DNA of 32,000 nucleotides from Rickettsia typhi (GTDB taxonomy: Bacteria; Pseudomonadota; Alphaproteobacteria; Rickettsiales; UBA1997): assembly GCA_945890035.1 (NCBI GenBank), contig CAMDCJ010000002.1, positions 3,855 through 35,854 of the forward strand. Reading direction: 5' to 3'. Of this stretch, positions 1 to 32,000 are shown piece by piece. The stretch's first letter is position 1; each line of letters begins with the position of its first letter. A program made the translations under genes and the position numbers. Under the pieces are notes generated by a model that was not told the origin of the DNA, searched no databases, and saw only the letters and a program-made list of their open reading frames with translations.

Positions 1-1
1 A

Positions 2-1000
2 TCTGTGGAAGATGGTTTGTTAAAAGGAAAATCGCGCGAAACTTTAGCAAATTTAATCAATTCTTTAGAAAAATTTCACGCTTTTATTGGTTCAAAAACT
101 TTGATGGATTTGGCGAAATCATTGCTCGAAGAAGTTGGTTATATATCGATGTGGCGTATTGAAAATACTCTTGAATCGCAAGGGCGCGTTGAAAATATTG
201 AAGAATTTATGCAAAGTCTCGGCGACTTTTCCAACATTACCGAATTTTTGGAATATGTTTCTTTGGTTGAGGCGCGCGACGATAAAAACTTGCAAGACGC
301 CATCAATATTATGACGATTCACGGCGCCAAAGGTTTGGAATTTGATATGGTTTTTTTACCCGGACTTGAAGAAGGAATTTTTCCGAGCAACAAAGCGGTT
401 GAGCAAAAAAATGGCTTAGAAGAAGAGCGTAGATTAATGTATGTTGCGATTACTCGCGCTAAGAAGAAACTAATAATGTCTTTTGCTAAATCTCGTTATA
501 TTTTTGGCGATATGCAAAATTCTTTGCCCTCGAGATTTTTAAAAGAATTGCCCGAAAATGAAATTGATTTTGAAGAAGTTGGTTTCGCTGGACGCAACTC
601 TTATCAAAAATTTAGCGATGATGATGAAGATGATTTTGCGCAAGATGATTTTTCACAAAATTCAAAAAAAACTTTTTATAAAAATAATTTTTCTTCGGCG
701 CAATCGAGTAAAAGTTTTGGTGAAATGCAACCACGAAAATTCATTAATAATTTAAATTCTTTTGCTACAAAATCGGCAACAAATCCAGTGCCAAATAACA
801 CAAATTTTGTTGCTAAATCAACAAGTTCATCATCAACGGGCTCAAGTGTTTTTGGCAATGTTTCATTAATTGGTGCGCGAGTTTTTCATCAAAAATTTGG
901 TTATGGAAAAATTGAAAATGCCGATGGTAATCGCTTGACTATTTCTTTCGAAAAAACTGGCATAAAAACCGTTATAAAAGATTTCGTAAGTTTTGCTTAA
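2..1000 (+). CDS. uvrD: UvrD/PcrA/Rep-family (SF1) DNA helicase, C-terminal portion; the 5' end lies upstream of the window
   Basis: The ORF is open to the window edge; GTG at 5 is only the first start-like codon. It has SF1 motif V-like IMTIHGAKGLEFD and motif VI-like EERRLMYVAITRAKKKL. An acidic low-complexity linker is followed by the C-terminal VFHQKFGYGKI...ISF tail typical of UvrD/PcrA. Confidence 0.8.
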   Translation, partial: SVEDGLLKGKSRETLANLINSLEKFHAFIGSKTLMDLAKSLLEEVGYISMWRIENTLESQGRVENIEEFMQSLGDFSNITEFLEYVSLVEARDDKNLQDAINIMTIHGAKGLEFDMVFLPGLEEGIFPSNKAVEQKNGLEEERRLMYVAITRAKKKLIMSFAKSRYIFGDMQNSLPSRFLKELPENEIDFEEVGFAGRNSYQKFSDDDEDDFAQDDFSQNSKKTFYKNNFSSAQSSKSFGEMQPRKFINNLNSFATKSATNPVPNNTNFVAKSTSSSSTGSSVFGNVSLIGARVFHQKFGYGKIENADGNRLTISFEKTGIKTVIKDFVSFA

Positions 1001-1035
1001 GGCAGATTGCTTTGAGTTTAAATTTAGAAAAAAAC

Positions 1036-1069
1036 TGGGGAAAAAATAAGAATTCAGCCCCATTTTTTT
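1036..1069 (+). terminator. Weak candidate intrinsic terminator between the convergent uvrD and pilin-like genes
   Basis: tgggg (1036-1040) pairs with cccca (1058-1062) and is followed by a T7 run (1063-1069). The stem is only 5 bp and the loop 17 nt, so this is weak. Confidence 0.3.
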
Positions 1070-1147
1070 AATTATGCCTAAAAACTTTTGTTACAGAGTT
1101 TAATATAAGAAAAATTTAGATTTTCTGTCCAAAATTGGGTATTATAT

Positions 1148-2758
1148 TTATATATTCCACCAACCATTGCAATTACTATGGTAGCTACCATTGCATCCAC
1201 CTGTCCATGTTCCACCATTACTACACTGTCTATCCCCACAGCATCCTCCGTGATAAACGTGACAACCATTGTACAAATTATAGCAACCACTCTTGAATTC
1301 AAATGTGAGGGTTCCGTTGCTATTGCATAAATATTTTACAGTTGATAGGTCTGAAGCATTATTTATTAATCCGGAGGCGCCAATAGCAATATTGCTAATT
1401 GGAGAAGCTATTGAAATGCTAACATTAGAATAGGCGCAATTCCAGCTGTATCTTCTTGCTGTATAAGTTCCTACTGATAATGAGCAAGTTGCAAGAGAGC
1501 AAGTATTGACAGTTTCCAATACCCCAGAACTATTGCATGTGTATGTCACATTTCCAGAGTATCCACTTTTACAAGTTAATGGAAGAGGTGATGAAGTGAA
1601 TGAAACTTGAGTGCCATCAGCGGTTGTATTCAGGCTGTTAGGAACTGAACATTTAATTACCGAACAAGTATTTGAAATTACAGAAAATGATCCGCCACTG
1701 CATTTGTAATTGATTGCACCGTTGAAACCCGTTGCACAAGCAATTTGACCACCTGCCGTTGGTTGAACGGTTGTAACCGCTGGATCAGCATTGATATTAC
1801 TAGGAACCGTGCAAGCAATGAATTCTTGACTCGCCAACGCTCCTTCATATTTTTTCATTTTCCATTTTTTGTATAAATATTCTTCGATATCGGCTTTTTC
1901 TTTAACACTTAAATTGCGATTGAAGAATGAAGTTTCACCAATATCACCATTGATGAAATTGGCTGGAGTGTCTCCGTTTCTGCAACCAATTGATAATTCG
2001 GCGTTATTAAAAGTTGAGGAGGTGAGAGTATCGCTTTGCGTTGAACTTATACCATTTATTGAAATTTCAATTTGCGAACCTTTGATTCTTGAAAGGCGAA
2101 TTAGATTTGGAGTATTGATTTTGGCTTGTTTGGCGCCAGTAACGCTGATAGTGTTTGATGAATTTTTAACGCTAAATTTATAAAAACCCGAATTTAATTC
2201 TAAAGAAAATGGAAAACTAGTGGCGGTGGCGTTGTTTTTTTCAATAATTATTCCATCATCTAGAGTTATTGGGCTGTAGGTTAAATATAAGGTAAAATCT
2301 TCGGAATTATTAACAAAAGATTGGTTTGGAATAGTTACGCAATTACCAACTGTTGTACTAGTTTTTTTGAATCTCACCGCAGGTAAACTGTTTATCCCCG
2401 ATAAGATATAAGATGGATAAAGGCTTTCCGAAGGACTGTTTGACGAAGCGGGAGAAGTTGATTTTGGATTGGTATCTTTCCAAATTGAAACCGTTGTTTT
2501 ATCGTCTTTTTCTTTGTCGAAGGCTTTGTCGGAAGTGGCATCAAGCCATAAAGCTAAATCATCGATTCGCGTAATTCTCGATGCTTTGGAAAGGTTGCGA
2601 GCACTTTTTAAAGAGGCTTCGGAAATCATTTCAAAAGCTTGCGAAATGCCCGCAAGTAAAATTCCAACTATGATTATTACTACTGATATTTCAACCAGTG
2701 TGAAGGCCGAGGGGGTTTTGAAATTGAACCTTCTCTTGAAGATAGAATTTTTTTTCAT
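1148..2758 (-). CDS. Pilin/pseudopilin-like protein: prepilin-type N-terminal helix, LamG (concanavalin-like) domain, two 4-Cys modules and a Cys/Gly/His/Trp-rich tail
   Basis: ATG at 2756-2758. The N-terminus MKKNSIFKRRFNFKTPSA/FTLVEISVVIIIVGILLAGI is a basic leader, then F-T-L-V-E, then a hydrophobic helix (class III signal, Glu at +5). The middle region ends in FINGDIGETSFFNRNLSVKEKADIEEYLYKKW, the usual closing pattern of LamG_3 domains. The C-terminal third has tandem ~54-aa C..C..C..C modules and the tail GCYNLYNGCHVYHGGCCGDRQCSNGGTWTGGCNGSYHSNCNGWWNI. Confidence 0.65.
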   Translation of the reverse strand: MKKNSIFKRRFNFKTPSAFTLVEISVVIIIVGILLAGISQAFEMISEASLKSARNLSKASRITRIDDLALWLDATSDKAFDKEKDDKTTVSIWKDTNPKSTSPASSNSPSESLYPSYILSGINSLPAVRFKKTSTTVGNCVTIPNQSFVNNSEDFTLYLTYSPITLDDGIIIEKNNATATSFPFSLELNSGFYKFSVKNSSNTISVTGAKQAKINTPNLIRLSRIKGSQIEISINGISSTQSDTLTSSTFNNAELSIGCRNGDTPANFINGDIGETSFFNRNLSVKEKADIEEYLYKKWKMKKYEGALASQEFIACTVPSNINADPAVTTVQPTAGGQIACATGFNGAINYKCSGGSFSVISNTCSVIKCSVPNSLNTTADGTQVSFTSSPLPLTCKSGYSGNVTYTCNSSGVLETVNTCSLATCSLSVGTYTARRYSWNCAYSNVSISIASPISNIAIGASGLINNASDLSTVKYLCNSNGTLTFEFKSGCYNLYNGCHVYHGGCCGDRQCSNGGTWTGGCNGSYHSNCNGWWNI

Positions 2759-2895
2759 TTAGGATTTATTAAGATTGTTTAAGAAAATTTTTAATAAAAT
2801 TTCAAGGAATAGTTTAAAAAAAGAATCTAAATTTCGCAATATTATTTATAATTAAAAATGAAAAATAACAGGTGAGTGTTTTTAATTTGAATTAT

Positions 2896-3582
2896 TTATT
2901 GAATATCGGCGTATTTTCCTTTGAAATAAAGCAATGGTTTTGAGTCTTTGACGCTATTAAAATCAACTACTTCGCCAATTATAATGTGGTGATCGCCCAT
3001 CTTGATTACTTTATGTTTTTTGCATTCAATAAAAGCTAATGAATTGTAAAAAATTGGATTGCCAAATTTGCTAAAAAAATAGGGCTCGACATGCCATTTA
3101 TGTGAATTTTTGGGAGTGGCGAAAGCGCTTGATAAATCGCGTTGCTCAACCGCTAAAATATTCAATAAAAAATAACGATTTTTCTTAAAAAATTTTAAAT
3201 TGGTAGATTTATTGTCGACGCAAAATGAAACCAGCGGAGGCTCAAGAGAGATCGATGAGAAGGAATTTATTGTCATGCCAAAAAATTCATCGGCAAAGAT
3301 TTTTTTAATTTTATTAAGAATTTTTTCGTCAATAAAATTCTGAAAATCGCCTTCTTTGATTTTAAAATCTTTGTGAAATATTTTTTGCGATAAACGCTTG
3401 CCGACTTGATTTTCTTCAAAAAAATTATGCCAAAAATCTTCAAATTTTTTAATGAAATTATTATTCTCTAAAAAATTTTGATTAAAAAATTTGGTGGCGA
3501 AGAAGTTGCGTTTGCGGGCGCAGGCTATAACTACTCCCGTAGCAAAATTACCAAGATTTTCTCTTAATTTTTTCTTGTCCAT
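2896..3582 (-). CDS. Flavin reductase-like (FMN-binding split-barrel) protein carrying a ~75-aa low-complexity insertion
   Basis: ATG at 3580-3582. Flavin_Reduct-like blocks are NFATGVVIA, GMTINSFSSISLEPPLVSFCV, FLLNILAVEQRDLSSAFA, AFIECKKHKVIKMGDHHIIIGEVV and PLLYFKGKY. The first two blocks are separated by an F/N/K-rich insert. Confidence 0.6.
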   Translation of the reverse strand: MDKKKLRENLGNFATGVVIACARKRNFFATKFFNQNFLENNNFIKKFEDFWHNFFEENQVGKRLSQKIFHKDFKIKEGDFQNFIDEKILNKIKKIFADEFFGMTINSFSSISLEPPLVSFCVDNKSTNLKFFKKNRYFLLNILAVEQRDLSSAFATPKNSHKWHVEPYFFSKFGNPIFYNSLAFIECKKHKVIKMGDHHIIIGEVVDFNSVKDSKPLLYFKGKYADIQ

Positions 3583-3585
3583 GGC

Positions 3586-5616
3586 TTAAAATTTTAAAGA
3601 AAATAAACTAAAAAAACTGGTTTTTATTAGAGAATAAAGGGTGTCACCTTTCGAGATAATTGGAATAGCGAAATCGATAAAGATTAAACCGATAATTACC
3701 AAGCCGAAAACCATCCAAGTGGCGTAATGATAAACGAAACCACTTTGGATTTTTGAAACGCCACGAGAGGCGAGGCGACATATTGAAACGGCGCCATTTG
3801 GAATGCCATCAACGATTTTCATATCAATAATTCTCCACAAGAAATTACTAAGTTTTTTAGTTGGATTTATTAGGGTATTTTCGTAAAACTCATCGAAATA
3901 CCATTTGTTGTAAGAGAGGTTGTAAAGCCTTGGGAAGGTTTTAGCGAGAAGCTTTGGCAATTGTGGTTTTTTAATATAAAACACAAAAGCTAAAGTGATG
4001 GCAACAACTCCAACAAGCATCGGAGCAATTTTTACTAAAAATGGCGCATGATGAATTTCGTCATAAAGGAAGAATTTTGACAGAGAAATTGTGATGGCTG
4101 AAGTGAAGAAGCCGTTGGTTGAAACCATGCCCAAAACTTCGGCGCCGAGATAGCCAACAACGATCGAGCCAATCGATAAAAGTAATAATGGAATAAGCAT
4201 AGTTTTTGGTGATTCGTGAGCGTGATCGAAGGTGTGTTGATCGGCGCGAGTCTTGCCGTGGAAGGTTAAAAATAAAAGGCGCCAAGAATAAAATGCCGTT
4301 AAAAATGCTGAGGTGATGCCCATGAAAAAAGCAAATTTGCCGACGGGAGTATGTGCCATGTAAGCCGATTCTAAAATTACATCTTTAGAGTAAAACCCAG
4401 CGAAAGGTGGAAAGCCTGCGAGAGCAAGAGAGCCAATCCACATTGCGACATAAGTTATCGGAATTTTTTTCCACAAACCGCCCATTTTTTGAATATTTTG
4501 TTCGTGATGCATGGCGTGAATAACGCTTCCAGCGCCAAGAAAGAGTAGGGCTTTAAAAAAGGCGTGAGTTGCCAAATGAAAAATCGCGCCCGAATAAGCC
4601 GACATTCCGCAGGCAAAAAACATATAGCCAAGTTGCGAACAAGTTGAGTAAGCGATAATTTTTTTAATATCATTTTGCGTTAAGGCGATGGTCGCCGCAA
4701 AAAGCGCGGTCGTGGCGCCAACGATGGCAACCAAATCAAGCGCGATTGGCGATAATTCAAAAAGTGGCGAGCAACGAGCGACTAAAAATACTCCGGCCGT
4801 AACCATGGTCGCGGCGTGAATTAAGGCAGAAACTGGCGTTGGACCTTCCATTGCATCTGCCAACCAAACATGCAAGCCAATTTGCGCCGATTTGCCCATG
4901 GCGCCAATGAACAATAAAATGCAAATTGTGTCGACGGTTAAAAATTCAGTTCCAAAAAGCGTAAAGCGGTCGGAAGCGTGATTGCAAATTTGATAAAAAA
5001 CTTTGGAATATTCAACAGAATCAAAGTTTAAATAAATTAAGGCGATTGCTAAAATTAAACCTAAATCGCCGACGCGATTGGCGATAAAAGCTTTCATCGA
5101 AGCGCGATTCGCCGAATCTTTTTTGAACCAAAAACCAATGAGTAAATATGAGGCAACGCCAACGCCTTCCCAGCCGAAAAATAATTGCACAAAATTATCG
5201 GCGGAAACCAGCGCAAGCATGAAAAAAGTAAAAAGCGATAAATAAGACATGAAACGAGCGATGGAACGATCGTCATGCATATAACCAATGGAGTAAAGAT
5301 GGACTAAAAATGAAATATAAGTGACGACGATGAACATTACCGCACTTAGAGCATCAACATGAATTGACCAGTTGGCGATAAAGCTTCCCGATTTTATGAA
5401 GCTAAATAAAACATCACTTTGAATTTGTTTAGTTTGATAAAATTGAACGAAAACCATTGTGGCGCAAAGGGCGGAGCCGAACATTAAAGCGGTGGTGAAA
5501 TATTGAGCGAATTTATCTGAGAAGCCATGATTATTTTTGCTTGGAATAATTCGTGATAAAATTCCTGAAAATAAAAAGCCGATTAGAGGCAGGAAAATCG
5601 TGAGTTTAGCTAGCAT
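3586..5616 (-). CDS. nuoL: NADH-quinone oxidoreductase subunit L (complex I antiporter-like subunit, ND5 homologue)
   Basis: The track ORF starts at TTG 5628. The first ATG (5614-5616) gives MLAKLTIFLPLIGFLF, a typical NuoL N-terminus. The protein is polytopic, with WEGVGVASYLLIGFW and HAATMVTAGVFL blocks. The C-terminal KWYFDEFY...IVDGIPNG region is characteristic of the NuoL lateral-helix segment. Confidence 0.85.
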   Translation of the reverse strand: MLAKLTIFLPLIGFLFSGILSRIIPSKNNHGFSDKFAQYFTTALMFGSALCATMVFVQFYQTKQIQSDVLFSFIKSGSFIANWSIHVDALSAVMFIVVTYISFLVHLYSIGYMHDDRSIARFMSYLSLFTFFMLALVSADNFVQLFFGWEGVGVASYLLIGFWFKKDSANRASMKAFIANRVGDLGLILAIALIYLNFDSVEYSKVFYQICNHASDRFTLFGTEFLTVDTICILLFIGAMGKSAQIGLHVWLADAMEGPTPVSALIHAATMVTAGVFLVARCSPLFELSPIALDLVAIVGATTALFAATIALTQNDIKKIIAYSTCSQLGYMFFACGMSAYSGAIFHLATHAFFKALLFLGAGSVIHAMHHEQNIQKMGGLWKKIPITYVAMWIGSLALAGFPPFAGFYSKDVILESAYMAHTPVGKFAFFMGITSAFLTAFYSWRLLFLTFHGKTRADQHTFDHAHESPKTMLIPLLLLSIGSIVVGYLGAEVLGMVSTNGFFTSAITISLSKFFLYDEIHHAPFLVKIAPMLVGVVAITLAFVFYIKKPQLPKLLAKTFPRLYNLSYNKWYFDEFYENTLINPTKKLSNFLWRIIDMKIVDGIPNGAVSICRLASRGVSKIQSGFVYHYATWMVFGLVIIGLIFIDFAIPIISKGDTLYSLIKTSFFSLFSLKF

Positions 5617-5839
5617 GGAAATTGACAAAAAGTTAAAAAAATTTTTGGTAAAAAAGAATTTATTTTTGCTATTTTATAACCGAATTTATTTTTGGCAAAT
5701 CTTTAAATGCATTTAATTTGTGGATAAGAAATTAAAAGTAACCTGGTACCTTTTTTGGTTTTTTTGTGGATAAACGTTTCATCTTTTTCTTCGAAAAAGA
5801 TTCACGACTGGGATTGCGTCGCCTTTGGCTCCTGATCCC

Positions 5840-5917
5840 GTTCTTCGCTAAAATAGCCGTTTAGGCTATTTTTGAATAGCGAAGAACTTACTAAAAATAG
5901 CCGTTTAGGCTATTTTT
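5840..5917. repeat. Two copies of a 24-bp hairpin unit; the first is nested inside an 11-bp inverted repeat
   Basis: aaaatagccgtttaggctattttt occurs at 5850-5873 and 5894-5917 (stem aaatagcc/ggctattt, loop gttta). gttcttcgcta (5840-5850) and tagcgaagaac (5877-5887) are perfect reverse complements around the first copy. Confidence 0.9.
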
Positions 5918-5936
5918 TTAACGCAAATAACCTATC

Positions 5937-6037
5937 GCAAATTTAGGGAGAATTTGAATCGCTTCTGCTACGCATTAAATTTGCTAAAGCAAATTTAGGG
6001 AAAATTTGAATCGCTCCACGGCGAATAAATCGCCGTA
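5937..6037. repeat. Two copies of a 29-bp unit plus associated hairpins; founder copies of a dispersed repeat family
   Basis: gcaaatttagggagaatttgaatcgcttc (5937-5965) and gcaaatttagggaaaatttgaatcgctcc (5989-6017) match at 27/29. One hairpin is aaatttgc-taaa-gcaaattt (5977-5996). A second is acggcga-ataaa-tcgccgt (about 6019-6037). Confidence 0.85.
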
Positions 6038-6104
6038 TCCGCGATGAATTTTGAATTAAAAGTAACCTGGTACCTTTTTCTTTGGTGTAATCACTCTCCC
6101 ATAG

Positions 6105-6450
6105 CGGCTTACACCCCTATAAACTCGTAAAAGCTTCAGGCTGTAGCTCCCCCCTTGAGGGGGAGCAGGCTAAAATGTTTTAACGGTAGTTAAAACTTTT
6201 AGCCGTGGGGGGTCAAAAACTTAGAACATCAAAGGTTTTAATGTTGCTAGAAAAGTTAAAGCAAAAAAATTCAGAATTTTTTTGTTTTAATTTTTGAGTT
6301 AACCTCAAGCCCGTTCATGTTGTCGGTATCTGACCCCTCACGGCTCCCAAATCGCAACTATCGTTGCGATTTTATCGCCCGCTCCCCCTCAAGGGGGGAG
6401 CTACAGCCTGAAGCTTTTTAAGAGCTTGTAGAAATTTGTAGGGGTATAAG
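6105..6450. repeat. Nested palindromic, MITE-like element with GC-rich arms and an AT-rich centre; no ORF
   Basis: Perfect 35-bp inverted repeat: aagcttcaggctgtagctccccccttgagggggag (6131-6165) against its exact reverse complement at 6382-6416. The arms extend imperfectly outward (gcttacacccctat / ataggggtataagc-like) and inward. An inner inverted pair is gtggggggtca (6204-6214) / tgacccctcac (6331-6341). Internal hairpins lie at 6167-6203 and 6349-6372. Confidence 0.85.
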
Positions 6451-6464
6451 CTTTAGCCCCTCCC

Positions 6465-6533
6465 AAAATTTTCTTGCAGAAAATTTTACCCTCCCGCGAA
6501 GGGGAGGGTGATTAGACCGAGCTACAGCCTGAA
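6465..6533. repeat. Two perfect hairpins plus a third copy of the gagctacagcctgaa motif
   Basis: One hairpin is aaaattttc-ttgca-gaaaatttt (6465-6487). The other is accctccc-gcgaag-gggagggt (6488-6509). gagctacagcctgaa at 6519-6533 repeats 6399-6413 and occurs inverted at 6134-6148. The GC hairpin lies just downstream of the minus-strand cassette and might act as its terminator, but no clean U-run follows. Confidence 0.8.
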
Positions 6534-6606
6534 AAATTTATAGTTTAATAAATTAATAAAATATATCAGATATTCAAAAGGTTGGAAAATAATTTATCTT
6601 TAAATG

Positions 6607-7608
6607 TTAAGATTGTATTTCATAAATTAATCCAAAATCTTTATATTTTTCATCATTTACAATAGCGTCAAGATATTCAATGGGATAACTTTCAATTTCA
6701 TCTTCTAATAATGAATACATCTCAATTCCGATTTCGGTAAGTATTGCAAAACATTTCATATTAAACTCTATTGTTCCAGCACTTACGGGTTGTTTTGTGA
6801 TGTAGAATTTGATTTTATTTGTGCTAAATATTGTAAATTTAAAATCTTTTTCCAAGAATTTTTTAAGCTCAAGCAGTCCCTCAATATTCATGGCTTTTTT
6901 TAAAGATTCTTCATTGAGGGTTGCATTCTTCCATGATAAGATACCCACAACTTCAGCTGTTTCCAATTTATAATTATAACCTTTATTGGCATCTTGATTA
7001 ACAAAAATACGATTTGAAAATTTTAAATTGTCGCTATGTGCTTGGCAAAAATTCATTTCCTGAAAATCTTGGATAATATTTTTATAATTTAAAATTCCAC
7101 CATTTAAAACATATCTAAATATTTTTTTCAATATTTGTAATTTTTCATCCGTTATACTGGCAATAAAATCAATTGTTTCTTTTGAAATATTCAATTCTTT
7201 GCTATTTATTTTTTGAGCAGCTTTTTTTAGTAAAATTTTGACTTCAATTTGGCGGTTTTTGTGAATGTAGTCTATTATTTCTCTGTAAATATCAAATTCG
7301 TCATTTGTAAAATCTGAATCTTTTTTTATATCAAGATCTACATCTAAACAGGTTTTTAATGTATATTCTTGTTCTTCTGGCGTAAGGCAATTTAGAATTA
7401 TAAAACCAGCTTTAAGAACTGGTTTTATTGCTTCCCTAGTTATCTCGCCTTTATGATATTTTAATATCGTATCAAAAAGTTTATTCCTGTTTTCTTGTAT
7501 ATAAAGCGGGATATTGCTTGCAACAAAGTTTGCGATTTCTTTGGTAGTATCCTTAACTTCTTGAATTGCTTCGCCATTTTCTTTTTTTAATTTTTTAAAC
7601 CATTTCAT
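6607..7608 (-). CDS. Hypothetical 333-aa protein, third gene of the TA-like cassette; no recognisable domain
   Basis: ATG at 7606-7608 overlaps the stop of the preceding gene (ATGA, 7605-7608). No signal peptide or TM segment is visible. The N-terminal half looks helical and charged. The C-terminal half has mixed patterns such as FILTEIGIEMYSLLE-like. I recognise no catalytic motif. Confidence 0.6.
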   Translation of the reverse strand: MKWFKKLKKENGEAIQEVKDTTKEIANFVASNIPLYIQENRNKLFDTILKYHKGEITREAIKPVLKAGFIILNCLTPEEQEYTLKTCLDVDLDIKKDSDFTNDEFDIYREIIDYIHKNRQIEVKILLKKAAQKINSKELNISKETIDFIASITDEKLQILKKIFRYVLNGGILNYKNIIQDFQEMNFCQAHSDNLKFSNRIFVNQDANKGYNYKLETAEVVGILSWKNATLNEESLKKAMNIEGLLELKKFLEKDFKFTIFSTNKIKFYITKQPVSAGTIEFNMKCFAILTEIGIEMYSLLEDEIESYPIEYLDAIVNDEKYKDFGLIYEIQS

Positions 7609-7997
7609 AATTCATAACCCTCAAAATTATTTTCAAAATATTTTTTTACAAACTCATAATCCATGTCGCTATCATCCTTCTCTTTGAAATAAATTTCTAA
7701 AAATTCTACCACAAATTTTTCGGGATAAAAAGCGTAAATAATTCTAATGCCACTGCGATTTCCCTTTCCCTTCAATGCTTTACAAGAAAACTTTTTAAGT
7801 TTATAAATTTGAATAATTTTTTTATCAAAATTAGGAATTAGAAAAACCGCTTCATTATTGATTCCATGAAGATGAAAAGTTTCAATCGCAAATTTTTTAG
7901 CGATTGCTAAATCTTCTTCGAGAGTGCGATATTTGCGAATAAGTTTTTTAAATTGTTTTGCGAATTTTTCGTTTGTTTCAAACTTAATTTTTTTCAT
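7605..7997 (-). CDS. RelE/ParE/HigB-superfamily toxin-like protein (130 aa)
   Basis: Track ORF 7605-8150 is trimmed to the internal ATG at 7995-7997, because its first 51 codons lie inside the preceding gene. It has basic N-terminal helices (KFAKQFKKLIRKYRTLEEDL). The core KALKGKGNRSGIRIIYAFYPEKFVVEFLEIYFKEKDDSDM matches the K-G-x-G-x-R-(I/V)-I-Y ... (L/I)-x-I-x-x-K pattern I recall for RelE/HigB(Gp49)-type toxins. Confidence 0.6.
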   Translation of the reverse strand: MKKIKFETNEKFAKQFKKLIRKYRTLEEDLAIAKKFAIETFHLHGINNEAVFLIPNFDKKIIQIYKLKKFSCKALKGKGNRSGIRIIYAFYPEKFVVEFLEIYFKEKDDSDMDYEFVKKYFENNFEGYEL

Positions 7998-8748
7998 AAG
8001 TTCGAACTGAGGTTTCTTTGGTGCGGTAAAACACGGCTTCGTAAGAAATATCTTTGCCAATTTCGGTTGAAATCCACGGCACATCTTGATGCGAAAAATC
8101 AGAAAGTTCTTTGGCGGTTTTGTGTCCAAGTCGCGCAATTTCTTCGTCAATATGTTGGAGTTCGCGCCCTGAAAACACAGATAAATCAGGGCTGATAACT
8201 GGAATATATTTCTTTTGATCCTTATCGAAAAATTTAGTGGTTATTTCTTCGATTTTTCCTTCTTTAACCATTTCTTTTACCACCGCAGAAAACTCACGGG
8301 GAGTTGGACCAAAGTGATTTTTAATGTAAGTTGCACCGATAAGCTGCTCTTCATATTTTTCGTAATAATCGAAATCACAAAAATATAAAATTTTATAAAG
8401 CACGGTTTGGCCAACATTGGGCAAGGCTCCAATTTTTTGAGTAATGTAAAGAAGGGCGTTTTTAAATTTTTCGACATTGCGCGCAGGAACGCTAATTCGC
8501 GGTTTTAGTTTTGGATTTTTTTTTGAAAGATTTTTTCCCAAAATAACTTCAACTTCGGAAGTTTCGCCAAAAATTTCTGAAGTACTAATGCCGAGATTCA
8601 TCGCCAATTTATCAGCTTCGGATATTCGTAATTCTCTCTTGCCCGCAAGAATTTTAATTATGGTTGGGCGAGAAACGCCAATTATTCCAGCTAGTTTTGA
8701 TTGTGAGATTTGATGTTTATTGATGAGGTCTTTAAATTTATTACTCAT
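7984..8748 (-). CDS. XRE-family HTH fused to a DUF4065/SocA-like (Panacea) antitoxin domain
   Basis: ATG at 8746-8748. The N-terminal HTH_3 pattern is ISQSKLAGIIGVSRPTIIKILAGKRELRISEADKLAMNLGIS. The C-terminal part ALLYITQKIGALPNVGQTVLYKILYFCDFDYYEKYEEQLIGATYIKNHFGPTPREF matches the K-L-x-Y-x-x-D ... G-P-x-P pattern I recall for DUF4065. It overlaps the downstream toxin-like gene by 14 nt. Confidence 0.65.
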   Translation of the reverse strand: MSNKFKDLINKHQISQSKLAGIIGVSRPTIIKILAGKRELRISEADKLAMNLGISTSEIFGETSEVEVILGKNLSKKNPKLKPRISVPARNVEKFKNALLYITQKIGALPNVGQTVLYKILYFCDFDYYEKYEEQLIGATYIKNHFGPTPREFSAVVKEMVKEGKIEEITTKFFDKDQKKYIPVISPDLSVFSGRELQHIDEEIARLGHKTAKELSDFSHQDVPWISTEIGKDISYEAVFYRTKETSVRTYEKN

Positions 8749-8800
8749 GTTAAATTGTGTTTAAAAAATTTATTTTTGAAATTTGTTTAAACTTATTTTA

Positions 8801-8852
8801 AAATTGTAAATATTATTGTCAATAAATGTGTAAATATTATTTACAATTTACA
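8801..8852 (-). promoter_or_regulatory. Operator-like array upstream of the HTH gene: four TGTAAAT motifs (two direct, two inverted) including a 12-bp perfect inverted repeat
   Basis: tgtaaat occurs at 8805-8811 and 8829-8835, and atttaca at 8839-8845 and 8846-8852. aaattgtaaata (8801-8812) is the exact reverse complement of tatttacaattt (8838-8849). gtaaatattatt is repeated at 8806-8817 and 8830-8841. The array lies 53-104 bp upstream of the ATG at 8748. Confidence 0.5.
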
Positions 8853-8856
8853 TTAT

Positions 8857-11220
8857 TTAAAATCGTAATTTCGCTTGAAACTTGCTCGCTAAAGTTTCGA
8901 TTATTTTAGCGCTAAAATTTTCGATTTCTTCGGAAGTGAGAGTTTTTTCACTCGATTGAATTTTGACACGCAAAGCCACGGATTTCTTGCCTTCTTCGAT
9001 ATTATTGCCACTAAAAATATCAAAAATATTAACTTCTTTGATTGAATTTTTATCAATAGCTTGAATTGATTTTGTAAGCTCGCCGACCATTAAATCTTTA
9101 TCAACTAAAAAAGCAAAATCTCTTTCGACGATTGGGAAATCATTGCTTTGATAAGCTTTGCGTGAGTTTGATTTTGAAGAAGCGGGAAGGGAATCAACAA
9201 AAATTTCAAAAATATAAATACGCGTTTTTAAATCAAAAAATTTATTAATTGCCGGGTGAATTTCACCAAAATAGCCAATAATATTTTTACCAAGTTTAGC
9301 GCAAGCAAAGCGATGCGGATGATAATATTTTAAAGGCGAATCGCCAGTAATTTGAAGGCTTTCGGGCTTGATTCCGAAATGCTCAACGACATCAAAAAAA
9401 TCTTTTTTAACATCAAAAAAATCGACATCGCGCTCATCGTGATAATGATTTTGTTCTTTATTTTTGCCAGCACGAAGGCCTGAAATCATGGTTTTTTGCG
9501 CAGTTGGGCTTTCAAAAATATTGCCAATTTCAAATAGAGCTAAATTTTGAAAATTACGCAGATAATTTTTTTGATAAGAATTGATTAAGCCAATTGCCAG
9601 AGTAGGGCGCATGTGGTTTAATTCGAGCGAAATTGGATTTTGTAAAATTAAATTTGAGTTTTTTTGTGCAAAAATTTCAACAATTTTTTCATCAACAAAT
9701 GACCAATTTATGGTTTCAATTAAACCTTTTGAAGCCAATAAAATTCGGACTTTGTGAAGTGGATTAATAAAATTTTGAGAAATATTTTGTGGATTTTCTA
9801 AAATATTTTTTTGAATATTTTCATAACCATAAATTCTTAAAATTTCTTCAACTAAATCTTCGCTTGAAAAAATATCGTGACGCTTGGTTGGCACTTCAAC
9901 TTTAAAATTTTTATCCGCTTTAAAGCCAAGAGAATTAAGGATTTCAAGTGCTTTATCTTGAGAAATTTTTATGCCAATTAAGCTTTCAAATTTATTAAAA
10001 TCAAAATCAATAAATTGTTGTGTTAAATTGTGATTTTCAATGAAAATTTCGCTGGCCTCACCACCGCAAATTTCAATAATTAATTGTGTCGCAAGCTCAA
10101 TGCCATCAACGCAAGTTTGGTAATCGACTCCGCGTTCAAAACGATGACGCGAATCGGATAAAATATTTAAAGATCGACCATTTTGGGCAACGATTTCTTT
10201 GCTAAAAAATGCTGATTCAAGCAAAATCGCTGAGGTTTCGATTTCACATGAAGAATGTTTCGAGCCCATGACTCCAGCGACGCTAAGAACATTATTTTCA
10301 TCGGCAATTGTTAATATTTTTTCTTTAAGTTCATGTTCAGAATTTTTTAATGAAAGAAATTTTTGATTTTTTTGAGCGTTGCCAATCACGATTTTTTTGT
10401 CAATTTTGTTTAAATCGTAAGCATGCATTGGGCGATTTAAAACATGCATGACATAATTTGTGACATCAACTATTGCCGAAATGGAATTCATCCCAGCGCT
10501 TTGAATTTTTTTAACAAGCCATTCGGGTGATTGACAATTTTTAAGATTTTTTAAAACACGAAAAGAAATGAATGGGCAATCTTGTGGTGATTGATTTAAA
10601 ACCGTTAAATCAAATTTAAATTTGCTCGGAATTTCTGCAATTTTTGGAATTTTTAAAGTGCCAATTCCAGTTGCCGATAAATCGCAAGCAATGCCGAAGA
10701 CGCCTAGGCAATCGCCACGATTTGGAGTTATATTGATTTCAATAATGGCGTCATCGATGCCAAAAACTTCAGAAATCTTAGTGCCAATTGCAAATTTTTC
10801 GTCAATTTCAATAATGCCAGCATCTTCGTTGCCAATTGATAATTCGCGGGCTGAGCACAGCATGCCATTACTTTCGACGCCAGCGATTTTGGCTTTTTTG
10901 ATAATCATGCCATTGCTTGGAATGGTTGAATTGATTGGCGCGTAAGCAACTTTGATGCCGGCGCGTGCGTTCGATGCTCCGCAAATAATTTGCAATGGAG
11001 TTGCGCTGTCAATGGTTTCAACCAAGCAAATTTTGAGTTTGTTAGAATTTTCGTGAGGCTTGGCTTCAATTATTTTTGCAACCGTAAATTCCGCAAGATT
11101 TTTCGCTTTATCTTCGCAATTTTCAACTTCTAAACCAATCTTTGTAAGAGTTTTACAAATTTCCGCAAGAGATGCTGTGGTTTCCAAGAATTCTTTTAGA
11201 GTTGAAAGGGCGAATTGCAT
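8857..11220 (-). CDS. pheT: Phenylalanine--tRNA ligase beta subunit
   Basis: 787 aa, ATG at 11218-11220. It starts with the tRNA-binding (OB) region KIIEAKPHENSNKLKICLVE...IICGASNARAG. B3/4, B5 and FDX-ACB-like regions follow, and the C-terminus is SVALRVKIQSSEKTLTSEEI. Confidence 0.9.
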   Translation of the reverse strand: MQFALSTLKEFLETTASLAEICKTLTKIGLEVENCEDKAKNLAEFTVAKIIEAKPHENSNKLKICLVETIDSATPLQIICGASNARAGIKVAYAPINSTIPSNGMIIKKAKIAGVESNGMLCSARELSIGNEDAGIIEIDEKFAIGTKISEVFGIDDAIIEINITPNRGDCLGVFGIACDLSATGIGTLKIPKIAEIPSKFKFDLTVLNQSPQDCPFISFRVLKNLKNCQSPEWLVKKIQSAGMNSISAIVDVTNYVMHVLNRPMHAYDLNKIDKKIVIGNAQKNQKFLSLKNSEHELKEKILTIADENNVLSVAGVMGSKHSSCEIETSAILLESAFFSKEIVAQNGRSLNILSDSRHRFERGVDYQTCVDGIELATQLIIEICGGEASEIFIENHNLTQQFIDFDFNKFESLIGIKISQDKALEILNSLGFKADKNFKVEVPTKRHDIFSSEDLVEEILRIYGYENIQKNILENPQNISQNFINPLHKVRILLASKGLIETINWSFVDEKIVEIFAQKNSNLILQNPISLELNHMRPTLAIGLINSYQKNYLRNFQNLALFEIGNIFESPTAQKTMISGLRAGKNKEQNHYHDERDVDFFDVKKDFFDVVEHFGIKPESLQITGDSPLKYYHPHRFACAKLGKNIIGYFGEIHPAINKFFDLKTRIYIFEIFVDSLPASSKSNSRKAYQSNDFPIVERDFAFLVDKDLMVGELTKSIQAIDKNSIKEVNIFDIFSGNNIEEGKKSVALRVKIQSSEKTLTSEEIENFSAKIIETLASKFQAKLRF

Positions 11221-11238
11221 AATGCGAAATAGTTAAAA

Positions 11239-11706
11239 TTATTGAATTTTGGAAATTTGTTCGAGTGATTTTTCAATAATTTTATTTTGCTCGACATCCT
11301 TGAATTGAATGGCGGAAAATTGCTCAATTGCCTCATTAATAATGTTGGTTTTGACTTGGCGAATGGCGGATTCTTCTTCGGCTTTCAAGCGGTCCATGGC
11401 GATATCGCCAATTTTTTTAATTTGATCTTCCAATGATTTTTTGGAATTAATCTCAATTTTTTTAGCCTCTTCAACGGCGTCATTAATAATTTTTTGCGAA
11501 TATTCGATGGAATGTTTATGAAACACTTGAGCTTCTTCAAGTAGTTTTTGAGCGCCTTCGCGTAATTTTTTTGCTTCCAAAATATCTTCGGCAATTTTTT
11601 TAGATTGAGAATCGAGTGCCTTGGTAATTTTTGGGAAAACAAACTTAATTAATAAACCAAGAAATGAGAAAAAGGCAATCGCTAGCCAAAATTTTTCGTT
11701 GAACAT
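11239..11706 (-). CDS. atpF: F0F1 ATP synthase subunit b
   Basis: It has a single N-terminal TM helix (FWLAIAFFSFLGLLIKFVFPKI) followed by a long charged coiled coil. It is the last gene of the a-c-b'-b order typical of alphaproteobacteria. Confidence 0.85.
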   Translation of the reverse strand: MFNEKFWLAIAFFSFLGLLIKFVFPKITKALDSQSKKIAEDILEAKKLREGAQKLLEEAQVFHKHSIEYSQKIINDAVEEAKKIEINSKKSLEDQIKKIGDIAMDRLKAEEESAIRQVKTNIINEAIEQFSAIQFKDVEQNKIIEKSLEQISKIQ

Positions 11707-11707
11707 T

Positions 11708-12139
11708 TTAATTTGTAATTTTATTTTTAATAACTTGCGTCAAGTTTTGAATAATTAATGAATTTGAAGTTTTAGAATTATCGACAAATTTTTTAATTTC
11801 GCTACGAGATTCTTTGACCTTTAATTCAATTTTATGTTTTAATTCTGCGATTGAAATGTCGCGCTCTTGATTCGATTTTTTAGTGATTTCTTCAATTTTT
11901 TGAAGATATTCACGATTGGCTTTTTGAAAATTTTCTTGCCCTTTTTCATTTATTGAATCGGATTGTTTGAGAATTTCATCGGCAAGATTTTTGTCATTTG
12001 CAATTAGTTCATGACGCTTAGAAATTATTGAGCGGATTCGCGGAAGAATCAAAAAATGCGCTGATAAATAAAGGGCTATAAAACACAATGCAAACCAAAA
12101 AATTTGCGATGAATAAGTTGTAAAATCAAATTGAGGCAT
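11708..12139 (-). CDS. atpF2: F0F1 ATP synthase subunit b'
   Basis: The N-terminus MPQFDFTTYSSQIFWFALCFIALYL...LPRI is the conserved MPQ(L/F)D...QIFW b' signature. A coiled coil follows. The gene sits between atpE and atpF. Confidence 0.85.
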   Translation of the reverse strand: MPQFDFTTYSSQIFWFALCFIALYLSAHFLILPRIRSIISKRHELIANDKNLADEILKQSDSINEKGQENFQKANREYLQKIEEITKKSNQERDISIAELKHKIELKVKESRSEIKKFVDNSKTSNSLIIQNLTQVIKNKITN

Positions 12140-12190
12140 AATTTTATCGGTAAATAATTAAAATTTGGGCTTTGTGGTGTTTTTAAAAAA

Positions 12191-12418
12191 TTAGTTTGTA
12201 AACAAAACCAAGAAAGCCAAAAGAACCGCAAAGATACCCATTGCTTCGGCTAAACCAACCGCGATATAAATATATTTTTCGATTTTTGGAGCGGCTGAAG
12301 GATTGCGCGCGATGCTGTTAAAGAAAGATCCGAAGATGTTTCCGATAGCGATTGCGGCACCAGCCATAGCAATTGATAACAAACCAACGCCGATAAATTT
12401 TAATGCAAGCATTTCCAT
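12191..12418 (-). CDS. atpE: F0F1 ATP synthase subunit c
   Basis: A 75-aa two-helix proteolipid. It has the loop ARNP and the conserved carboxylate helix GLAEAMGIFAVLLAFLVLF. Confidence 0.95.
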   Translation of the reverse strand: MEMLALKFIGVGLLSIAMAGAAIAIGNIFGSFFNSIARNPSAAPKIEKYIYIAVGLAEAMGIFAVLLAFLVLFTN

Positions 12419-12515
12419 ATTTTAAAAAATTAAAGTTAATAAAAATTTACTCATTAACCCCATAGAAAAGGGAAAATATTTGGCAAATGAGCAACGCCAA
12501 ATTCTCGAAATAATT

Positions 12516-13367
12516 TTAGTGCGCTTTCATTGTTTCACTTAAGTAAGCGCAAACTAAAACTGAAAAAATGTAAGCCTGAAGAACTGCTACGAATAGTTCG
12601 AAGCCAGTCATCACGATGCTAAATAAAAATGGTAAAGCGCCCAAAGCTCCAAGTGAAATAATGAAGCCGGCAATTACTTTTAACAAAACATGTCCCGCAA
12701 CCATATTGGCGAAAAGTCGCACGGATAAAGTGATTGGACGAATTAAGAATGAAAAAAGTTCAATTACAAATATTATTGGAGCCATCCAAATTGGAACTCC
12801 GCTTGGCAAAAACATGTGAATAAAACCGCCGAAACCATTGCGAATAATTGCATAAATCGTGATAATAAAAAAGCACATTATTGCTAAAGATAAAGTGACT
12901 GCGACTTGGCTTGTAGCCGTGAAGCTGTAAGGTGTCATGCCTAGACAATTACAAAGCAAAATAAATGTAAAAATACTAAAAATTAGTGGAAAGAATTTTT
13001 TTCCTTCATGGCCAATGCTTCCTTCGATTAAATTATTGATGAATTGATAAACCGATTCAGCAATCATTTGTGTTCTTGACGGAATTAAGAGTTTACGACT
13101 TGTCGCTTTAAGCATGAATAAAATAATTAAAGCTGTAGCAATAAACATATAAAGTGCTGAATTGGTAAAGCTTAAATTAACATTTCCGACATGAATTGGA
13201 TAAATTTCTTTTATTTTAAATTGATCAAGCGGGCTGTGCTTTTCGTGAGTTTCTGAATGTTTTTCGGTGTTTAAAATTTCTTCTTGATTGGTCGCCTCAT
13301 TTGATTTATCAAGGGACGGAGAGTTTTTATCGTGTTCGTTAATTTGGTTTTTAGTTTTATGTTCCAT
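12516..13367 (-). CDS. atpB: F0F1 ATP synthase subunit a, with a ~45-aa hydrophilic N-terminal extension
   Basis: SPLDQFKIK begins the conserved part. The signature LSVRLFANMVAGH contains the essential Arg. The protein is polytopic. The extension MEHKTKNQINEHDKNSP...HEKH precedes the homologous region, and no internal ATG is available. Confidence 0.9.
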   Translation of the reverse strand: MEHKTKNQINEHDKNSPSLDKSNEATNQEEILNTEKHSETHEKHSPLDQFKIKEIYPIHVGNVNLSFTNSALYMFIATALIILFMLKATSRKLLIPSRTQMIAESVYQFINNLIEGSIGHEGKKFFPLIFSIFTFILLCNCLGMTPYSFTATSQVAVTLSLAIMCFFIITIYAIIRNGFGGFIHMFLPSGVPIWMAPIIFVIELFSFLIRPITLSVRLFANMVAGHVLLKVIAGFIISLGALGALPFLFSIVMTGFELFVAVLQAYIFSVLVCAYLSETMKAH

Positions 13368-13504
13368 GGAAATTTTTAAATTTTTAATTAACTAAAATTG
13401 AAAAAAAACTAGATTTATTTAATTAGCTCTATCAATATCAAAAAAGAAATATTTTTAATTTTTAAGTATAACAAAATATTTTTTGCTTAACATAAAGTCA
13501 AGTT

Positions 13505-14002
13505 ATGAAATTTTTATTAATTTTGATAAGCTTAATTTCTTTAGCTTTTTCTCAAGCTTATTCGCAAGAATTGCAGGCTCGATTTCAAGATTGGAGCGTT
13601 TTTAAAACCGAAAGAGGCGACAAGGTTGTTTGTTATATTGCCTCAACGCCAATAAAAAGCGAAGGCAATTTTGATAAAAGGGGCGAGCCATTTTTTTTAG
13701 TCACTAATATTGACAATGATGCTGATGAAATAAGCACTTCTTCGGGTTTTATCTATAACAAAACTTCGAATGTTGAACTTACTTTTGGAATAAAAAAATA
13801 TTATTTATTTCCGTATAAAACCGTCGCATGGGCAAATGATAAGAATGATGATGCCGATATCATTAAAGAGATGCAGGGCAACGCAGAAATGACTGTAACT
13901 GGCATTGCGCGTGATGGTAAAATTGCCGTTGATACATATTCTCTGATTGGATTTGTACATAGTTATAAAAAACTTAAAGAAGTATGTCAGAATATACATT
14001 AA
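13505..14002 (+). CDS. Secreted protein, possibly of the invasion-associated locus B (IalB)-like family
   Basis: It has a signal peptide MKFLLILISLISLAFSQA. The pattern FQDWSVF...VVCYIASTP ... VAWAND ... YSLIGFVHSYKKLKEVC resembles the W..C.../YSL.GF...C layout I recall for IalB-family proteins; this was not searched. Confidence refers to the family call. Confidence 0.45.
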   Translation: MKFLLILISLISLAFSQAYSQELQARFQDWSVFKTERGDKVVCYIASTPIKSEGNFDKRGEPFFLVTNIDNDADEISTSSGFIYNKTSNVELTFGIKKYYLFPYKTVAWANDKNDDADIIKEMQGNAEMTVTGIARDGKIAVDTYSLIGFVHSYKKLKEVCQNIH

Positions 14003-14481
14003 TAAATTTTATTATAATCCTTCTGGCTATTACGGTATGTTGCGTAATACTAGTTTTGATTATTAGGTCTATATTGTCCTTGGTAATTTATGTTTCTTAC
14101 AAAAAATACCTTAAATTAAAAGAAGCTGCTAAAAAAATTTTACCACAAAGTAAAAAAAATTTTGTTAAGGAAGATGAAGAGCTTAGTCGCAAGAAAGATG
14201 AAATACCAAAGGCCCATTCTCAAGTAAAGGCTGATAACATAAATGCCAAAAATCAGCAAAAATTCCAAATTCTAAATGAAAATAACAAGAGTCAAGAAGA
14301 TGAAAGAATCGTTGGAGTGGCTCCAGCTATAGGATTTTGGACACTAAGAATATTTGGTGAAAGAATCGCTGTAATCATGGCTCAAGCTGAGTCTATGAAA
14401 CAAGGTGAGTCAACTAAATTTTGGCAAAATTTTATTAAAGCGAGTCGCTCTCAAGGTAAATCCAGGGGCAAATCAAAATAA
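13984..14481 (+). CDS. Hypothetical single-pass membrane protein with a Lys/Glu-rich cytoplasmic region
   Basis: ATG at 13984 overlaps the upstream gene by 19 nt. The N-terminal TM helix is LINFIIILLAITVCCVILVLIIRSILSLVIYV. The rest is charged and low-complexity with a basic tail. Confidence 0.6.
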   Translation: MSEYTLINFIIILLAITVCCVILVLIIRSILSLVIYVSYKKYLKLKEAAKKILPQSKKNFVKEDEELSRKKDEIPKAHSQVKADNINAKNQQKFQILNENNKSQEDERIVGVAPAIGFWTLRIFGERIAVIMAQAESMKQGESTKFWQNFIKASRSQGKSRGKSK

Positions 14482-14495
14482 ACTAGGATAATTTT

Positions 14496-15653
14496 ATGAA
14501 TACAAATTTAATCGACCAACAAATTATTGACAGTTTTTTTAAATATTACAAAAAAGATGTTAATGTAATTCAAGAAGATGAATTTAGAATTTTAAAAGAA
14601 AAAATTTCTGACAATCTTCAAAGAATTATTGATTTAACAGAAGCCAAAGAGCTTTTTTTAACAGAATTTAGTGATTATAAATTTTCTTTTTTTCATGTTG
14701 TCGCTAAATTTGGTAAAGCCGAAGATTTAAAAAAAATAATCAATTTAATTGGCATAAAAAACATCAATATTTATGATACCAACAAATACACCGCATTGCA
14801 TCACGCCTCTATTAGCGGTAGATTAGAAAATGTTAAAGTATTAATTGGATATGGTGCCAATATTAACGCTCAATCTTCGGATGACACTAGAAATTGGTTG
14901 CCAATTCATTATGCCTCAAAATTTAATTTTAAAGAAATCGTTGAAGAGTTCGTTCATGCCGGAATTGATAGAGAAGTAAAAACCTCATTCGGACTTGCAC
15001 CACTTCATGTTTCCGCGGAATTTGGATCTTACGAAGTTGCGGAATATTTAATTTCGATCAAGTCCGATTTAAATTCCGAAACCATTCCTGAAAATCAAAG
15101 ATTAACGCCCTTACATTTCGCGGTTCTTGGCAATTTTTATAACATGGTTATTCTCTTAATTTCCTCTGGAGCCGATAGAAACAAAAGAACCGTTGATGGC
15201 GATAATGCTTTAATTTTGGCAATCAAAAGAAATTTTATAAAAATTTCTGAATATCTTGTGATTTGTGGAGTAGAAGATTTAGATATTGCCTATAAAATCG
15301 CCATTAAAAAAGACTTCCGCGAACTTGAAATTGTCTTGAAGGATTATATGGTTGCCAAGGATAAATTATTTAGTAATTCAGAAATAACGCGCATTTCTCG
15401 AGAATTGGTTGAATATATTGCAAAAATTCAACCACAAACTCTTGATAATGATTACTTTGATTTGTTTAGATCCGTAAAGGTTAGCGGTTATTTTTTATGT
15501 TCAATAAGAAAGGATTTTGGAATATTTAAAAAACGCGAATTAAGTTTGCAAAAATTTGCTCAAGATTGCGGTTTAAAAATTTTGGCGAACAACATCAAGA
15601 AGCTTGAGGATATTATAACTCATCGTGAGTTATTAAAAAGATACGGCAATTAA
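14496..15653 (+). CDS. Ankyrin-repeat protein (about five ANK repeats plus a non-repeat C-terminal domain)
   Basis: ANK consensus units include TALHHASISGRLENVKVLIGYGANINAQ, LPIHYASKFNFKEIVEEFVHAGIDREVK, APLHVSAEFGSYEVAEYLISIKSDLN, TPLHFAVLGNFYNMVILLISSGADRNKR and NALILAIKRNFIKISEYLV. An AGGA-like RBS precedes the ATG. Confidence 0.9.
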   Translation: MNTNLIDQQIIDSFFKYYKKDVNVIQEDEFRILKEKISDNLQRIIDLTEAKELFLTEFSDYKFSFFHVVAKFGKAEDLKKIINLIGIKNINIYDTNKYTALHHASISGRLENVKVLIGYGANINAQSSDDTRNWLPIHYASKFNFKEIVEEFVHAGIDREVKTSFGLAPLHVSAEFGSYEVAEYLISIKSDLNSETIPENQRLTPLHFAVLGNFYNMVILLISSGADRNKRTVDGDNALILAIKRNFIKISEYLVICGVEDLDIAYKIAIKKDFRELEIVLKDYMVAKDKLFSNSEITRISRELVEYIAKIQPQTLDNDYFDLFRSVKVSGYFLCSIRKDFGIFKKRELSLQKFAQDCGLKILANNIKKLEDIITHRELLKRYGN

Positions 15654-15680
15654 TTTGTCGGTATAAAATTAGCTTAATGA

Positions 15681-15710
15681 TGAATCGCTTTGGCGAAATA
15701 AATTGCGCTA
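15681..15710. repeat. Degenerate copy of the 6007-6037 repeat unit in the ank/dapA convergent spacer
   Basis: tgaatcgctttggcgaaataaattgcgcta is compared with tgaatcgctccacggcgaataaatcgccgta. The blocks tgaatcgct, ggcgaa and taaat are shared, but the hairpin is not conserved. Confidence 0.45.
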
Positions 15711-15726
15711 TTTTCCAATAAAAAAT

Positions 15727-16599
15727 CTAAGAAATTAGATTTAAATTTTTCATTTCTATTTTAATTCTATTTTGTGCTTCTAGAGATGGTGCGCAAAGTG
15801 GAAGTCTTATTTCATTTTCACAAAAACCCATTAAGCTTAAAGCGTATTTTACGGGAATTGGATTGGTTTCGCAAAACATTGCCGAATGAAAATTTGTTAA
15901 TTGATCTTGAATTTTTACCGCAGTTTTGTAGTTCGAAAGTGCCGTAGCTTTTTGCAAATCACTTACCATTTTTGGTAAAATATTTGAAGAAACTGAAATT
16001 ATTCCATTGCCTCCCATAGCGTTAAATCCAACTGCGGTGGCGTCTTCTCCCGATAAAAATAGAAAATCTTTTTTGACTAAAAGTTTTAAAGTGGCAACGC
16101 GCGCAAGGTCGCCCGTAGCGTCTTTAATTCCGATAACATTTTCGAGTTCAGAAATTCTTGCCAAAGTTTGGTCGGTGATATTAATCACGGAGCGCCCTGG
16201 AATATTGTAAATAATTAATGGAACTTCACATTTATTAAGTTCTTTAAAATGTTGATAAATTCCTTCTTGGGTTGGCTTGTTATAATATGGCGCAACGATT
16301 AAACATGAATCGGCGCCAATTTTTTTAGCATGATTTGTCATGGCAACGGCCTCTGAAGTAGAGTTCGAACCAGTTCCAGCCATCACTTTAATTTTTCCGC
16401 CAGCAACTTTTACAGCGATTTCAACTAAGCGATTATGCTCTTCGTGAGAAAGGGTCGGAGATTCTCCAGTTGTACCGCAAGGCACGATGCCGTCAATATC
16501 ATTTTTGATTTGAAATTCGATTAAATTGCTAAAAGCTTTTTCGTCAATTTGATTATTTTTGAAGGGCGTAATGAGCGCCGTATAAGTGTTTGTGTTCAT
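15727..16599 (-). CDS. dapA: 4-hydroxy-tetrahydrodipicolinate synthase
   Basis: The track ORF is trimmed to the ATG at 16597-16599 (MNTNTYTALITPF). Conserved blocks are GIVPCGTTGESPTLSHEEH, IYNIPGRS and GIKDATGDL. Confidence 0.9.
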   Translation of the reverse strand: MNTNTYTALITPFKNNQIDEKAFSNLIEFQIKNDIDGIVPCGTTGESPTLSHEEHNRLVEIAVKVAGGKIKVMAGTGSNSTSEAVAMTNHAKKIGADSCLIVAPYYNKPTQEGIYQHFKELNKCEVPLIIYNIPGRSVINITDQTLARISELENVIGIKDATGDLARVATLKLLVKKDFLFLSGEDATAVGFNAMGGNGIISVSSNILPKMVSDLQKATALSNYKTAVKIQDQLTNFHSAMFCETNPIPVKYALSLMGFCENEIRLPLCAPSLEAQNRIKIEMKNLNLIS

Positions 16600-16708
16600 G
16601 AAATAAAAAATAAAAATTTGAATTGATTTTGAAATCATAAATTTCTATCTTTAACAAATCAATATTTCTAGTTAAATTTTTATAAATTAAAAAAATTTTT
16701 AAAAAGTC

Positions 16709-17104
16709 ATGAATAATTCATTGATTAATTTTGCTGATGCAAATTTCGTTGCCGGTCAGTATTTGCCAGTTTTTATATTTTTAATTATCGCAATCGTCTT
16801 ATCTTGCGTGATAATTTTAATCCCCTTTATCATCAATAAAATGCGTCCTGACGAAGCTAAAAACTCGCAATATGAGTGTGGTTTTGAAGGTGAAGGGTCT
16901 GCTCGCGGTGAATTTAAAGTACAATTTTATTTAGTGGCAATTTTATTTATTATTTTTGATTTGGAAGTGGCGTTTTTATTTCCTTGGGCAGTGACTCTGC
17001 GCGAGATTGGTGTCGTCGGTTTTTGGTCGATGATTTCATTTTTAAGCATTCTTACCGTCGGCTTTATTTATGAATGGAAGCGTGGCGCTCTTGAATGGAA
17101 ATAA
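16709..17104 (+). CDS. nuoA: NADH-quinone oxidoreductase subunit A
   Basis: 131 aa with three TM helices. Conserved blocks are YECGFE and FDLEVAFLFPWA. Confidence 0.9.
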   Translation: MNNSLINFADANFVAGQYLPVFIFLIIAIVLSCVIILIPFIINKMRPDEAKNSQYECGFEGEGSARGEFKVQFYLVAILFIIFDLEVAFLFPWAVTLREIGVVGFWSMISFLSILTVGFIYEWKRGALEWK

Positions 17105-17121
17105 TGCCATTTATCTTGATA

Positions 17122-17160
17122 AAATTTGTAAAGCAAATTTAGAAAAAGATAAATCGCTTG
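17122..17160. repeat. Copy of the aaatttgc-taaa-gcaaattt / ...aatcgct repeat family inside the nuoA-nuoB spacer
   Basis: aaatttgtaaagcaaatttagaaaaagataaatcgcttg aligns with 5977-6017 (aaatttgctaaagcaaatttagggaaaatttgaatcgctcc). By eye it matches at roughly three quarters of positions and keeps the hairpin. Confidence 0.65.
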
Positions 17161-17243
17161 CGGGCTAAATAAATTCGGCAATTCGCAATAAGTGGCGATA
17201 TTAATTTGATAAAATAATTTTTAAAAATCGTAATTTTTTTTAA

Positions 17244-17771
17244 ATGAAAAATATAAATAATTTAAGTCCGTTAAACCAAGATTTACTTATAAGTCAACTA
17301 ACCGACGAAGTAAAAAATCAAGGTTATGTAACTGCAAAGCTTGATGATTTAATCAATTGGGCAAGAACGGGTTCTTTATGGCCAATGACTTTCGGCTTGG
17401 CTTGTTGCGCAGTTGAAATGATGCAAACTGCCGCAAGTCGCTATGATCTTGACCGCTACGGCATGATATTTCGCCCATCGCCAAGGCAATCTGATGTTAT
17501 GATAGTCGCAGGAACTTTGACGAACAAAATGGCGCCAGCGCTTAGAAAAGTTTATGATCAAATGGCTGAACCGCGTTATGTAATTTCAATGGGAAGTTGC
17601 GCCAATGGCGGTGGCTATTACCATTATTCTTATTCGGTGGTTCGCGGTTGTGATCGTATCGTTCCCGTCGATGTTTATGTCCCTGGATGCCCGCCATCAG
17701 CAGAAGCTTTGCTTTATGGCTTAATGGTTTTGCAAAGAAAAATTAAAAGAACTAAAAATTTTAAACGATAA
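17244..17771 (+). CDS. nuoB: NADH-quinone oxidoreductase subunit B
   Basis: [20 protein letters not shown] and VPGCPP supply the N2 Fe-S cluster cysteines. Confidence 0.95.
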
Positions 17772-17774
17772 TTT

Positions 17775-18371
17775 ATGTTTCAAGATCTTCCAGCTCAAGC
17801 GCAATATATAAAATCAAACTTTAGCGATGTAAAAATTATCGAGCCAATCGCCAACGATAATTTAATAATTTATGTCGATAAAAATAATTTAGAAAATTTT
17901 TTAACTTTTTTAAGAGATGACGCAGAGCTTTCATTTAAAACATTAGTTGATCTTTTTGGCGCTGATTTGCTTCAAATAAGGTCTCCAAGGTTTGAAGTAA
18001 TTTACAATTTATTAAGTTATAAACTCAATAATCGTATCACCGTTAAAGTCGCAATTGATGACGGCGTTGAAGTGCCGACGGTTTCAAAAATCTTTAGTTC
18101 GGCTGGCTGGTTTGAGCGCGAAGCCTTTGATATGTATGGAATTATTTTTTCAAATCATCCAGATTTGCGTAGAATTTTAACGGATTATGATTTTGAAGGT
18201 CATCCTTTGCGCAAAGATTTTCCTTTGACGGGCTATAAAGAAGTTCGTTATGATGAAAATCTAAAAAAAGTTATTTACGAAGATGTAAAATTAACGCAAG
18301 AATTTAGAAATTTTGATTTCGAAATGCCTTGGGAAGGGGCAAAAAAAGCTGTTCAAAAAAATAACAATTAA
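17775..18371 (+). CDS. nuoC: NADH-quinone oxidoreductase subunit C
   Basis: Typical 30-kDa subunit blocks are FEVIYNLLS, AGWFEREAFDMYGIIFSNHPDLRRILTDY and HPLRKDFPLTGY. Confidence 0.9.
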   Translation: MFQDLPAQAQYIKSNFSDVKIIEPIANDNLIIYVDKNNLENFLTFLRDDAELSFKTLVDLFGADLLQIRSPRFEVIYNLLSYKLNNRITVKVAIDDGVEVPTVSKIFSSAGWFEREAFDMYGIIFSNHPDLRRILTDYDFEGHPLRKDFPLTGYKEVRYDENLKKVIYEDVKLTQEFRNFDFEMPWEGAKKAVQKNNN

Positions 18372-18461
18372 TTGAGAAAAAATAATCATTGATAATTTTA
18401 GTTTTAATTAAAAATTTAAAAAACTATGATTGAAATATAGTTTATTCACGTTAAAAATTTT

Positions 18462-18872
18462 ATGGAAAATTCTTTAAATAAAATCAAAACATCATTTATA
18501 AAATCAACTAAAGGCTTAGAAAGCTTTTCGGTTATTACTTGGTATTGGGGCGCTCTGGTTTTCTTCTTAGCATATTTTATTTTTGATAAAGTATCAAGAA
18601 AATTTAACCAAAGCTTTTTTGTATATCCCATATCAGTTTTTTTTATAATTTATTTTGTTTGGCACATTTACGCAACCATAAAATGCGCGCCTAAGCGTCC
18701 AAAATTAACTAAAGAAGAAAAAGAAAAATTAAAAATTCAAAATGGTGGCACCTCGAAAGTTTTTTTTAGAAAATTATTTCTACAAGAATCAATTACCGAA
18801 CTAAATTCTAGAAATATTTTAATCGCAATCGACATATTTCTAATTTTACATTTTTATTCAAATCTTGGCTAA
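18462..18872 (+). CDS. Hypothetical membrane protein (about three TM segments)
   Basis: The hydrophobic stretches are VITWYWGALVFFLAYFIF, VYPISVFFIIYFVWHIYATI and ILIAIDIFLILHFY. I recognise no family. Confidence 0.5.
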   Translation: MENSLNKIKTSFIKSTKGLESFSVITWYWGALVFFLAYFIFDKVSRKFNQSFFVYPISVFFIIYFVWHIYATIKCAPKRPKLTKEEKEKLKIQNGGTSKVFFRKLFLQESITELNSRNILIAIDIFLILHFYSNLG

Positions 18873-18890
18873 TTTCGCCAAATTAATTTC

Positions 18891-19343
18891 ATGAAATTAT
18901 TTTCTTTCACTATTCTCTTTTTTTCGATAATTTGTTTTAGGGCTTCAGCTTCTAATGCGGTTAAAGAGGTTAATGTTTATAACTGGAAAGTAATTAGAAT
19001 TGTTGATGGTGATACTTTAGAAATTGCCAATCAATTTTTGCCGGAAGAATTAAAGCTTTTTGTTAGAATGAAGGGAGTTGATACTCCTGAAAAAGCCCCG
19101 CGCGCCAAATGCGAAAAAGAAAATATTTTAGCGCAAAAAGCTTCAAATTATACAAAAAATTCCATTGAAAAAGCTCAAAAAAATCGTCAAAAAATTACTT
19201 TCTCGGAAATTAAATGGGATAAATATGGTGGTAGAATTGTTGCAAAAGTTATGATTAATGAAAGCGATTTAGGCCAAGAGCTTGTAATTAAAGGGCTAGC
19301 AAGAGTTTATAATGGTGAGAAGAAAAAAACTTGGTGCAATTAA
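18891..19343 (+). CDS. Secreted thermonuclease (staphylococcal-nuclease/SNase-like) family protein
   Basis: It has a signal peptide MKLFSFTILFFSIICFRASA. The SNase pattern is VIRIVDGDTLEI...VRMKGVDTPE...DKYGGRIVAKV...LGQELVIKGLARVY. Confidence 0.8.
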   Translation: MKLFSFTILFFSIICFRASASNAVKEVNVYNWKVIRIVDGDTLEIANQFLPEELKLFVRMKGVDTPEKAPRAKCEKENILAQKASNYTKNSIEKAQKNRQKITFSEIKWDKYGGRIVAKVMINESDLGQELVIKGLARVYNGEKKKTWCN

Positions 19344-19380
19344 CAATTCCAATTTTAAATGATGGAATTGTTAATTTTTT
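19341..19380 (+). terminator. Candidate intrinsic terminator after the SNase-like gene
   Basis: taacaattcca (19341-19351) pairs with tggaattgtta (19363-19373), an 11-bp stem with an 11-nt loop, followed by a T-rich tract ending at 19380. The stem is AT-rich. Confidence 0.5.
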
Positions 19381-19382
19381 AA

Positions 19383-19495
19383 GTCGTGCTAAAGCAAGCG
19401 ACGGGGGAATTTATCAGGTCTCGTTTATGCGCGTCTAAATTAGGGTAGGCGCAACAATGACTCGCCTTCAAATTCAAATGCCTGATTTAAAATTG
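19383..19495. repeat. GC-enriched structured element in the SNase/folC convergent spacer, related to the dispersed repeat family
   Basis: gtcgtgctaaagcaagcgac (19383-19402) shares the tgctaaagcaa core with 5982-5992 but has different, still complementary, flanks. A long-range inverted pair is gaatttatcagg (19407-19418) / cctgatttaaaatt (19481-19494). Confidence 0.45.
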
Positions 19496-19514
19496 AAATT
19501 GTTATCAAAGCAGT

Positions 19515-20771
19515 TTAATTTTGCTGATTTTGCACTAAAAATTCAGAGGCGAAATAGAGCGATCCACATATTAAAATAATGCTTTCTTGGGAAGAAAATT
19601 CTTCTTCGATTTTTTTAAAACCTTCTGAAAAATTTTCAATTATTGTTGAGTTAATTTTTAAATTTTGCGCAATTTCTAAAATGTTTTGTGCGGTTCTAAA
19701 TCTTGAATCAGAGGCGATTTTACAAATTAATAATTTATCAATATTAGCGCCAATAATTTTTAAAAATTCTTCACATTCTTTATCTTTAAGCATTTGAAAA
19801 ATTATAATTTTTTGGTGATGAGGAAAATTTTTTAAAAATTCAGAAATTGTTGTGGCGCCTTGTGAATTATGGCTTCCATCAAGATAAAGTTGAAAATTTT
19901 TTGAAAGTTTTTGAGCGAAAATGCCATCTTCAATTTTTTCTAATCGGGCTTTCCAGCGAGTTTTTTCAATGCCATTTTTAATATTTTTATCGCTAATTTT
20001 AAAAAGATTTTGATGCTTCACGCAACTAATCGCCAGTTGTGCATTTTCAATTTGATGAGAACCATTTAGCGGAATTTTTATGGCTTTAAGATCGAAATTT
20101 AAAGACTCAAAAAAAACTTTGGAATTAATAAATTCGGCATTGAGTTTTGAAGCTTTCGATTGAATTAAATCAAGGACTTGCTGATTTTGATTAACGCAAA
20201 TTATGGGGCAATTTTCTTTAATAATTCCGGCTTTGGCTTCGGCGATTTTTTCGATAGTTTTTCCTAAAAATTCTTGATGATCGATTGAAATTGTAGTGAT
20301 GAGTGAGCATAAAACTTTTTGCAAAACATTGGTGGCGTCAAACTCTCCGCCCATTCCCGTCTCTAACAATAAAATGTCGGCTTCGATTTGGCTAAAAGCC
20401 AAAAAAGCGCAGGCGGTCGTTGCTTCAAAAAAAGTTATGTCGATTTTAGGGCTTATTTCACAAGCGTCGCGACATTTTTCTAAAACTTCATTTAAAAAAA
20501 CATCATCAATTTTTGTCCCACAAATTTCAATTCTTTCATTAAATTCAACTAAGTGAGGCGAGGTGTAGCGATGAACTTTATATCCGGCTTCTTGAAAAAT
20601 ATTTTTTAAAAAAGCTAAAGTTGAACCTTTGCCGTTGGTGCCAGCAACATGAATCGTCGGAGGCATTTTTAAATGTGGATTATCGAGCCTTTTTAGTAGC
20701 TCAAAAATTCGTTCTAAACCAAGATTTATGTGATGAAAATAATTTGGGTCGGGCCAACTTGGAAGTTTCAC
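19515..20771 (-). CDS. folC: Bifunctional folylpolyglutamate synthase / dihydrofolate synthase
   Basis: GTG start at 20769-20771, overlapping the upstream stop (GTGA). It has the Mur-ligase P-loop HVAGTNGKGST, and also TSPHL, LETGMGG and LDGSHN. Confidence 0.85.
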   Translation of the reverse strand: MKLPSWPDPNYFHHINLGLERIFELLKRLDNPHLKMPPTIHVAGTNGKGSTLAFLKNIFQEAGYKVHRYTSPHLVEFNERIEICGTKIDDVFLNEVLEKCRDACEISPKIDITFFEATTACAFLAFSQIEADILLLETGMGGEFDATNVLQKVLCSLITTISIDHQEFLGKTIEKIAEAKAGIIKENCPIICVNQNQQVLDLIQSKASKLNAEFINSKVFFESLNFDLKAIKIPLNGSHQIENAQLAISCVKHQNLFKISDKNIKNGIEKTRWKARLEKIEDGIFAQKLSKNFQLYLDGSHNSQGATTISEFLKNFPHHQKIIIFQMLKDKECEEFLKIIGANIDKLLICKIASDSRFRTAQNILEIAQNLKINSTIIENFSEGFKKIEEEFSSQESIILICGSLYFASEFLVQNQQN

Positions 20772-21667
20772 GAAATAGTTTTTTTAGGTTTCAAGAAAAT
20801 TTGATAAACGCGATGAAAATTATAATTAAATTCAGCGCCAAAAATAAAAACTAAACTGATTAAATAAAAGAACATTAACGAAACTATGATTCCAGCGATT
20901 GAGCCGTAAACAAAATTCATTTGATTAAAATTTTCTAAATAAAGCGAGAAAAAATTTACTAAAGTGATCCATAAAATTACCGCCAAAATTGACCCTGGAA
21001 GAGTTTGCGAAAATTTTTGTTTAACATTGGGAAGGGCGTAATAAAGAAGTGAAGTTGAGATGGCTAGAATCACAAAAATTGCTACTTGACGCAGGTAAAA
21101 AAAGTCATAATCAATGGCGAGTTTTATTGAAAATTGTTTTTCAAAATATTTTAAAATAACGGGCACAATAACGAATATTAAAATACCACTAAGTATCACG
21201 AAAATTATTATAAAAAATTCAAAAATACTTACTAATCTGCGCAAGATATATGGTGGCGGGAGGGCTACGCGGTAGGCGCGATTTAGAATTGTGCGACAAC
21301 CTTCAACCGAAGATGATGCCGTCCAAATTACGCCAATAATCGCAATTGTTAAATAACCATCGCTTGGACCAGAAATTATTTCGTTGATTCTAGGAGTAAG
21401 TCCGCGCGACATTTCATTTGGTAAACTGGAAATTAATTCATGTAAAAAATCGGTACCAATTTGTGATTCTCCAAAAATTCCAATCACCGCAATTAAGAAA
21501 ATTAGTGATGGAAAAAATGATAAAATACTCAAGAAAGCCAAATAGCCAGAATGTTCAATGCCGTCATGTCGAATAGTGTCTAACAATGCTTTGTGAAATA
21601 TTTTAAAGGGTATTAGAAAATATTTATGCAAGTAATAATTTATTTTTGAGCGAGATTTTTTTGGCAT
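20768..21667 (-). CDS. YihY/BrkB (virulence factor BrkB, formerly 'ribonuclease BN-like') family inner-membrane protein
   Basis: 299 aa and polytopic. The N-terminal block DGIEHSGYLAFLSILSFFPSL and the later blocks YGSIAGIIVSLMFFYL and IFGAEFN match the YihY family layout. Confidence 0.7.
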   Translation of the reverse strand: MPKKSRSKINYYLHKYFLIPFKIFHKALLDTIRHDGIEHSGYLAFLSILSFFPSLIFLIAVIGIFGESQIGTDFLHELISSLPNEMSRGLTPRINEIISGPSDGYLTIAIIGVIWTASSSVEGCRTILNRAYRVALPPPYILRRLVSIFEFFIIIFVILSGILIFVIVPVILKYFEKQFSIKLAIDYDFFYLRQVAIFVILAISTSLLYYALPNVKQKFSQTLPGSILAVILWITLVNFFSLYLENFNQMNFVYGSIAGIIVSLMFFYLISLVFIFGAEFNYNFHRVYQIFLKPKKTIS

Positions 21668-21682
21668 TCTATAAGCTATAAT

Positions 21683-22105
21683 TTAAATTTCTTTAGTGAA
21701 TGTAAATTTTTCTAAAATGAATTTTTCTGATAAAAATAATTTATGTTCAAGTTTATTTTTTGTAAGAGAAGTAAAAATTATTTTTTTACATAAAAATTGG
21801 CAACAAATATTATTTAACCAATCGCTTAAAAGTTGCATAATTGCAATTTCATTATTGCCTTCAGACACATAAAAATCAATGATCTCGCAAAGTTTATTTG
21901 AAAAAAAATCATGATTAATTTTGCAAACAATTAATCCGATAATTTCTTGATTTTTTTCGTCAAAAACCAGCGCAATATGATGATCTTTTTGAATTTTTTC
22001 AAAGACATCATCGATAAAATTTGTTGAATTAAAATCAAATCGTTGTTGTGCGTTTTTACAATATTTTGCGATATCTATCTTAGATAATAATGTTTTTAAT
22101 TGCAT
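21683..22105 (-). CDS. Hypothetical 140-aa protein, possibly a degenerate GNAT-fold protein
   Basis: The size and strand/helix spacing (IGLIVCKIN...LCEIIDFYV...IAIMQLLSDWL...) resemble GNAT, but the Q/R-x-x-G-x-G/A acetyl-CoA loop is not recognisable. Confidence 0.3.
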   Translation of the reverse strand: MQLKTLLSKIDIAKYCKNAQQRFDFNSTNFIDDVFEKIQKDHHIALVFDEKNQEIIGLIVCKINHDFFSNKLCEIIDFYVSEGNNEIAIMQLLSDWLNNICCQFLCKKIIFTSLTKNKLEHKLFLSEKFILEKFTFTKEI

Positions 22106-22163
22106 TTTGATGATTGATAATTAGGTTTTAAAATTAGTAATATTTATAAAGTCAATTAATTCT

Positions 22164-24845
22164 ATGGTCAAGAGGCTAAATAACATTAAATATTTAGAGA
22201 AAAATTCAAAAAAATATCAATATTTAACGCAAATTCAAGAATCAATTAAATTGGACTTTATATATTCATTGGTCGATTTAAATGAATTTGATAAAGAAGT
22301 CAAATTAAAATTTTTAGAATTACAAAGGATTAAAAAAAAGATTGATTCTAAGCAAAAAGATTTGGAAGTTGATAAATTTTATAATGAAATCAAAGAAGAT
22401 AAAAAGTTATTTTTACAAATTCTCGAGCTAGAATCGAAATTACAAGAAGTGTTAAGAAGAGCTAGAAAATCAGCTCTCAATGATATAATTTCTTGCTATA
22501 AAATTGAAGCAAAAGATGAGCAATTTTCATTTAACGAATTACTCAAAAAAGCTTTTGAAAATAAAATAAAACCAGAAATTTTACAAAATTTTCTAACGAA
22601 AAATTTTAAAGCCTTTTTTAGTTTAACCCCACATCCAACAAACCCAACAAGCTTAGAATATTCAGTTCTTGGATATGAATTTGATGAGATAATTTCTAAC
22701 AAAAAAACTCTTAACTTTAAAAAACTTCAAGATAATTTACAAAAAATTTTGAAGTGTTCGATAACTAGTCAAAAAAAATCATGTTTAGATGAGATGATTG
22801 AAAGCGAATTGGCGTTAAAAAATATTAAAATTGCCAATCAACAATTGCATAAAAAACTAAAATTAGAAATCAAAAATTCACCATATAAAAATCAAATATT
22901 TTTACCCAAGAAAATTTGTGAAATTGCATTATGGAGCCATGGTGGAGATGGCGATGGCAACCCAAATACAACTGCAGAAATTCTAGAAATCGGCATCGAA
23001 AGAATTAAAAAACTTAAGTTAGAATCGAAAATTGATTTGAGGCATGATGCGAAAGATATTGAAAATGCGGGGGCGGAAATTTTACAAGATTTTGGAGTAA
23101 ATTTTTTCGCAAAAGATGAGGTGAATAAAATTAAAATCCTGCATGAATTTTTAGAAAATGAAATTTTGATTGATAAAATTTATAAGTTTTTATTACTAAA
23201 AACTAACAATAATGAAATTATTAAAAGGCTCTTGGTTGTAAATAAAAATCCATTCTTTATCGATAAGTTTATAATTTCAAATCATAAGAATGTTAGTCAA
23301 GTTTTGATGGTTTTATTTTTGCTAAAAATTACCAAAAATTTTCAAATAAAAAATCATATAATTGATATCGTAACTTTATCTGAATCAGTTGAAGATTTAA
23401 AAAATATTTTTGCAATTCAGCAACAATTAATTGCCGATAAAATTTATCAAAAATATTTAAAAAGAGCTAAAAAAATAATCGCCATGGTTGCCAAAAGCGA
23501 CACTGCTAGAGTAGGCGGAGTAGCAGTTGATTATTACCAAGATAGATGTGCTGGAGAAATTTTAATGCTTAAAAAAATTGCCCTCGAAAAATATAATTTA
23601 GATTTAGAAGTTTATGTTTTTAATGGTGGCGGTTATTCTCTTCAAAGAGGCGGTGGTCGCTTCGATGAAATTGCCAATCAACATGCTAACTCAATTTTAC
23701 AAATTGCCAAGGAGATGAAGATAAAAAATTTGCGTCTTGAGCCTCCAATTACAACGATTCAAGGACAGCAACAACAAATTTTATTCGGCTCGTTAAGTAT
23801 TGCGCAAAATACCATTGAAAATTTCGCGTTGCATAATTTGTGTGCTTCGCTGAAGGCTTCTTCTTTATTTAAAAAAACAAAAACCAATAATTCAAAATAT
23901 TATAAAATTCGCCAAGAATTTAGTGATGAAGCGATTAATTCATATCAAAAAAAATATTTTTCAAATCAATATTTGAATGAATTATTTTTTAACTCAAACC
24001 GCCTCGGAGTTATGCTTGGCAACCTTAGTTCGCGTCCATTAAAACGCGGTACAAAACAACAAAATATCAAAGCGCCAGTTAAATATTGTGATTTAATTGA
24101 AAATATTTCGACATTTAATATTTTTGAAACTAGAGCGATAACTTTGGATCGAACCATCGCTCACTCCGGCACTTTTGCCCTAATGTTTCTGGGCTTGCAA
24201 GAGGCTTTCAATAAAATTATTAAAAGACATAATTCAAAAATTTTATTGGAACTTTATTCGCATAATAATTTGTTTCGCGACTTTATTAGAAATCAAATAA
24301 TTGCCTTAAAAATGGTTGATATTAACTATGCTTGGCAAATGCTTATAGGCATAAAGCGCCCGGCAATTGAAGAGATTATAAAATTATCAAAAATCTTTCA
24401 TGAAGACAAAAAAATGCAAAAATTATCTCTAAAAAATCGTCAAAAAATTACTATGGCATTTTTAGATTTTTATATTTTTGAAGTCGGAAAAAACATTGCA
24501 AAATCAATCTTTAATCAAGATCTTGAGCTTGATTATCGACTTTATGATCTGAATAAAATTTTAGAAATTTACAGTTCAAATTTAGCAAGCGAGATGCGAT
24601 ATTGTAAAAATGAAAGCATTTTTACTAGGTTTAGCGAGAGCCATTTTACAAGCTTTTTAAACCATAATCCAACAAAAATTTTAGATGATTTTGATTTAAA
24701 AAATATTCATAATATTTACATCGCCAACAATATTGTTTTCAATGCGCCTCTAACAATGGCAACAATTTTTACTTCTTTTAAAAAAGACTCCCACGAAGTG
24801 CATAATTTCCTCGAAAAAATTTCTGATAAAAGCTTGTATTTTTAA
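22164..24845 (+). CDS. Highly divergent phosphoenolpyruvate carboxylase homologue (893 aa)
   Basis: It is collinear with Ppc blocks along its whole length. These are SLTPHPTNPT (cf. TAHPTE), WSHGGDGDGNPNTTAEI (cf. GGDRDGNPNVTA) and FIISNHKNVSQVLMVLFLLK (cf. YVISMAKTPSDVL). Further blocks are MVAKSDTARVGG (cf. GYSDSAKDAG), VFNGGGYSLQRGGG (cf. FHGRGGSIGRGG) and GNLSSRPLKRG (cf. GSRPAKR). Confidence 0.7.
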   Translation: MVKRLNNIKYLEKNSKKYQYLTQIQESIKLDFIYSLVDLNEFDKEVKLKFLELQRIKKKIDSKQKDLEVDKFYNEIKEDKKLFLQILELESKLQEVLRRARKSALNDIISCYKIEAKDEQFSFNELLKKAFENKIKPEILQNFLTKNFKAFFSLTPHPTNPTSLEYSVLGYEFDEIISNKKTLNFKKLQDNLQKILKCSITSQKKSCLDEMIESELALKNIKIANQQLHKKLKLEIKNSPYKNQIFLPKKICEIALWSHGGDGDGNPNTTAEILEIGIERIKKLKLESKIDLRHDAKDIENAGAEILQDFGVNFFAKDEVNKIKILHEFLENEILIDKIYKFLLLKTNNNEIIKRLLVVNKNPFFIDKFIISNHKNVSQVLMVLFLLKITKNFQIKNHIIDIVTLSESVEDLKNIFAIQQQLIADKIYQKYLKRAKKIIAMVAKSDTARVGGVAVDYYQDRCAGEILMLKKIALEKYNLDLEVYVFNGGGYSLQRGGGRFDEIANQHANSILQIAKEMKIKNLRLEPPITTIQGQQQQILFGSLSIAQNTIENFALHNLCASLKASSLFKKTKTNNSKYYKIRQEFSDEAINSYQKKYFSNQYLNELFFNSNRLGVMLGNLSSRPLKRGTKQQNIKAPVKYCDLIENISTFNIFETRAITLDRTIAHSGTFALMFLGLQEAFNKIIKRHNSKILLELYSHNNLFRDFIRNQIIALKMVDINYAWQMLIGIKRPAIEEIIKLSKIFHEDKKMQKLSLKNRQKITMAFLDFYIFEVGKNIAKSIFNQDLELDYRLYDLNKILEIYSSNLASEMRYCKNESIFTRFSESHFTSFLNHNPTKILDDFDLKNIHNIYIANNIVFNAPLTMATIFTSFKKDSHEVHNFLEKISDKSLYF

Positions 24846-24893
24846 TTAAATTCTAATATTTTTCTTTGACAAAAATAAAAATATAATAAATTT

Positions 24894-26111
24894 ATGTCAA
24901 AAAATAAAATTAAAAAAGTTGTTTTAGCCTACTCTGGTGGCCTTGATACTTCAGTTATTTTAAAATGGTTACAAGAAAATTATGGATGCGAAGTCGTTAC
25001 TTTCACCGCCGATTTAGGGCAGGGTGAAGAGCTTGAACCTGCTCGCAAAAAAGCTGAAATGCTTGGAGTTAAAGAAATTTTTATCGAAGATTTGCGCGAA
25101 GAATTTGTTGGCAATTATGTGTTTCCGATGTTTCGCGCCAATGCTTTATATGAAGGAGTTTACTTGCTTGGAACTTCTATCGCGCGCCCGCTAATCGCTA
25201 AAAGACAAATTGAAATTGCCGAAATGGTTGGGGCCGATGCCGTCGCTCATGGCGCAACTGGCAAGGGTAATGATCAAGTGCGTTTTGAGCTTAGTTATTA
25301 TGCTAATAAACCCGATATAAAAATCATCGCCCCTTGGCGCGAATGGGATTTAAATTCTCGCACTAAACTCATTGATTACGCTGAAAAAAACCAAATTCCA
25401 GTTGCTAAAGATAAAAAAGGCGAGGCGCCATATTCGGTTGATGCTAACTTGCTTCATACTTCAAGCGAGGGTAAGGTTTTGGAAGATCCATCGCAACCCG
25501 CTCCTGAATATGTTTATCAACGCACCGTCAGCCCCGAAGATGCTCCCAATCAATCGACAATTGTTGAAATTGAATTTTCCAAAGGCGATCCAATTGCAAT
25601 TGACGGCAAGAAAATGTCGCCAGCGCAAATTCTTACTAAACTCAATGAACTCGGTGGAAAAAACGGCGTCGGTCGCTTAGATTTAGTTGAAAATCGCTTC
25701 GTTGGCATGAAATCTCGCGGGGTTTATGAAACGCCAGGAGGCACTATTTTATTAGTTGCACATCGCGCCATCGAATCAATAACGCTTGATCGCGAAGCGA
25801 CGCATTTGAAAGATGAATTGATGCCAAAATATGCGAGCTTAATTTATAATGGTTTTTGGTTTGCTCCGGAGCGATTAATGCTTCAGGCTTTAATCGATAA
25901 AAGTCAAGAAAGAGTTGAAGGAAAAGTTCGTTTAAAATTATATAAAGGTAATGTTTATGTGATGGGGCGCGAGTCTCCAAGAAGCTTGTACTCAATGGCT
26001 CATGTTACTTTTGAAGAAGATTCAGTTTATGATCAAAAAGATGCTCAGGGCTTTATTAAACTTAATGCGCTTAGATTAAGAATTGGTTCAAAAATCAATA
26101 AACTATTCTAA
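24894..26111 (+). CDS. argG: Argininosuccinate synthase
   Basis: It has the N-type ATP-pyrophosphatase motif [13 protein letters not shown], and also [15 protein letters not shown] and [14 protein letters not shown]. Confidence 0.95.
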
Positions 26112-26114
26112 TAA

Positions 26115-27122
26115 ATGTTAAAAAACCTTGTTATAAATACATCAAAAATATCAAAAGTTACCGTTTGTTACTTATCCATATTTTTCTTATTTAAAATTAG
26201 TGACTCTTATGCTTTTGGCGGAGGTTCTTCAATGGGATTTGGAGGCATGTCTTCATCAGTTGGAGGTTCGGGCGCTAAATCTGGAATGTCAATCGTTGAT
26301 CCCGAGGGAAAAGCATATAATTGCGAATCATTTGTTGATAAAAGATGGGAATCAACAGCATTTGAGGATAATTGGAATGGGGTTTATTTTTCTTTAGGAA
26401 TGGAAATTTCAAAATTTTCAGGTGGATTTAAAGTTGAAAATTCTATACCTTATAATATATCTGGTAACCCACCTAATCAATCAATTAATATTCCAGTTGT
26501 TTCTAATATTAGCTCTAGAGAAAATTTTTCTGGATCATCTTCACTTCCAAATTTAACGGTGGGAGGTGGATTTTTAATAGATAGAGTTTATTTGGCAACT
26601 GACTTTGAAATTCGAGCTGGTCTTAATGAATTCACTCATAAATTAAAAACAAAAGAAATTAATTATTATAATGAAAAAGAAAAATATGAGAAAGAATCTT
26701 CTCAAAATTTAATTTATAGCTTAAGTAATCCTATAATTTTTAATGCAAAAATTGGCTATTTATTAAACAAAAGATCCATGTTATATTTCAATGCTGGAGT
26801 TGCATCTTTTTCTTCGTCGGATATAAAAATTGATGGAGATTATATTGTCAAGGAAGCCAATAATAATGGGACTTCCCCTCCAATTCGTTTAAGTTTAGGA
26901 GGGGAATATTTGCTTTCAAATCACTTTAGAATAACTGCAGATTATTCATACTGGTTTGTTCCTCAATCTATGGGTTCTTTTAATTTACACAGAAAAGCGG
27001 TCTCAAATAATCCTTCCGAAATAAAAAATGGCGATGGAACTGAAGTTAACTGGTCTGAAAACTCATTCATTGCGGATTTCAAAATTAATTCATTAAAAAT
27101 CGGAATCTTATATCGCTTTTAG
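26115..27122 (+). CDS. Outer-membrane beta-barrel protein (Omp25/OMP_b-brl-like) with a Gly/Ser-rich N-terminal region
   Basis: It has an N-terminal hydrophobic signal-like segment and GGGSSMGFGGMSSSVGGSGAKSG. The second half shows an alternating amphipathic strand pattern. The C-terminal strand LKIGILYRF ends in Phe, an OMP signature. It is a paralogue of the next gene. Confidence 0.7.
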   Translation: MLKNLVINTSKISKVTVCYLSIFFLFKISDSYAFGGGSSMGFGGMSSSVGGSGAKSGMSIVDPEGKAYNCESFVDKRWESTAFEDNWNGVYFSLGMEISKFSGGFKVENSIPYNISGNPPNQSINIPVVSNISSRENFSGSSSLPNLTVGGGFLIDRVYLATDFEIRAGLNEFTHKLKTKEINYYNEKEKYEKESSQNLIYSLSNPIIFNAKIGYLLNKRSMLYFNAGVASFSSSDIKIDGDYIVKEANNNGTSPPIRLSLGGEYLLSNHFRITADYSYWFVPQSMGSFNLHRKAVSNNPSEIKNGDGTEVNWSENSFIADFKINSLKIGILYRF

Positions 27123-27124
27123 TT

Positions 27125-28228
27125 ATGTTAAATTTTCTTTTACTATTATCGGTTTTTTTTATAACTAAAACCCCCATTCTTTTTGCTCAAAATGATTCTA
27201 ATTATCCATATCAAGAAAAAAATAATTATTACAATGATTATCTAGGAATTACTGATAGTTATCAATTAAATTATAATTATTCATCGCCTTCAAAAAGAAG
27301 CTATGATGAGGTCGAATTTAATAATCAACGCGATAATTATGGCAACAGTTTTGATTATGCTAATCAACCAGAGTATGTAGAAAAATATAAAAATGATAAG
27401 AGTAAATTGAATAATTCTAATAATAATTATGATAACAGTTTTGATTACTCGGCGCAACCAAAACCTGTAAAAAAATATAAAAATTTTAAAGATGGAAAAG
27501 GTTATGGTTATAGAGTATATGATAATTCAAATCGTCAATCATATTTTTGCAATCTTGCGCCATTAGCCAAAAAAAATTTTACCCATGATAATAATTTTAA
27601 TGGAATATATTTTGGAGTAGGTTTAGCTAAAATAGATTCATCATTAGATCTTCAAGAAAATGAAAATAATATCTTTGAACCTAGCAACATTAACCCTCCT
27701 TATAAATATAACTTCTCTGGGTCGAAAGTCCTACCCTCAATTATAATCGGACAGGGCAGGTTATTTTCAAGTGGCTTATTTTTGGGGCAGGAATATGCAA
27801 TTAATATTGGCGAATTTAAAATAACCAGTAATAAAATTGATAATAATAAATATAAAAGTATCTCTTATTTATTTTCAAATAACTCATATTATTCTGGAAA
27901 GTTAGGTTATAATATTTTTAAAAATTTTTTACCATATTTAAAACTTTCGTTTAGTATGTCGACTTCGAATTTTATTCTTAAAGATAATAACAATCATAAT
28001 TCTATAACCAGTGGTGGTGGAATATTTTTTGGCGGAGGATTCGGAATTGATATATCAATTCAAAATCATCTTAGGGCAATTATTGATTATACGCAATTTT
28101 ATGATGAGGGTGAAAGAGATTCTAGTTATCCAGCAGACAACCTAAATACGGATTTTTTTATTCAAAAAAAGACGTTATTTGAAACAAGTAATTCCTTCAC
28201 TCGTTTCAGCTTAGTTTATAAATTTTAA
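27125..28228 (+). CDS. Outer-membrane beta-barrel protein, paralogue of the preceding gene, with an Asn/Tyr-rich repeat-containing N-terminal region
   Basis: It has a signal peptide MLNFLLLLSVFFITKTPILFA. The blocks NFNGIYFGVGLA and FSGSKVLPSIIIGQG parallel NWNGVYFSLGME and FSGSSSLPNLTVGGG in the upstream gene. The terminal strand is TRFSLVYKF. A 60-bp internal duplication lies at 27335-27394 and 27425-27484. Confidence 0.7.
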   Translation: MLNFLLLLSVFFITKTPILFAQNDSNYPYQEKNNYYNDYLGITDSYQLNYNYSSPSKRSYDEVEFNNQRDNYGNSFDYANQPEYVEKYKNDKSKLNNSNNNYDNSFDYSAQPKPVKKYKNFKDGKGYGYRVYDNSNRQSYFCNLAPLAKKNFTHDNNFNGIYFGVGLAKIDSSLDLQENENNIFEPSNINPPYKYNFSGSKVLPSIIIGQGRLFSSGLFLGQEYAINIGEFKITSNKIDNNKYKSISYLFSNNSYYSGKLGYNIFKNFLPYLKLSFSMSTSNFILKDNNNHNSITSGGGIFFGGGFGIDISIQNHLRAIIDYTQFYDEGERDSSYPADNLNTDFFIQKKTLFETSNSFTRFSLVYKF

Positions 28229-28352
28229 ACTATCAAAAAAAGTAAAATCATTAACATTTTAATTTTTTTTAAGTTAAAGAAATTTTAGGTTTAGGGGATA
28301 ATTATTTTAATAAAAGTATCGATTTGGTGGCATTATTTTAGGTTCTAAAAAC

Positions 28353-28889
28353 CTAAACCAATTCTGGGGCTTCAAAAACAACAACTCTAGACTCAATATC
28401 AACCGACGGAAAGAAATCATTTTTAAAAGGAAAATTGTCAATTTTTTGGAATCCGGCGGGGATAAAGTTATCTAAAAATTCAATCTCAATTGCGGTTGAA
28501 GAACCGGGATTAAAAACATTAACAATTTTACCAATCTCTTGTTTTTTTATATTAAAAACATTTAGGCCAATTAAATCGGCAATATAAAACTCATTTTTTT
28601 TAGTTTTTGAGAAATTTTCACGATCGGTAAAAAGTTCGACGCCCCTAAGTAATTCAGCTTTGTTGCGATCATCAACTCCGGCAATTTTAGAAGCCACGAT
28701 TTTATCTCCCGAAGAATTAAAACCAATCGCAGTTTTATTGATTAATTTGATATCGATTTGATTATTTTTGGTATCGAAAATTGGGTATTTTTCAAGATTT
28801 TTAACATCATCGCCGAAATACATAATTTTGACTTCGCCCTTAATTCCTCGAGCTGAAATAATCTTGGCAATTAAAATTTTTTTGTTCAT
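28353..28889 (-). CDS. rimM: Ribosome maturation factor RimM
   Basis: The N-terminus ILIAKIISARGIKGEVKI is typical (G-x-x-G-x-x-G-E-(V/L)-K). A C-terminal PRC-barrel-like part contains EFYIADLIGL. Confidence 0.85.
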   Translation of the reverse strand: MNKKILIAKIISARGIKGEVKIMYFGDDVKNLEKYPIFDTKNNQIDIKLINKTAIGFNSSGDKIVASKIAGVDDRNKAELLRGVELFTDRENFSKTKKNEFYIADLIGLNVFNIKKQEIGKIVNVFNPGSSTAIEIEFLDNFIPAGFQKIDNFPFKNDFFPSVDIESRVVVFEAPELV

Positions 28890-28894
28890 AAATA

Positions 28895-30157
28895 TTATAA
28901 AATTTCAAGATGAAGCATGTCATCAAAAGTTGGGCGACGACGAATAATTTTGAAGTTATTATCATCAACCAAAACTTCCGGCACCAAAGGGCGACAATTA
29001 TATTCATTCGACATTGAAGAGCCATACGCACCAGCGCTACAAAAGGCAAATAAATCATTGGGTTTTGGAATAAAAACTTCGCGATCTTTTGCTAAAATAT
29101 CGGTGGTTTCGCAAACTGGTCCGGCAAAATCAAAAATAGCTTTGAATCCTGCTTTTTTTTCAACTGGCAAAACTTCGTGATATGAATCATAAAGTCCGGG
29201 GCGCATTAAATCGTTAATGGCGCCGTCGATTATAACGAAATTTTTGCGCGGAGTTTCTTTTAAATAAATTACTTTAGTTATTAAAAGCCCAATATTTCCA
29301 ACTATGGCGCGCCCTGGAGCGATCGTAACTTTAACATCTAAATCTTGAATTGTTTCTTTAATTAACTCGATATATTCATAAAGATTAATGGTTTTATCGT
29401 TCTGGTAGTTGATTCCAACGCCACCACCAAAATCTAAATTTTTTATTTTAAAACCTTTTTTAATTAAATTTTGACAAATTTTACGAAGCCTGTCGAAGGC
29501 TATTTTAAAAGGCTCGAGATTGGTTATTTGTGAACCAATATGCATCGATATTCCATAAATTTCTAAGGCGGGAAGTTTTGAAGCTAAAGCATAAATTTCT
29601 TCAACTAAATCAATGTCAACTCCGAATTTATCGCCTTTGCGTCCGGTGGAAATTTTGTGGTGAGTTTTGGCGTCAACATCAGGATTGACGCGTAAAGAAA
29701 ATTTGGCAATTTTATGCAAATTTGAGGCGACCTCATTTAGCAAAAACATTTCCTCGGCAGATTCAACCGAAAATTCTTCAACACCATTTTGCAAAGCAAA
29801 AGTTAAATCTTCGCGAGTTTTGCCAACTCCCGCAAAAACAATTTTTTTAGGATTGATTCCGGCTTTAATTGCTCGATGAATTTCACCGGCTGAAACCGCG
29901 TCAATTCCCGCTCCAAGGTCAGCTAAAATTTTTACTAAATGAAAATTATAATTAGCTTTTATGGCATAACAAATTTTATAATCAGAAATTTTATTGCCTG
30001 CAAAAGCATCGACAAAATTTTGATAATTTTCGAATAAAGTTAAGCGCGAATAGCAATAAAAAGGCGTTCCGACTTGTTTAGCAATTTCAGAAATTGCTAC
30101 ATTTTCGACAAATAATTCATTTTTATTTCGTAGATTTTTATAAGATAAATATTTCAT
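28895..30157 (-). CDS. lysA: Diaminopimelate decarboxylase
   Basis: The track ORF is trimmed to the ATG at 30155-30157 (MKYLSYKN). Conserved blocks are TPFYCYS, CYAIKAN (PLP lysine), HIGSQI, DFGGGVGINY, GPVCETTD and CSAGAYG. Confidence 0.9.
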   Translation of the reverse strand: MKYLSYKNLRNKNELFVENVAISEIAKQVGTPFYCYSRLTLFENYQNFVDAFAGNKISDYKICYAIKANYNFHLVKILADLGAGIDAVSAGEIHRAIKAGINPKKIVFAGVGKTREDLTFALQNGVEEFSVESAEEMFLLNEVASNLHKIAKFSLRVNPDVDAKTHHKISTGRKGDKFGVDIDLVEEIYALASKLPALEIYGISMHIGSQITNLEPFKIAFDRLRKICQNLIKKGFKIKNLDFGGGVGINYQNDKTINLYEYIELIKETIQDLDVKVTIAPGRAIVGNIGLLITKVIYLKETPRKNFVIIDGAINDLMRPGLYDSYHEVLPVEKKAGFKAIFDFAGPVCETTDILAKDREVFIPKPNDLFAFCSAGAYGSSMSNEYNCRPLVPEVLVDDNNFKIIRRRPTFDDMLHLEIL

Positions 30158-30159
30158 TT

Positions 30160-31809
30160 TTACTCGTAAGTTGAATACATGTAAGGGGTGATTGAGTCGA
30201 ATTCTGCGGAGCAAGAGTCGACTCTTTTATAAATTGGGTGGATATTAAGCCCGCGTCTTATTTCTCTAGCTTCTTTCTCGGTAATTCCAGATAATTTTGC
30301 TAATCTTTTATCAGAAAATCCCATTCTTTTTAGATTTAAAAAATCTTCGTAATTGTTTGGCAAGCCGTCTTTTTTAATTTTATTTTCAACTATGATTGCC
30401 GATTCGATTTGTTCGATGAACCATGGATCGTAACTGCAGATTTCGTTGATTTCTTGAGCCGAAATTCCTTCGCGCAAAGCTTGCGCAATTAATAAAATTC
30501 TATTTGGAGAGGCGATTTTTAATTTTTGACGAATTACTTTTCGGCGTTGTTCATCATCTTCGATTAAGATTTTTACTTCTTCGAGGCCACTTAAATTTCC
30601 TTCCAAAGAACGCAAAGCTTTTTGGAAACTTTCGATGAAGGAGCGTCCAATTCCCATAACTTCGCCAACTGATTTCATTGAGCTCGATAACACATTGTCG
30701 CTACCTTTAAATTTCTCAAATGTGAATTTAGGGATTTTGGTAATAACATAATCGATAGTAGGTTCGAATGAAGCAGGCGTAATTCCTCCCGTAATATCAT
30801 TTTTGATTTCATCGAGAGTAAATCCTACCGCCAATTTAGCGGCAACTTTGGCGATTGGAAAGCCTGTGGCTTTTGAAGCAAGAGCCGATGAGCGCGAAAC
30901 GCGTGGATTCATTTCGATGATGGTCATCTTGCCATTTTTTGGATTAACCGCGAATTGCACATTCGAGCCTCCAGTTTCAACGCCAATTTCACGCAAGACC
31001 GCGATTGAAGCGTTACGCATATTCTGATATTCCTTGTCGGTAAGAGTTAAAGCCGGCGCCACGGTGATGGAATCTCCGGTATGGACTCCCATCGGATCAA
31101 CATTCTCAATCGAACAAATAATGATGGTATTATCATTTTTGTCGCGCACTACTTCCATTTCATATTCTTTCCAGCCGATGATTGATTCATCAATTAATAC
31201 TTCATTTGTTGGTGAGATTGTTAAGCCATAAGCCACAATTTGTAAATATTCTTCTTCGGTGTAAGCAACGCCACCACCAGCGCCACCCATGGTAAAAGAA
31301 GGGCGAATAATTGCCGGCAAACCAACTTTTTGCAAAGCTAATTTTGCTTCTTCTAAATTATGCACAATAGCATTTTTAGGAGTTTCTAGGCCAATTTTTT
31401 CCATGGCTTTTTGGAATAAAGCCCGATCTTCGGCTTTTTTAATCGCTTCAATCGACGCACCAATTAACTCAACATTATATTTTTCAAGGACACCATTTTT
31501 TGCCAAAGCAATGGCGCAATTTAAAGCTGTTTGTCCGCCAACCGTTGGTAAAATTGCATCAGGACGCTCTTTGCGAATAATTTCTTCAACAATTTCTGGA
31601 GTTATCGGCTCGATATAAGTTCGATCAGCAACATTTGGATCGGTCATGATTGTTGCCGGATTGGAATTAACCAAGATTACTTTATAACCTTCTTCGCGAA
31701 GTGCTTTACAAGCTTGAGTGCCGGAATAGTCGAATTCACAAGCCTGACCAATCACGATTGGACCCGCTCCAATAATTAAAATAGATTTCAGATCTGTACG
31801 CTTTGGCAT
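30160..31809 (-). CDS. carB: Carbamoyl-phosphate synthase large subunit, N-terminal half only (carboxyphosphate ATP-grasp plus oligomerisation domain)
   Basis: [37 protein letters not shown] is the canonical CarB N-terminus. The 549-aa ORF ends ...[21 protein letters not shown]-stop (TAA 30160-30162). This is where the full-length enzyme continues into its second ATP-grasp half. lysA starts 2 nt later. Confidence 0.85.
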
Positions 31810-31912
31810 GAAGTTTTATAATAAAAATTTTGAATGCAAAAATATTTCTTAAATAATATTTTTTGCTTTGAAAAAGTCAATGTGGTGGTGAATAAAAATC
31901 ATATAAATTTAT

Positions 31913-32000
31913 TTACTTAATATCCGAAACTACATTTTTGGTAATTGTTAGGCGCAAAGCGTTGACAATCGCGACGGCATCAATAATTTGTTGGGCAATT
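31913..32000 (-). CDS. 3' end of a CDS running off the window, possibly a heavy-metal P-type ATPase
   Basis: My own translation of the minus strand gives ...IAQQIIDAVAIVNALRLTITKNVVSDIK-stop (TAA at 31913-31915). The frame is open to the window edge. The ...V-N-A-L-R-L tail resembles the C-terminus of CopA-type ATPases as I recall it. The fragment is too short for the ORF track. Confidence 0.3.
   Translation of the reverse strand, partial: IAQQIIDAVAIVNALRLTITKNVVSDIK

What the first reader, a model, noticed from the sequence alone, without database searches (positions are those of the whole stretch)
6607..8852. Translationally coupled three-gene cassette: XRE-HTH::Panacea(DUF4065)-like antitoxin gene, RelE/ParE-like toxin gene and an unplaceable 333-aa gene
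Three minus-strand ORFs are chained with overlapping ends. They are 8748->7984 (254 aa), 7997->7605 (130 aa, 14-nt overlap) and 7608->6607 (333 aa, ATGA overlap at 7605-7608). Gene 1 fuses an XRE HTH to a region matching my recollection of the SocA/DUF4065 'Panacea' antitoxin domain (VLYKILYFCDFDYYEKYEEQLIGATYIKNHFGPTPREF). Gene 2 has the size, the basic N-terminal helices and the KGKGNRSGIRIIYAF...FLEIYFKEKDD core of RelE/ParE/HigB-type toxins. A two-gene Panacea TA pair would be unremarkable. What it does not explain is the tightly coupled, much larger third gene with no motif I can place. The locus may therefore be a tripartite toxin-antitoxin or abortive-infection-type module. The cassette sits between housekeeping genes (pheT, nuoL), carries its own operator-like array and abuts the only large repeat field in the window. 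It therefore looks like an accessory insertion in an otherwise streamlined genome.
Basis: partly seen in the sequence, partly recalled or inferred. Interest (0 to 1): 0.72.

Follow-up and report, generated by a model that had tools for sequence, protein, structure and literature searches.

The report
Toxin-antitoxin pair with swappable third gene
The first two genes form an ordinary self-repressing toxin-antitoxin pair, and the third is an optional add-on from a rare, uncharacterised family, sitting in a slot that related bacteria fill with known anti-phage defence genes or leave empty.

Summary
The three chained minus-strand ORFs are real, at the stated coordinates. Gene 1 is an HTH_3 + SocA_Panacea (PanA) antitoxin/repressor. 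Gene 2 has no Pfam hit, but profile and fold evidence place it with RelE/HigB-2 toxins. Gene 3 matches nothing in Pfam, NCBIfam, PHROGs, PADLOC or PDB. Its family is very rare: 46 representatives among 1.8 billion proteins.

The locus is not a fixed tripartite system. Across about 11 genomic contexts the g1-g2 pair and its 17-bp palindromic operator are conserved. The position directly after the toxin gene varies. It holds gene 3, Gabija (GajA/GajB), a type I restriction subunit, PD-Lambda-3_B, PDC-S31/DUF2971, or nothing.

A 96%-identical relative carries pheT-g1-g2-nuoL without gene 3. The breakpoint falls five codons before the toxin stop. One locus keeps a 14-codon gene-3 stump in front of a replacement defence gene.

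Gene 3 is under purifying selection (dN/dS about 0.25) but is mosaic. It also occurs after Fic genes or alone in defence islands.

Best reading: a PanA-RelE operon head with an exchangeable cargo slot, and gene 3 as a candidate new defence-type gene. Its biochemistry is unknown.

The parts
8829..8845 (-). Operator O1: exact palindrome TGTAAA-N5-TTTACA
   Evidence: It is the only exact match in the 32-kb window. It occurs exactly once in each of 15 g1-bearing loci, about 80-100 nt upstream of g1. It is absent from loci that lack g1.
8805..8821 (-). Operator O2: degenerate copy (TGACAATAATATTTACA) overlapping the -35 hexamer
   Evidence: It forms a 24-nt tandem repeat and an inverted-repeat pair with O1. 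The same O1-6nt-O2(TTGAC/TA...) layout is conserved in L002, L003, L009, L011, L014, L016, L017, L019 and L021.
8795..8822 (-). Sigma-70-type promoter TTGACA-16-TAAAAT (11 of 12 positions)
   Evidence: Best promoter-like site in 5400-9100. Its position is conserved across loci. The total number of promoter-like sites in the region is not above chance, so the support comes from conservation.
7984..8748 (-). g1: HTH_3 + SocA_Panacea (PanA) antitoxin and autorepressor, 254 aa
   Evidence: Pfam HTH_3 2.5e-9 and SocA_Panacea 9.7e-18. dN/dS is 0.08-0.10, the same as pheT. It is 69-98% identical across 11 contexts.
7605..7997 (-). g2: RelE/HigB-2-like toxin, 130 aa, overlapping g1 by 14 nt
   Evidence: The family profile hits V. 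cholerae HigB-2 at 4.6e-5. The AF2 model (pLDDT 83) matches RelE 1wmi at 7e-4, plus HigB2, E. coli RelE and YoeB. dN/dS is 0.04-0.08. No Pfam hit.
7605..7622 (-). Junction of the constant head and the variable cargo: last five g2 codons (EGYEL*), GAGG RBS of g3, ATGA stop/start overlap
   Evidence: Identity to the g3-less allele L016 ends exactly after ...GAAAATAATTTT. Near-identical g2 proteins carry at least 7 different C-terminal tails after ...KKYFE(N/S)N.
6607..7608 (-). g3: 333-aa cargo gene of an unannotated, rare family
   Evidence: No Pfam, NCBIfam, PHROG, PADLOC or PDB match. There are 36 homologues and 46 representatives. AF2 gives pLDDT 76 and pTM 0.70. dN/dS is 0.24-0.29. The sequence is mosaic.
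6488..6509 (-). Terminator-like GC hairpin followed by a T-run, about 100 nt after the g3 stop
   Evidence: The same element follows g2 in the g3-less allele (window 6519-6452 aligns with L016 7250-7318).
6520..7622 (-). Segment present here, in L017 and in L018 but replaced by 123 unrelated nt in L016 (the g3 cassette)
   Evidence: blastn and alignment of the window against L016, L017 and L018.
5629..6606 (.). Repeat field between g3 and nuoL. It holds a nested palindrome (6129-6418), paired 39-41-nt repeats (5850-6015) and two exact copies of AAAGTAACCTGGTACC (5735, 6059)
   Evidence: The same 16-mer flanks the replacement cargo gene in L009/L010 and occurs once in L016.

Best explanation
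The locus is an autoregulated type II toxin-antitoxin pair that forms the constant 5' head of an operon. The slot directly after the toxin gene is exchangeable.

g1 (HTH-PanA) most likely dimerises on the two 17-bp palindromes that overlap the -35 hexamer and represses the promoter. It also neutralises g2, a RelE/HigB-2-type ribosome-dependent mRNase.

g3 is not a fixed third partner. It is one of several alternative cargo genes that ride on this promoter and are translated by coupling to the toxin gene.

g3 is most probably a new accessory gene of the phage-defence or abortive-infection type. The same slot elsewhere holds Gabija, a type I restriction subunit, PD-Lambda-3_B and PDC-S31, and solo g3 homologues sit beside Hachiman HamA, NTase-HEPN and Fic genes. 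Loss or inactivation of the labile antitoxin-repressor would both derepress g3 and free the toxin.

Shown here: the domain and fold assignments, the conserved operator and promoter, the conserved pair with variable cargo, the exact breakpoint, the presence/absence polymorphism, the g3 stump, and purifying selection with mosaicism.

Inferred: toxicity and neutralisation, repression by g1, co-transcription, any defence activity of g3, and its biochemistry.
For: - g1 domains.
- g2 RelE/HigB-2 similarity and fold.
- Operator: exact, unique, and conserved upstream of g1 in 15 loci. It overlaps the best promoter.
- Same three-gene order in unrelated flanks: L002, L003, L007.
- Other cargo directly after g2:
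  - PD-Lambda-3_B, 1.5e-85.
  - PDC-S31/DUF2971, 2.7e-24, with a 12-nt gap.
  - Metallophos + GajA 2.9e-182 + GajB 1.7e-117, with a 4-nt overlap.
  - Split HsdR, 2.9e-173, with a 4-nt overlap, inside a type I R-M locus.
- No cargo in L014, L016 and L021.
- The L016 allele of the same pheT-nuoL locus lacks g3, with a breakpoint 5 codons before the g2 stop.
- L009 has a g3 5' stump (MKWLKKFRNKNREL), then repeats, then the PD-Lambda-3_B gene.
- At least 7 C-terminal tail alleles occur on otherwise near-identical g2 proteins.
- Solo g3 homologues lie next to HamA (2.7e-101), NTase-HEPN and Fic.
- dN/dS: g1 0.08-0.10, g2 0.04-0.08, g3 0.24-0.29, pheT 0.09-0.11.
- g3 is mosaic: against P0005 the N-terminus is 33% identical and the rest 97-99%.
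- Literature: Kurata et al. 2022 (PMC8832971) report HTH-PanA antitoxins and 'accessory third genes' present in only a subset of PanAT loci. Ernits et al. 2023 (PMC10440598) propose Panacea as a sensor and the HTH as the autoregulator. PD-lambda-3 acts by abortive infection (PMC13190303).
Against: - No experiment has been done. g2 falls below every Pfam RelE/ParE model, and its catalytic competence is unknown.
- g3 matches no PADLOC model or any other model, and no catalytic motif is conserved across its superfamily. The defence role therefore rests on association alone.
It is not an unbiased survey.
- The host looks like a small-genome (1.5 Mb), low-GC alphaproteobacterium, with ankyrin genes nearby in L016. 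Some related MAGs are labelled Rickettsiales. If it is intracellular, phage pressure may be low.
- TA genes and defence genes co-localise in islands in any case, so part of the association could be passive.
Confidence: 0.6

Rival explanations
1. It is a true tripartite toxin-antitoxin system. g3 is a functional partner of PanA/RelE in this lineage, acting as a second toxin neutralised by the promiscuous PanA, as a trigger sensor, or as a modulator or chaperone of the pair.
For: - The ATGA overlap, and the g3 RBS embedded in the g2 tail.
- The same g1-g2-g3 order in at least 4 different genomic flanks: window, L002, L003, L007.
- PanA antitoxins are known to pair with many unrelated toxins (PMC8832971).
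- In L028-L030 g3 again follows a toxin-type gene (Fic) and a small protein.
Against: - A near-identical g1-g2 pair persists without g3 at the same locus (L016).
- Most g2 homologues lack g3: 329 against 36.
- The slot is filled by unrelated genes elsewhere.
- g3 homologues exist with no PanA or RelE nearby.
- g3 evolves about 3 times faster than g1 and g2 and recombines independently of them.
Confidence: 0.15
2. The adjacency is passive. The 3' end of g2 is merely a recombination hot spot next to mobile repeats. g3 is an unrelated hitch-hiking gene of unknown function, possibly not defence, with no functional tie to the TA pair.
For: - Multiple junction alleles and lineage-specific repeats flank the cargo.
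- g3 appears in several other contexts.
- g3 has no defence-model hit.
- Kurata et al. concluded that accessory third genes probably play no general role in toxicity or neutralisation.
Against: - Cargo genes overlap the toxin gene by 4 nt, or lie within 5-12 nt of it, in the g3, Gabija, HsdR and PDC-S31 loci. They are therefore expressed from the PanA-controlled promoter. The exception is PD-Lambda-3_B in L009/L010, which sits about 200 nt downstream behind the g3 stump and repeats.
- No convincing separate g3 promoter was found.
- The identifiable cargo types, other than g3 itself, match PADLOC defence or candidate-defence models.
Confidence: 0.17
3. g1-g2 is no longer a killing TA pair. It is a two-protein transcriptional control unit in which the RelE-like protein acts as an inactive co-repressor. 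It gates expression of potentially harmful defence cargo, in the way that C-proteins or BrxR-type regulators do.
For: - Strong conservation of the operators and of the head module in front of diverse defence genes.
- g2 falls below all Pfam RelE/ParE thresholds.
- Regulators that co-localise with diverse defence systems are known: WYL/BrxR (PMC9122601) and RptR (PMC12255303), both listed.
Against: - The conserved GKG-x-RSG-x-R-x-x-Y...IY-x-K core aligns with the HigB-2 toxin.
- g2 is under very strong purifying selection.
- The pair also stands alone without cargo (L014, L016, L021), as a classical TA would.
Confidence: 0.08

Closest known systems
PanAT toxin-antitoxin systems: Panacea/DUF4065 antitoxins with an N-terminal HTH (Kurata et al. 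2022, PMC8832971; Ernits et al. 2023, PMC10440598)
   Same: - g1 has HTH_3 + SocA_Panacea above Pfam thresholds.
- The antitoxin gene comes first and overlaps a small toxin-like gene.
- The pairing is conserved across many genomes.
- An 'accessory third gene' is present in only some loci, as those authors reported for 25 clusters.
   Different: - The partner toxin family is not captured by any Pfam RelE/ParE model.
- The accessory slot is filled here by a series of alternative genes, including recognised defence systems, with an exact junction inside the toxin's last codons.
- That pattern, and the g3 family itself, were not found described in the papers read here.
Vibrio cholerae HigB-2 and the RelE superfamily (PDB 5ja8, 8a0x, 1wmi, 4fxh)
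   Same: The C-terminal core aligns: KGKGxRSGxRIIYxF...IYxK (profile E 4.6e-5). The predicted b-a-a-b-b-b-b-a fold has RelE, HigB2 and YoeB as its top structural matches.
   Different: - Only about 20% identity.
- The sequence match covers about 46 residues.
- No Pfam membership.
- The antitoxin is PanA rather than HigA-2, and the gene order is antitoxin first.
- Activity is untested.
Three-component TA systems (paaR-paaA-parE; TA-chaperone TAC; mazEF-mazG)
   Same: Three co-directional, tightly packed genes that include a TA pair.
   Different: In those systems the third gene is a conserved, dedicated regulator, chaperone or modulator. Here the third gene is dispensable, replaceable and found elsewhere without the pair.
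Regulators and TA modules placed in front of diverse defence systems (BrxR/WYL regulators, PMC9122601; RptR, PMC12255303; C-proteins of R-M systems; TA or Abi genes embedded in type I R-M loci)
   Same: A conserved DNA-binding head module with its own operator sits in front of varied defence cargo. One instance lies between hsdS and hsdR.
   Different: The head here is a complete PanA-RelE TA pair rather than a lone repressor. The cargo is translationally coupled to the toxin gene.

Membership tests
PanA (Panacea-domain antitoxin) | SocA_Panacea/DUF4065 domain (PF13274) above the gathering score | tested here: met
   65.6 bits against a cut-off of 25.7, E 9.7e-18, residues 117-225.
PanA (Panacea-domain antitoxin) | Encoded within 100 nt of a putative toxin gene, in an arrangement conserved in several genomes | tested here: met
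   14-nt overlap with g2. The same pair occurs in about 11 different genomic contexts.
PanA (Panacea-domain antitoxin) | Neutralises the cognate toxin by complex formation | not testable with these tools
   Needs co-expression and pull-down.
RelE/ParE (BECR-fold) toxin superfamily | Match to a Pfam RelE/ParE-clan model | tested here: not met
   No family at E<=1 for g2. Of 30 family members, only 1 touches PF06296 RelE, at 0.069.
RelE/ParE (BECR-fold) toxin superfamily | Significant sequence-profile similarity to a solved RelE-family toxin | tested here: met
   The A2 profile hits HigB-2 (5ja8, 8a0x, 5mje) at 4.6e-5 to 6e-5 over the conserved C-terminal core. The single-sequence search gives 0.003.
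RelE/ParE (BECR-fold) toxin superfamily | RelE fold: N-terminal helical hairpin packed on an antiparallel sheet | tested here: met
   The AF2 model has pLDDT 83 and pTM 0.80, with topology b-a-a-b-b-b-b-a. The Foldseek PDB top 35 are almost all RelE, HigB2, YoeB, HigB or YafQ chains. The best is 1wmi at E 7e-4, probability 1.00, TMt 0.67.
RelE/ParE (BECR-fold) toxin superfamily | Toxic activity (ribosome-dependent mRNA cleavage or gyrase poisoning) | not testable with these tools
   Only conservation of R85, Y88, Y103 and K105 in the aligned core can be stated.
Tripartite TA system | The third gene is consistently conserved with the TA pair | tested here: not met
   g3 is absent from L016 at the same locus. 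In other loci it is absent or replaced by other genes. There are 329 g2 homologues against 36 g3 homologues.
Known or candidate anti-phage defence families (PADLOC-DB 2.0) for g3 | Match of g3 or its relatives to a defence-protein model | tested here: not met
   No hit for g3. Among 10 distant relatives there is nothing except one weak RT_UG22 match at 0.0052.
Defence-island gene (guilt by association) for g3 | Recurrent location among, or interchangeability with, recognised defence genes | tested here: inconclusive
   The slot is shared with Gabija, HsdR, PD-Lambda-3_B and PDC-S31. Solo homologues lie next to HamA, NTase-HEPN and Fic. The sample is small and not random, and no enrichment statistic was computed.

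The most novel reading that the evidence does not exclude
The HTH-PanA/RelE-like pair is a phage-responsive switch, not just a neighbour. Panacea senses an infection cue. The operon is derepressed and the toxin is released. Whatever defence cargo sits in the translationally coupled slot (Gabija, HsdR, PD-Lambda-3_B, PDC-S31 or g3) is then induced.

On this reading g3 founds a new anti-phage (abortive-infection) family. That family has a soluble branch with a mosaic N-terminal specificity module and a membrane-anchored branch. Its fold has no detectable match among solved (PDB) structures and only a weak match to one unnamed viral-protein model.
Probability: 0.25. Interest if true: 0.8.

Novelty: new variant of a known kind. 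Interest (0 to 1): 0.6.

Why it matters
The work turns an apparent 'odd tripartite TA' into a testable picture. One conserved, self-repressing TA head drives a hot-swappable gene slot, and natural alleles of that slot are already in hand: empty, g3, Gabija, a restriction subunit, PD-Lambda-3_B and PDC-S31.

If the coupling is functional, it gives a concrete system for two open questions. One is what chromosomal PanA-type TA pairs are for. The other is how defence genes are kept silent yet inducible.

It also nominates a compact, very rare, fold-orphan protein family (g3) as a candidate new defence gene. The head module and its operator could serve as a search handle for further unknown cargo. 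If the coupling is passive, the locus is still a clean example of a recombination hot spot at a toxin gene's 3' end in a small genome.

Tried and rejected
**Searches for g3 that found nothing**
- Pfam, NCBIfam, PHROGs and PADLOC, on g3 itself, on 23 family members and on 20 distant relatives.
- The family profile against PDB sequences. The best hit was ribosomal protein L29 at E 0.14, which is noise.
- Foldseek of the g3 model against PDB. The best hit had E 0.45 and TM about 0.1, with scattered DNA polymerase beta matches treated as noise.
- Foldseek against BFVD gave one unnamed viral protein, A0A291AUV8 (E 3.4e-3, TMt 0.46), which is not informative.
- An iterated profile (A4) search added no annotated relatives.
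- IMG/VR viral contigs, GenBank phages and PLSDB plasmids hold no g2 or g3 relatives. A phage or plasmid origin is therefore not supported.

**Other checks**
- Rfam and tRNA scans of the window were empty.
- A first operator pattern with N6 spacing was wrong. The correct spacing is N5.

**Ideas considered and rejected**
- A HEPN-like Rx4-6H motif in g3. The conserved H116 and R119 are in the wrong order and spacing.
- An 'addiction module that stabilises the cargo'. L016 lost g3 (or never gained it) while keeping the TA pair intact, so the pair cannot protect the cargo from precise loss.
- A remembered resemblance of the g3 core (ISKxTIxFLxSITDxDLxILK) to Abi_alpha/DUF2806-type motifs. No Pfam hit supports it, so it is not claimed.
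Full report
**1. Observation**

The three minus-strand ORFs exist as described. g1 is 8748->7984 (254 aa), g2 is 7997->7605 (130 aa) and g3 is 7608->6607 (333 aa). g1 and g2 overlap by 14 nt. g2 and g3 share ATGA at 7605-7608. A GAGG ribosome-binding site for g3 lies at 7622-7619, inside the last codons of g2.

The mechanical ORF list extends g2 to a TTG at 8150. All homologues start at the MKKI... methionine, so 7997 is the real start.

The flanking genes are pheT (8857-11220) and nuoL (3586-5628). This follows from the Pfam labels on a 94-96% identical locus.

The best promoter-like site in the region is TTGACA-16-TAAAAT at 8822..8795 on the minus strand. It overlaps a pair of palindromes. 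A GC hairpin with a T-run lies about 100 nt after g3, at 6509..6488. The 5629-6606 spacer is the only non-coding field of long, high-identity repeats in the window.

**2. The two upstream genes**

g1 carries HTH_3 (2.5e-9) and SocA_Panacea (9.7e-18; 65.6 bits against a 25.7 cut-off). It is an HTH-PanA antitoxin of the kind catalogued by Kurata et al. 2022. Those authors found HTH domains in 343 PanA proteins (PMC8832971).

The other evidence places it in the RelE superfamily:
- It matches V. cholerae HigB-2 in PDB at 0.003 as a single sequence and at 4.6e-5 as a 30-member profile, over the conserved KGKGxRSGxRIIYxF...IYxK core.
- Its AF2 model (pLDDT 83, pTM 0.80, b-a-a-b-b-b-b-a) retrieves almost exclusively RelE, HigB2, YoeB, HigB and YafQ chains. 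The best is 1wmi at 7e-4 with probability 1.00.
- JGI annotators also call many homologues RelE.

g2 is therefore a divergent member of the RelE/HigB-2 superfamily. Its activity is untested.

**3. The operator**

The exact palindrome TGTAAA-N5-TTTACA occurs once in the 32-kb window, at 8829-8845. It occurs once in each of 15 g1-bearing loci, always about 80-100 nt upstream of g1. It is absent from loci without g1. L014/L015 and L019/L020 carry one-mismatch versions.

A second, degenerate copy six bases downstream overlaps the -35 hexamer (TTGACA or TTGATA) in every context examined. This is the classical layout of an autorepressed TA promoter. Binding itself is inferred.

**4. Gene 3**

g3 has no match in Pfam, NCBIfam, PHROGs or PADLOC. 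Its profile finds nothing in PDB sequences.

Its AF2 model (pLDDT 76, pTM 0.70) shows a helical N-terminal half and an alpha/beta C-terminal half. It has low confidence at residues 1-30 and about 207-245. The model has no Foldseek match in PDB (best E 0.45, TM about 0.1). In BFVD it has only one unnamed viral match.

The family is tiny. There are 36 homologues among 5.8 billion clustered proteins and 46 representatives among 1.84 billion. An iterated profile adds nothing annotated. None are in viral contigs, phage records or plasmids.

g3 is nevertheless a real gene. Its dN/dS is 0.24-0.29, against 0.08-0.10 for g1, 0.04-0.08 for g2 and 0.09-0.11 for pheT.

It is mosaic. P0005 is 97-99% identical to the window protein over residues 93-333 but only 33% over residues 1-92. 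P0009 also swaps the 206-250 segment. The swapped segments coincide with the low-confidence parts of the model.

About 13 distant superfamily members replace the N-terminal module with one to three hydrophobic, probably transmembrane, segments. Only a helical core (ISKxTIxFLxSITDxDLxILKxQFxYV) and a C-terminal LTxxGxExYxLLKDEI motif are shared. No obvious catalytic constellation is conserved.

**5. The decisive comparative result**

The g1-g2 pair is conserved at 69-98% and 63-99% identity. What follows it is not conserved.

| Locus | Flank or setting | What follows g2 |
|---|---|---|
| Window, L017, L018 | pheT-nuoL | g3 |
| L002, L003, L007 | different flanks | g3 |
| L009, L010 | next to a KilA-N gene | full-length PD-Lambda-3_B homologue (1.5e-85; Hypoth_Ymh) |
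| L011-L013 | after yidC | PDC-S31/DUF2971 protein (2.7e-24), 12 nt after g2 |
| L019, L020 | not characterised | metallophosphatase overlapping g2 by 4 nt, then GajA (2.9e-182) and GajB (1.7e-117) |
| L024 | between hsdS and hsdR of a type I R-M locus | split HsdR (2.9e-173), 4-nt overlap |
| L014/L015, L016, L021-L023 | L016 is pheT-nuoL; the others have other flanks | nothing |

g2 homologues outnumber g3 homologues 329 to 36.

**6. Presence/absence at the same locus**

L016 is part of a 1.52-Mb contig. It is 96% identical to the window from pheT through g2 and again from nuoL onward, but it has no g3.

Identity ends exactly after ...GAAAATAATTTT, at window position about 7623, five codons before the g2 stop. 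It resumes at the shared terminator element (window 6519-6452 aligns with L016 7250-7318).

The g3 cassette therefore brings the last five g2 codons (EGYEL*), its own RBS and the ORF. Near-identical g2 proteins (cluster at >=90% identity, plus the L016 allele) end in at least seven different tails...FEGYEL...FEGYE(K/N)TKAVH...QNGV...LI...FEG...FKD and ...FYKNTPNA. This implies several cargo states at this junction within one population.

In L009 the g2 stop is followed by a 14-codon stump of g3 (MKWLKKFRNKNREL). After the stump come three copies of a 33-nt repeat (AAGTAACCTGGTACC...), the PD-Lambda-3_B gene and a fourth repeat copy. This is direct evidence that one cargo replaced another. The same 16-mer occurs twice in the window's repeat field and once in L016.

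**7. g3 away from the pair**

- L004: a 51%-identical homologue stands alone beside a Fic gene, an NTase-HEPN gene and Hachiman HamA (2.7e-101). The same MAG carries a cargo-less g1-g2 pair elsewhere, at L014.
- L005: a homologue sits near a Fic gene.
- L001: a homologue is followed by an NTase-HEPN gene after a 10-nt gap.
- L028-L030: a 57% homologue is the last gene of a Fic-123aa-g3 array. The 123-aa protein is unrelated to g2.

g3 therefore does not need PanA or RelE. It does keep the company of toxin-type and defence genes.

**8. Interpretation**

The best-supported model (confidence about 0.6) is an autorepressed HTH-PanA/RelE-like TA pair that serves as the constant head of an operon with an exchangeable, translationally coupled cargo slot. 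g3 is one such cargo. By association it is a candidate new defence or abortive-infection-type gene.

Kurata et al. noted that some PanAT loci have accessory third genes in a minority of genomes, and judged them not generally involved in toxicity or neutralisation. The present case fits that. It adds a defined junction, natural alleles, and identifiable cargo types other than g3 that all match PADLOC defence or candidate-defence models.

Ernits et al. proposed Panacea as a sensor domain. If so, antitoxin inactivation would both free the toxin and derepress the cargo. That step is inference.

A pure 'addiction' role is unlikely, because the pair survives loss of the cargo (L016).

Rivals:
- A true tripartite system (0.15).
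- Passive adjacency at a recombination hot spot (0.17).
- A detoxified two-protein regulator (0.08).

**9. Novelty**

g1 and g2 are new members of known kinds. g3 is an orphan family. The 'TA head with swappable defence cargo' arrangement is a new variant of the known co-localisation of TA modules and regulators with defence genes. I found no description of it in the papers searched, but that search covers open-access literature only.

**10. Limits**

The host is uncertain. It is a low-GC (about 32%) alphaproteobacterium with a genome of about 1.5 Mb, from freshwater metagenomes. Some related MAGs are labelled Rickettsiales.

Noticed in passing
L009:5389-6482 (also L010): Directly after the g2 stop there is a 14-codon remnant of g3 (MKWLKKFRNKNREL). 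It is followed by three tandem 33-nt repeats (AAGTAACCTGGTACCTTTTTTTCTTAATAATAA), the PD-Lambda-3_B-like gene and a fourth repeat copy. The repeats bracket the replacement cargo gene.
   Followed up: partly
window 5735-5750 and 6059-6074; L016:7209-7224: The same 16-mer, AAAGTAACCTGGTACC, occurs as two exact copies 324 nt apart in the window's repeat field (none expected by chance). It occurs once downstream of g2 in the g3-less allele. It may be a lineage-specific small mobile or recombination element.
   Followed up: partly
window 6129-6418: A nested palindrome: 63-nt arms that are 86% complementary, enclosing a second 72-nt-arm palindrome (6201-6345). It is MITE-like. It lies beyond the terminator-like hairpin. 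There is no Rfam match.
   Followed up: no
window 5850-6015: Two pairs of 39-41-nt direct repeats, each containing a short hairpin (AAAATAGCCGTTTAGGCTATTTT). Related 77-nt repeats occur twice in the L016 spacer (7337-7413 and 7537-7613).
   Followed up: no
L028:347-2896 (also L029, L030): A g3 homologue (57% identity) is the last gene of a Fic_N/Fic (376 aa) - 123-aa unknown - g3 array. A Fic gene also lies near the solo g3 homologues in L004 and L005, so the Fic association recurs.
   Followed up: partly
L024:111-7298: The PanA-RelE pair sits between hsdS and a split hsdR (523 aa + 392 aa, both matching one REase_I model) in a type I R-M locus. A HEPN_Cthe2314-like gene lies upstream. The split may be a frameshift or a pseudogene.
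   Followed up: no
L021:1-1876: Upstream of a cargo-less PanA-RelE pair lie ABC-3C system components (MC6, CTD10, DUF2326) and an NTase-HEPN gene. This is a defence island next to the module.
   Followed up: no
L011:793-1762: A Zeta_toxin-domain gene and a 135-aa partner are wedged between lon and yidC, about 2.5 kb upstream of the PanA-RelE-PDC-S31 operon.
   Followed up: no
window 27333-27489: An imperfect 67-nt direct repeat (78% identity, 90-nt period) inside ORF 27125-28228. It is probably a coding tandem repeat.
   Followed up: no
window 21500-24000: The lowest-GC stretch of the window (0.23-0.26). It covers the start of an 893-aa ORF (22164-24845). It was not examined.
   Followed up: no
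L016:1-203 and L014:9632-10381: Close relatives encode an ankyrin-repeat protein near the ATP synthase/pheT region and a giant 6197-aa protein. Together with the 1.52-Mb contig and about 32% GC, this hints at a host-associated lifestyle. That bears on how much phage pressure the locus sees.
   Followed up: no
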